A stretch of DNA of 64,000 nt from Rebecca billardiae RCC1528. Its lineage: Eukaryota > Protista > Haptophyta. Positions 1 through 64,000 of the stretch are shown here, in pieces. Made by a program: the position numbers and the translations under genes. The notes beneath the pieces are model-generated. The model searched no databases. It had not been told where the DNA came from and worked only from the letters and a program-made list of their open reading frames with translations. The first letter of the stretch is position 1. Every line of letters begins with the position of its first letter. The stretch is taken from positions 124,001 to 188,000 of the forward strand of contig OZ251253.1 of the NCBI GenBank assembly GCA_965240325.2. The letters run 5' to 3'.

Positions 1-317
1 TTGAGCGCGCTTGCCGCCTACAGATTCGTCCGCGCGAAAGCCCAAGCGCTCGCGGCGAATTCGCTGCATCGCTGGCAGTTGGCACGTCATGCGCGCTTGC
101 GCGTGCGCCTTTTATGAACTCGCGCGCGATGAACGAGGATTACGCCGCGCCACTGGCCAGTGCAGCCACTGGGCAAGTGGGTGCAGATTCAGTCGCGGCG
201 TCGCATCTGCCCGACACACGCCCCGCGCGCGTGCCGCGCGCTCCCGGCCCGTGAGCGCGTGAGCGCGGCGCGCGCAGCCGCGTGCGCGCGCGAAGCCGAG
301 GGCGGCGCCGCCGGACG

Positions 318-1704
318 ATGCGCCCGGCGATGCTCGCGCACGCGCTCCTCCGCCTGCTCCCCCGCCGCGCCCCGCCGCCGCCGCCGCCGTCCGGCAGCGC
401 CGAGCCGCTGGAGCCTTTGGTGCTGGTGCTGCCGCTCTCGCACGCGCTGCTCGCGCTGTGCGCGCTGCTCGTGCTGCGCGCGGCGCGGCTGCTCTGGCGG
501 ATGCGAGCGGTGCAGGTGGCGTACGCCGCCCGCCTCGCCCCGCTCCCGCCCGCGCCGCCGCCCCTCCTCCTCGCCGCCGACAAGCGCGGCGCCGGGCCGC
601 CGTCGTGCGCCGGCTCCGACTCCTCGCCCTCGCCCGCCTCCGGCGACGCGGACGGGTGCGACGAGCCGAGGCGCGGGCTGGGCGCGGAGGGGGTCGCTGA
701 GGCGGGGCGGCAGCTCACCTCCGCGCTCGCGCCCGCCGACCTCTCGCTCGGCGCCTCGCTCCAGCGGCTGCGCCACAAGCCGCCGCCGATGTGAGCGCGC
801 GCGCGCCGCGCGCCCGGCGCGCGGGCGTTCGGCGCGGGCCGCGGCTGAGCGCGTGCTCCCGCCCCGCGCTCTGCGCTCGCGCCCGCGCGCCCGCGCGCGC
901 AGGCACGACGCGCCCGACGTGGACGAGCTCCTCGCCGAGCACGGCGCGCGCGTGCGCGCGATGCTGGCGCGCGCGTGCGCGGAGGGCTGGGCGGGCTTCA
1001 AGCCGGGCCAGCACGACGCCTTGTACGCGCTGCGCTTCCTGCTGTCGCACAAGCTGTGCGCGGAGAAGGCGGCGTGCGCGATGAAGGAGACGCTCGCGTG
1101 GCGCGAGCGCAACCGCGTCGACGAGATCAACGCCTTCGTGCGCACGCACCCGCAGTCGGCGTTCCCGGGGCACGCGCGCATCGCGCCGCACTTCTACACG
1201 CCCGTGTACACGCCGGCGGGCGACTGGCCGCCGTTCATGGTGATCGACGCGGCGATCCTCGACCCGGCGGCGCTGATGGGCGAGATCTCGGTGGACGACT
1301 ACGTCGTGTACTCCATGTACCTCTCCGAGCTCATGCACGCGCGCTGCGACGAGATCACGCGGCGCACGCGCAAGCTGATGAAGGCGACGCGTCTGGTGGG
1401 CATGGCGGGGCTGCGCGTGCGGCACGCGTCCATGGGCTTTGCGCGCGCGGCGGCGGCGGCGGCGAAGGACCACGTGGACTGCTACCCGCAGAACCTGGGG
1501 CACCTGTTCCTGTGCAACGTGCCGTACGCCATGCGCGTGCTCTGGGACGGCGCCGTGCGCCCCCTCCTCCCCGAGCGCGTGATCGAGAAGACGTCGGTGC
1601 TCAACCCGCTGTGCGAGCCAGCCGACCTCGACCGCGTGACAGACTACGTGCGCTTCGACGAGCTGCCCGCGTGCATACACCCGGGCGCGGGCGGGGCGCG
1701 CTGA
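318..1704 (+). CDS. CRAL-TRIO (Sec14-like) lipid-binding protein with N-terminal hydrophobic anchor; 2 exons (318-790, 903-1704)
   Basis: The intron 791-902 (GTGAGC...GCAG) joins AT|G-HDAPDVD in frame. Motifs ALRFLLSHK, AMKETLAWRERN and YPQNLGHLFLCNVPYAMRVLWDGAVRPLLPERVIEKT match the Sec14/CRAL-TRIO consensus. The start could be ATG 318 or 330. Confidence 0.85.
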
Positions 1705-2300
1705 GGGGGCGGGGGGCGGGGCGTGGCTGGCGCGCCGCGCGCCGGCCGCTGGGCCCGCGTCCTCGCCGCCAGCCGCGCCGCCGCCTGCGTCCGATCGTCG
1801 CCGTCGCTGCAGCTGCCTGCAGCGCGGCCGGTCTGCGGCGGCGGCGCGCCCCGCGCCTGACGCAGTGCCGCCGCCGCCTCTGCCGCCTCGGCTCAGACTC
1901 GTCTGTCGTCGCCTGCTGCGCTGCGCCACAGCGGCCGGCTGGGGCCCCGCCGCACCTCGGCCGCGGCGGGGACGCCTCCCCGGCTGAGCCGGCTTGCCGC
2001 CTGCTGCTGCCAGGGCCGTGCGCGGGCGCGCAGCGCGTGGCGCGCGCGCGCTCGTCGTGTCGGCCGGCTGGCTAGCCAGTGCCGGCCGCGTCCGGGCATC
2101 TCTCCACGTCGTCCCAGCCACTCACCCGGATTAGCCGCCAAGGAAACGGGAAACCTCAAACCTGTAAAAGTGTAAAACAAACTGCCGCTGTGAAAAAAAA
2201 CGGATGCTGGTTTCGGGTTTCAGTTTCTTGCCGCCACCTTTGCGCTCGCGAAACAGCCATCGTTACACGCAGCAGCAGCAGCAACGCCACCCAGCGCGCC

Positions 2301-3033
2301 ATGCTCGCCGTCGACTACGAGGGGCGGCCGCGCGCGCCGCACCCGCTGGCGCGCGGGCTGCGCAAGCGCGTGGCCGACGCGCAGCGCGGCGCGGCGTCGC
2401 GCCGCCGCGCGCGCTCCGCCTCGCCCCCGCCGCCGCTGCTCGCGCTCGACGCCGCCGCCGCCGCGCCGGGCGGCGGCGGCGGCGGCGGCCGCTCGGGCGG
2501 CGGCCGCAAGCCGCCGCCGCTCGCGCCGCTCGCGCCCGCGCCGTTCGCGCCGCCGGCAATCGCGAACCACACGTGGCAGTTCGAGGCGCTCGCCTTCGAC
2601 TACGCCGCCCGGCGCGCCGCGCTCGGCGCGCAGCTCGCCGCCGCGCACGGGTCGATCACGCGCGCGGCCGCGCGGGCGCCCGAGCGCGCCGAGGCCGCGC
2701 GCGCGCGCGAGCTGCGCGCGGTCGCGCCGGCGCTGGCGGGGCTGCGCTCGACGCTGCTGCAGATGGTGCTCGTGTACGAGGACTGGGCCGCGTCCAAGGC
2801 CCACTGGCCCGCGCGCCTCGCCGAGCTCACGCCGCCCGTCGGCGCCAGGCTGTCGCCGCGGCGCCGGCGCGGCGGCGCGCGCGCGGGCGCGGGCGCGGGC
2901 GCGCCGCCGCCGCCCGCCGCGCGCGGCGGCACGTTCGCGCGCGAGCCCACCTCGCGCGGCGAGGCGCCTCCGGCGGCGTCGCGCGGCGCGCGCGCCTCCG
3001 CGCCCCGCCCCAAGCCTGCCGTCTCCTTCCAAC

Positions 3034-3092
<59 letters not shown>

Positions 3093-3120
3093 GACGGCGG
3101 CGGCGCCGGCCGCCGCGAGC

Positions 3121-3157
<37 letters not shown>

Positions 3158-6150
3158 GATGCGCGACACGATCGCGCGGCGCGCGATCGCCAACTCGGCG
3201 GGCGGCGGCGTGGGCGTGACGTGGGGCGACGCCTTCTCCCGCCGCCACCCGCCGCCGCGCGCGCTCGTCCTCGCCGCCGCCTCCTCCGAGCGGCCGCAGC
3301 CGGCGGCGCACTTCCGCGCGCCCGCGCTCCGCTGCTGCGCCGAGGTGCCGCCCACGGTGGGCGCGCGCGCCAACGCGAACCTGTGGCACGGGTGGGACGA
3401 GCTGCTCAGGGCGCTGTCGGACTTCTGGGCGCTGCCGCTCCCCACCGCCTCCGACCCGTTCACGCTGCGCCTGCTCGACGCCGACCTCGACGAGGACGAC
3501 GGCGGGCGCGCGGCGGACGTGGCGCGCGCGGCGCACGCGGCCGCGGCCGCGAGCGCAACGAGCGCGCGCACGGCCGCGGCGGCGCGGCGGCAGGCGGCGG
3601 CGGCGGCGGCGGCGCGGCGCTCGCGCTCCGCCTCGCCCGGGCACTCCGCCCCCGTCTCGCCCACCGCCGACGTGCTCTACGCGCCCGGCGGCCCCGCCGG
3701 CCCGTTCCCGCTCGCGGGCGGCGGCGCGGCCGGCGCGGCCGGCGCCGCGCCGGCCGGCGGCGGCGCGGCCGCGCCGGCGCCGCCCGAGGCGGCGGCCGCG
3801 CGCGCGCCCGCCGCCGCGGAGACGGCGGCGCTCGCCCCGCCCGAGCCCGCGCCCGCCGGCGCGGCGGCCGAGCTCGGCGCGCCCGCGCCCGCGCCCGAGC
3901 CCGCCTCGCCCTCCGCCGCCGCCGCCGCCGCCTCGCCCGCGCCGCCGGGCGCGCCGGCCGCGGCGCGCGCCGCCGGCCGCGGCGGCGTGCGCGCGACGCC
4001 CGCGGCTGGCGGCCTCGGCAGCCTGCACCCGTCGCTGTGGCACTCGGCGGAGGAGCTGGGCGCGATGGCGCGCGCGGAGGGCGTGCTGCGCACCGCGCTC
4101 GGCCGCGCGCTCCGGCTGCGCCTCGCCGAGCTCGAGCTCGCGCGCACCGCCGCGCCGCCCGCCGCGCTCTCCGACACCGCCGCCGCCGCCGCCGCCGCCG
4201 CGGCCGCGGCCGCGGGCGGCGGCGGCGGCGGCGCGGCGGCGGCGGCGCTCTCGCCGCGCTCGCCGCGCGCAGCCGGCTCGAGCGCGCAGCCCTCGCCGCC
4301 GCCGCCCTCGCCGCGCCGCCTCGCGCCGCCCTCGCTGCCCGGCGACGACGCATGGCGCGCGGGCGCGGCCGCGCTGTTCGGCTCGGCCGCGGCGTTTGCG
4401 CGCCGGCTGCGGCGCGCGGCGGCGCGCGAGCGCGCGGCGTCGACGATTGCGATGGCGCTGCGCCGGCGCGAGCTGTTGCGCCGCGCGGCGCGGCGCGCGG
4501 CGCGCGTGCGCGACGCGCACGCGCGCGTCATCCAGCGCGCCGCGCGCGAGCGCGCCACGCTGCGCCACGCCGCGGCGGCGGTCGCGGCCGCGGCCGCGGC
4601 CGCGGCCGCGGCCGCGGCGGCCGAGCGCGGCGGCGGCGCGGCCGCCGACGCGCCCGCCGACGGCGGCGCGGGTGCGGGCGCGGAGGGCGGCGCCGGCGCG
4701 CCGCACGCGCCGCCCGCCGCCGCGTCCGCCGCGTCCACCGCCGCCTCGCGCAAGCCCTCCGCCGCCGCCATCGACTCGGTGGCGGCGGCGGCGGCGGCGG
4801 CGCAGGCGGCGGCCATTGTGGAGGCGCGCGAGGCGCGCGACGCAGGCGCGCGGCAGCGGCGGCGGCAGGCGCGGCTGGTGCGCGCGGCGCGGTGGCGCGC
4901 GGAGGTGCTCGAGGTGGCGCGCCGGCTGCGCGCGCTCGTCGCCATCCAGGCCTCCGCGCGCGTGCGCCGCGCGCGCGTCCTCCTGCGCCGTCTGCGCGTG
5001 CGCGCGGCCGCGTTCGCGTCGCGTCTCGACGAGCAGCGCCGCGGCGGCCGGCTGGGCCCGGCGGTGGTGGGCTGGCAGCGGCACTCGCGGCGGCGCGCGC
5101 TGGCGGCGGCGGTGTGCCGCGCCGAGATGCTCCGCGCGCACCGCCTCGGACACGGCGCCTCCGCCGCGTCCGAGGGCGCCGCCGCGCTGCTCGCGGCCGC
5201 GGCCGCGGCGCACGCCGCCGCGCGCACGCGCGCGCGCGCGCTCCGCGCCGCCGCGGCGGACGCGGAATTGCTGCGCCGCGCGGCGGGCGGGTGGGAGGCG
5301 GCGGAGGCGCGCGCGCTCGCCGACGGCGCGGCGGCGGCGCTGCGCGCGCTGCCCATCCCGCCGCCCACCGAGCCGACCGAGCCGCCGCCCGGCGGCGCCG
5401 CGGCCGACGGCGGCGGCGACGGCGGCGGCGGCGCCGCCGCGCCCGCGCCCGCCGCCGCCGCCGCGCCCGCCGCCGCGCCGCCGCAGTCGGCGCGCGCGGC
5501 GCTGTCCGCGGTGCGCGCGGCGCTCAACGCGCACGCGACGGCGCTGCGCGCGGCGCTCAACGCCGCCGAGACCGCCGCGCTCGCCGACGCGGACGCGGAG
5601 CGCGGCGCGCGCCCCGCCGGCGGCAGCGGCACCCACCTCGGCGCCGACGTGGGCGGCGGCGCGCTCGGCGCGCTCGGCGGCGGCGGCGGCGGCGGCGGCG
5701 GCGGGCTCGCGACGCCGTCGGCGGCGACGCCGTCGGCGCACGGCGGCTCGGCGGCGACGACGCCGGCGCACTCGGCGCGGCGCGCGCGCCAGTCCATGCC
5801 GGCGCACGCGCACGGCCTCGGCGCCGCCGCCTTTGCCGAGTCGTCGCTCGGCGCCGCCGCCGCCGCGGCGACGGCGACCACGCCGGGCGGCGGGCGGCGC
5901 TCGGCGGCGGCGGCGGGCGCGGGCCGCGCGCCGCGCGCTTCGTTCGCCGCCGCGCGCGGCTCCGCCGCGCCGCCGCCGCGCTCGCCGATCAAGTCGCCGA
6001 GCAAGTCGCCGTCCGCGCGCGCGTCGGCGGTGCGCTGGCCCGCGGGCGCGCACGGCGGCGGCGCGTCCTTCGCCGACTCGGCCGCCGCGCCGCGCTCGCC
6101 CACCAAGCGCGGCGTGAGCGGCGGCGTGCGTTGGCAGCCGCAGCCGTCGC

Positions 6151-6190
<40 letters not shown>

Positions 6191-7264
6191 GCGCGCGTCG
6201 CTCGGCGGCCCGATGCTGCTGCGCGGCGCGTCGACGGCGAGCGCGCTCGGCGGCGGCGGCGGCGCGGACGCGGGCGGCGGCGCTGCTGCCGGCGGCGCGT
6301 CGCCGCGCACGGCCGCGTCGCTCGAGTCGGCGCTGGGCGCGCGCGCGTGCGGGCTCGCGTGGCGCGCGGCGCTGCGCCGCCGCCGCCGGCTCGCGACGCT
6401 GGCCGGCGCGGCGCGCACGCTCGGCCACGTGTCCGCCGCGGCGGCGGCGGCGGAGGGCGGCGGCGGCGGCGCGGGCGCGCGCGCGGACTGGGCGTCGGAG
6501 GTGTCGGCCGGCCACCTCGCCGCGCTCGGCGGCGCGGCCGACGCGGCGCGCGCCGCGCTCGGCGGCGCCGAGCGCCGGCTGCTGGGCGCGGTCACGGCCA
6601 CCGCGGCGGCGGCGCGCGCGCGCGGCGGGCTGAACGCGCTCAACGAGCTCACGGGCGCGCTGCGCCGCGTGGCGGCCGACGTGGGCTCGTCGGCGGCGGG
6701 CGGCGGCGCGTCGGCCGAGGCGGCGGCCGAGGCCGCCGCCGCGCGCGCGCTCGACGAGCTCCGCGGCCGCGTCGCCGCGGCGAGCGACGCGGCGGCCGCG
6801 GCGGCGCGCGCGGCCGACGCGGCCGTGGCCGCGGGCGCGGACGCGCGCGCCGCGCTGCTCGGCGCGGCAGAGGGCGTGGCGGGCGCGGAGGGCGGCGGGC
6901 GGATGGCGGCGGCGCTGGAGGCGCACGCGCGCGCGCTCCTCCTCCAGGCGTGCCTCCTGCGCCGCACGCAGCAGACCGCGCTTATCGTCGCGACCAACGC
7001 CACCAAGCCCGCCTTCAAAGCGTCGCGCGCCGCGCTGCGCGCGCACGCGGGCGCGTCCGCGCAGCTGTCCGAGCTGCGCGCGGCGGCGGGCGCGCACGGC
7101 GCCTCGATCGCGGTGCGGCTCTCCACGCCGATCTCGCAGCTCGCGCCCAAAGGGCGCGCGCCCGCCCTCGTCGACGCCGCCGAGGTCGGCGCCGCCTTCG
7201 TCGAGGACATCCGAGCGTTCGCCAAGACGTCCGCGGGCACGCTGCAGCTCAGCCACGCCACGTT

Positions 7265-7312
<48 letters not shown>

Positions 7313-8316
7313 GGCCGCGGCGACGCCGCGCGCGGACGCGGCGGCGGCGGCGGCGTCCGCCGCCGACGGCGGCGGTGGCGGCGCGTGCGGCGCCGACGGC
7401 GCGTCCGCCGCGTCCGCGTCCGCCCCCGAGTGGGGGCCTTTGGAGGAGGAGGAGCAGCGCGTGGTGGTGGCCACGCTGCTGGCGCTGCCCGCGCGCCAGC
7501 CGTCGCCCGCGGCCTCGGCCGTGCGGCGCGCGTCGCGCACGGCGATGGCGCCGCCCGGCGCGGCTGCGGCGGCCGGGCTGCCGCTGTCGGTCGACGCGGC
7601 GCACGCGGCCGCGCCCGCGCTCGGCAGCGCCGCCACCGCCGCCGCGTCCCTCCTCGACGGCCTCCCCCCGCCCGCGCTTGGCGGCCCCGAGCTGGCGGAG
7701 CAGCTGGTGGCGCAGCTGCGCGCCGGGCTGGTGCCGCTGCCCGCGACGGCGCTCGCGATGCGCGGCGGCGGCGGCGCGTCGTTTGGCGGCGAGCGCGCGG
7801 AGTCGGCCGGCGGCGGCCTCCGCGCCGAGCTGCCCGCCAGCCCGACGCGGCGCAACCGGCGCGAGAGCGGCGGCGGCGGCGGCGGCCACGCGCACGGCGG
7901 CGGCGGCGGCTCGGCGGCGCCGTCGCTGCCGAGCGTGCGCGCGCTGCCGCTCGGCACGAGCCTCGTGACGGGCTCGGGCGCGGCGGCGGCGTTCAACGTG
8001 CGCCGCGCGCTGCGCTTCGCCGAGGACGAGGCGCAGGCGTCGCTCGACGTGGCGAGCGCGGCGCTCGGCGCGGCGCTCTCCGCCAAGGCCGCGCGGCGCG
8101 AGCGCGCGCGCGCGGCGGCCGCGGCGCGCGTCACGCCGCCCACGCCGCGCGCCGCGCGCCGCGCGGCCGTGGCGACGCGGCGCGCGTCGCTCGGCGCGCG
8201 CGGCGGCGGCGGCGGCGCGGGCGCCGAGGCCGCCGCCGCCGCCGCCGCCACCGCCGCGCGCGCCGCCGCGCGCCGCGCGCGCACCTCGCGCGCCGAGGGC
8301 GCCGCCGCCGCCGCGC

Positions 8317-8371
<55 letters not shown>

Positions 8372-9060
8372 GGCCGAGCACGACGACGACGACGACGTCG
8401 ACGAGGCGGACGAGGAGGAGATGGACGCGGACGCGGCGGCGGCGGCGGCGGCGGCGTCGCTCGCGCCGGACAAGGCGGCGGCCGCGGCCGACGCCGCCTC
8501 CGCCGAGGCCGCGGCCGACGACTCGGTCGAGGTCGCCGCGCAGGTCCGAGCGGAGGCGGCGGCCGCCGCGGCCGCGCTCTCCGCGTCCGCGCACGAGGAG
8601 GCACGGATGGCGACCGCGCCCGGCTCGGTGCACGACCTGAAGCGGCTGTCGGAGGAGCTGCGCGGCCGGCTGCGCGTGCTGCAGCGGCTGAGCGTGCACT
8701 GCCCCTCCGAGCTCCGCGCCGCGCGCGAGTGGCTCCCCGGCGCGCTCGAGCGCCTCGGCCGCGAGATGGATGCGGGCGCCGCGCGGCACCGCGCCGCCGT
8801 GCGCTCGCTGGGACCGCTGCACAGCCGGCGGCGCGAGGTGAAGGCGCAGCGGCGGCAGACGCACGCGATGATCTCGGTGCTGCAGGCCGCCGCGCCCGCG
8901 ATGGGCTGGCCGCTCCTGCGCGCCGCCGCGCGCACCGAGGCGGCGCACGACACCGCGCACGCCGCCACCGCCGCGGCCGCGGCCGACGCGGACGCGGACG
9001 CGCCGCCGCCGCCGCCGCTCGGCGCCGCCGCGTCCGCGCTCGGCGCCAGCTCGAGCTACA

Positions 9061-9097
<37 letters not shown>

Positions 9098-10263
9098 GGG
9101 CGGGGCGCGCTGGCTCTCCGGCGGCGGCGCCGCCACCGAGGCCGCCCTCGGCGCGCCGCTGCACGACGAGCCCTGGGCGGAGGGCGGTGGGCAGCGCAGA
9201 CTCGCGCAGAAGGCGCTCGCGCTGCGCATCGCGGACGCGGCCGCGCTCGCGGGCGCGGACGCGCTCGGCGACGCGCTCGGGCTGAACGGCGGCGCGGAGG
9301 GCTCGGTGATGGGCTCGCTCTCCGCCGGGCTCGCCACCGCGCCCGCCGCGCGCGCCGCCGCGCCGCCGCCGCTGCCCTCGCTCGCCACCGCCAAGGCGCG
9401 CGCCGCGGCCGAGGCGGCCGCGGCCGCGGCCGCGGCGCGCGCCGACGGCGGCGGCGCGCCGCCGCCGCCGCCCGCCGCGCCGCCGCCGCCGCCCGCGGCG
9501 GCGGCGGCGGGCGCGTCGCGCCGCGCGGCGCGCGCGTCGATGGCGCCGCGCATGATGCTCGCGTCCCACCCGACGCAGCCCAGCCTCGCGCTCGACACCG
9601 CCGCCTCCGCCGGCGCGCGGCGCTCGTCGCTCGGCGGCGGGCCGCCGGCCGGCGCGGCCGCCGCCGACGGCGGCGCCGCCGCCGCCGCTTCGTCCGGCGT
9701 GCCGGGGCGGCGCTCGAAGCGGCGCGGCGGCGCGGACGCGCGCGGCGCGGGCGTCGTGGCCGCGCCCGCGCCGCGCGCGCGCGCCCGCGCCTCCGCCGCG
9801 CGGTACGCCGAGGCGGGCGCGCGCTGGGCCGCGGTGCGCGCGCTGCTGCAGCTGCAGCCGCGCCCTTCGCTCGCGCGCCCGGCGGCGCCTGGCGAGCCCG
9901 GCGTCGCCGCCGTCACGCCCGCCGACCTGCTCGGGATGGCGCGGCTGCTCGAGATCGACGTGAGCGTGGGCGGCGGCGAGTGGCACCTGCTGTGGTGCGC
10001 GCGCGCGCCGCCGGCCGCGCCGCCGCCCTCCGCGCCGACCGCCGCGCGCCCACCTCTCACGCCGACTCGACCGCGCGCGCCCGCCCGCGCGCCCGCCCGC
10101 GCGCCTGCTGCGCCTGCCGCTCGCTCGCTCAGGCTTGCGGTGAGCGCGCTGACCGCGCCGCTGCCGTGGTGCTGGGAGGAGGAGGCGCTGCCCGCCGAGG
10201 CGGTGCCCGAGGGGCAGTGCGTGCTGCCCCTGCGGCTGCGCCACCGGCTGAGCAAGAAGCAGG

Positions 10264-10323
<60 letters not shown>

Positions 10324-11780
10324 TGTGTGCGTGCGCGCCAAAGGGGCGACGCGACCGCCGCGCGCCCCGACCACACGCCCCCTCCTGCCTCCCCCCCCAC
10401 CCCCAGACCTCCGAGCACCCGCTCCTGTACGCATACTACGAGGCAGTGCTCTACGAGCGCCCGCGCTCGCACGCACGGCAGCGGCGCTGGGAGGGCTTCA
10501 GCGGCACGTGGCAGTTTGTAGAGCCGAGGACGGGCGCGCCGGTGTACGTGGACCTGGCGAGCGGGGAGGTGCTCGGCGCGATGCCGCTGCCGCCGCCGCA
10601 CGGCGCGAAGGGCGCGCGGCGCGGCGAGCGCGCGCCGCGCGCCGTGCGCACCATCACGCGCCAGTCCGCCGCGCGGCCCGCCGCCCACGGCCGCGCCAAC
10701 GCCGCCGCCGCCGCCGCCGGCTCAGACTCGGAGCCGTCTGCATCGCCCAGCTCGAGCTCGGCGGTGGGCTCCGCCGCGGGCGGCGGCGAGGCCGACTCGG
10801 AGGACACGCTGCCCTTCGAGCTCGAGCCGCTCCCCGCGCTCGTCCTCAGCCGGTCGCTCAGCCGCAGCAAGACTTCGGGCGCGCTCGCGACGCCGGCGGC
10901 CGTCGCGGAGGGTGCGCAGGGTGCGCAGGGTGCGCAGGGTGCGGAGGGTGCGGAGGAGGACGAGGCGGCGGCGGCGGCGCGGCGCGGCGGCGCGGGGCTG
11001 GCGCCGCGCGGCGCGGCCGGCGGCGGCGCGGCCGGCGAGGGCGGCGGCGCCGCCGCCGCCGCCGCCGCCGCCGTCGGCGGCGGCAGCTTCAGCGCGAAGC
11101 GCGCCGCGGCCGCCGTCGCGTCGCCAGCCTCGCCCGCCTCCGCGTCGGCGCGCGCCGCGGCGCCCGCCGGCCTCGCCGCGCGCCGCGGCATCGACGTGCG
11201 AGCGCTCGGCCAGCGGCCCGCGGAGCGCGCGGCCGGCGGCGGCGCCGGCGCCGACGCCGACGCCGCCGACGCCGACGGCGCGGCGGGCGCGCAGCGCCGC
11301 GCGTCCTTCGCCCTCTCCGAGCTGCTCAGCGACGCGCGCGCGCGGCGGCGCGCGGACGAGGCGGCGCTCGGCGCGCTGCGCTACACGCACGCGCTGCGCG
11401 CCGTCTGCGCCCACGCGCGCGCGCGCTTCCGCGCGGCGCGGTTCCGCGCGCGGCGGCTCGCGCCGGTCTCGGTCGCGGCGATCCTCACCGCGGCGTCCGC
11501 GCTCGGCATCGACGTGCGCACCCCCGCCGAGGCCGAGCTCCTCCACTTCGCCGAGCTGGCGCTCATCTGCCCGACGCTGCCCGCGGGCTGGCGCGAGCTG
11601 ACCGCGACGGAGTCCGCGTTTGCTGCAGCCACGGCCGCGCCCGCGGCGGGCGGGCCGGCGCGCGGCGCGGAGGGCGGGCGCGACGACTTCTCGCTCGCGC
11701 TGCCGCCGCCCACGCCCGCGGCGCACAAGGCCGGCGGCGGAGCCGCCGCCGCCGCCGACGGCGGCCTCGCCCTCATCGAG

Positions 11781-11811
<31 letters not shown>

Positions 11812-13082
11812 TTGGCGGCGGCGGCGCGGCGGCGGCGGCTCAGACCCCCGCGTCGCGCACGGCGCGCGCGCCGCCGCCGCTGCGGTACGAGCACCTGCCG
11901 ACGGGCGCGCGCTCGGCGCTGCACCCGATCGCGCAGGACGTGGCGCGCGCGCGCACGCTCGGCGCGCGCGTCGCCGCGCGCATGGCCGCCGACTCCGCCG
12001 CCACCTACGAGCTGCGCGCCGCGCTCGCGACCGGCGACGAGCAGACCCTCGACGCGGCGGCGAGCGCGGCGGCGGAGGCGGCGCTGGCCGCCGAGCTCGG
12101 GTCGAACGTGGTGGCGGCGGGGCTGCTCGCCGGGTACGGCCACGCGGCGGCGGCGGCGGCTGCGGGGCCCGACGCCGCCGCCGACGCCGCCGCGATCGCC
12201 GCCGCCGCCGCCGCCGCCTCCACCGACGACGACGACCCTCTGTCGGGCGGCGTGGCCGCGCTGTCGCTTGGCGCGGCCGAGCCCGAGGTGTTGGAGAGGG
12301 TGGAGGCGGAGGGGGCGCGGCGCGCGTCGCTGCTGCCCGCGGCGCTGCCGCCGCAGCAGCTCGCGCTGCCCAGGGGCGGCGAGCGCGCGGCGCGCGCCGG
12401 CGGCGCCGACGCCGACGCCGCCGACGACGCGCAGCACGGGCTTGCCCTGCAGCTGCCGACACCCGCATCCATCGCAGCGCTCGCGGCGGACGCGGCCGCC
12501 GCCGCGGACGCGGCCGTCGCGCACGCCACCGAGCCGAGCGCCGACGCCGACGCCGACGCCGCCGACGCCGCGCGCGCCGGCGCGGCCGACGCGGCCGACG
12601 CCGACGCGCCGGCCGGCGGACTCGGTGCCGCCGAGGCGGAGGCGGCGGCCACGCACGCGCCCGGCGCCGTACAGGCGGCGGCCGAGAAGCTGCAGCCGCC
12701 GCCTCGGCCGCAGCCGCAGGAGGCGGAGGGGGAGGGGGGGGAGGAGGAGGAGCGCAGCGTGGGCGCGGATGGGCTGGGCGCGCCTGCGCCGCCGCCGCCT
12801 GAGCCCGCGCCGACGCAGGCCGCAGATGCCGACGGTGGCGCCGAGGGCGCAGGGTCGGCCGAGGGCGCGCCCGCCCCGCCGCAGCCGACGACGACGGCCG
12901 ACGACGACGGCACCACCGCAGCAGCCGCAGCGCAGCAGCCAGAGGGCGACCACGGCGAGGTGGAGGCGGAGGCGGCGCAGCCGGCGGGTGGCGAGGAGGC
13001 CGAGGCCGCCGCCGAGCCGGCGCTGCCCTCGGCCGCGGCGACGACGGAAGACGACGCCCGCTTGCACCTCGAGTCGGCCTGA
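2301..13082 (+). CDS. Giant Ala/Gly/Pro-rich protein with IQ-like motifs and two CEP164-N-terminus-like WW modules; at least 2 in-frame introns (9995-10132, 10263-10406)
   Basis: ATG at 2301 follows an AT-richer promoter. Removing GTGCGC...TCAG (138 nt) and GTGCGT...CCAG (144 nt) gives MARLLEIDV..EWHLLWLAVSALTAPLPWCWEE...HRLSKKQTSEHP. A second copy reads ASALGIDVRTPAEAELLHFAELALICPTLPAGWRE...YEHLPTGARSALHP. IQ-like motifs: VIQRAARER, AIQASARVRRAR. Confidence 0.7.
10263..10330 (+). repeat. (GCGT)n tetranucleotide microsatellite at the 5' end of an intron
   Basis: Direct run of GTGC/GCGT repeats; it translates as spurious VRAC repeats in the ORF track. Confidence 0.95.
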
Positions 13083-14319
13083 GCAGTGCCTAAGCCCGCC
13101 GTGACGGCAGGCGGCTGTGACTGTTGAGCGCGGACTCGCCGCTCGCAGATCAGCCTGCTGCTGATGTATGCGTAGTGGCGGCTCTCGTGTCAGGCAGTAT
13201 CACTATACTGCTGCATGTCTGTCACTCGTACCGGAACGGGAACTGACGCGGGAGTCCGAGCGCGCACTGCTCGCGATGACGATGCGCCACTGTCCGAAGC
13301 CGTGCCATGGAGACTCCACGGACCGCAGGTAGGTGCCCGGCACTGGTCCAGGCCGGGACGAGAGCCGAAAATAGATGTGCGCGCGGTCCAGCTCGTGCTG
13401 CAGAGGACTAGTGCCCAGCCTCGTCGCCCGCGCAGATCAGTGCGCGCGGGGCTTGCCGCGACGCCTTCATAAAGCGCAGCAGCAGCTAGAGGCAGGCTCA
13501 CGCGGTCAGTCAGCACGGCCGCACCGACAGCGGCGAGCCCGCGATCACAGCCTCGCGGCCATGGAAGGCGCGAGCAAGGGCTTGGGCGCGTGAGCGAGTT
13601 GGCCGGGGTCGGGCTGCTCCACATCCCGACAGAACGGCCAAGACTACTCGCGCTGGCACCACGCCGACTGGATCGGCAGGCGAACGGGCTCCACCCGATC
13701 CGAGGCTCGGCAGACAAGCTATAGCTCAAAACGTCCTCGACATCGCACAACATGCCGAGAGTTCAGCTGAGGCGCGGCGTGCGGCGTGGCGCGGGGCGTG
13801 GCGCGCGCGGGCGCGCGCATAGTCAGCTGGAAACACGGCGAGAAAGAAACGCGCCTCGCTCCCACGCGCCACGCGCTTCGGCTTTCGCATCACCCAGAAT
13901 ATCACGACGACTAACACGAGGAGCCTGATGACAGTGACTCGAGCGGTCGACAATGCGGAGCGTCTCACCTCACATGCTCGGCCGAAGAGGCATCTGCAGG
14001 GCGGGTCGCGCGGGGTGAGCGGGCACGAAAGCGACGCTGACGACCGTCGGGATACCAGCCGCAGCCGCGCGCACCTGCTGCTGAGTCCGTCGGATTGAAC
14101 GATCGTGCGCTGCCGCAGCGGGCCGCCGCTGGGCGCTCCGTTCCGCTTTCGTTATATATTCATCGTTCGGCTGCCAAGAGTACGGCGAGGCCTCGACTCT
14201 CCAGAGCTCACTCACGACTGCTCAGAGGCCGAATCCAGCAGTATTCATCAAGGGAGATAGCCTACTATATATGAAGATATCGTCGATTGCGTCGTTGTGG
14301 TCGGGTATTTGGGTCATTA

Positions 14320-14340
14320 ATATATATATATATATATATA
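14320..14340. repeat. (TA)n microsatellite
   Basis: Visible TA run. Similar runs occur near 16860-16874, 43306-43316 and 58468-58480. Confidence 0.9.
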
Positions 14341-15293
14341 GTTGATGCATATTTGCAATAACTGTTGACGATGTGACCGCGCGCTAATATCGTAGTCCGC
14401 TATTGAGTATTGACGAGGTGACCACGCTCTCATTTGGTAACCCGATAAATATATGCATACTAGGCTGGGCAATTCGGTGGGTAGACTGAACGAGAGTACC
14501 CATAATATTGCCCAGCCAATCTGGCACTATGGCACCCCCGCCACTGTAAATTGTCTAATATAATAACCGTCCTACTTCACACCATTAATCAAGGGAGGAA
14601 TCAAACGATCAAGACGAAAATAGCCTGCTCGAAAGGGGGTGATGTTTGTATCAAACTTTTAATAACCGTCAAACTTCACACTATAATATTGCCCGCCGGC
14701 CACGCTTTACTTATGGGGAATCTTGTGGACGTGCCCGCCTTATTTTTCGACGCTAATCAGTGTCAAAGGGGGTCTCAAAAATTGAAACTCGGTCTCCGCC
14801 AGCCCTAAAAATCGCCCCCCGTCCCTTTTTTCTTGATCAAGGATCTTTTTTGAAACGTGGTTAGGGCCCGCAGTGCGGGCTCCTCGCTGCGCGCTCCGCC
14901 CTGCACCGCGGGCCATGATATGCTGACGATGATGCGCGCGTCGTATTGGCATTCTATTATAGAATATAACTGCGCAGTAACCGCCGTTCGGAACCGGGCG
15001 TTCGGTTATTTATAGGGGCTGGTATAAGCACACCAGACTGCGCTTCAATTGTGAATTGAGGACCTCACCGTCAGGCCTGAGGAGCGGGGCAAGGAGACAG
15101 GAGTAGGCGGCTGGTTGAGTGGCTGCCAGGGGGGGACGAGTTACGACAGGCGAAGTTAACACAGTGATGACAGAAAAGAAATCGATTTTCGGCGTAGTAA
15201 TACTTGTACGATGACCGTATTGATAATGAATTAAATACACCGTATATCGCGGTCGCGGCGGTGAAACCGCTTGCCGCGCGAACGCAACACGGT

Positions 15294-15347
15294 GCGTGAA
15301 TCAAGGGGCTTACAAAATACCACTTTTGTAAGCCCCTTGCGTGAATC
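15294..15347. mobile_element. Minimal hairpin insertion (36 bp, 15-bp perfect inverted arms) flanked by a 9-bp direct repeat; probable TIR-transposon remnant
   Basis: GCGTGAATC | AAGGGGCTTACAAAA-TACCAC-TTTTGTAAGCCCCTT | GCGTGAATC. Confidence 0.6.
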
Positions 15348-15368
15348 ACGGGTCGCTTGCTGCGTGCA

Positions 15369-16799
15369 ATGGCGGCCATTGCACGCAGCAAGCGACTACC
15401 CGCGCGGTGGGGCCCGCTGCCCTTGTCCCTCAGCGCCGTCCTCGTCACGCACGCCGCGCGCGCTGCAGCGTTCGCGCATGCGGTCGTTGCCGCTGCCGCC
15501 TCTCCAGCTCCATCGTATTGCCCGCTGGCGCGCTCCCCCGCGGACGCGGGCGCACGGCTGCGCGCGCACCACGAGGCGCTTGCGAGCTGCCCGACCGTGG
15601 CGACATGGTGCTACCAGCCCAGCGTGGCGCACGCAGCGCCGCGGGACCTCGCGTCCGTAGCCGGCTGGACGAGCGCTCAGCTCCCTGCCCGCGAGTCATG
15701 CGATTGGCCGCAGCCGCGCTCGTGCTCGCGCGCAGTCGACCCGACGTTGGGCTTTGGCAACCTGCGGCGTACTGACAAGGGCATGCGCGCGCTCGGCAGC
15801 CGCGAGGCCGGCCTGATCGCCTACACCGTCTTCAAAGGCGGGTCCTCGTCGATGGAGCAGTGGTTCCGCCGCTGCTTCAACGACTCGTCCCGGCTGCACG
15901 ACGAGGCGCTGCCTGTGCGCGCGGGCGAGCGGGTGCTGCACGTTGCGATGGCTGCCAGCCCGATTCGCCGCGCCACGTCCGCGCTCGGCGAGATCCTGCG
16001 GTGGGCGTGCAAGCCGTACGAGCTGCGCGCGGGCACGCGCGCGCAGCTGCCCTCGTCCCGCTGGCTCCTCGACAACGTGCTCAGCTCGCGACGCCGCGCC
16101 GAGCTCGAGGCAGCGCACCCGGGCGGCGTGCGCAAGTGGCCGGCCGCCGTGTTTGACGAGATCCTGAGCACGCTCGAGGCCGAGCACGACGATTGGATGC
16201 TCGCAGGGCTCGGGCCGCGCCGCGCGGATGCGCTGCGCTTCATCGCGGCGGCGTGTCGCGCGGCTGCAGGCGTGCGCTCCGCGCGCGACGAGCTGCGCAC
16301 GCTGGAGCACCGCGAGGAGCCGAGGCTGCGCGCCTTCCTGCACGCACTCGAGTGCTCGTACCCGGCGTGGAACGCCAAGCACGCGCTCAGCGCGACCGTG
16401 CACGCGCTCTCGAGCTTCGATGCCAACGCGCGCGCGCTGACGCCGGCGGAGCAGTACCTCGCTCGGGGTCCGACGATGACACAGCGCGTGACGCCGCGGG
16501 CGCAACACCTCGTCCACAGCGAGGCGCTACGCGAGGAGCTCGAGGCGACACTGCGCTCGGCGGGCATGGCGGCCACAGTGCGGCGCTGCGGGCTCCCTGG
16601 CCGTGCCAATCAAGCGCGAGACAAGGGCCAGGGCTCGGTCAACTCCACGCTCGCACGCGACGAGCTGCTCTGGGACCGGCCCGAGCTGATGCAGATGGTG
16701 TGCAGGGCGTTCATCCAGGACTTTGTGTGCTATGGATACGAGCTGCCGCCTGCATGCAACGACACGCTGCATCCCGGCTGGAGGTGTCCGCCCGCCTGA
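15369..16799 (+). CDS. Sulfotransferase family (Sulfotransfer_2-like) protein with N-terminal signal anchor
   Basis: 5'-PSB-like YTVFKGGSSS, 3'-PB-like SPIRRATSAL and a C-terminal VCRAFIQDFVCYGYELP typical of Golgi carbohydrate sulfotransferases. Hydrophobic N-terminal segment. Confidence 0.65.
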   Translation: MAAIARSKRLPARWGPLPLSLSAVLVTHAARAAAFAHAVVAAAASPAPSYCPLARSPADAGARLRAHHEALASCPTVATWCYQPSVAHAAPRDLASVAGWTSAQLPARESCDWPQPRSCSRAVDPTLGFGNLRRTDKGMRALGSREAGLIAYTVFKGGSSSMEQWFRRCFNDSSRLHDEALPVRAGERVLHVAMAASPIRRATSALGEILRWACKPYELRAGTRAQLPSSRWLLDNVLSSRRRAELEAAHPGGVRKWPAAVFDEILSTLEAEHDDWMLAGLGPRRADALRFIAAACRAAAGVRSARDELRTLEHREEPRLRAFLHALECSYPAWNAKHALSATVHALSSFDANARALTPAEQYLARGPTMTQRVTPRAQHLVHSEALREELEATLRSAGMAATVRRCGLPGRANQARDKGQGSVNSTLARDELLWDRPELMQMVCRAFIQDFVCYGYELPPACNDTLHPGWRCPPA

Positions 16800-16909
16800 A
16801 TGATGACGATGATATATCATATATGATGACGACGATCGATGATATCATCGATGATGCGCTATATATATATATATGCTGCGCTGCTGTAGTAGTAATAATA
16901 TATAATAAC

Positions 16910-18946
16910 CACAGTGAACAAAAACGGGATTATCGTCACCGTAACCTGTCCGATGCGAGCCGATTTTCGGGGAATTTATCGCGCGGGCCGCACGAGCGCA
17001 CAGAAGACGCTACGGTGGTCGCGCAGGCGCCTGGCGAGTGCCCAGGGCACGGGACTGCAACACCCCACCCAGCCTCCCCATCCCTCCGCCCCTCTCTGCC
17101 TCGCCGGGTTGCACGCGGCTGGCCGGTCACGTAGCTCGTGGTGAGCCATTCGTGAGCGTGGGGCCCTGCTGCTCAGTGCGGCGATGCAGCGAGGCGAAGC
17201 GGCGCGTAAGATGGCGCATCTTACTCCGAATGCAGTCTGCTGCCAGCACAGCCGCCCTCGCCGGAGTGCCTGGTCGTCACCTTCGTCGTGTGCACCTGTT
17301 GCGAGCTGCCGTCAACAAGCGAATGCCTCAGGCCTCCCGGGAGCCATTCAAACACGCTCGTCCTCGACGAGGCGTGCGCGAGGCACCGCGCGAGCGCGGG
17401 AACGGCCCTTCCCAGCATACTCCTACACGGCCATCCACCTCGCCACAGCCTGCCATATCACACTCCTCCCCGCAACAGTGCCCGCGTGCCGCGTGCGAGG
17501 CCGGCCCAACCCCAGGCAGAACTGGTGCACAGATATTTTCGACTGCGAGGAGACGGCGGCGAGCACAGGCGTGCGGCGCCGTCCCGCGCTTCATTGGGAT
17601 GTTCTAGACCAGTCGCGCGCCCGCGGCACCGCACCCGCCCTCTCCGCGTCGCGTGCCACTCCACGCAGCGCGCGCCCTCTCGGGCGATGCGAGTCTCGCC
17701 ATCGACGGCGATCTTGCGGCTGATTCGTACCCGCATGTATTCAACAAATACGACAAATCGCCGAGCTGAAGCGCACTTGGTCGCGCGATGGCAGGTCGCG
17801 CTGTGTGACGTCGCTCGCCGCAGGAAATTCGGTACGCGACGAGAGCACGGCGCACGCGCACGGCGCGGCGTGGGAGGCGGGGCGGTGGTGTCCTCGAGCC
17901 ATCCCGCCCGCGCCGCGGTGCGCCAGCCGCCACCTCGCCGCGCCGTGGCCCATGCCGCGCGGCAGGTGTCGACCAGACCGACCTTGCCGCCCAAAAGAGG
18001 GCCGCACCGGAAATTCTGTATTTGTTGAATACAGACTTACCCACGTGCCCGTGCTGAGGCGGGGCCGGTGGCGGCGGCGTGGCGCGGCGGCGGCGGCGCG
18101 GGCAGCCTGACGGGCCAGATAGGGCGCGCCAGGTCGGGGCGATCGTGATGGGATGGTTCTATACGCATCAGCGCGTGCTCCTGTGCATCTCAAGAGCGCG
18201 CTGGGCGCCCTCTCTCGCGCCTATGCCCATCCCACGCGGTCTGAGAAGCCTCTGTTTGGACACCGTTGGCTGCGCGCTCGGTCGTGGCTGCCCGGCGGGT
18301 CGAAGAGGTCGAGGCGAGCCGGGTCGTTCGCGACGGACGATGTCTATGGGTCATGGCGAGTGCCAGCACGCAGCTCGGGCGCGCGCCCGGCGCCTCCTCG
18401 CCGCGCTACATCCACACCAAGATCTGGCCCAAAAACAGGCTTCAAGAGCGAAACTCAGTCTGGGAGCTGCTCAGGCCGCTGTGTGCGGTTTGGCGTACCG
18501 CAAACTTGTGGAGCGGGTGCCCACATGGGTTGATCGCAATGCGACGTTGCGTTTTTCCGCGAAACACCACTTCCTCGCCTCTCCGCGCGCGCGCCGCGCG
18601 GCTACCGTGACCTCATCTTAACAGGTCACGTGTGGCCGCCCGTGGGGCGAGGGTGGGCGAGGAGGGGCGGGCGAGGGTGACGCCGCCCCGGGGAACCGCC
18701 TTGGCAGGCCGACCGATCCCCCCTCGCGGCACACATGCGCGCACGCCCGCCGCTCGGAGCGCGCCATCGATTCGAATGGGCGTGCGCGCGAACGACCATG
18801 CTCAAACGGCTTCGGCCCGATCTTTCTCTACTGTGGCGGCGCGAAGTGCCGCGAACGGGGCATCAAAAAAATTCCAGCGCATCCCCACTGGGCGGAAGTG
18901 CGGACAGGTTACGGCGGTGACGGCTAAAATCGAATTGTTTACTGTG
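16910..18946. mobile_element. Non-autonomous DNA transposon (~2.04 kb) with imperfect ~45-bp TIRs and CAC...GTG termini; CMC/EnSpm-like
   Basis: Left end CACAGTGAACAA..CGTCACCGTAACCTGTCCG (16910-16952) matches the reverse complement of the right end CACAGTAAACAA..CGTCACCGCCGTAACCTGTCCG (18901-18946). AC lies on both flanks (possible 2-bp TSD). No convincing transposase inside. Confidence 0.65.
17736..18033. mobile_element. MITE-like element (~300 bp) nested in the TIR element
   Basis: Perfect 16-bp inverted repeat TGTATTCAACAAATAC (17736-17751) / GTATTTGTTGAATACA (18018-18033). A TA TSD is possible if the ends are TTCAAC/GTTGAA. Confidence 0.5.
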
Positions 18947-19496
18947 ACTATTATTCATCATCGTCAGCAGCTGTATGAATGACTCGCGACGACCGTACTA
19001 CTACGACGGCGGGCCAGTATATAGCAGGCGCGGGCGCGCTGCTATACTGCTGTGATGATAATGCTGAGCCTGCGAGCCGCCACGCGTGGCAACTGGCATC
19101 ACGCGCTGACGACGCGCGCCGGACTCGCAGGCGCAGCGGCGGCAGGTGATAAGTCCGCGCCGCTGGCGGCGGACTCTCACTCAGCTCGGCGGAGTCATCA
19201 GCGCGACCGCCCGGCAGGACCGGAGACTGTAGTCGTCATTCATCGACGACGATTGACGCGAGCGCGAGGCCGACGACACACTGCCAGCAGCGCCAGCGGC
19301 ATGGGCGCGGGTGACCGCATCCCGGGGGCGCGCTGCCGTCGGCGCCTGACCGCTGACGGCGGCTCGGAGTATCACTAGTGCAGTCGCTGAGTGTTGTCGC
19401 CGTCGGCGTCGGGAGCGAGCGAGGCTCTGCATCACTGGTGGCGCGCCGTCCGGGGTGCTGCGAGTCGCGCGGCGGTGCTCAGGCCGCAGGGGAGAC

Positions 19497-21593
19497 TCAC
19501 TTGTGGCCGGCGGCGCGGCGGCGTGCCTTGCGCTGGCCGGTCGCAGCCGCCGCGTCGGCGGCGGAAGCTGCGGGCACGTCGGCCGACTCAGCCGCCGCCG
19601 CCTTGGCGCGCGCGGCCGCGCCGGCGTCGACGCGCTTGGGCGGGCCGGCGTGCGCGGGCGGCCGCGCCGCCTCGGGCGGCGCGGCGTCGTTGCGCGCGCC
19701 GAGCGGGCTCGCGGCGGCCGCGCTCGGAGGCACGGGCGTGGCGGCTGCCTCCGCGCCGTCCGAAGCGGCGTCGCGCGCGCGCTTGCGCCCGGCCGGCGGC
19801 GGCGCCGCCTCGGCCTCGCGCGCCGCGGCGCCGGCCGCGGGCGTGGCGGCGGCGGCGGCGGCGGCGGTGGCGGGCGCATGGCCCGGCACCTCCTCCCGCA
19901 GGAAGCTCTGCGCGGCGTGTGGCGCACGCGCGGAGCGAAGGGGCGGCGGATGACGCGCGCGCGCGTGGGCGCGCGCGGCGTGCCGCGCGGCGCGCACCGC
20001 AGCGCGGCGGCGCGGCGCGGCGCGGCGGCGCACGCGCGGCGGCGCACCTCCCAGCTGTGCACGCTGACGCGTGCTGGCGCGGCGGCGGCGGCGGCGTGCT
20101 CGCGCAGAGCGGGCAGCTCCGCGTCGGAGACGAAGTGCCACACGCGCTGCCCCGCCGCCTCGCGCGCAGCGCCGCCGCCCCCGTCGCCGCCGCCCGCCTC
20201 GGCGGCCCCCACGCCCGCGGCGCCGCCGCCTTGGGCGCCGAGCAACCGCGCGGCGGCCGCGCCGGTCTCGCAGCGCGCGCCGACGCGGCGCGCGAGCGTC
20301 TTGAGCAGCTTGGCCTCGCGCGGCTTGGCCTGCGCGAACGCGGCGGAGAGGGCGAGGGCGGCGCCGGCGAACGGGTTGGGCCGGCCCATCACGCCGAGCG
20401 GGCACGGCGGCGGCGCGCCACCGCCAAGAGCGCCGGTCTCGCCGCCGCCCGAGCCCGCGTCAGCCGCCGCGTCCGCGGCCGCGCCCGCCGCGGCGTCCGC
20501 GCCCGCGCCGCCCGCGCCCGCGCGCCCGCCGCCGGCGTGGCGCGGCGGCGGCGGCGGCGGCAGCGGCAGGAAGCGCCCGGCCTCGCGGCTCCGCCCCACC
20601 CACTCGCGCGTCACCACCGCCTTGGCGGAGAGCGCGGCGAAGATTGTCTTGGACGTGCGCCGCGCGCCGTCCTCGCGCACCACGTGGCTGACGCGCTCGT
20701 CAAAGAGCTGCGCGGCGCCCGCGCCTCCGGTGGGGGTGGCGGCGGTGCGGGCGGCGGTGGGAGGGTCGGGCGCGCTCGGCGCGAGGACGGTGCCGCCGAG
20801 CTCGACCACCCAGCGCCCGAGCTCCTCCACCGACGCGTGCGCCCACGCCGGCACCGCCGCCGCGCCCGCGGCCGCGCCCACCGCACCCGGCTGGCCGGCC
20901 GCGCGGCGCGCGCGCGCCGCCGACGGCGGCGCGGGCGCGGCGCCCGCCGCGGGCGCGGCGGCGAAGCCGGAGAATTGGAAGCAGCAGCTGCCGGGCGCGG
21001 TGGGTGCGGCCGGGGTGGCGGCGGCGGCGGAGCGGCGGCGGCTGGCGCGCTCGGCGCTCAGTGGCGGCGGCGGCTGCGGATCGGCCGGCGCGCCGCGCTT
21101 GGGGGCGGGCGCGCGCGCGGGCGCGGGCGCGGCGGCGCGCGGCGCCGGCGGCGCGCCGGGCGGCGCGGCGGCGGGCGCGGGCGCGGGGTCGGCAGCGCCG
21201 GGCGCCGGCGGGACGACGCCGCCTCCACCCGCGCCGTCGGCCATGGCGCCGGCCTGCGCGCCGGCCGCATCGCCACCCGCCGAGCCGCGCCGCCGGCGCG
21301 CCGCCCCGCCCCCCTGCGGCTGCGGCTGCGGCGCCGCGGGCGGCGGCGCGCGCGGCCGGCGCGGCTGCTGCGCGCTGCCGGCAGGCGGCGGCGGCGGCAG
21401 CGCGGGCGTGTCCTGCCGCGGCGTGCGCTCCGCCGCCGCGCGCGGCGCGGGCGTGCCCTGCCGCGGCGTGCGCTCCGCCGCGCGCGGCGCGGCGGGCGGC
21501 GGCGTGGCGGTGGCGGCGGCGGCCGCAGCGGCGCGCGCGCCCGCGCTCGCGCCCGCGGCCGCGCCAGTCGCGCCGCCGTCCGCGCGCGCCGCG

Positions 21594-21626
<33 letters not shown>

Positions 21627-22764
21627 AGCGCCGCGCGCGCGCGCGCCGCACCGACCTCGGCGTCCGCCTCGGTGAGCGCGGCACGCAGCGCGCGCTCGAC
21701 GGCGGCCGCGGCCGCGGCCGCGCCCGCCAGCTGCGCCGCGGCGCGCTCGGCGGCGTCGGCTGCCGAGTCAGCCGCGCCGCGCGCCGCGCGCGCGTGCTTG
21801 GCGCGCGCGTCGGCGAGCGCGCGCTCGGCGGCGGCGGCCTTGGCCTCCGCCACGTCGGCGTCGGCGGCGCGCGCGCGCAGCGCCGCCGCGCCGTCGAGCG
21901 CGGCCAGCGCGCGCGCGTCCGCCGCCGCGCCCTCGGCGCGCGCGCGCTCCGCGTCCGCGCGCGCACCGCGCAGCTCCGCGTCGGCCGCGGCGCCGTCCAA
22001 GCGTCGAAGCGCGCGCTCGGCGCCGAGCGCGCGCGTCGCCTCTTCGAGCTCGCGCTGCGCGGGCGCGAGCGCGGCGTCGGCGTCGGCGCGCGCGCGCTGC
22101 CGCGCCTCGTCCAGCGCGGCCGCGTGCTGCGCCGCCGCCGCCTCCGCCGCCGCCGCCGCCTCCGCCCTCGCGGCTTCGAGCGCGGCCGCGGCCGCCTCGG
22201 CCGCGGCGCGCGCGTCCGCGCGCGCCGCCGCGGCCGCCTCGTTCGCGGCGGCCGCCTCCGCCGTGGCGTCCGCACGCGCGCGGCACGCGGCCTCCCGCTC
22301 GCGCCGCTCCTCCGCCAGCTCGAGGGCCGCCTCCGACGCGGCCGCCTCCGCCGACGTGCGCGCGGCCGCGGCCGCGTCGCGCACGGCCAACGCCGCGTCG
22401 CGCGCGCCGCGCGCCGCGGCCGCCTCGGCCGCGGCCGCGGCCGCCGCCGCCTCCGCCGCCTCGCGCGCGGCGCGCTCGCGCGCGCACGCGTCCTCGGCGC
22501 GCGCCGCGCGCGCGCAAGCCTCCGCCAGCGCGCCGCTCGCGCGCTCGCGCTCGGCCGCCGCCGCCGCCGCCGCGCTCGCCGCGTGGCCGGCCGCGTCGCG
22601 CGCGCGCGCGTCCGCGCGCGCCTCGCCCTCCGCCGCGCGCGCGCGCGCCGCCTCCGCCGTGTCGCGCGCGGCCACCGCGCGGCCGATTTCCCGCGTCTGG
22701 GCCGTGATGCGCTCGCCCGCAGCGACCAGCGCCTTGCTCGCCTCCGCCGCGCGCGCGCGCTCGT

Positions 22765-22798
<34 letters not shown>

Positions 22799-23485
22799 GC
22801 CGAGCGCGGCGCGCGCCGCGGCGCCGTCCGCGTCAGCGTCGGCGAGCGCGCCGCACGCGGCGCGCGTGCGCGCGCGCGCGCACGCCGCCTCCTTGAGCGC
22901 GTCGGTGAGCGCGGCGCCGCGCGCCTCGAGCTCGGCCTCGAGCGCGCGCAGCTCCGCCGCGACGCCGCCGACGTCACCCTCGCCGCCATCGGCGCCGTCG
23001 GCCGCGGCCGGCGCGTCCGCGGCCGGCGCGTCCGCGGCGGCGGCCGCCGCGCGCAGCCGCGCCTCGAGCGCGCTGACCGTCGCGCTGAGCTGCACGTTGC
23101 TCAGCGCGAGCGCGGACACGCGTTCGCCGCGCGCCCACGCCTCGTCCGCGAGCTCGGCCGCGCGGCCGCGCTGCCGATCCGCCTCGGCGCGCAGGCCCCG
23201 CCGCTGGGCGTCGAACCGCGCCGCGTCGGCCGCGCGCGCGGCGCGGTGCGCGGCGAGTGTCTGCTCCATCTCGGCGGCGCGCGCGGCGCGCTCCGCGTCG
23301 AGCGCCGCCTCGCCCGCGGCCGCCGCCTCGGCGCGCGCGCCCGCCGCCGCCGCCTGCGCCGCGGCCGCGCTCGCGCGCTCGAGCGCGTCCGCGCGCGCGG
23401 CCGCGAGCGCGAGCTGCAGCTGCAGCTCGTTGATGGTCGCGGCCTGGCGCCACGCGGTCTCGTGCGTCGCGCGGTGGTCCAGCAT
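19497..23485 (-). CDS. Long coiled-coil protein with C-terminal BRCT domain(s); intron 19908-20047
   Basis: ATG at 23485, then heptad Ala/Glu/Arg coiled coil. BRCT signature FQFSGF...VVELGGTV...FDERVSHVV...RRTSKTIFAALSAKAVVTREWVGRSREAGRFLP. GTGCGC...GCAG splicing gives VHSWE|SFLREE. The stop overlaps a GTGAGT donor-like site, so the 3' end may extend. Confidence 0.7.
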
Positions 23486-23885
23486 CGGCGAGGCGCTTGC
23501 TCTCGCTCTCGCGCGCGCGCGCTCGCTCTCTCTCACCGCGCGGCGCGCGCCGCCGCCGCCGCTGCCGCTGAGGGGTGGCGCACTCGATCGAGCCCGCCTG
23601 TCGTCGACGAGCGGCGCTTTCCGAGTGGAGAGTCGTCGGTTGGTTAGAAAAGACGCGACCGGCGACCGTTGGCCGAGCGAGTTTTCGAGGCTGCCGATTT
23701 TGAATGATCAATGAATTTGTGCGCACGCAGATTTTCCGGTGGACGAGTCGCACCGGACTCGCGCAAGGGCCGCCGTTGCGCCGGCCGAGCCGGACTCGAA
23801 ACGGCTTTTTCTTGCCCTCGCCCATCGCCCGGCCGGAGGCGTCCAGGCGAGCCGCACCCGGCCGTGCCCCCGCCCGCACGGCGCG
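23486..23885. promoter_or_regulatory. Probable bidirectional promoter (BRCT gene / Sfi1-repeat gene)
   Basis: 400-bp AT-richer gap between divergent ATGs at 23485 (-) and 23886 (+). Confidence 0.5.
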
Positions 23886-26800
23886 ATGACCGAGCTCGCG
23901 CGCCGCCTCGCGCGGCTCGACGCGCGGCTCTCGGGCCTGGAGCACTCGGCGCCGCCGCCCGCCGCCCCCCCCGCCCCGCACGACGCCGCCGCCGCCGCCG
24001 CCACCACCGCACCGCACCACGCGCGCCGCGCCGCGTCCGCGCCGCCAAGTCCGCACAAGCAGCGCGCGTACACGGCCTACGTGCGAGCGCGGCGCGCGCG
24101 CGCGCGGCGGCGCGCGTTCGGCACGTGGCGCGGCGTCGCGTCGGCGCAGCACGCCACCTCGGCGCGCGCGCACACGCCGCCGCGCGCGCACACGCCGCCG
24201 CGCGCGCACGCGCCGACCGCGGCCGCCACCGCCGCCGCGTCACCCGCCCGTTGGATCCCGCCGCCGGCCAAGACGTCGCCGCCGCCGAAGCGGCCGCCGG
24301 CGGTGGCGCTGCGGTACGAGCGCGACCGGCGGCAGCTCGAGCTCATGCGCCGCGTCGCGCTGCGCTGGGCCGCGCGCAGCGCGACGCCCGGCGCCGACGG
24401 CGCGCCGCCGCGCGCGCCGGCGCTGCATCCGCCGCACGTGGCGGCGGCCGCGGCCGCGCGCGCCGCGGCGCCGCCGCACCAGCTCCCGCGGGCGCTCCCG
24501 TGCGCGGAGGGCGCGCCGCCGCACGCCGCGCTCGCGCCCCTCTTCGCAGAGACGCTCGCGCGCTGGGCGTGCCAGCGCGCGGCCGAGGCCGTCGCGCGCC
24601 TGCGCGCGCGGCGCGCGCGCGCGCGGCTGCGCGCGGCGCGCGGCGCGCAGGCGCGCGTGCACGCGTGGGCGCGCGGCGCGCGGCGCGCGCTGCGCATCTG
24701 GCTCGCGCGGCGCAAGCGCGGCGCGGCGCTCGGCGCACTGCGCGCGCGCGCACTCGAGGGGCGCGCGCAGCGCAGGGCGCGCGCCGCGCTCGGCGCGCTC
24801 GGCGCGCGCGCGGCGCGGCGCGGCGCGCGCGCGCGCGGCGCGCGCGGCGCGGCGCGGCGCGCGCGCGGCCGCGCGCTCGCGCGCTGGGCGGCGGCCGCGG
24901 CCGCGCGCGCGCCGCTCGCCGCGGCGGCGCGCGCGTGGCGCACGTTCGGCGGCGCGCGCGGCTGGCGCGCGTGGCGCGCGGCCGCGGCCGCGCGCGCCGC
25001 GCACGCGCCGCCGCGCGCGCTCCGCCGCCGCGCGCTCGGCCGCTGGGTGGCGTGGGCGCGCGCGTGGCGCGGCCGCGCGCGCGCAGTCGCGGCCGCGCAG
25101 CGCGCCGGCGCGCACTGGCGGCGCGGCGCGCGCGGCGGCGCGTGGGCGGCGTGGGCGGCCGCGGCGTCGGCGGCGTCGGCGGGCGCGCGCGCGCTGCGCG
25201 CGTGGCGCGCGCGCGCGCGCGGCGCGGCGTGGCGCGCGTGGGCGGCGAGCGCGCGCGTGCGCGCGCTCGCCGCGCGCGGCGCAGACGCGTGGGCCGCACG
25301 CGCCGGCGCGCGCGGCGGCCGCGCGGGCGGCGCGCTGCGCGCGTGGCGCCGCGCCGCGGCGGCGCGCGGCCGCGCGCTCGGCCGCGTCGGCGCGGCCGCC
25401 GCGCGGTGGCGCGCCGGCGGCGTGGCGCGCGCGCTGCGCCGGTGGGCGGAGGCGGCGGAGGCGCGCTGGGCCGCCGCAGACGCCGTCGCCGACGCGCTGA
25501 GCGTGTGGCGCGGCGGCCGCGCGGGCGGCGCGCTGCGCGCGTGGCGCCGCGCGGCCGCGGAGGGCGCGCGCGGCCGCGCGCTGCGGCGCGGCGCGGCGCG
25601 CGCGTGGCGCGGCGCGCGCGCGGGCCGCGCGCTACGCACGTGGGCGGCGGCTGCGGCGCGCGCGGCGCACGCGCTCGCGCGCGTGCGCGACGCCGCCGCC
25701 ATGTGGCGCGGCGGCCTCGCCGCCGAGGCGCTGCGCGCGTGGCACGCCACCGCAGCCGCCGCCGCGCGCGCCGCCGCGCTGCGCGGCCGCGTCGCGCGCG
25801 CGTGGCGCGGCGCGCGGCGCGGCCGCGCGCTGCGCGCGTGGGCGGCCGCGGCGGCGGCGCGCGTCGACGCGCTGGTGCGCGTGCGCGCCGCGGCGAGCAT
25901 GTGGCGCGGCGGCTTGCTCGGCGAGGCGCTGCGCGCGTGGCGCGCCACCACCGCCGCCGCCGCGCGCGCGGCCGCGCTGCGCGGCCGCGTCGCGCGCGCG
26001 TGGCGCGGCTCGCGCCGCGGCCGCGCGCTGCGCGCGTGGGCGGCCGCGGCCGCCGCGCGCACCGCCGCGCTGCGCCGCGTGGCGGAGGCGGCGGGCATGT
26101 GGCGCGGCGGCTTGCTCGGCGAGGCACTGCGCGCGTGGCACCACACTGCCGCCGCTGCGGTGCGCGCCACCGCGCTGCGCGGCCGCGTCGCGCGCGCGTG
26201 GCGCGGCGCGCGCCGCGGCCGCGCGCTGCGCGCGTGGGCGGCCGCGGCGGCCGCGGCCGCGGCCGCGGCCGACGCGGCGGCCGACGCGGCGGCGGTGTGG
26301 CGCGGCGGGCTGCTCGGCGAGGCGTTCCGGCTGTGGCGCGCGCGCGCGCGCGCGCTGCTGCGCACGCTCGTGCTGCGCCGCGCCGCCGCGCGCGTGTGGC
26401 GCGGCGGCCGCGCCGCGGCCGCGCTGCGCGCGTGGGCGGCCGCGGCCGCGCCGCGCGCCGCCGCGCGCCGAGCCGCGCGCGCCGCCGCCGCCGCGTGGCG
26501 CGGCGGGCTCGCGGCGGATGCGCTCTGGGCGTGGCGCGCGCACGCGCGCGCGCGCGCGCGCGCGCACGACGCCGCGCGCGACGCGCGCGCGCGCGCCGCC
26601 GCGGCGGCCGTGCGCGCGTGGGCCGCCGCCGCGCGCGCGCTCGGCGGCGCGCGGCGCGCGGCGCGCGCGCTGCGCGCCGCGCGCGCCGCGCCTGCGGCCG
26701 CGCGCTGGCGCGCGGCCGCGGCGCGGCTGCACGCGGCGCGGCTGCGCGGCGTGCGCGCGGCGCGCGTGTGGCGCGGCGGCGCGCGACTCGGCGCGCTGCG

Positions 26801-28085
26801 CGCGTGGGCGCGCGCCGCGTCCGCGCGCGCCGAACGCGCGGACGCGGCCGCGCGGCACGCGGCCGCGGCGACGCTGCGGCGCGCGGCGGCGGGCGCGGCG
26901 CGCGCAGCGCGCTCGCGCGCGCCCGCCGCGCCCGCGGCGGCGGCGGCGGCGGCGGCGCGGCGGCGCGCGATGCGGCGGTGCGTGCGCGCGTGGGCGCTGG
27001 GCGTGCGCGCGCGCAACCTCACGCGCCTCCGCGCGCGCGTGCTGCGCACCGCGCGCGCCCGCCGGCTGCGCGCGTGGGCGGCGGCCGCGGCGGCGGGCGG
27101 CGCCGCGCGCGGCCGCGGCGCCGCGGCCGCGCGCGTCGCGCGCGCGTGCGCGCTCGACTCGGCGGTGCACCGCTGGCGCGCGCGCGCGGACGCGCGTCGC
27201 GCGCGCGTGCGCGCGGCGACGCGCACGCGGCTGCGCGGGCGGCTGGGCGAGTGCGCCGCCATCGCCGCCGAGCTGCGCGCGGCGGCGGGGCTGCCGCCGC
27301 GGCCGCTGCGGCGCGCGCGGCTGGCGGCGGCGACCGCGGCGGCGGCGCCCGGCGGCGGCTTCGGCGGCGCGCGCAGCGCGGCGGTGCGCGCCGGCCCGGC
27401 CGACGCCGACGCCGAGGACGCGGCCTCCGACGCCGACGCTGCCGCCGCCGCGCTCGGCGCCGACCCCGCCAGCCCCGGCGGCAGCCCGCGCGCCGCCGGC
27501 CGCGCCGCCGCCGCCGGCCGCGCCGCCGGCGCCGGCCGCTGGCCGGGCGGCGTGCCGCCGCAGCTCTCGCCGACGCCCCTCTACCGTTCTGTGGCGGAGC
27601 TGACGGCGCTGGGGCTGCTGGCGGGCGGGCGGGCCGCGCGGCCGAGCTCGGACCACGAGGCCGCGCCCGTGCCGCGCGCGCTGCACGCCGCAGCGTCGCC
27701 GCCGACTCGCGCGCCGCGGCCGGCGCGCGGCAGCGGCGGCAGCGGCTCCGCCGCCGCGGCCGGCGGCGCGCCGGTCGGCGGCGGCGCTGCGCCTCACGAG
27801 CGCGGGGGCGGCATTCTGGGCGCGCCGGGCGTGGAGGTGGGCTCATTGGTGGGCGCTCGCGCGTGCGGCTGGCCGCCGGTCGGCGGCACCGCCGCGGCCG
27901 CCGGCGGCGGCGGCGGCGGCGCGGTGGCGGCGGCGCGCGCCGCGGCCGCGCGCCTCCTAGCGGCGGCGCCGCCCGCGGACGCGGCGGACGAGGCGGAGGA
28001 GACGGGCGAGCGCATCGGGGGCGAGGGCGAGGAGGCGTCCGGGGCCCCGGGAGCCGTCGCCGTCGACGTGCTCTGGGGCCTCTGA
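23886..28085 (+). CDS. Sfi1-repeat (centrin-binding-like) helical protein
   Basis: Many A/LxxAW(R/A) Trp repeats. The core has a 198-nt (66 aa = 2 x 33 aa) period, with MWRGGL..EALRAW units at 25701, 25899, 26097 and 26295. This fits the ~33-aa Sfi1 repeat (Ax7LLx3F/Lx2WR). Confidence 0.7.
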   Translation: MTELARRLARLDARLSGLEHSAPPPAAPPAPHDAAAAAATTAPHHARRAASAPPSPHKQRAYTAYVRARRARARRRAFGTWRGVASAQHATSARAHTPPRAHTPPRAHAPTAAATAAASPARWIPPPAKTSPPPKRPPAVALRYERDRRQLELMRRVALRWAARSATPGADGAPPRAPALHPPHVAAAAAARAAAPPHQLPRALPCAEGAPPHAALAPLFAETLARWACQRAAEAVARLRARRARARLRAARGAQARVHAWARGARRALRIWLARRKRGAALGALRARALEGRAQRRARAALGALGARAARRGARARGARGAARRARGRALARWAAAAAARAPLAAAARAWRTFGGARGWRAWRAAAAARAAHAPPRALRRRALGRWVAWARAWRGRARAVAAAQRAGAHWRRGARGGAWAAWAAAASAASAGARALRAWRARARGAAWRAWAASARVRALAARGADAWAARAGARGGRAGGALRAWRRAAAARGRALGRVGAAAARWRAGGVARALRRWAEAAEARWAAADAVADALSVWRGGRAGGALRAWRRAAAEGARGRALRRGAARAWRGARAGRALRTWAAAAARAAHALARVRDAAAMWRGGLAAEALRAWHATAAAAARAAALRGRVARAWRGARRGRALRAWAAAAAARVDALVRVRAAASMWRGGLLGEALRAWRATTAAAARAAALRGRVARAWRGSRRGRALRAWAAAAAARTAALRRVAEAAGMWRGGLLGEALRAWHHTAAAAVRATALRGRVARAWRGARRGRALRAWAAAAAAAAAAADAAADAAAVWRGGLLGEAFRLWRARARALLRTLVLRRAAARVWRGGRAAAALRAWAAAAAPRAAARRAARAAAAAWRGGLAADALWAWRAHARARARAHDAARDARARAAAAAVRAWAAAARALGGARRAARALRAARAAPAAARWRAAAARLHAARLRGVRAARVWRGGARLGALRAWARAASARAERADAAARHAAAATLRRAAAGAARAARSRAPAAPAAAAAAAARRRAMRRCVRAWALGVRARNLTRLRARVLRTARARRLRAWAAAAAAGGAARGRGAAAARVARACALDSAVHRWRARADARRARVRAATRTRLRGRLGECAAIAAELRAAAGLPPRPLRRARLAAATAAAAPGGGFGGARSAAVRAGPADADAEDAASDADAAAAALGADPASPGGSPRAAGRAAAAGRAAGAGRWPGGVPPQLSPTPLYRSVAELTALGLLAGGRAARPSSDHEAAPVPRALHAAASPPTRAPRPARGSGGSGSAAAAGGAPVGGGAAPHERGGGILGAPGVEVGSLVGARACGWPPVGGTAAAAGGGGGGAVAAARAAAARLLAAAPPADAADEAEETGERIGGEGEEASGAPGAVAVDVLWGL

Positions 28086-28421
28086 CGCCGAGCCGCCCTT
28101 TTCGCCGCGCTGGCTGCGGCTTGCGGCAGCGGTGGCAGCGGCCATCGCCCGGCAGCGGCCGAGGCGACCCGGGTTCGTCCGTGCGCTCAGACGACGAGGC
28201 GCGAACCACCTGGCTGCAGAACGGCGCGCCAGACCACTAGAAACGGTCGCCGGCTCGTAGAAACGACTCACTGGCGCGGCTCACACTACAAAGTTGAGTA
28301 ACCCGGCGTACCGGTCGGCTCCCTGAAAGTACCAGGGTCGCGGCACGCACGCCCCAAACCTCGTCTCACCGACCTGAGAGCCCGCACGCCTCCGCCGCGC
28401 TCTCTCCCGCCCCTCCTCACC

Positions 28422-28748
28422 ATGTCGCACTCGATGATCGACACCACGCTCCCGGCGACGCGCCGCGACCGCCGGCTGTACCGCAACGGCTCGCAGCGAC
28501 TCAGCTTCACCGGCGAGGGCAACCACGAGCTCGCCGCCGCGCTCAAGCAGGCGGCCGACCACAGCGAGCCGTTCCACTCGCCGCGCGTCTCGACGGACTC
28601 GAGCGCGCCGCTCTACACGAAGCGCGACCGGCTGGCGGTGCGCAGCTGGCGCGGCTTTGAGGGCCTCGCGGTGACGCACGGCTGGAGCGTCGACGATCCG
28701 GTCAAGAAGGCCGCGCCCGCGCCGCAGGACGTGCAGGCCGGCGGCTAG
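28422..28748 (+). CDS. Small unknown protein, family copy 1 (108 aa, ends VQAGG)
   Basis: Paralogous to three downstream ORFs; strong G/C-ending codon bias; CACC-ATG start context. Confidence 0.85.
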   Translation: MSHSMIDTTLPATRRDRRLYRNGSQRLSFTGEGNHELAAALKQAADHSEPFHSPRVSTDSSAPLYTKRDRLAVRSWRGFEGLAVTHGWSVDDPVKKAAPAPQDVQAGG

Positions 28749-30124
28749 GCGCGCCGCGCAACCGGCGCTGAACATCACCATGCGCTGGACCGGCGCAACA
28801 GCAGCCTCGTCCACCTAGTGCACACTACACTCGACGCACACCCGCACCGTCGTGTCCGCTCAACCTGCACCCAGTTCGTGACCCGCACTCGTGTCTGTAC
28901 CCTACGCTCGCTCCGGCCCGCGGGCGCCACCGGCGCCCCGCCGCCCCGCGGGCCCGGCGGCGTCGCCGGCCCGCCGGCCCGCGCGGTCGGCCCGTGCGGC
29001 TGCCGCGTCGGGTGTGGCAGCAAGTCACTGTGATTGCACACCCAGTCCGATTGATCAGTCTGCCATCTCCGGCCTGCCCGCTGAAGCACCTCTACTACTA
29101 TGCAAGCAAACTGTACGGTAGCGAGAGTATGTCAGCGTTCCGCGGTTGGACAGTACTTGACGCCGGTTTGGCGCCCGCGCGGCGAGGGCGACGACGGGCG
29201 TACACGGGGCCCGCGGCGGCGGGAAGCGCGCGGGCGCGGCCGAGAACGGCACGGTCCGGACGCCTCTCGCCAGCCGCGGACGCGCACCGCGCCTCCTCCT
29301 CGCACGCTGCTAACTTGATCCGGGTTAAACGGTGGTTTTGCTGCCGACCAGCTCAAGTTCCACGGCTGGTCAAGGTTCGGCTTGCGACCTCGCCGCTGGT
29401 GCTTGCAAGAAGGTACATGAGTTGGTCGAACTCCCACGCACCCGCTCTGCGCTCGTCGACGCCCTCTGAAGGTGACTCGGGGTGCATGCGGGGCAGTGGA
29501 ATGCAGTGGTTCGGCGTTGCCTCTCAGTCGTCCAGCGCGCAGGCCATGTAGCGCGGGTGTGGTGCGCGCATGGCCCGGTAATTCGGTCGCGGCATGTCTG
29601 TCTGGGCTGCCCAAGGCCTGCCGCACCGCAAAGCGAGCGCTCAGGAGCGTGTGCCGACCGTGCCAGCCCCGCCGAGATGGGGCACTTCGCTGGGAAATGC
29701 GGTGTCAAGTTCCAAGCCCCGCCAAGTTCCAACGAGCGCTCCATAAGCAGTTGGACTTCAGATCCGTTGATCGTCTGACACGCCTGACTGAGCACCATCA
29801 CTCATCAGCGGACTGTCGTCTCGGTCTGCGAAGACCAGTACGCTGGCGCGTTCCGTGAAAAACCGCCGCCAAGTCACAAGTGTTTCGGCTTGATGACGTC
29901 GCGGACGGAACGGGCAAGTTGCAAGAAAGCTCCTGTTTTTAAGCCGCTCAGCGCCCTATTCATCGTTGACGGGCACTCGCGAAAAGCCCACAGCAAAAGC
30001 TCGCGACGAACCCTGAACTTGAATTGAGCAGGATCTCGTGGCGAGCTCGCCTCCACCTGACGCGTCCACACACAATCGCAACCTCGAGCCACCGCCTCGA
30101 ACCCGCCCCGCAACCACCACCGCC

Positions 30125-30403
30125 ATGTCGCACTCGATGATCGACACCACGCTCCCGGAGACGCGCCGCGACCGCCGGCAGTACCGCAACGGCACGCAGC
30201 GCCTCAGCTTCACCGACGACCCCGAGCTCCACGCCGCGCTCAAGCACGGCCACACCGACGAGTCGCCGCTCGCCTCGCCGCGCATCAACCCGACCGCGGC
30301 GCCGATCTACACGCAGCGCGACCGTCTCGCCGTGCGCAGCTGGCGAGGGTTCGAGAACCTCGCGGCGACGCACGCGTGGTCGGTCGAGGACACGCACGCA
30401 TAG
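30125..30403 (+). CDS. Small unknown protein, family copy 2 (92 aa)
   Basis: MSHSMIDTTLPETRRDRRQYRNG...IYTQRDRLAVRSWRGFENLAATHAWSV; GCC-ATG start context. Confidence 0.85.
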   Translation: MSHSMIDTTLPETRRDRRQYRNGTQRLSFTDDPELHAALKHGHTDESPLASPRINPTAAPIYTQRDRLAVRSWRGFENLAATHAWSVEDTHA

Positions 30404-31142
30404 GCGCTGCACGACGCCCGAGCCATCGGCCCTCTTGCTGGAGGCGCGCGAGTCCTCCCTAGCCGGCGCACACCACCGCCTTTGTGCACGCCCTGTCGCA
30501 CACTCCCTGTCCTCTGCCAACGAGTCTTTGCCGCACACGCACATCCGTGCCTGTCTCTTTTCGTCTCGCTGCATCTCGTCACTGCCGCCGCTGAGCTCAC
30601 GCTGCACGCGACGGCGGCGCTGCGCCACCGAGCCGCGGCCCGCGCCGGCCCGGCGCCGGCGTCCGCGACACCGGGCGGTCTGACGCTCCGGGCGCGCGGC
30701 GAGGATCAGCTGTCGCAGTGATACGCACCGGCTCCTGCTAGTTCTCTAGACCATGACCGCACCGAGTCAACATTAACTCTCTGAGAACCTAGCTGTCAGG
30801 CCGGCATGCGTCTTGAGCGTTGACGGCACTCTCCGAGAGTCAGTGCGGCGGAGTGGTCCCTGAGCAGCTGAGCGGTTGACGGAGCTCGTCTTTACGCCGC
30901 GGCAGAGAACGTGGCATCATCAGCGGGCCCATTATGATTCATTGGTGGCTGGCAATGAGATCCCGGGGAATCGAACTCGCAAGCCGACGACTAATCTGCC
31001 TCGTCCCAGAGCATCTGCTGTCACATACGGTGGGGGTCGTAATGTGGAAACCGCCAGGAAACGTCCCCAGCCCAGCACGCGTTCAACCACACAACGCAAC
31101 CTCGAGCCACCGCCTCGAACCCGCCCCGCAACCACCACCGCC

Positions 31143-31421
31143 ATGTCGCACTCGATGATCGACACCACGCTCCCGGAGACGCGCCGCGACCGCCGGCAGT
31201 ACCGCAACGGCACGCAGCGCCTCAGCTTCACCGACGATCCCGAGCTCCACGCCGCGCTCAAGCACGGCCACACCGACGAGTCGCCGCTCGCCTCGCCGCG
31301 CATCAACCCGACCGCGGCGCCGATCTACGCGCAGCGCGACCGTCTCGCCGTGCGCAGCTGGCGAGGGTTCGAGAACCTCGCGGCGACGCACGCATGGTCG
31401 GTCGAGGACACGCACGCATAG
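31143..31421 (+). CDS. Small unknown protein, family copy 3 (92 aa)
   Basis: Differs from copy 2 by 3 nt (2 synonymous, 1 T>A). Confidence 0.85.
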   Translation: MSHSMIDTTLPETRRDRRQYRNGTQRLSFTDDPELHAALKHGHTDESPLASPRINPTAAPIYAQRDRLAVRSWRGFENLAATHAWSVEDTHA

Positions 31422-32351
31422 GCGCTGCACGACGCCCGAGCCATCGGCCCTCTTGCTGGAGGCGCGCGCCGCCGCACGCGGCCGCTGAGTCGAGTCCTCC
31501 CTAGCCCGCACACCACCGCCTCTGTGCACGCCCTGTCGCACACTCCCTGTCCTCTGCCAACGAGTCTTTGCCGCACACGCACATCCGTGCCTGTCTCTTT
31601 TCGTCTTGCCGCTTCTCCTCACTGCCGCTGCTGAGCGCACGCTGCACGCGACGGCACTACGCCACAGCCGGCGGCCGCCCGCGCCGGGAGCGCCGCCGCG
31701 GCGGCGCGGGCCGCGAGAGTGCCAACGGCACCGGGTGGTTCGACGCTCCGGGCGCACGGCGTGGCGTGGATCAGCTGTCGCAGTGATACGCACCGCTTCC
31801 TGCTAGTTCTCTAGATGACCGCGCTGATGTCAGTATGGCGTCTCTGAGAAGTTGGCGTACCTGCCTGTGGCGCATTAGCCGTGCAGGCCCGCGGGGCAGG
31901 CCCTGTTCACTGAACCGCAGTCCGCGGGCACGCCTCACGAGCGGTGAGCCACGAGCGGTTCGAGCTCGTCTTTACGCCGCGGCGAGAACGACGTGGCGCT
32001 GCGCCGCTTTCTTATTTAATTAGTGGCCTGTGAGATCCCGGGGGAATCGAAAGCGCGTAGGTCGACGAGTGTCTGCTTCGTCCCAGAGCACGGCACGCGT
32101 GCTTAAATCGGAGGAAGGAATAAGTCGTAATGTGGAACAACTGCCAGGAAACGTCGCGTGAGATACCCGCGTGCGCTTCGTTGTATTGTCATGCCCGAGA
32201 TGCGCGTTCAAGGACATGCGCTACCCAAACCTGAAAGTGCGATCGGGAATATGCGCCGCCGCCAGTTCACAGCCCCAACGACCTGGGCGTTGAGCGCTCA
32301 CCGCCCAAAGCCTGCTCCCCAGACGCACGCCCCAAACCACCCCATCCGCCC

Positions 32352-32687
32352 ATGTCGCACGCGATGATCGACCACTCGCTCCCGGAGACGCGGCGAGACC
32401 GCCGACAGTACCGCAACGGCGCGCAGCACCTCGCCGCGACCACGCTCACCGCCGACGAGCTCGACGCCATGATCCAGCGCGCCGGCGTCGAGAGGAAGCC
32501 CGCCGCCGCGCCGTCTAGCCTCAACCTCGACACGTCCACCATCTACACGGTGCGCGACCGGCTCAGGGTGCGCAGCTGGACGGGCTTCGAGGCGCTCGCG
32601 GTGACGCACGGATGGAGCGTCAACCAGCCCGCACCCGCGATGAAGAAGGCCGCGCCGGACGTCCCCGAGGTGCAGGCCGGCGGCTGA
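32352..32687 (+). CDS. Small unknown protein, family copy 4 (111 aa, ends VQAGG)
   Basis: Keeps both conserved blocks and the KKAAP..VQAGG tail of copy 1; the middle region has diverged. Confidence 0.85.
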   Translation: MSHAMIDHSLPETRRDRRQYRNGAQHLAATTLTADELDAMIQRAGVERKPAAAPSSLNLDTSTIYTVRDRLRVRSWTGFEALAVTHGWSVNQPAPAMKKAAPDVPEVQAGG

Positions 32688-33286
32688 GCGCGGCCACGCC
32701 GACGCGCCCCCGCCAAGGCGCCGCACACTCTCGCGCACACGCAGCAGCACCGTCCGTCGCAGTCCAACCGTGCACGCACTCGTCCCGCACACGCTCGTCT
32801 CGCTCGTACGCCTTTGCACCGACCAGTCTCCGCCTCCGTCCGCACTCAGCACCACCCAGCAGCACCCCGCCGTCACAAACCGTCCCGAGTTCCGCAGCGC
32901 CCGGGGACCGGTCTGAATTAGCCAGACGCCGCGGCCCCGGGGTCTTCCGGCGGCACGGCAGTATACCGCGCACTACTTAGTATAGCAGTATAGGCTACTG
33001 CTGCTGACGAATACGCTGATGATATCGTACATCATCGCGCGATATCGATCATCCACGCGTCGCTCTGATACGATGACGATGACTGCCAGCGATCGTCATC
33101 AGTAGAGCCTAGACTGGCCAGCGAGCGTCGCGAGTCGGCGACGCCTGCGGACCCGGACCTGGCAGCACCTGCGCGGCGCGCTGCGTAGTCCGACGCGACG
33201 AGTCAGACCTCTGCATGCCGAGCTGGGGCGCCCGTCCGCCGGCTGCGCGGCCGCCGGTGCGGTGCCACCCCGTCGTCACGCCCGGC

Positions 33287-33928
33287 TCAGGCGTCGAGCT
33301 CGGCGCGGCCGCCGGGCACCGCCGCCGCCGTCCCGCGCGGCAGCACGCTGCAGCCGGACACGCGGTGCGCGCGCAGCGCGGGCGTGCGCTCGAGGACGAG
33401 CCACAGCCACAGCCGGTTGCGCACGCGGCGGCGCGCGGCGAGCGCGCGCCGGCTGCTGAGCAGGTGCTCGCCCAGGCTCGGCCCGGAGCCGCGCTCCGCC
33501 ACCGACGGCGGCAGGCCGGCCTCGGCCAGCAGCCGCGCGCGCTGGCTCACATACAGGCGCCAAATTTTGGCCCAGCCGGTATAGCGCCGCTGCAGGGCGG
33601 CCAGCTCGGCGAGCTGGGCCGCGCGGCCGGGCGAGCGCGCCGGGTCCGGGCCGGCGGGGCCGGGCGCGCCGCGCTCGTGCGCGCGCGGCGCGGCGAGCGC
33701 GGGCGGCGGCCGCGCGCGCGCGCGCGGCGCGGGCGCGCGCGGCGGCAGCAACGTCGGCGGCGGCGGCACCGCGCGACCACCGCCTTCCGAGTGGCAGCGA
33801 ATGTGCCAGGGCTGGCGCGGCCGCGGCCGGGCGCCGGCGCCGCCGTCGGCGTGCGCCGCCGCGGGCAGCAGCGCCGCGCCTGCACGCTCCGCCGCCGCAT
33901 CGCCGCCGCTCTCCTCGCCGCCGCTGCC

Positions 33929-33972
<44 letters not shown>

Positions 33973-34212
33973 CATCGGCGTCGGCACCCGCGTGCGCGCC
34001 GGCCGTGGGCGGCGGCGGCGAGGGCGGCGCAGCCGACGCGCGGCGCGGCACGGGCGGCGTCGGCGTGGGCGGCGACGCTGGCGGCGTGGGCGAGATGGGC
34101 GCCGCCGGCGAGTGCCGCGCCGAGCGCGCGCGGCGGAGCGCCGCGCTGCCGCCGGCATGGCCGCCACACCAGCTGCGACCGCGCACGTCCGGCGCGGCGT
34201 CGCGCCAACTGT

Positions 34213-34263
<51 letters not shown>

Positions 34264-37200
34264 CCGCGCCGCCGTCCGCGCCGCCGTCCGCGCGCGCCGA
34301 GCCGTGCGAGCGTGCTCGGCGGTGGCACAGCGGCACGCCGCCGCCCGCGGCGGCGCGGAAGGACGCGGCTGCCGACGGGCCTGCGAGCGTGGGGCGGCGC
34401 GCGCCGGCCACCGCGCCGCCGCCGCCGCCGCCGCCGCCGCAGTCGTCGTCGTCGTCGTCGTCGTCGCTGCCGCTGCTGCCGCTGCCATCACTGCCGCCAT
34501 GCGGAGAGGGCGGGCAAGCGACCCGGATGCTCATGAGCGGCGCGCGCTCCGCGCGCGCGGGCGGTGGCTGGAGCGCGGAGCGCCAGCTGCGCAGCCCGAG
34601 CAGCGCCGCCGCGCCGCCGCCGTCGCCGTCGCCGCCATCGCCGTCGTCGCCGCCGCCGCCGCCGTCGCCATCACTCGAGCGGCGCTGCGGCGGGCGCGGC
34701 CACGCGCCGCCGCCGAGCGCGCGGCGGCGCGCGCGCTCGGCCGCGCCCACCGAGCGCACGCGCGTGGCGGCGGGCGGCGCCGCGTGCTCGGCCGCGTGCT
34801 CCGAGCTCGGCGTGCGCTCGAGCTCGCTCTCGGCGGCGTCGGCGGCGTTGGCCTCGCAGCGCTCGGCGGCGGCGCCGCCCGCCGCCGCCGCCGGCTGCGG
34901 CGCCGTCGGCGCGCGCGGCCGCAGCGGCGGCGGCCGGTGCGTTTGCGCGCGCGGGCGCGCGGCGGCGGCGGCGGCGGCGGCGGCGGCCTCCCGCTGGCTT
35001 CCGCCGTCGTCGCGCCCGGCGTCGGCCTCGGTGTCGCCCGCGCCGCCCGCCACGCCCTCGCGCGCGGCCGCGGGCCCGGCGGCGGCGGCGGCAGCGGCCG
35101 CGGCGGCGGCGGCGCGGCGCGCGCTCGGCGGCGGCGGCGGCGGCGGCGGCGCGCACAGGGGCTCAGAGGCGGCGCGGCGGTGGTGGCCGCGGTCGGCGGC
35201 GGCGGCGGTGGCCGCGGCGGCGCCGAGCGCGCCGCGCGCGCGGAGGAGCTGGAGCGCCGCCGCGCGCGCGAGCGCGCCCGTCCCGCCCGCGCCCGCGCCG
35301 CCGCGCGCGCCCGCGCGCAGCCGGCGGCGCAGCGCGTCCCGAGCGCGCGCCTCGGCGCGCCGGCTGCGGCGCGCGTGCCTTCGCAGCGCGCGCACAATCA
35401 TGCGCGCGCGGCGGCGGCGGTCGGCGCGCAGCGTGGCGCCGAGCGCGTGCACGAAGGCGAGCGCGGGCGGGTTGGAGTACTGGTGCCCCGTCAGCGCGAG
35501 CGCGACGAACGCCCTATACCCCGGGTCAAGCGGCGCGTGCCGCGGCGGCAGCAGCGGCACATCAAGGCGCGGCAACGCCAACACGGTCGCGGCCGCGACG
35601 AGCAGCGCGCGCGCGCCGACGACGAAGATGCCGACGACGGCGTTGGTGAAGATGAAGTTGAGGTCGTAGACGGAGTGGACGAAGCGCAGCCGGAACCAGC
35701 CGCCGCGCACGAACACCAGCCGGTCCATCGCGAGCTGGAACGCCAGCGGCAGCGCGCACGCCGTGAGCGCGCGCCACCCCAGCGCCACCCCGCCGCGCTC
35801 GGCCGCGCGCCAGAGCCCCGGGCCGAGCACGCCGACCGCGGGGTGGGAGAGGGCGAGGGCGCCCGCGGGGAGCGCGGCGGCGACGGCGAGCGCGGCGAGC
35901 GCGAGCCAGCCCACGACGGTGTGCACCGCCTGGAACCCCACGTACCGCCCCACGTCCGACACGTCGAAGCAGTTTCGGTCGAACGGCGGACGGCCGACGC
36001 GGAGCGCGCGCACAGCGCGCGCGTACGCGCGCGCCGACAGCACCCAGCCGGCGGCGGAGACGGCGGCGATGGCGAGGGCGGTGCCGCCGACGGTGCGGCG
36101 GAGGAGCGTGCGCACGGCGCCGGCGGTGCGCGGGCGCATCGCGTTGAGCAGCTGCCCCGCGCCCAGCGCCCACGGCTGCCACGCGCGCGCCACGCCGAAC
36201 GCCCAGTTGGTCACGAGCACGCCGCCGCCGCCATGGCCGCCGCCGGCAGCATGGCCGCCGCCGGCAGCATGGCCGCCGCCGCCGGTGCCGCCGCCGGTGC
36301 CGCTCGGCTGCGGGAGCAGCGCGGCGAGGCTGGCCTCGACGGCGGCCGCCTCGGCCATCGCCTCGGCGAGCGCCGCGTCGAGCCACGCCGCGCCCACGCA
36401 CACCGACGCGGTGAGCAACGCCACCACCCACGCGCTCAGCACCGCCGCCATCAGCAGCCGCTGCGGCAGGAACACGCGCCCGCCCGAGGGAGATACAATC
36501 TCCCTCGGCCCGCCGCGCGGCGGCGAGGGCGGCGCGCGGTGCGCGGGCGCGGCCGCGGCCGCGGAGCGGGCGGCGCGCGCGCGCGGGCCCTCCACGCCGC
36601 GCGCGCCGCCGCTGCACCGGCGCACGCACCGCCGAGCCCATCGCCCAATCCACCGCAGCGCGCGCCGCGCCGGGCCGCCGATGCGCCTCAGGCTGACGCC
36701 GCCGCCACCACCGCCGCCGCCGCCGCTGCGCCCGACGGCGACGAGCAGCGTGTGCGTGGCGGGCGTGCGCGGCGCGGGGACGCCACCGCCGCCACCGCCG
36801 CCGCCGCCGCTGTCCTCGTCCTCAAGAATCACAGCACTCAGCTCGATAGCACCGCCGCCGCCGTTGTTGCCGCCGCCGCCGCCATTGCTGCCGCCGCCGC
36901 CGCCGCCGCCGCCGCGCGGCGGCGAGGGCGCGCGCGCGCGCGGCGGCGGCGGCGGCGGGCGCGCGAGCGGCGACCAGCCTGCTGCCTTCACGAGCGCGCG
37001 CACGTGCGCGTGTGCCTCCGCAAGCTGCCGCTCTTCGTGCGAGACGCAGGCCGCGTCGACGGCGGCGGCGGCGCGCGCCGCAGCCACGCCGAGCGTGCGG
37101 CGCGCCGCGCGCGCGCGCGCGCGCGAGCGCGCCGCCGCCGCCGCCGCCGCCGCCGGGCGGCTCGCTGCGGACGGGCGCGTCGGCGTCGGCGTCGGCGTGG

Positions 37201-37536
37201 GCGCGCGCGGCGCGCGCGTCTGCCCGCCAGCGCAGCGCCGGCCGCGCCGCCACGCCCAGCGCCAGCGTCGCGAGCCACGCCCACGCCGCCCACACGCACG
37301 CGCGCACGGCGCGCGCGCCCGCGCCGAGCGCGCCCGGCGCGGTCGCCGTTACATCCTCTGCCGAGAACGCGCGAAGCTCGGGCTCTGGGCCGGCGGCGGG
37401 CGCGGTCATGGCGGCGGTCCACGCGGCCCAGCCGCACAGCGTCGCGGCCGCGCTGAGCGCGAGCAGCGCGCGCGCGAGCGCCGCGCCGCTGCGCGCGCGC
37501 AGCAGCCGCAGCGCGCTGCGCGCCGCAAGCCACCGC

Positions 37537-37568
<32 letters not shown>

Positions 37569-38458
37569 ACCAGCCCAGCGCTCGCGCGCGCCGCCGCCGC
37601 GCGCGGCCGCGTCGGCGCGCGCCTCCGCCGCGTCGCGCGCGGCGCGCAGCCCCCAGGCGCGGTTCGCGACCAGCAGCGGCACCGCGCTCAGCGTGAGCAG
37701 CAGGTACGAGCGATGGCTGACGAAGATCAGCATGGTCGCGTGCCGCAGGTCTGGCGACTGCGCAGACGCGATGTGGAGGGGCGCGCCCGACGCGGCCGAG
37801 GTCACGCCCGCCGCGCTCGCGCGGAGGCGGTGCACCCCTGAGGTAGCGCCGTCGAGCAAGCGCACCGCGTCGAAGGCAGCAACGCCCTCCGCGTCCGTGA
37901 GCGCGCACGCGCCGCCGGCACCACCGCCGCCGCCGGCGGTGTCGGCGCGCGGCGGCGCGCACGGCGCGCCGCGCGCCGCACCCGCGAGCGCCGCCGGGCG
38001 CACCGCCGCGCCCCAACCGGCGGCGGCGGCGGCGGGCTCGAGGCTAAGGCGCACGGCGACGCCGGGTACGGGCGCGCCGTCGGCGTCGAGCACGCGCAGC
38101 GCGGGCGGCGTGCGTAGCGCGCCGCCCGTTGCGAGGTACGTCGGACGCGCGTCCGCGCCCGCGCCCGCGGCGCCGCCGCCCGCCGCCGCATCCGCCGCTC
38201 CGACTGTGCTGTTGGCGCCGCCGCCGCTGCTGCTGTTGTCCGCCGCGGCGGGGCGCGCGCGCACCCAGCTCGCGTCGGCCGCGCCGCCGCCGCCCGTGTT
38301 GAACAGGAAGTTGAGCGAAGCGAACGGCCACGGCTGGAACACGCGCGGCTGCGGCTGCGACCGCGGCTGCGGCTGCGACGGCCGGGGCTGCGACGGCCAC
38401 GCGGCGCGCGGCCGCGCGGACGCGGCGCGCTGGCTGCGTGCGCCGCCGCCGCCGTCGT

Positions 38459-38490
<32 letters not shown>

Positions 38491-38500
38491 CCGCCGTCGC

Positions 38501-38541
<41 letters not shown>

Positions 38542-39693
38542 ACCGGCGTCGCGGCGGGCAGCACGTCGAAGCGCACCTGCGCCACTCTCTGGCGCACCAC
38601 GACCTCCGCCACCGCCAGCGGCGTCAGGCCGGACAGCAGCGCCAGCGGATCTGTCAGCCCGCTCAGAACCTGAGCAAGCGCGGCGGCGCCCGCCGCGCCG
38701 GCGGACGCGAGCTGCGAGCGCGCGGCGGCGTTGGCGGCGTCAAGGGCGGCGTCGGCGACGGCGGCACCGTGGCCGCTGGCGGTGGCCGCCGCCGAGTCGA
38801 GGGCGACGGACGGCGCCGCGGCGGCGCACTCCAGCCCGCGCGCCACCTCTGCCGGAAGGCCGGCGGGCAGAGCGGTGGGCAGGGCGGCGGAAGGCGGGGC
38901 GGCCGCGCCCGCCGCCGGGCCGGCGCCCGCGCCGCCGCCGCCGCCGCCGCCGCCGCCGAGCGCGCCCGCGCCGCCGCTGAGCTGGCGACGGCGGCGTGTG
39001 CGCGCGCCGCCGCCGTGCCCACCGCCCGCAGCACCGCCGGCGCCGCCGCTCTCCGCCGCCTCCTCCGCCGCTCCCCCGCCGCCGCCACCGCCGCCGCCGC
39101 CGTCCGCGTCCGCGTCCGCGTCGGCCGCCGCCGGCTGCGGAGGGCAGCGCGCCACGTCGCGCGCCGCGCGGCGCGCCTCGAGCTCGACGGCGGCGGCGAG
39201 CCCCGCCGCGAGCTCCTCCTGCGCCGCCGCGAGCGCCGCCTCGCCCACCGCGTCCACCGCGCCCTCCCCCCAGACCGCACCCGCCCTTCTCGCGCGCGCG
39301 GCCGCGGCCGCCGCCTGCGCCCACAGTTCAGACTCTGCGCCGGCGCGCAGCGCGCCGAATGCGTCGAAGAGGATCGGGGCGGTGGCGACGACGAGGCGCG
39401 CGCGCACGCCGGGGGCGCTGCTGCCCTCGGGCCCCGCGCCGGCGGGCTCGGCACCACCGCCGCCCCCACCACCGCCGCCGCCGGAGCCCCCCGCCGCCGC
39501 GCGCTCGCGCGGCGCCGCCGTCAGCAGTAGGCTGTCGAAGCGCGCGATGCCGGCGGCGTCGGTGACGGCCGCGCGGCCGAGCGCGCGCAGCCGCAGCCGC
39601 GACGCGCCGCCGCCGCCGGCGTCCGCGGAGGCGGCGGCGCTCGCGAGGTCCCGCGCGCCCGCGGCCGCGTCGGAGAGCACGCCCAGCCCGCCG

Positions 39694-39739
<46 letters not shown>

Positions 39740-39941
39740 CCAGCCAGGCGCGTGCTTGCTCTGTCCCGGCTGCGAGCGCGCCGCCGGCTGCTTCGAGCGG
39801 CGCGGCTTCGAGCGCGTAGGCGACGGCGAGCACGCCGGCCACCGGCGTGCCGGAGGCGGTGAGCGTGACGCGCACGCTCGCGTTGAAGGCGTGCGGGCTG
39901 CGCGCCGTGCCGTCGGCACCACAGCCCACGAGACTGCTGCT

Positions 39942-40037
<96 letters not shown>

Positions 40038-41756
40038 GTCGGCAGCCATGCTGAGCAGCGCGCACTCGCCCGGGTCGTGCGCCGTGAGCTCGGCCGGCGG
40101 CGGCCGCACGAAGCGCACGCGCTGCGGCATCCACCCCGCGCCGGCGCCGCCGCCATCGCCCGGCGGGGGCGCGAGCCATGGCGGCAGCCGCGCGCCTCCG
40201 TCGCGCAGCGCGCCGAGCAACGCCCGCAGGAGCGGGTCGCCCGCGGCGGCGTCGTCGGCGGCGTCGTCGGCGGGCGGCGGCGGCGGGGCGGCGGGGCCGG
40301 GCTCGGAGGGCGCGGCGGCGCCTTCGCCGCCGCGGGGCGCGGGCGCGAGGGCGACGTGTATCCGAACGTGCGCGCGCGGCGCGTGCGCGGCGGCCGGCGC
40401 GGCCGGCGCGGCCGGCGCGGCCGGCGGCGGCGGCGGCGCGGCGAGGCGGCGCGCGGGGCGGTGCGCGGCGGGCCCGGGCGTGGCGGAGGCCGCCGCCGCG
40501 CGCGCGTCCGCGCCACCGCCGTCCGCCGACGGCCCACGCCCGCCGTCCCCGCCGCCGCCAGCCCACCGCGCCGCCGGCGGCGACCGCGAGGCAGAGCCGT
40601 CGCCGCCGCCGCCGCCGTCCGCCGCAACCGTCGCGCTGAGCTCGACGACGACGCCGCAGCCGTGCGCGACGGGCGCGCGGTGCGCGAGGCCGAGGAGCAG
40701 CGGCTCGAACCGCGCGACGCCCGCGTGGTCGATCGCCGCCTCCACCCAGCCCTCCGCCGCCGCCACCGCCACAGCCGCGCCGCCGAGCGCGCCGGCGGCC
40801 GCCGCCGCCGCCGCAGCCGCCGCAGCCGCCGCCGCCGCCGCCTCGGCGCCGGCGGCGCGCGGCACGAGCGCGACGGCGGGCGGCGGCGTGCCGTCGCCCG
40901 GGCACGACGGCTCCGCCCACGCCACCGCCGCCTCGCCCCGCGCCACCTCCAGCCGCACGCGTGCCGCCGCCGCCGCCGCAACCGAGCCCGCCGCCGCCGC
41001 GCCGCCCGCGGCCGCGCGGCCCGTCGCCGCCTGCGCGCCAAACGCGAGCGGCGGCAGCCGTAGCGCCGTGGCGGGCGCGCCGGGCTCGGCGGCGGCGGCC
41101 GCGTCGAGCTCGCGCACGGGGAGCGGCCACGCCTCGCAGTCCGCGCCCACCGGCGCGAAAACGCTTCCCCACACCCGCTCGAGGGCGAGGGCGGACCACG
41201 CGGCGGCGGGCGGCGCGCGGCGGCGCGCGCCGAGCGCGCCGCCGTCGCCGCCCTCGGCGGCCGCGTCGGCGCGGCGCGCGGCGGCGGCGGCGGCGAGCGC
41301 GGCGTACTCGGCGTGCGCACCCGGCCGCGCGGCCATCAGCGCGGCCATCAGCGGCTCGGCGCACAGCGGGCGCAGCCGCGCGACGCGCTCGGCGCCGCGC
41401 GCCGGCAGCAGCGCCGACGGCGGCAGGAAGAAAGTCCGGGAGAAGACGGCGCCGCTGGCGAGGGCGAAGGCGAAGCCGAAGGCGGCGGCCGTGAGCGTGC
41501 GCGAGCCCACGCGCTCGCCCAGCAGGTCGATCAGCGGCTCGGCGCGCGCCACCGCGAACCAGGCCTTCTGCCACCAGCGGCGGCGGCCGCAGCCGTTGCA
41601 GCAGAGAAGCGCGCCGCACGCGCCGCTGCCGACGAAGGCGACGACGGCGGCGAGGACGAGGAGGCCGAGCACGTCGAGGCGGAGCAGCGACAGGTAGTCG
41701 CGGCCCGACGCGGCCACCGCCTGCGCGCGCGCGAGCACGGCCTCGTGCTGGCTCAT
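33287..41756 (-). CDS. STRA6/RBP-receptor-like multipass membrane protein with inserted Ig-like repeats; frameshift at the (CG)10 run 37106-37125
   Basis: N-terminal EPLIDLLGERVGSRTLTAAAFG, FLPQRLLMA, YVGFQAVHTVVGW, FIFTNAVVGIFVVGARALL, LPRLDVPLLP, LDPGYRAFVALALTGHQYSNPPALAFVHAL and C-terminal RVRNRLWLWLVLERTPALRAHR all match STRA6-family motifs in the expected order. They are spread over two ORFs that join by a 2-nt slip. Confidence 0.72.
39943..40036. repeat. (CCG)n/(GGC)n trinucleotide run of ~30 units encoding poly-Gly
   Basis: Visible run inside the STRA6-like CDS; many shorter runs occur elsewhere. Confidence 0.9.
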
Positions 41757-41979
41757 GCCGCCCGCGGCGGACGGACGCGCGCGATGCGCGCAGCTCAGCT
41801 GAGTGGCGCCCTCCGCGCGAGCCGCCCCACAAAGGCCGGCGGATCTCGTCAAGACGTCAAACTACCGAACAAACGCCAAGCCGCTCGCCGATTGGAGGGC
41901 GGGCGAGCGGCATAGGGATGCGCGGCACGTCGTGCATAGTATGCGGGTAAGGGCGTTTGACTTGACCACCTCGCGAAAG

Positions 41980-42954
41980 ATGGCGTCCCCGTCCGCCCCA
42001 ACGGCCGCCGCCGCGCGTACCGAGGCGGGCAGCGTCCGCTCGATCGACCCGGTGGCGAGCGACCGGCCAGCGCAGACACCCCGTGCGCTCGGCTCGCGCC
42101 CTCCCGCGCCCTCCGCCCAGCCGGCGGCCGGCGGCGCGCGCGCGGCGGCAGCGGCCGCACTAGCTGACGCGGCGGCGGACGCGGCGCGGGCGCACGCGGA
42201 GGAGGCGGAGGCGGAGGAGGTGGACTGGGCGGAGCTGGTCACGCTCACGCTGGACGACGTGCGCGCGATGAAGCAGCGCGCCGGCGGCGCTGACGTCGCG
42301 CCCGCGCCGAGAGCGGCGCCGCGCGCGCGGCTGCGCGCCACCGCCTCCACCGCCGCCGTCCACGGCAGCCGCGCCCATCAGCCGGAGGCGCGCGCGCGCA
42401 GCGCGGGCGGCGCGCCGCGCGCACGGCGCGCCGCGCCCGCCGACTCGACCACCGCGCTCGCCGGACGCAGCCGCGCCGACGCGCACGCCGCCTCCTCGCC
42501 GCCGCCCCCGCGCAAGCGGTACACAGCCGCCGCGGCCGAGGCGGCGCGAGAGAGGCGCGCACACATCGACCGGCTCGCGCGGATCGCCGCCGCGCCCGCG
42601 CGCGTGCGGGCGGTGGACCAGGCGGCGCCCGCGGCGCGGCCGCACCTGCAGGGCGAGGCGCACGAGAAGGCGCGCGCCAGTGCGCGCGCGGCCGCGCGCC
42701 GGGCCCACGGCCGCGCCGACGACGCGCAGCGCGCGCGCATCGCGGACGCGGCGCGCTCGCGCGCCGCGCGCGCGCAGTCGGCGCAGCGGCTGCAGCTGGG
42801 CCGCGCAGCGCTCGGCGGTCGGCGGCGCGCGGCGTCGCGCGAGCAGCGGCGCATCGAGGAGGACAACCGCCGGCTCGCGCGCGCGGTGCTCGGCGCGCAG
42901 CCCCGGCTGGCGAGCGGCGCCGACCTCGACGCCATCCGCGCCGTGTTCGTCTGA
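41980..42954 (+). CDS. Hypothetical protein with C-terminal CFAP97/Hemingway-like motif
   Basis: ATG at 41980, divergent from the STRA6-like gene. The C-terminal REQRRIEEDNRRLARAVLGAQPRL resembles the EQxRIExENxxL motif of the CFAP97 family. Confidence 0.5.
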   Translation: MASPSAPTAAAARTEAGSVRSIDPVASDRPAQTPRALGSRPPAPSAQPAAGGARAAAAAALADAAADAARAHAEEAEAEEVDWAELVTLTLDDVRAMKQRAGGADVAPAPRAAPRARLRATASTAAVHGSRAHQPEARARSAGGAPRARRAAPADSTTALAGRSRADAHAASSPPPPRKRYTAAAAEAARERRAHIDRLARIAAAPARVRAVDQAAPAARPHLQGEAHEKARASARAAARRAHGRADDAQRARIADAARSRAARAQSAQRLQLGRAALGGRRRAASREQRRIEEDNRRLARAVLGAQPRLASGADLDAIRAVFV

Positions 42955-43829
42955 CGTGAACCACAGACTTACTACATCGACTACAGTACCCCCATACACT
43001 GTACTACTCGCTACGACTATTTATAACTATATCGTCGTCAGTATTGCTCAGTATGATGCGAGCAGGGAGTAGATATTGCAATCTGCTCCCTGCTGCTGCG
43101 GGCGCGACTGCCCGGCGCGCCGGGGGGCGCCCGCTGGCGTGCCGCACTCATAGCGCCTAGCGGCCGCCGAGCGGACGCCAGCTCGGACCTGCGGGACCTG
43201 CCCGGTGTGACGGCGGTGTCCGCGCGGTCGACCCCGGCGTGCGCGCTCGGGCAGCGCAGCCGTGAGCCGAATCAGAGTCTGGAGTGCAATAACGGTCGTA
43301 GTAGTATATATATATAGTCAGCACCGGTTACGGCAGCGGCCGGGACACCGGTACGGTCGCCCGGGTAGGCAGGCGCGGGCCCGGCGTCACGGCGCCGGGG
43401 CCGGCGGCGGGTCACCCCGGGCTGCGCCCCCGGCGTGCCTAGTAGTGGCGGCCGCCGCGGCGCCTGCGGCCTGCCGCCGGCCGAGGTCCGGTCAGCACGG
43501 GATGACAGGCAGCCCGCTGTCAGGCGCGGAGGTCGCGCGGAGTTTCAAGGCCGAAGGCGCCGCGCGCGTAATGCGACGAGCCGACCGTGACAGGCAGACG
43601 GGCGAGCACTTCATCATACTCATCGCGTGCTACGCGGCGACTCTGAACCGTAGGCGTACGACCGTACTACTCACTCTGAACGTGGTGGCGGCGTTGATCC
43701 GTGCAGCCAGCGCAGTTCGGACTTCACGCCGAGTGCGCCGCTGAGCGCGCGCATGCGGGCATGATGCATATATGATGCCATCGGTGCCGATGGCGCGCAC
43801 GCACCGCCTCGACGGGCGGCGGCGCTCGC

Positions 43830-46800
43830 TCACGCATCCGCGGCGGGCGGCGACGGGCGCGTCGGCGCGACGGCCACAAACTCCGTCTCCGCCAAGTGCA
43901 GCAGCGGCCGGCTGAGCCGCTCGTGCACGTGGCTCAGCTGGATGAGCTGGCGGCGTGCACGCACGGCGCGGCGGCGGCGCGCAGGGCGCGGGGCGGGCGC
44001 GCGGGTGTGGGCGGCGCCGGCGCGGCGCTGCTGTCAGCGCGCCGCCGCGATCGCGCGCGCGCAGCCCGCGACGCGCACCGCGCGCTGCGATGCGCGCCGG
44101 CGCGGCATCCTCGCCCACCGCGCGCGCGCGCGCGCGCGGCGCGCGAGGACGACGGCCGAGTCCTACCCATTCTCGTAAGTACACATACGAGAATGGGTAG
44201 GCGCGCGAGGACGACGCCGCTCGGAGCCGTCGGCGCGCGGCGCTCGCGCGGCACTCGCGCGCACCTTGTCCCTGAGCGCGCACGCCGACTGGGCCGCGTA
44301 CGGCTGCGCGTCGGCGTCGACCAACCGCTCGACGGCCGGCAGCGCGACGCTGAGCGTGGCGGTGCGGTGCGCGAGCAGCTGCTCGGCAAAGTCCTGCAGC
44401 TCCGCCCAGAGTCCGGGCATCGCCTCAGACAGCGTCGGACCGTGCGCGCGCTCGTGCGCGACCGCCGCGTGCGCGCGCGCCAGGAATGCCGCCGTGCGCG
44501 CGCGCATCGCCTCCGCCCACTCGCAGAGCTCGCGCGCGTGGCACACCGTCGCCTCGCGGCCGCGCACGGCCGCGCGGTCGGCGCGGAGCCGCCCCTCCTC
44601 TTGCATTGAGCGTCCGAGTGCGCCGCGCTGCCGCGCGCGCCTGCCGCTGCCGCGCGCGCCGCCCGCCGCGTCGAGCATGGCGGGCAGCACCCTCGCCGGC
44701 GGCCCGCGCAGCGCCTCCGCGTCGTCGAGCGCCGTGCGGCCGAACGCGTCCTCCGCGCGCACATTGATCCCGGGCTGTCGGAGCAGGAAGTGCACGGCGC
44801 CCTGCGCGGCGGACGACGCGGCCACGTGCAGCGGCGTGCGGCCGAGCGCGTCCGCGGCGTTCACGTCGCAGCGGCAGCGCAGCAGCCGCGCCAGCGCCGG
44901 CGTGTCGTCGGCGCGCGCGGCGGTGTTCAGCGCGCGCGCGCCCTCAAAGCTCGGCCCGAGCGCCGCGCCGCGCGCGAGCAGCGGGCCGAAGCACGCCTCG
45001 TGCCCCGCGAGCAGCGCGTCCTGCAGCGGTGTGGCGCCGCTGGCATCTGTCGCGTCCACGCGCGCGCCGAGCAGCAGCAGCGCTTCGATGTTGCCCGCGA
45101 GGCCGTCGGCGGCCGTGACATGCAGCGCGGTGCGCCCGGCCGCGTCGGTCACGTTCGCGTCGACGCGGCACGGCCCGAGCGCGGCGAGGTCCGGCCCGGC
45201 GGCCGGGTCGCGCGCGAGCGCGAACAGCACGCGCTGCCACGCCGCGCGCGAGCCGCAGGTGCCGCCGTGCTCCGCGAGGAGGACTGCCGCGCGCGCGTGC
45301 TTGGAGCGGAGCGCGTCGAGCAGCGGCGTGCTCCCGCGCTCGTCGTGCGCGTCCACCGCCGCCCTGTGCGCGAGCAGCAGCGCGATCGCGCGCGCGTGCC
45401 CGCCGCACGCCGCGAGGTGCAGCGCGCGCCGCCCCTGGAAGTCGGCGCCGTCCACATCCGCGTGCTTGGACGTGAGCACGCGCTGTAGCTTCTCCACGTC
45501 GCCCGCCGCGCTCGCGAGGCAGAGGCGCATGTGCTGCAGCTCGGACTGGCGCTTGCGCGCGGACGCGACCACCTGCCGTGCGCGCGCGGCCGGGCGGCGC
45601 GCCGGCCGGGCGGCCGTGCGCGGCGCGCGGCGGCGTGTGAGCGCGGCGGCGGCGGAGGGCGCGCGGCGCGCGGCGCGTGCCGATGCGCGCGGCGGCGGGC
45701 GCGCGGCGCGCGGCGGCGCGCGCACCGCCTGCAGCGCCTCGCTCTCGCCCGCGCCCTCCTCGCCCGCGCGCGCGTCCGCGGACGCGACCGACACCGCGTC
45801 GTCGTCGAGCGCGCCGCCGCCCGCGTCCGCGGCCGAGCCGGCGGACACCGAGCTGCGCCGCGACGTGGAGAGTCCGGATGCGGAGAGTCCGGACGAGCGC
45901 GCGGTGGCGGCGCCGTCGGCGCCGTCGCCGTCGAGCGCGCCCATCGCGTTCTCCATCACGACGTCCGCCTGCCCCGGGAATGTCTCGGCGAGCTCGTGGT
46001 ACGCCTCGGCGGAGAGCGCGAGCACGCGCGTCTCCTCGCCCGCCACCGCGCGCGCCGAGTGCGTGTGCCGCGTGCCAAACACGAACGCCAGCTCGCCGAG
46101 CGGCTCGCCGCGGCCGCGCACGTCCAGCACAGCGGGCTGCTCCGCCGCGCCGCCGCGCTCGTCGCCCTCGCGGTAGAGCTGCACCGCGCCGTCCGAGACG
46201 AAGTAGAGCGTGCGGCACGCCTCGCCGCTGCGGAAGAGCACGCTGTCCGCGTCGAGCGCGCGCGAGCGCAGCGTCGCGGCGAGGCGCGAGAGGAAGCCGT
46301 GCGAGGTGCCGGCGAGCAGCGGCGCGTACTCAAGCATCGGTCGCGTCGTGTGTCGCGCGACTTCGATCTGCAGCGCAAGCGGAAGCCCCGCGTAGATCTC
46401 GCCGTCGTGCACGTCCGAGAGCGACTCCGCCTGGAGCGTGCGCACGAAGAAGGCGCTCATCTTGCGCTTGAGCGCCGGCGGCACGCGCGCGTGCTTGATG
46501 AACGACTGCACCACCTCGAGCTGCGCGCGCTTCGCGACAATGTCATCGTCCTGCCGCATCACCAGCCCCGAGATGTGGCCGACCACGCTCGCGAACACCG
46601 TCATGTTCACCACGCACAGCGTGAGCACGAAGCCCAGCTCGAGCGGGTTGGTCGGCAGCCCCGGCAGCCCGAGCGTCGAGATCACCGAGAGCACGAGCCA
46701 CAGGTCGATCAGGTACAGATCCGCGAGCTGGACGAGCGGGTCCGCCGAGATATCAATCTCGGCGCCCACCTCCTGGCGCATCTGCTCATGGTCCTCCTTG

Positions 46801-49800
46801 AAGCTGCGGGGGTACGCCTCGCGCACGCCCGGCGCGGACGCGAGCGCGTTCCACACGCACGCGCCCGCGTGCAGCGTGAGCAGCAGGATCAGCATGTGGT
46901 GCGCGATGCCGGCCAGCAGCTGCGTGTCCTTGAGCGAGCGCCGCCAGCCGAGGTACGCGCGCAACGCGACGCGCGCGTTGATTAGCCTCAGCAGCCGGAG
47001 CAGGAAGACTGCGAACAGCTCGCCGCCGAGCGCCCACACGAACAGGTCGAACGGGAAGTTGGCGAGCAGGTCGAGCGGAAAGTCGGTCGTGAGGTAGTGG
47101 TGCCGGATCGCGCGCAGCTCGCACACCTCGACGGACGACTCGTTGACGAAGCCGGTGCACAGCCGCAGGCCCATGCGGCACCAGTACAGGCAGTCGAGTG
47201 CGAGCGTTGCCCAGCGCAGGTACGGCATGCGCCGCGTGATCGGCGCGAAGGCGAGCTGCACCGGCACCAGGAAGAGGTCGACGCACGCGAGGCCGATGTA
47301 CGCGGCGTGCACGCGCGCGGCGAGGCGGCCGCGCGCGGAGAGCACAAACCACGGCCGCCGCGGCGCGGCGTCCGGGGCGGCCCCACCCGCGCCCTCGGCA
47401 CCGCCGCCCGCCTCGCTCGGCGCACTCCCCGCGCGGCCTCCCTCGTGCAGCAGCGCCGCCGCGAGCCGCTCCCACGTGGCGAGCGGCTGCCTCGCCTCCG
47501 CATCCTCGTCCGCACCCGCCACGAGCGCCGCCGCCGCCGCCGCGGGCGCCTTGCTCGGCGCGTGCAGCTCAAGGCCCAGTGCCTCGCCGCACCAGCGGCT
47601 CACGTGCTGCGCGCTCGTCGCCGGGTGGATGGGCAGCGCGAGCCCCGCGAGCTTGAGCAGCACCTCCGCCTCGGCCGCGTCGGGCAGCCGCAGCCGCCCC
47701 GTCTCCGCGCGCGTGTGGATGGCGCGCGCGAGCGCGCCGCGCGCGCGCGCGCCCGCGAGCGCGCGCTCGAGCTCAGAGTACGCACCGCCGTCGTGCTCCG
47801 CCGCGCCCGCCGCGTCGAGGGCCGTGGCGGCGTGCGGCGCCCTCGCGCCGCCGTCGAGAGCGTCGGCGCGCGGCTGCTCGGCGCGCTCCTTGCCCAGTCC
47901 CGCCTTCAGGTTGAGCCCGAGGCTCAGCACGCCCGTGCCGTCCGGCGACGCGACCGTCGGCTCGCTCTTGGCCGCGTGCCCGGCGGCCGGTTGGTCGTGG
48001 TCCGCGCCCGGACCGCCGCCGCCGCCGGGCTCCGCCTCCTGCAGGCTGGCGCTCATGATCCACACGGCGGTGGCGAGCACGAACTGCTCGATCGTCACGG
48101 TGCCGCCACGGAGCGCCGCGTGCGCCAGCCGGCTGGGCGCGTTGGTGTGCGCGCCGACGACGAGGCCGAGCGACGGCGGCGGCTCGTCCGCCTCCGCCGC
48201 CGCCGCCGCTCGGGCCGAGTCCGCCGCCTCGGCGGGCGGCGGCGCGGCGGCCTCCTCCTCCTCCGCCTCGCCGGCGGGCGCGGCCTCCTCCTCCGCCTCG
48301 GGCGAGATGGGCGCCACCGTCGGCGCGTGCCGCGCCGCCGCGCCCTCCCCCGCCTCGAGCGCGCCGAAGAGCGGAGGCACTCCATCCTGCGACGAGCGCG
48401 CGGAGCCGGCAAGCGAGATCGCATCTCCCTGGTCGGCGCCGCCCGAGGTGCGCAGCAGCTGGCTGCGGCTGCTGCCGCCGCCGCTGCTGCGCAGGATGCC
48501 GCTCGCGCCCGAGCGGCGCGGCGCGAGCCGCGAGGGCACGCCGGCGTCGCTGGTGGTGGTGGGCACGTCCGCCGCCTGCGCGAGCAGCCGGTGCAGCGCC
48601 TTCACGTTCGCGCCGCCCATCTCGCCCACCTGCCGCCCGACGGCGCGCACGCTGCTCAGTCGCACCGAGCTCGCGTTGCCGTCGGAGAACACGCGGAACA
48701 GCTTGAGAAGGATGGCGACGGCGCGCGCGACGTGCTCCGCCTCGGGCGGGACGGCGCGCGCGGCCTCGCCGCCCTCGCCGCCCTGCGAGTCGTCGGCGCG
48801 CGCCGCCGCGTCCGCGCCGAGCGGGTGCGCCCCGCGCCGCCGGACCGCCGCAGGGCTGATCGAGCCGATGAGCCCGCTGACACGGCCGCTGCGCCGGCCG
48901 CTGCTCAGGCCGCTGCGCACGCTGCCGCCGAAGGAGGCGCGCGAGGAGCGCGCCGAGAAGCGCGGCTCGAACGCCGGCGAGCGCGAGCGCGAGCGCCGCG
49001 GCGGCGGCGGCGGCGGCGGCGTGCGCGGCGGCGTGCCCGGAGGCGTGCCACCCGCCGCCGTCGGCGGCGTCTCTGCGCCGCCGCCGCCGTCCGCCGCCCT
49101 GTGCGCCGTGCGCCGCAGCGCGTCGATGAAGGGCTTGGAGGTGAAGAGGAGGGCGAAGCCGCTCGCGGAGAAGGAGTCGGGCACGGGGAGCACGCTCTCC
49201 TCGTACGGCGGCGCGCTCGCGCGCCGGCCAAACCCGCGGCCGCCCACCGCCGACGCCAACCGCGGCGGCGCGTGCGCCTGGCCGATTGCCAGCACGGCCT
49301 CGCCTGTGACGGAGGAGCGGCGGCGCGCCGCGGCGCCGAGGGCGGCGCTGTCGTCCGGCCTGGACTCGGAGGGGCGGCGGGCCGAGGGCGGCTCGGCCGC
49401 CTTGCCCTGCGGCGAGCCCACCGAGCCGGTCGACTTGAGCAGGCTGCGGTGGCGCGCGCCGTGCGGCCGCGGCCGCGTGACCGTGTCAGTGAGGCGCTCG
49501 AGCAGCTCGGCGACGACCGCCTGCGCGGCGTGCGGCTCGATGCCAAGCTTGGTCGCGAGCATGGCCTCGAGTGCGGACGCCTCCTCCGCCGGGCTGCCCG
49601 CGCCGCGCATCGCCTCGTCGTACAGCGCGCGCAGCCGCGCGAGCCCGCGCTCCGCGCTCGGCAGCTGCAGCACCGCCCTGACAAACCCCCTGGCTGTGGT
49701 GGACCCTGGCTGCTGCTGCTCGTCGTCGTCCTCGTCCTCCTCCTGGAGCTCCGACGCGTCGCGCGCGCCGAGGGGCGCGTCGTCCGCGTCCGCGCCGTAC

Positions 49801-52800
49801 ACGTCGGCCCACTGCTCCGCGCGCGGCGCGAGCAGCCTGTACAGTGCGCGCTCGTCGCGCGCCAGCGCGCGCAGCGTGTTCACCGCCCCCTTGAGCGAGA
49901 TTTCAATCTCGTGCTCGAGCGACTGGCGCTGCAGCGCGGCCGTCGCCATCAGCTTCTGCCCGGAGTGCAGCTCGCGCATCAGCGCGAGCGTGTCGAGGGC
50001 GCGCGCGGCGCGCAGCGCGGCGCCCATCTCCTCGTCCGCCGCCGCCACCTCGCGCGCGCCCGACTCGCCCGAATACATGAGCAGCACCGCCGCGAGCTTG
50101 GCGTCGCCCTCGAGCAGAGCGTGCGCGAGCGGCGTGCGGCCCCACTTGTCGCGCACGGCCGGGTCGGCCATCGACGCGAGGAGCAGGTGCGTGGCGGACA
50201 TGGAGCGCGAGGCGACGGCGGTGTGCAGCGCCGTCCGCCCGTCGTAGTCCGCCGCGTCCACAGCACACCCGTACTCGACGACGAACTTGATAGCGGGCAG
50301 GTTGGCTGCGCGCGCGGCGCGGTTCAGCTCGCGCGCGAGCACGGCCTCAGATGCGCGCGCCGCGCACGGAACGAGCAGCTTGGCGACGAGGAGGTGGCCG
50401 TGCGTGATCGCCGTGTCGAGCGGCGTGCGGCCCCAGCGGTCCGTCGCGTTCACGTCCGCCATCTGCGTCACCAGGAACTCGACGACGCGCGACGAGCCGC
50501 GCGCCGCCGCCGCGTGCAGCGCCGACGACGCGTCGTGGTCTCGCGCGTTCACGTCGACGCCGTTCTGAAGCAGCATCTGCACGAGCGCCGTGTCCGCTGC
50601 GCGCGTCGCCTCGTGCAGCCGCTCCGCGCCGTCGGCGATCGTGAGCGCCGCGCCGCTCGCCTCGAGCTGCGCCGCCACCGCGCCATGCCGCCCGGCCACG
50701 GCGAGCTCGACCGGCGTGCGCCCCCAGCGGTCGGCACAGTTGAGGTCGGCGGCGGCCTCGACGAGCGCGCCCACGACCGCGGCGTTGCCGAGCGCGGCGG
50801 CGAGGTGCAGCGCGCTCCGCCCGTCAAAGTCGCGCGTGTCCACGGCGTACCCGCGCGCGAGCAGCTCGCGGATCGCCTCGATGTCCGACGCGCCCACCGC
50901 CGCGCGCATCACGCTCAGGCTCTCCTCGTGCCGCAGCAGGATTGCGCGGCGGATCGCGCCCTTCTGCTCGCGCAGCTCGCGCAGCTCGTCCTCGTCCAGC
51001 TGGCTGCCGCCGCCGCCGCGCTGCTGCTCGCCCTCGAGCCCGCCGACGTCGTTGCCCTCCGAGTCGAGCCCGTACCTGCGCAGGAACGTAGCGAGCACCG
51101 TGGCCTTCTCCTCGGGGTACGACAAGAGCACGCGCTCGTACGCCTCCTTGCTCAGCACGATCAGCGTCACCTCGCCCGCCGCAGACGCGGAGATGGTGTA
51201 CGGGTGCTGCGTGCCGAGGAGGAAGGCGCCCTCGCCGACGATCTGGCCGGGCCCGAGGTCGGAGCGGATCGTGCCGATGTACTTGTCGCCCTTGAAGCTG
51301 TCGAGCGCGCCCGCCGCGCACCACAGCAGCTCGGTCGAGCCGTCGCCGCGGCTGAAGAGCACCTCGCGCGGCAGCAGGAAGCGCTCGCGCAGCAGCAGCA
51401 CGAGCGACGAGCGCAGCTGCGCCGAGCAGCCGCGGAAGAGGTACGAATGGCTGAGCTCGCGCGCGTACTGCGCGGTCGCCACCTCCGTGCGCATCGAGAG
51501 CGGCATCTTGCCCACGATCTGCGCCGCGCCCGCCGTCTGCTTGCGGTGCTGGAACGCGTAGTACTCGCGGATCCGCCCGACGAGCGCGGGCGGTAGCTTG
51601 CGCTCCTTTCCAAAGCGCTCGGCCGCCTGCAGCACCATCTTGTTGCGCAGCACGTTCTGGTCGACGCGGATGAGGAAGTGGAGCAGCGTGCCAAAGACGA
51701 ACGCGTAGAAGACGATCTGCGCGAGCGCGGCGAGCACCGCGAGCAGCACCTCGAGCCGCGCGCTGATCACGAGGCTGCCGTACCCCATGCCTGGCGGATG
51801 GATGGATGGATGACCGGATGAATGGACCGTCGCGGCGAGGGCGCACGCCGCCCGCGGCAGACACACAAACAAACGGGCGGGAGCGGGCGAGAGGGGGAGG
51901 GCGGTCGTCAGCGTGGCCTTCAGACGCGACCGTTGCCGTCGGTAAGTGGCGCGCGATACGGCAGGCAGGCGGGCCGATCGCGCGGGACGCGGCGCAGGCG
52001 GTCGCAGCCGCCAGCGGCAGCGGGCAGCGGGCAGATGCAGCGGCAGCGGACAGCGGGCAGATGCAGCGGCAGCGGGCAGCGGGCAGCAGCAGCAGCGGCC
52101 ACCACCACCACGCACCGGTCATGCCCGACCACGCGACAAAGATCGAGAGGAGGTAGCTCTCGCCGAGGTCGAGGGCGTCCGGCGCGAGGCTCTCGTTCCC
52201 GGTGAAGTGGGCGTACTGCGCCACCCAGGAAGGCAGCTCCGCCGTCTCGCCCCCGCGCAGCGCCACCGCCCACCACGCGCACGCCCACCAGTGCGGTACG
52301 GAGAACAGTACGACAAAGAACTTGAACGGGCCGATCAGCGACGCGCTGGTCGCGAGGTCGTTGTTGAGCTTCTGGATGAAGGCCATGAGGTCGTGGACGC
52401 GGGTGATGCGCAGGACCTGCACCGCGACCCACGGCGCGATGCTCCCGCCGAGGTAGTAGTACAGGCGCGCGGCGTGCAGCAGCATGAAGCTCGCCCAGCT
52501 CAGCGCGGCCTGCAGCGGAGGGTATCGGAACGTGTTCGGGTCGTCGGCCCGCGGCGCGCCCGGTGCGGTCGACGCGAGGATGGCAGGGAGCTGCACCCGC
52601 ACGACGATCATCTCGAGCGAGAGCAGCTCGAGCACGTCGGTCAGCAGGTCGAGCACGAGCAGCGAGCCCGACTCCACCGTCGCGACCGGGAACGCGACTC
52701 TGAGCGGGATCATAATCTCCTCGTACAGCAGGATGGGCAGGCGCAGGTATCGGGAGATGGCGTCGACGCGCGCGCGGTGTGCAACGTCCCAGTCGTGGCT

Positions 52801-53043
52801 GTCGGTTGACGGCGCGTGCTCCTCCTCCTCCTCGACGATGATCGGCCGCCACGTCACGCGCCGGCGCGCGCCGCCGCCGCCGGCCGAGCGCCTGCCGTCG
52901 CGCCGAAGGAGGATGCCGCCTTTGCGGCTCTCGTGCGGCGAGGACTGCGGCTTCGCGCGCGTCGGTCTCGCCTTTCCGGCCGCGGTCGACCCCACCATCG
53001 CCGCCGCCGTGTCGGGAGCCGGCTTGACCGTCGCCCAGCCCAT
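43830..53043 (-). CDS. Two-repeat Shaker-like cation/K+ channel: (TM/pore - CNBD - ankyrin) x2; introns 51791-52115, 45573-45725, 43947-44263
   Basis: Splicing restores the filter SGMT-G-MGYGSL. C-linkers LVGRIREYY and MPLSMRTEVA; CNBDs GQIVGEGAFL and GEPLGELAFV; multiple ankyrin repeats (DFDGRSALHLAA, DRWGRTPLD). Second pore is STLGLPGLP. The last exon LIQLSHVHERL...DA* is inferred from splice signals. The start codon is uncertain. Confidence 0.82.
44139..44216. mobile_element. Intronic hairpin insertion (16-bp perfect arms) between 16-bp direct repeats
   Basis: GCGCGCGAGGACGACG at 44139-44154 and 44201-44216 flanks CCTACCCATTCTCGTA-AGTACACA-TACGAGAATGGGTAGG. Confidence 0.55.
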
Positions 53044-53511
53044 GAGCGCGAGCGCGTGCCGTGGATGGGCGGTGTTTGATGCGCGTTCTGGATCCAGAGC
53101 TTCGGTATCTTCAAGCCTTCTCGCACTTGCCACGCATATTTGAGTTCCCTCGTTGATGAATACACGGGTCTTACTGAAAACCCACGGAAATCAAAATCAC
53201 TACTGCTCTTTACCCAGATACTTGGAGATTGAGCAATGGAATGCTGCTACCCTCATAAATGAAGAACGGGAAAGCCAGGATCAGCGTCTGGCGACTTAAA
53301 ATACCGCTTGCACATAGAGCCAGTCATCAATACCGCGCGTATTTTTTGGTGGGCTCGTGCCGCGAAATCGTCAGTGCCCTCAATATCTGGCGGTAAAACT
53401 TGTTAGCTATGTTACCCAATACGGTTTACGCGGCGGGTATGGCGGGCCGTAATTTTGACTATATTTTTCAATCAGCCGGCCTCCCCTCTCGGGAATCACG
53501 CACCCACTCAG
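53044..53511. promoter_or_regulatory. Probable bidirectional promoter (channel / MHYT gene)
   Basis: AT-rich gap of ~470 bp between divergent starts. Confidence 0.5.
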
Positions 53512-54570
53512 ATGGGGACCGCTCCTTGCGACGAGCTCATACAGGTGTGGGACGGGAGGTTCGTCGTCCTCTCCCTCATCATCAGCACGCTTGGCTCGTT
53601 CACCTCCCTCACCTCCGCAGTGTATGCCTTCACCGTCCTCCGCCATCCGCACCTGCGCTCGTCCTTCCACGCGTACATGCTGTCGGCGGGCGTGGCGATC
53701 GGCGGCATCGGCGTCTGGGGCATGCACTTCATCGGGATGCACGCGCTCACGCTCGAGACGTGCGACGGGCGGCCGGTTCAGAAGACGTATAACGTCGCGC
53801 TCACGCTCGCCTCGTTTGTCGCAGCGGTCGTCGTCGGCACGCTGGTCTTCTACGTGGTCCTGCCACCTGACAGCATCCGGCCGAGCGGCGACGCGGGCGG
53901 CGGCGCCGCAAGAAGCTCGCGAAGCAGCGACGGCGCCAGCAGTGCGCAGCAGATGTCGTGCGGCATGGAGCTGTGCGGCCACCAGCCATTCGTGGGCAAG
54001 TTCGCCACTGGCCGCTTTGCGCTCGCGTCGCTGCTGCTCGCGATGGGCGCGAGCGTGATGCACTACATGGGTATGACTGCCATGTATGGCCCGTATACCA
54101 TCGGCTACGATCCGGTGCTGGTGGCGCTCTCCACGCTGATCGCGGCCGTCGCCGCGAGCTCCGGCCTCTTCATTGTCGTGCAGATCGCGCACGCCGGGCT
54201 CGCCACCTACTCCATCGTGATGCGCGTGGCCGCAGCCATCGCTATCTCGCTCGCCGTGAACAGCATGCACTACGTGGGTATGTTCAGCGCGCACTACCTG
54301 CCCGCGCCGAGCCTCGCGGAGAACGTGAACCACGGGCTGGGGCCGAACGTGCAGATCCACGTGGTCGTCGTCATCCCCGCCGCCGTGGCCTACTGCTTTG
54401 CGCATCTCCTCGCCATCTACTCGCACCTGACTATGCATTTGTCGGCCGTCGGCGCGCCACCGGACGTCGATCCGTCGATGGCGCGCGCCATCGCGGCTGC
54501 GGAAGATGGCGGCGGTGCAGCAGGCGGCGGCACGGCGGCAGGCAGCAAGCCGGGGCAGGGGTGGCGGTGA
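53512..54570 (+). CDS. Stand-alone MHYT-domain integral membrane sensor protein
   Basis: WDGRFVVLSLIISTLGSFTSL start and three MHYT repeats: GIGVWGMHFIGMHA, GASVMHYMGMTA and AVNSMHYVGMFSA. No output domain; apparently intronless. Confidence 0.9.
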   Translation: MGTAPCDELIQVWDGRFVVLSLIISTLGSFTSLTSAVYAFTVLRHPHLRSSFHAYMLSAGVAIGGIGVWGMHFIGMHALTLETCDGRPVQKTYNVALTLASFVAAVVVGTLVFYVVLPPDSIRPSGDAGGGAARSSRSSDGASSAQQMSCGMELCGHQPFVGKFATGRFALASLLLAMGASVMHYMGMTAMYGPYTIGYDPVLVALSTLIAAVAASSGLFIVVQIAHAGLATYSIVMRVAAAIAISLAVNSMHYVGMFSAHYLPAPSLAENVNHGLGPNVQIHVVVVIPAAVAYCFAHLLAIYSHLTMHLSAVGAPPDVDPSMARAIAAAEDGGGAAGGGTAAGSKPGQGWR

Positions 54571-55739
54571 CGCATGTCTGCTTAATGGCGGCAGCACGCC
54601 CGGGTCGAGTGCTCGATGGCGTGCGCCGACGATGGCCGATGACTAGCAGCGCGCGCCCGGATCTGCCGCCAGGAGCGAGTGACTGATGATCATCATTGTG
54701 TATATAAACCGCGCCCGGAGTCAGCGGCGAGCTGAAATACCGCCTGATGAATCATACTGCTATCTATTGCGCGCCAATATCGGACGCGATATGGCGGCGG
54801 TGCCCACTGCTAGGTTGATGGCCGGACTGCCGGCTGCGCCACATTGCGTTAATCTGAGGTGGGCCGAAACGAGTGTTTGGCAGACGTCGAGGAAAAAACA
54901 TGGCCGCCCCTGATTGGCTGAGGCTTTAACACCCTTCAATAGCGCTCGAGAGCGCAAGATTCCCGTAATAGGGAGGTCCGCAGGGACTCTTCAATCTTCC
55001 CATCGTCGCGCTTCGAGGACCAGCTCCAGGCTCCGCCTTCCGACCGAGCCACCGAGGGGAGGTGAAGCTGGCGCCCTGGCCTTTCCCGGTCGAACACCTG
55101 CTCGCTACTACAGCTCGGGCTGCGGTCCGAACACGGCGTGGCAGAATGGCGCCAAGCAGTAAGGTGATGGACGCGGCTGGGCGTTGACCGTTGCCCAAGA
55201 CCGGCGGGTGCTGCGCGGTAAATTGCTCGTGCGCGGCGGGCCGGTCAGTTGGAGTCCGCGCTCCGCAGCGCGGAGCACGTGAAGCGAACAGAGTGTCCGC
55301 AGCCACAGATGCGGTGGTCAGCTCATGCAGGTTCGTGATCAACCAGTTCTCGCGCGGCCATCAACACCGCCACGCCCTGCCCCTGATCATCTCGTCGCTC
55401 GAGAACCCGCGCGAGCGGGAAATGGATGGGTCGGGCATGGCGGGCATCGAGTCCTACCTCTTCTTGCAGTGCTCCCTGCAGCCGCAGTCACTGCTCGACA
55501 GCATGGGTGGTGCAGTCAGGTCGGGAGCACCGTCAGAGCCCATTGCCTTGCCAAGGCTGGTGTACTTTGACCGAAGCCACTTCTGCGCGGAGGCGGCTGG
55601 TGACGCCATCATTGCCAAGCGCGCCGGCCGCGAGTCACATTCAACACCGACGACGAGGCGAGGCGCGGAAGAAGCTGCGGTGGCTGCTGCTGTACAGGTC
55701 CGGGGTGCCCAATACTAGGGCGATAACGGCCATCCCACG

Positions 55740-55928
55740 GTGCTGCCCGGTGAGAACGTGCTCCGATGATCATCCGATGATCATAGTGTCTGTGCGCCGC
55801 GCCGACAGGCACCCCCGCCGCGGCACTATTCTCGTGCAGTGCTGCCCGGCGGTGAGAACGTGCTCTGATAATCATGATAGCAGTCTGCGTCTGTGCGCCG
55901 CCGGGCACCGCCACTTTTCCCGTGCAGC
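55740..55928 (+). repeat. Degenerate tandem duplication, ~95-bp unit x2
   Basis: GTGCTGCCCGG(CGG)TGAGAACGTGCTC..GTCTGTGCGCCGC..CGTGCAG at 55740 and 55839. Confidence 0.8.
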
Positions 55929-56223
55929 GTCGAGCTAGTGGTTTTTAGATCCGTGCGCCCACGACGTAGTGCGCTGGCGTCGGGCTCCGCGCGACGGCCA
56001 CGGCTGAGGCACCCAGAATAGCGGGCTCATCCGATTCGATCCTCACTCATACGTCTCATCGGAGTCACTTCGATCTTCCGTTTCAATCACCATGCATGCC
56101 GTAGTCGTATAGTCGTGTATATTCCTGACAGGCTCATCAGCGCCTGCGGCCCTACGGTTAAGTGAATAGTACGTAGTACTGGGGCAGGGCACCCGGCGCG
56201 GAGTGACTCGGCGCGTGTGCCGT

Positions 56224-56309
56224 GACCGGCGGCGGCCCGCGGCGTCACGGCGTGCCTCACCCGGCGCGCGTGCCGACCGGCGGCGGCCCGCGGCGTCACG
56301 GCGTGCCTC
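56224..56309 (+). repeat. 35-bp direct repeat x2 (a further 25-bp tandem pair lies near 56525-56572)
   Basis: GACCGGCGGCGGCCCGCGGCGTCACGGCGTGCCTC at 56224 and 56275. Confidence 0.8.
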
Positions 56310-59277
56310 GCATGGCATCAGATTCAGACAGCAGCAGACTAAATACGGTGACTCTGCTGCAGTGTAAGGCGGTTCTCCGCCACGCTGATCGAGTGATCGA
56401 GCACGTGCTTGCTTCCCGGCGAGCGGCGCGGGCGGCGGCGACGTGATCATAATCACATCACAGTGTCTAGTGTCAGCAGCTATACTGACGATTACTGTCG
56501 TCTCGTCATACTGTAGTACGCAGCTCGTCAGTCAACGCCTGCTGGCGGCTCGTCAGTCGACGCCTGCTGGCGGCGCTCACCACGACTCACACCAGGCTTA
56601 CTCGCGACGATTGGCATCAGCATAGTACTAGTAGATCAATCATGCTGCAGCGTCGGAGTTCGTCACTACGTCGACGCGGCCGGGGACTCGGACAGCCGCC
56701 ATAACTACATTGTTGTTAGACTTACTCGGCGGAGTCAGAGTCGTCGGAGACTAAAGTTACGGCGGCCGGACGCACTCATCAGTGTCGATCGACAATTGAC
56801 GACATCCCGGACCATAATCCATATCCGAACGGCGCGGCCCGCGCGGGCAGCACGGTCTGACTAAAGAGGTCATCGTCATCAGACTCAGCAGCCTCGGACG
56901 GCACGACGCAGTAGACGGCCACGGGGACGCCGCGGCCGCGCTGATGCTGCAAGTAGCGTAGTATATGTGATGATGTAGAAAACGAGCCGTTGCGCTCGTC
57001 AAAAGTCCGAGGGCGAGGCCACCGCGCCCGCGGGACCGGCGTCGACCGCAGATCAGGTGTCGTCGGACAGCTGACTGACGGCGGCGGCGTGGCCGGCGCA
57101 GGCGTCGCCCGGCCGCGGCCTTGGCCCGCGCAGTCATTGACGGCACTCGGTCCCGTGGCATCCGAAGGCAGTGTCACAGACCATGATGGCGGCATACATC
57201 CGCGAGTCACACCTGCGGCCCCGCCGCCGTCCGCGTCCGCGCGCCGATGATGGCGGTCTGGCCGCGCGCGACACGGTCGTTCTTCTCCGGCGGATCCCAA
57301 TCATGCTGCGGTGGAGGCGGCGACGGAGGCGGTTCGAAGCCGCGTCTGCCAGCGTGGAAGCGTGGGGCGGCGCTGCGGCAGAATGTGGCTGCGCCACTCC
57401 AGCTGCCGCCCAATGCGCCGTGGATATGCACGCGCGCTCCTCATGTGCGCAGTCGCGGGAGAGGCTCACCGCCGAGCCGGATAAGCACCCTCCGCCTACT
57501 TGACTGTCGGCCTGTCGACATGCTCTGCACGAGGACCCCGCGCCTTGCGCGCAGATGGCCAGCAGGCACACCGTTCCATCACCGATCACGGCGCCGCTGC
57601 TTGAGTGGCGAGCGCGAGCGCGACCGACAGCGCCGGCGCGCCGGGCCTGCGCCGTTCTGATGCCGCATGCAGCGCATGCGCTGCCACCAGCGAGGCCGTG
57701 GCGGGCTGCGATTGCCGCGCTCCAGCCGCCGCTGCACGCGGCACGGATGGCACAGCACGTGCCTCCACATAGTGGTCGTGGCTGACGGTAGCCGCCTCGT
57801 CGGCCTGTGGCGTCGGCGTCCTCAAGTCCGCCTGCCGCAGTCGGCCTGCAGCAGCGGGCAGCGGAGAGGGTGTGGTGCAGCGCAGCGGTGACCGAGACGG
57901 AGAGGGCCACGCAGCCGGGCGCAGATAAGCATGGGTTGGACGCTCCCTTCGCCACGCTCATGAACGACGACCTGCAACATCCCGCTGGCACTCAACGCCA
58001 TCAATAAGGAAGCGTGAGCGCTCTCGTCTGACGAAATCGCGCAAAAGTGTTCCTCTGATACGCCGGACTCGTCGTCGCCCCCCGGCCTCCTCCCTGCAGG
58101 ATCTACGGCTTTGGACGTGTGTGCCTTTGGCCTCTGCTTCGCTGACATGATTAGTGCTTTCGCGAGACTCTGATTCCAACCTGCTCAGTTTTCATTGTCT
58201 TTCATGGGACTTTACTCAAAATGTGGGTGACATGGTTCACTCGTTTCGGCCAATGGGAGCACTGCTTTCGTGATTTTCGAGAGCCTCCCTTTTTCGCGAA
58301 CACTCGTTTCGCCCCACAAGAACGAAATTAACGCAATGTGTCACGTACGGTGGTCCGAAGTGGATGATCGTCAGCAGGCCGTACTACGTACGCCTACGGC
58401 CTACGACTCGTACTGGTACGATCGACCAAACCGACTACGTCCGAGCTAGTACGTACATGCGCGCATCATATATATATATAGTATGTATGATATCGACGAT
58501 GTTGAGCTGACGCAGCCTGGGGCGCGCATCTCAGCAGATGGCGTCGCCGCTGGGACGTCAGGGCCGGCGCCGCACCAGGCGGGCCGGCGGCATCAGCTAC
58601 GCAGTGGCTGGCTCTGGCGGCGCGCGCGCGCGGCGCGCGCGGCGGCAGGAGCGCGAGCGCAGCAGCGCTGGCGCGGAGCGACGTGGACGCGGAGCGCGGA
58701 CGCGGCAGCGCGGACGCGGAGCGACACGGACGCGGCGCGTGCGCGGGCGGTACGGCCCGGCGCAGCGCGGCACGGATGGCACGCCGGTGGCACAGGCGGG
58801 CGCCATCGTGGAAGAGTCCAAGGAACAACGGACTCGATCACTTCATTCATGGACGCCCGGATTCTCAGTTTTGAGAATCGAGAATCCGGGATCATGGGTC
58901 CGGGCGCAGCTTACCCAGGTCCGATGACATTACCGAGTACCTGGGGGAAAGATGAGCTTACGGCGGTGCGTCGGTAACGCCTGCGATTGGCGGACGCACG
59001 GAAGCGGGGCTCAGGAAGGTTACAAGATTCCCGAGCCGGGCCGCAAAACGCCGTGTCACCCTGCGCAACCGAAAGTTGGTTGCGGCAGGAGGATTAGCTT
59101 CGCTCGTCAGAGGAGCGAGGGTCGAGATTGCCTTCGTGGGCGTCACCGACGACGCGCCCGAGGACGTGCCGGTGAGCTCTTAGCAGGGCTCGAGACGCTC
59201 GGAGCTCGCGTTTACCCAATATGCATGCAGCGATCGGGAGGGATCGTACGCGCGGCGCTTTCTCATCGATCGCGCCG

Positions 59278-61842
59278 ATGAGCACGAGCGGCCGGTACTA
59301 CGGCTCGGTCGACGTTGGGAGCCTCAACGACAAAGGTAATCAGCAGCGTTGGCTCGCGCAATCGGCGAGCAAGCTGGCGGCGCTACCGGCGGGGCAAGGT
59401 GCTACGATGTCCGCACTGAACGGCATCATCGTGACGCACGGCCCGAACGCGGAGCACCGCATCAACACGCTCGAGGAGTACAACTCGACGTGGGAGACAT
59501 TCAACCCATCCGCGGCGAAGATGATCAAGGTCAGTGCCGAGCGGATGGACCTGGCGCGTGAGAACTACGCGCTGCAGCAGCGGCTGCTCGACCATCGCCA
59601 CGAGCACGAGCGCCGCGAGCACGCCGAGCGCCGGGCCGCGGCGGAACGCGCGGCGGCGGCGGCGGCGGGGGCGAGGCAGGCGCCAAGCTACGCGCAGGCT
59701 GCCTCGGCGGGCGCGGGGAGTGGTTTAGCCACTCCGGGTGGCCCGACGGCGACCGGACCGGGTTCAGGTCCGGCGGCGGGCGGCGGATCCGGAATTTCTC
59801 CGGGTCCGGCGGCCGGCACACCCGGTCCGGGTGTGGGCACAGGCGGCGCGGCAGGTGCGCCGGCTGGGACTGACGGCGCGACGCCTGCGGGCGGCGCCGG
59901 CGTCGGCGCGGCGCCTACGGGCGGCGCCGGCGGGATCGGTGGCGCGGCGCCCGCGGGCGGCGCTGCCGTGACGCTCGATCCGCGCGCGCGCGAGCTCTAC
60001 CGCCGCGAGCGCGAGACCGAGGAACAGATGTATGAGCGGCAGGCGAGCGAGCACGCCATGCTGGACATAAAGCTCCGACAGAGCGTGTTGGAGGCAGCGC
60101 CGGACGGCGACGAGGCGGACCCCGCCAAGTACGCCGGGGCGCAGTACGAGAAAGGGACGGCTTTCTTACGCACCGAGCTGCGGTCGTGGGTGACGGAGGC
60201 TGCGTGGCAGCACATCAACCGCCTCATGGAGACGCAGCCGGAGGTGCAGGAGGAGCGCGCGCGCCGGGGCGCACTTACGCCGGGGCGCGAGTTTCTGTAC
60301 CTGTGGAAGACGATCCTGCGCATGCGCAAGCCCGACGACATGCGGAAGTACATGTCGGTGCGGGCACGCTGGCATCGGACGGTCCTGCCGGACTGCGGCA
60401 AGGACGGCGTCGGCGCACTCGAGCTCTTCCAGGTGCTACAGCACAACCACGTGCTGCTGCAGGAGCTGAGTGACGCAGCGCCAGCGGCGGAGATGCTTGC
60501 GCGGCTCATCGAGTTCATCCCGTCGGTGGGCGCGGGCATCGAGATGCGGACGCGGTACGAGTCGAAGGACTACAGGACCGTGACGAACTTCGACGTGCAG
60601 GAGCTCGTGCACGAGCTCAACGGCAAGTTCGAGGACTGGGACTTCTCCAAGGGCAAGCGGGTTGACCGCGGCGGCCCTGGGCGCCCAGGGGCGGGTGGCC
60701 GCATGCCAGGAGGCGGCGGGGCTACCCGCGCGCACCCAATCGACGGGCTCCGCCTGGCGCAGGCGGCAGCGGCGTCGGCGGGTGGCGGCGGCGGCGACAC
60801 GACGTCGCCGGCTGGCCGTGGTGGCGGCGGCGGAGGTCGTGGCGGTGGCGGCGGCGGCACTGGCCGTGGCGCCGGCCGCGGAGGCCAGGACAACTCCGAC
60901 GACGCGCACGGGCCGCGCTGCTACAAGTGCGGCGCCGTGGGGCATATCAAGCGTTACTGCCCGCAGGTGACGCAGGCTGATCGCGACTCGAACGCTGGCG
61001 ATGACGCGGCGTCGACGCGGTCGGATCGCAGCCGTGGCTCACATCGGAGCGGCGGTGGCGGTGGCGGCGGCGGTGGCGGGGGCAGCACCCGCGCCGTGGT
61101 CGGGAATGGCAACGGCGGCGGCACGGTCCGCACGCAGGTCGCGTTCGCTCCCGAGCAGGGAGACGAGCCCGACGGCGCCGTTGGTGGCGACGGTGACGCT
61201 GACGCCGGAGACGGCGGCGGCGGCGGCGCCGGACTCGGCTTGGCGCCTATTGGCGCGGCTATCGGCGGCAGGGCGCAGCGCGACGAGGACATTGAGATCG
61301 TCGCGGCGCGGGCGGCCGAGGCACGCGTGGCGCCGCCGGAGGACAACACGCGGGCGTTGGTGTTTGACACTGGCGCACGGAAGAACATCGCCATGGCCGA
61401 GGATTTGACGAATCTTACCCCGGTGGACGGCGCATGTCAGATCGAGTGGGGGAACGGTGCGCGGGAGCGGGTCACTCACCGCGGGACCCTGGTGGTCAAG
61501 CTTGCGGCGGACGACGACAGCGACAAGGTCCTCACGCTCGAGATCGAGGCGTGGGCGTCGCGGCGCGTCACGGCGCCGCTGCTGTCGGTCGAGCACTGCG
61601 CGGACGCAGGCATCGAGTTCCACTACTCGCACCGCGGCAACACTGCGGACTTTACGGCGCTGGGAGGCGGCGTCGTGCAGCTGCCGCGCGATTCCACGCT
61701 GCGCGCCGAGATTGTACGGCGCCAGGTGGGGCCGGACGTCGGCGATGCGCCGGCGGAGCAGCGCGCACGGCGCAGGGCGCCAGTGCGGCGCGTGGGCGCG
61801 GGGCGGGGGCGCGTTGGCGCTGCGCCGCCCCCAAACGCCTAA
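59278..61842 (+). CDS. gag: Copia Gag-protease ORF
   Basis: Zinc knuckle CYKCGAVGHIKRYC and aspartic protease LVFDTGA...IEWGNG; ends at TAA 61840-61842. Alternative ATG at 59221. Confidence 0.85.
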   Translation: MSTSGRYYGSVDVGSLNDKGNQQRWLAQSASKLAALPAGQGATMSALNGIIVTHGPNAEHRINTLEEYNSTWETFNPSAAKMIKVSAERMDLARENYALQQRLLDHRHEHERREHAERRAAAERAAAAAAGARQAPSYAQAASAGAGSGLATPGGPTATGPGSGPAAGGGSGISPGPAAGTPGPGVGTGGAAGAPAGTDGATPAGGAGVGAAPTGGAGGIGGAAPAGGAAVTLDPRARELYRRERETEEQMYERQASEHAMLDIKLRQSVLEAAPDGDEADPAKYAGAQYEKGTAFLRTELRSWVTEAAWQHINRLMETQPEVQEERARRGALTPGREFLYLWKTILRMRKPDDMRKYMSVRARWHRTVLPDCGKDGVGALELFQVLQHNHVLLQELSDAAPAAEMLARLIEFIPSVGAGIEMRTRYESKDYRTVTNFDVQELVHELNGKFEDWDFSKGKRVDRGGPGRPGAGGRMPGGGGATRAHPIDGLRLAQAAAASAGGGGGDTTSPAGRGGGGGGRGGGGGGTGRGAGRGGQDNSDDAHGPRCYKCGAVGHIKRYCPQVTQADRDSNAGDDAASTRSDRSRGSHRSGGGGGGGGGGGSTRAVVGNGNGGGTVRTQVAFAPEQGDEPDGAVGGDGDADAGDGGGGGAGLGLAPIGAAIGGRAQRDEDIEIVAARAAEARVAPPEDNTRALVFDTGARKNIAMAEDLTNLTPVDGACQIEWGNGARERVTHRGTLVVKLAADDDSDKVLTLEIEAWASRRVTAPLLSVEHCADAGIEFHYSHRGNTADFTALGGGVVQLPRDSTLRAEIVRRQVGPDVGDAPAEQRARRRAPVRRVGAGRGRVGAAPPPNA

Positions 61843-64000
61843 GCCCGGAACCCGCGCAGGTGCGAGCCACAAACACAACCACTACGGTATCTGATACCAC
61901 TACTACTACGGAGGCGGCGCGAGACGCTGATCCGGCGTGGTTACGCACTTGGTCGGTTCGAACGGGCACCAATGACCAACGTCTACTCGAGCGCACGCGA
62001 CGCGTGGCCGAGGGGATGGAGGGGGCGAACGCGCGGCGTGAGCCGCTTGACGAGCAGTCGGCGGCGGGCATGACGCGGCGGTCGTTCGCGGACGCGATGC
62101 CGACGGCGCACTACCCTGGGCAGGTGACGCACGTCGACATCTTCTCTATGGCGCGCATCGACTTACCAGTTGGGGCCGATGGCGCACGTGGAGGGTATCC
62201 TCATGGGATCATATTCATCGATGGGCATTCACGTCGATGGCAAGTGTACGCGCTACGCAGCTTGGATGACGCCGAGGTTGGTCGGGCATTCCGCTGGTAC
62301 GCGCAGTTGCTTGGAACAGGGGCCATGCACATGTCGCATTGGGTCCTGGCGTCGGGGTGTACTATGGCGCGACGTCATATTCACACCGACGGTGGCTCGA
62401 CGTTACTGAGTACGTACGTCGAGGGTGAGCTGGCGAAGCTTGGGTTCTCGTCGACGGTCACGTCGGCGCCCGACTCGCCGAGCTCGAATGGCGTGGCGGA
62501 ACGCGCTATCCGCACGCTGAAGTCGAGACTGCGCGCCACGGTCGTTGCGCGTGGAGTCTCGAGGGTCGATTGGCACTACGCGGCGTGGCACGCCTGCGCG
62601 TCGCGCAATCGACTGGCGTCACGTGGTATCATTCGTGACGATGGAGACATCGAGTGGCTCACGCCGGATGAGCTGTTCTTTGGGAAACGCCCGACGTGGA
62701 AGCATCACGTGGCGTTTGGCGCGCGCTGCCGCGTGCTGATGCTGGGCGCACGGCGCAATGCATTGGGGCAGCTGAAGCAGCGCGCACTACCCGGACGTGT
62801 CTATCTCTGGGGTGGGCACGGCGTGCAGTGGCGCGGTACATGGCGCTACGTGCTCGGGTACGTATGTCGTTTAGACGACGGACGTCTCGTTCACTCACGT
62901 GACGTACGCATCGACGAGACCGACCTGGTCGAGGGGGGGCACTCGTCGTTGGGCGCACCTGACGGTGGCGCGTACGTGGGTGATGGTGACGACGCCGCGG
63001 TAAGCGGCGGATATCGTCCAGTCGGCGGTGACGCCGACGGTGAGGACGAGGACGGCGATGGCGGCGAGACGCCAGCCGACGCCGGGGATGACGACGCGAC
63101 AGAGTTCGACGTCGGGTACGACGACGACGCAGATGCGTCAACGTCGGGGCGCGGGCGCAGCAGCGTGGACGCGGGACAACGCGGGTGCAGCAGCGCGGGC
63201 GCACAGCCGTCGACGCCGACGCCGCAGGGCGGGCGTGGCGGGGCAGGCGCGTCGATGACGCAGCCGGGTCGGCAGGATCAGATACCGCCGACGGAATCAC
63301 GGCGCGGGGCCGCAGCAGATGCTGGCGGGCCGCCGCGCGGCGCAGACGGTGACGACGGCGTGATCGAGGACGCGCCGCCGCCCGGCCTGGATATGGGACA
63401 CGATCCGCTTCGCAGGGATCGGACGTCGCGCCGACGGCCGCAGCTGCTTACTGCCGTCGTCAGCGCCGCGTCGGTGTTCCAGAAGATCAACGTGAAGGTG
63501 CCGACGAACTATCGCGAGGCGATGCGGTCGGCGGAGGCGCCCCAGTGGCAGGGCGCCATGCTCGAGCACTTGGAAGGTCACAAGTTGCTCGGCACCTCGG
63601 AGGAGGTGGTGGTTCCGGAGGGCACGCGGGTGTTGCCGAGCCAGTGGGTCTTTGACGTCAAGTCGAACCCGGAGGGCGAGGTGACGCGCTTCAAGGCGCG
63701 GTCGGTGCTACTGGGGAACCTACAGCGGCCGGGGATCGACTTTCAGGAGGTCTTTGCTCCGACGATCCGGCCGGAACAAGTGCGACTACTCGTGGCGATC
63801 GCCGCTCAGCAGGCTGGCGCGAGAGTTGACTTGGGTGCAGCGTCGGTTGCGGCGCTGGGCATACTGTCGAAGGGCGACGTCAAGGACGCGTACCTCAACT
63901 CGGAGTTGAAGCCGGATGAGCGGCCTCTCTTCTCATTCCCGCCGGGCTACGTGCCGAGCACGCAGGCGCCGCCGGGGTACAAAGTCGTGGGCCGGAGCCT
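61803..64000 (+). CDS. pol: Copia Pol (integrase + reverse transcriptase), in the -1 frame relative to gag; truncated by window edge
   Basis: Integrase HVDIF / HTDGG / SNGVAERAIRTL (DDE). RT VPTNYREAM..QWQGAM..PSQWVFDVK..FKARSVLLGNLQRPGIDFQEVFAPT..DVKDAYLN. All of these are in the same frame; no stop was seen in the stretches translated by hand. Confidence 0.88.

Follow-up and report, generated by a model that had tools for sequence, protein, structure and literature searches.

A tandem array of four small-protein genes

The stretch analysed here (the window) comprises 64,000 nt of contig OZ251253.1 from the haptophyte Rebecca billardiae RCC1528. It carries, at 28422-32687, four single-exon ORFs on the + strand encoding 108, 92, 92 and 111 aa. 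The initial annotation had described four co-oriented, intronless ORFs of 92-111 aa, and we find them at the positions it gave:

28422-28748, + strand: copy 1 (c1), long isoform, 108 aa, ending VQAGG-stop
30125-30403, + strand: copy 2 (c2), short isoform, 92 aa from the first ATG, ending WSVEDTHA then TAG
31143-31421, + strand: copy 3 (c3), short isoform, 92 aa, ending WSVEDTHA-stop
32352-32687, + strand: copy 4 (c4), long isoform, 111 aa, ending VQAGG then TGA

Conserved N- and C-blocks had also been reported, and the alignment of the four copies agrees, with 45 invariant columns out of 108, among them MSHxMID, TRRDRRxYRNG and RDRLxVRSWxGFExLAxTHxWSV. The N-block reads RxDxRxYRxG, followed by about 8 further residues, and the C-block reads (I/L)YxxRDRxxVRSWxGFExLAxTxxW. 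Between them lies a Pro-rich, fast-evolving linker of ~30 residues, with an (S/T)P site in most members, and the long forms carry a C-terminal tail of 15-20 residues that ends in AGG.

The most diverged copy is c4, which shares 56% identity with c1. Copies c2 and c3 are 99% identical across 300 nt (repeat family D1), and their products differ by a single amino-acid change, T66A; judged by this near-identity they are a recent duplicate, which brings the number of distinct forms in the array down from four to three. Scanned in all six frames with the family profile, the complete 72-Mb assembly yielded these four copies only, c1 matching at E = 2e-59 and c4 at E = 5e-56.

Several features in the spacers accompany the genes:

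30404-30445, + strand: putative long-form tail relic after the c2 TAG, in frame, 14 codons, ending ..PLAGG
30694-30750, + strand: 57-nt element (repeat family D11), ~300 nt past the c2 stop
30884-31075, + strand: region upstream of c3, common to the c4 upstream region, about 31960-32160
31422-31463, + strand: putative long-form tail relic after c3, the same as that behind c2
31759-31815: second copy of the 57-nt element, after c3, 93% identical to the first

In a DNA alignment (A4), c4 has a Pro codon opposite the TAG of c2 and c3, and the sequence 3' of the c2 and c3 stops aligns with the tails of c1 and c4. Because the DNA is very GC-rich, this is no more than suggestive of a relic of the long-form tail. 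The 57-nt element probably represents the 3' portion of the duplicated unit or of the 3' UTR, and the segment common to the c3 and c4 upstream regions (alignment A5) is a candidate shared promoter segment. An Rfam scan of 27-34 kb gave a sole match, to an actinobacterial sRNA below threshold (E = 0.57), which we take as noise.

Family members and distribution

The initial annotation recognised no family in these proteins, and our searches bear it out. Neither the four copies nor, with E allowed up to 10, the full set of 12 gave a recognisable family by hmmscan of Pfam-A, a SelB barrel match of one member (Pfam, 0.09) being taken as noise; a profile run against PDB sequences gave 0 matches at E up to 10, and a feature search of the ESM Atlas gave no usable match.

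Relatives surfaced only with an exhaustive profile search and an 8-sequence profile. The exhaustive HMM search, over 1.84 billion protein representatives, returned P0001, P0002, P0004 and P0005 together with one repeat artefact, and word-index profile searches added P0007 and P0008 only. A word-index protein search with c4 as the lone query recovered no relatives, a profile built from the three remotest members brought nothing new, and no family members were found in the viral and metagenome contigs scanned. P0003, a 574-aa ORF on an ENA metagenome contig, matched the C-block through eight YISRDRAMMFRWRGF tandem repeats and was dismissed as a chance match inflated by the repeat.

At least four sources contribute to the resulting set of 12 sequences. 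The relatives are confined to Pavlovales-type haptophytes: transcriptome MMETSP1335 (labelled "Rebecca sp. RCC1486"), Pavlova gyrans, another MMETSP set and one JGI contig. As seen so far, the family thus appears to be undescribed and limited to these algae. No branch of the family tree is supported, so long and short forms cannot be assigned as orthologues from it, and descent of the short forms in two taxa from one event is not proven.

Coding constraint and transcription

All four ORFs combine a GC3 of 95-97% with a GC2 of 53% (for c1, 0.97 and 0.54). This codon-position periodicity is in frame, confined to the four ORFs and absent from the 0.7-1.4 kb spacers, and because it sits only inside them the ORFs are far beyond what chance would give: they are real small-protein genes. 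Measured against an environmental orthologue (L005), dN/dS is 0.12-0.18 for the N-block, 0.22-0.41 for the C-block and above 1 for the linker, values that show purifying selection acting on both blocks. Whole-gene pairwise dN/dS among the array copies is ~1, a value explained in part by the lowering of dS under extreme GC3 bias and in part by the linker. Copies also differ in synonymous Arg codons within the invariant motif. Conservation of the protein persists across taxa that differ in base composition, GC3 being 0.81 in the L005 gene and the flank upstream of that gene 41% GC.

Transcription of c1 is suggested by RNA-library contigs over one stretch of the window:

28381-28882, + strand: RNA-covered stretch, two metatranscriptome contigs (28381-28604 and 28632-28882) over c1

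Coverage runs from 41 nt 5' of the ATG to 134 nt beyond the stop, in two low-depth contigs of one metatranscriptome in which DNA carry-over is possible. The contigs are at least 99% identical to the c1 region, with one difference, a T>G at 28697 that changes GAT to GAG (Asp to Glu). In this metatranscriptome, over the 4.75 kb compared, contigs were found neither on the spacers nor on any of copies 2-4. All but one of the relatives are complete ORFs from MMETSP transcriptomes, which shows the family to be transcribed in those algae.

Long and short isoforms

The two isoform classes noted in the initial annotation are both also present in MMETSP1335, where P0007, P0010 and P0002 are long forms ending in VQAGG or AHAGG, and P0001 and P0006 are short forms that stop at the aligned position of the c2/c3 stop. 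In c2, c3, P0001 and P0006 this stop falls seven residues past the last invariant Trp. Retention of the Gly-Gly end in orthologues had been proposed as a check, and four further sequences do retain it. In all (alignment A3), AGG-stop is found in 6 of the 12 sequences (c1, c4, P0007, P0010, P0008 and the divergent paralogue P0002, which ends AHAGG) and is missing from c2, c3, P0001, P0006, P0004 and P0005. P0004 ends in PGA and P0005 in KKH, and each keeps both blocks.

Five members (c1, c4, P0007, P0010 and P0008) share VQAGG as their final five residues, with variable residues ahead of it. The VQAGG codons show one synonymous difference, Ala being GCC in the window copies and GCG in L005. Tail dN/dS against the environmental orthologue is 0.29 for c1 and 1.2 for c4. 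The GG is conserved across three taxa, with no extension beyond it. Taken across the aligned members, the Gly-Gly end of the family is conserved yet optional.

Predicted structure and internal similarity

Two AlphaFold2 runs gave short helices and zero beta-strands, at pLDDT 54-55 and pTM 0.20; confidence is low with just 12 sequences, and low pLDDT is no proof of disorder. The family sequences lie on the charge-hydropathy boundary, with 50-57% disorder-promoting residues. The 28-residue C-block exceeds a typical linear motif, and the blocks could pack as a small fold.

Hydropathy and sequence agree with the initial annotation that the window copies have no TM segment, signal peptide or Cys. 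The peak 19-residue Kyte-Doolittle mean does not exceed 0.37, too low for either a TM segment or the h-region of a signal peptide; over residues 1-20 hydropathy averages -0.9 to -1.5, and the N-terminus belongs to the conserved mature protein. Cys is absent from all four window copies, yet four relatives carry 1-2. Calculated pI is 9.4-10 for the long forms, 7.0 for the short forms, 6.3 for P0008 and 5.8 for P0005.

An internal duplication had been suggested from the similarity of the two blocks. Hhalign of N- against C-block pairs TRRDRRLYR--NGSQRLSFT with TKRDRLAVRSWRGFEGLAVT at P = 0.0038, and the NGFExxxAT of the P0004 and P0005 N-block resembles the GFExLAxT of the C-block. The hhalign probability, however, is just 8.7%, and HMM-versus-shuffle tests are clear for the two most distant members only. 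These comparisons weakly support the view that the blocks may have arisen by internal duplication.

Possible functions of the family

We lean, with moderate confidence, towards reading the four-gene array as encoding an order-restricted, probably disordered, two-motif binder with an optional regulatory tail. The protein would be cytosolic or nuclear and, on its own, largely disordered. Its two related motifs would dock onto a conserved partner, protein or RNA, making it a bivalent binder or regulator; we infer this binding mechanism from the anatomy alone. Presence of the tail marks the long isoform and a stop codon right behind the C-block the short one. The tail itself would be an add-on that alters the stability or docking of the long isoform, and not a conjugation handle.

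What the tail does might be put more precisely. An AGG end could be a Gly-end C-degron or a terminal docking motif, the long isoforms being short-lived or otherwise localised and the short isoforms a stable version of the binder; this would refine the two-motif binder and does not exclude it. We consider it unlikely. The identity of VQAGG in five members while the residues ahead of it vary, the Ala codon difference between the window copies and L005, the low tail dN/dS of c1 and the maintenance of both isoform classes in two taxa all speak for it; the high tail dN/dS of c4 speaks against it, as does the fact that the Gly-end pathway is documented in animals. To our knowledge, no such pathway is known in haptophytes. 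In human cells, a C-terminal diglycine is described as a degron recognised by KLHDC2, and normal proteomes are described as avoiding such ends (PMC8013793).

Less probable still is that these are small basic Arg/aromatic binders of nucleic acid or the ribosome, for example a dormancy/hibernation-type factor, with the blocks contacting RNA. Invariant R14, R18 and R21 and near-invariant R68 and R70 do adjoin invariant Y20, W76 and W88, and the long forms are basic. Many dormancy/hibernation-type factors are small, disordered and lineage-restricted, and the present proteins are small, apparently disordered and lineage-restricted too. Against this stand the neutral short forms, the acidic P0008 and P0005, and the absence of any RNA-binding family from the Pfam matches.

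A bolder reading, to which we give only a slim chance, makes the long isoforms a eukaryotic, disordered, non-beta-grasp, GG-ended modifier whose Pup-like logic arose independently in haptophytes, or the long/short pair a stability switch fixed in the genes and based on a Gly-end degron. If either were true, the short isoforms would compete for the partner of the long ones, being themselves non-conjugatable or stable. Slimmer again are the prospects of the ubiquitin/SUMO-type conjugation put forward in the initial annotation, extended here to Pup-like disordered tags; long isoforms would be attached to targets through the terminal Gly and short isoforms would be non-conjugatable. A free C-terminal GG in three taxa and in the divergent P0002, a length of ~105 aa within the ubiquitin-like size range and an apparent disorder like that of bacterial Pup are consistent with it. 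However, none of the 12 members matched a ubiquitin, Urm1, ThiS/MoaD or Pup family in Pfam with E allowed up to 10, the PDB-sequence search was likewise negative, and neither of the low-confidence AlphaFold2 models has a beta-strand. The C-terminus of Pup, moreover, is GGQ or GGE rather than GG, and its ligase (PF03136) had 0 matches in the 72-Mb assembly, with Corynebacterium glutamicum as a positive control. Since both blocks persist in P0004, P0005 and every short form, none of which has the GG, the conserved function lies in the blocks. The conjugation proposal is thereby made improbable, though not excluded.

The same annotation offered peptide precursors or an amidation signal. Secreted or processed precursors would be cleaved at KK to free a C-terminal peptide whose last Gly becomes an amide, and this we find very unlikely. 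A KK does stand 12 residues before the C-terminus in c1 and c4, both of which end in Gly, and the assembly has five PHM-type copper monooxygenase loci (PF01082) above the Pfam cut-off; the PF01082 domain is found in non-amidating monooxygenases too. The proteins, however, show no signal peptide by N-terminal hydropathy, P0007 and P0008 have KE and P0002 has KD in place of the dibasic site, leaving KK solely in c1 and c4, and the strongest constraint falls on the blocks rather than on the putative peptide. Finally, chance ORFs on a repeated non-coding element have next to no standing: GC-rich DNA yields long ORFs in every frame, many of which overlap the array, and dN/dS within the array is near 1, but complete ORFs in three transcriptomes and conservation of the protein in taxa of differing base composition point the other way, and the in-frame periodicity limited to the ORFs and the block dN/dS of 0.12-0.27 against the environmental orthologue effectively refute it as a reading of these sequences.

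Comparison with known systems

CP12, 4E-BP, ARPP-19/ENSA and the PP1 inhibitors are small, intrinsically disordered regulators whose action depends on short conserved motifs. The array family is like them in its size (~100 aa), low-complexity or low-confidence structure, sharp motifs, fast linker and lack of an enzymatic domain, and its linker carries a candidate proline-directed phosphosite as theirs do, but none of their defining motifs is present. It lacks the CP12 Cys pairs. For 4E-BP, the YxxxxL-hydrophobic motif sought by eye in the C-block is one residue out of register, IYxxRDRL having its Leu at Y+6 and not Y+5. The 'RLSF' read by eye on alignment A3 as PP1 RVxF or cyclin RxL is not conserved in c4, P0001 or P0002. 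The Chlamydomonas-type Rubisco-binding WRxxL, also sought by eye, does not match in pattern, and the proteins lack a plastid-targeting leader.

Small proteins restricted to one taxon are common, and for most of them no explanation has ever been found, so one more is no surprise in itself. This family is cleanly defined by two invariant Arg/aromatic blocks in 12 sequences, and it belongs to the Pavlovales, which are of interest to aquaculture and lipid biochemistry and whose nuclear genomes have only begun to be released. Should the tail turn out to be a degron or a conjugation handle, those pathways would extend to haptophytes; otherwise this is a well-documented orphan family awaiting a name and tests.

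Among GG-ended systems, ubiquitin, Urm1 and MoaD/ThiS share with the long isoforms a similar length and a free C-terminal GG, but the array family has no sequence match to such modifiers and no predicted beta-grasp fold, and half of its members lack the GG. Pup (prokaryotic ubiquitin-like protein), like the long isoforms, is small and apparently disordered with a GG near its C-terminus; it differs in its GGQ/GGE end and its need for PafA/Dop, whereas the array genome is without a Pup ligase and the host is a eukaryote. The Gly-end C-degrons of CRL2-KLHDC2 substrates in animals resemble the long isoforms in the terminal -GG, which in the array family is conserved and is lost from the short isoform through a nonsense codon. 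Paralogues with and without the conserved GG tail stand side by side in two taxa, as a natural experiment.

A tandem array of four small-protein genes

The array comprises the following elements.

Array members and duplicated element (window coordinates)
28422-28748, + strand: copy 1 (c1), 108 aa
30125-30403, + strand: copy 2 (c2), 92 aa counted from the first ATG
30694-30750: 57-nt element, first copy
31143-31421, + strand: copy 3 (c3), 92 aa
31759-31815: 57-nt element, second copy
32352-32687, + strand: copy 4 (c4), 111 aa

The initial annotation described four co-oriented ORFs with two shared blocks, and the ORF list, the sequence itself and a protein alignment all bear this out. In the alignment of c1-c4 we found 45 invariant columns, which cluster in two blocks, MSHxMID..LPxTRRDRRxYRNG on the N-terminal side (N-block) and YxxRDRLxVRSWxGFExLAxTHxWSV on the C-terminal side (C-block). 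The long forms c1 and c4 end in VQAGG-stop, the short forms c2 and c3 in WSVEDTHA-stop. A profile search in six frames across the full assembly (72 Mb, 41 contigs) detected family loci exactly at c1-c4. Copies 2 and 3 are 99% identical across 300 nt, at a unit spacing of 1018 nt; judged by this identity c2/c3 is a very recent duplicate, and therefore the array contains three distinct forms. The 57-nt element, whose two copies share 93% identity, lies ~300 nt 3' of the c2 and c3 stops, probably where the duplicated unit or the 3' UTR ends.

On the coding strand, the leaders of all copies (28340-28421, 30060-30124 and 32290-32351) are strongly enriched in C and poor in G; the word ACGCACGCCCCAAACC is common to those of c1 and c4, and the start-codon context CCATGTCGCAC is found at the start of every copy. 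The upstream gene (23711-28240, + strand) is 89% GC, and one of its frames, with dozens of ALRAW.../ARAWRG... repeats, reads as an Ala/Arg/Trp-rich periodic protein. Between c4 and the next gene lies a lower-GC patch (32960-33100), in which per-phase GC falls to 0.38-0.47 and short palindromes on GATATCG and CGATCG are densely packed; it may have an intergenic role in control or termination.

Distribution of the family

Searches of Pfam, PDB sequences and the ESM Atlas features returned no match to a known family, in agreement with the initial reading that none was recognisable, and no credible Rfam family was found over the region. A word-index protein search with a single copy yielded no relatives. 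When 1.84 billion representatives were searched exhaustively with a profile, four true relatives were recovered, and a richer profile gave two more; one built on the three most distant members added none, and scans of metagenome and viral contigs found no relatives. One candidate, P0003 (a 574-aa ORF on a 23-kb ENA metagenome contig), was rejected as a repeat-inflated chance match: it consists of eight tandem ~60-aa units, and the unit contains YISRDRAMMFRWRGF, a mimic of the family C-block.

The relatives come from the transcriptome MMETSP1335, from Pavlova gyrans, from one further MMETSP transcriptome and from one JGI environmental contig. MMETSP1335 is named Chrysoculter rhomboideus (taxid 259385) in its record and Rebecca sp. 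RCC1486, of a Pavlovales genus, in EukProt. The family was absent from the many other haptophyte and algal proteomes that the searched collections contain. On present data it is restricted to Pavlovales-type haptophytes, although profiles built from 4 to 12 sequences of a protein this short (100 aa) are blind to very distant kin. Very high GC content and abundant single-exon genes (73% and 45%, respectively, in Diacronema lutheri) are both published traits of Pavlovales (PMC8379373).

Coding status, transcription and selection

The window is extraordinarily GC-rich: the flanking genes reach 83-89% GC, and the array lies within a stretch of 66-68% GC. Such DNA is expected to contain ORFs in every frame, so ORF length alone is uninformative. 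In all four ORFs GC3 is 0.95-0.97 and GC2 0.53-0.54, and every spacer is at 0.66. A sliding scan over 27.8-33.6 kb detected strong GC3 periodicity in the correct phase solely over c1-c4. This periodicity is lost at the ORF ends, so the spacers hold neither further exons nor other genes. The long antisense ORFs over the array are out of GC3 phase.

All but one of the relatives are complete ORFs from MMETSP transcriptomes. For the array itself, two contigs of one metatranscriptome run match c1 at no less than 99% identity (28381-28604 and 28632-28882), so that c1 is covered together with a 41-nt leader and a 134-nt trailer; the rest of the 4.75 kb compared had no metatranscriptome contig coverage. 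This cover, which is thin (low depth, contigs and not reads, possible DNA carry-over), is consistent with a small monocistronic mRNA.

Whole-gene dN/dS within the array is ~1, a value that is a mixture, with dS depressed by the extreme GC3 bias. The environmental orthologue P0008, which differs in composition (its gene has a GC3 of 0.81), gives a clearer comparison. Against it, dN/dS was 0.12-0.18 for the N-block, 0.22-0.41 for the C-block and >1 for the linker. Between copies, the Arg codons of the invariant motif show synonymous differences. The family is constrained, and selection acts on the blocks. The JGI contig that carries P0008 is 1446 nt long, and the 848 nt upstream of the gene (contig positions 1-848) are just 41% GC, so the family is also present in a relative whose non-coding DNA is far less rich in GC.

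Together, GC periodicity, selection, the relatives' transcripts and the thin RNA evidence uphold the initial view of c1-c4 as real, intronless small-protein genes: they are coding.

Two conserved blocks in a probably disordered protein

We aligned 12 family members. Invariant in all 12 are R14, D16, R18, Y20, R21 and G23 of the N-block and W76, G78, A83, T85 and W88 of the C-block; T30, P54, R68, D69, R70, V73, S75 and L82 are nearly so. The MSHxMID leader is confined to a close clade, and the relatives P0002, P0004 and P0005 begin just ahead of the RxDxRxYRxG core. The linker varies in length and sequence and keeps P54, preceded by Ser/Thr in 9 of the 12 sequences, a candidate proline-directed phosphosite. 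The tail, if present, approximates P..K(K/E/D).A(L/P)...VQAGG.

The suggestion that the two blocks arose by internal duplication is plausible but weakly supported. Comparison of the two sub-alignments with hhalign paired T-x-R-D-R-x-x-x-R..G-x-x-x-L-x-x-T over 19 columns at 42% identity with P = 0.0038, but with a probability of only 8.7%. When the HMM of each block was scored on the opposite half against 200 shuffles per sequence, real sequences usually fell within the top 0-20% of shuffles, with a clear result (0.010 or below) for the N-halves of P0004 and P0005 and, reciprocally, the C-halves of c2, c3 and P0005. The N-block of P0004 and P0005 reads NGFE...AT, resembling the GFE.LA.T of the C-block.

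AlphaFold2 models had a mean pLDDT of 54-55 and a pTM of 0.20 with 4- and 12-sequence alignments alike; their only secondary structure was a few short helices, with strands absent. By charge and hydropathy the sequences fall on the disorder boundary, and 50-57% of their residues are disorder-promoting; most long forms have a pI of 9.4-10, c2/c3 one of 7.0, and P0005 and P0008 lie at 5.8-6.3. Mean hydropathy over 19 residues is 0.37 at most, and the first 20 residues form a strongly hydrophilic stretch, so the proteins have no TM segment and no ER signal like that on which haptophyte plastid proteins depend. The likely location is the cytosol or nucleus.

Long and short isoforms

Both isoform classes recur in MMETSP1335, so the proposed division into two classes stands. 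Its long forms P0007 and P0010 end in VQAGG and the divergent long paralogue P0002 in AHAGG; its short forms P0001 and P0006 end in VETTGI or VEDTGV, like c2 and c3 (VEDTHA) exactly seven residues past the last invariant Trp. The environmental P0008 ends in VQAGG, and Gly-Gly is thus kept in three sources; the outcome that the initial annotation named as refuting conjugation, orthologues failing to keep it, is not what these sources show. Gly-Gly is nonetheless missing from P0004 (which ends in APGA), P0005 (KKH) and all short forms, each of which keeps both blocks. As far as these sequences indicate, the terminal Gly-Gly is conserved yet optional.

In a DNA alignment, the TAG of c2/c3 falls where the c4 tail has a Pro codon, and the DNA past it still aligns with the c1/c4 tails, in frame to ..PLAGG. 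This points to a nonsense change as the step from long to short form, although such an alignment is only suggestive in DNA this GC-rich. A tree of the 12 short sequences had no supported branch. Because the stop position is shared, a single short-form origin predating the split of the two taxa is likely.

Possible function

We propose a bivalent binder or regulator, a largely disordered cytosolic or nuclear protein whose two related Arg/aromatic blocks would bind a conserved partner. In this model the linker, which is variable, would serve as a spacer and possibly as a phospho-switch, and the AGG tail, an optional module, would alter stability or docking. That the partner is a nucleic acid or the ribosome is a live alternative, for which the invariant Arg and aromatic residues speak.

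For a terminal Gly-Gly that is conserved yet optional, a stability or docking signal may be the more economical reading; one report on human cells describes C-terminal diglycine as a degron that normal proteomes avoid (PMC8013793). The initial annotation saw in it the hallmark of a conjugatable, ubiquitin/SUMO-type tag, which is now very improbable: no ubiquitin, Urm1, ThiS or Pup family matched even at E up to 10, the low-confidence AlphaFold2 models show no beta-grasp fold, and half of the family dispenses with GG. Pup itself ends in GGQ or GGE and requires PafA, and the genome gave no match to PF03136 (PafA) in a search in which the positive control matched.

The other initial proposal was a peptide precursor or an amidation signal. 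The genome does have five PHM-type copper monooxygenase domains, so peptidylglycine- or dopamine-beta-monooxygenase-like enzymes are present, but the probability of this reading is practically negligible, as family proteins have no signal peptide, the KK site is unconserved and constraint falls on the blocks and not on the would-be peptide.

PHM-type domains (Cu2_monooxygen, PF01082) above the Pfam cut-off
C7:3064866-3065240
C5:4254436-4254783
C20:641138-641503
C13:510568-510720
C3:1949601-1949879

Our results show that these two-block small proteins, with their long and short isoforms, form a real family that is under constraint and restricted to one order. The family is undescribed, having no name, Pfam model, or solved or confidently predicted structure. 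As a phenomenon, with no new kind of mechanism demonstrated, it is ordinary: a small-protein family of restricted taxonomic range whose genes form a tandem array. Its curiosity is the conserved Gly-Gly end with its natural truncation.
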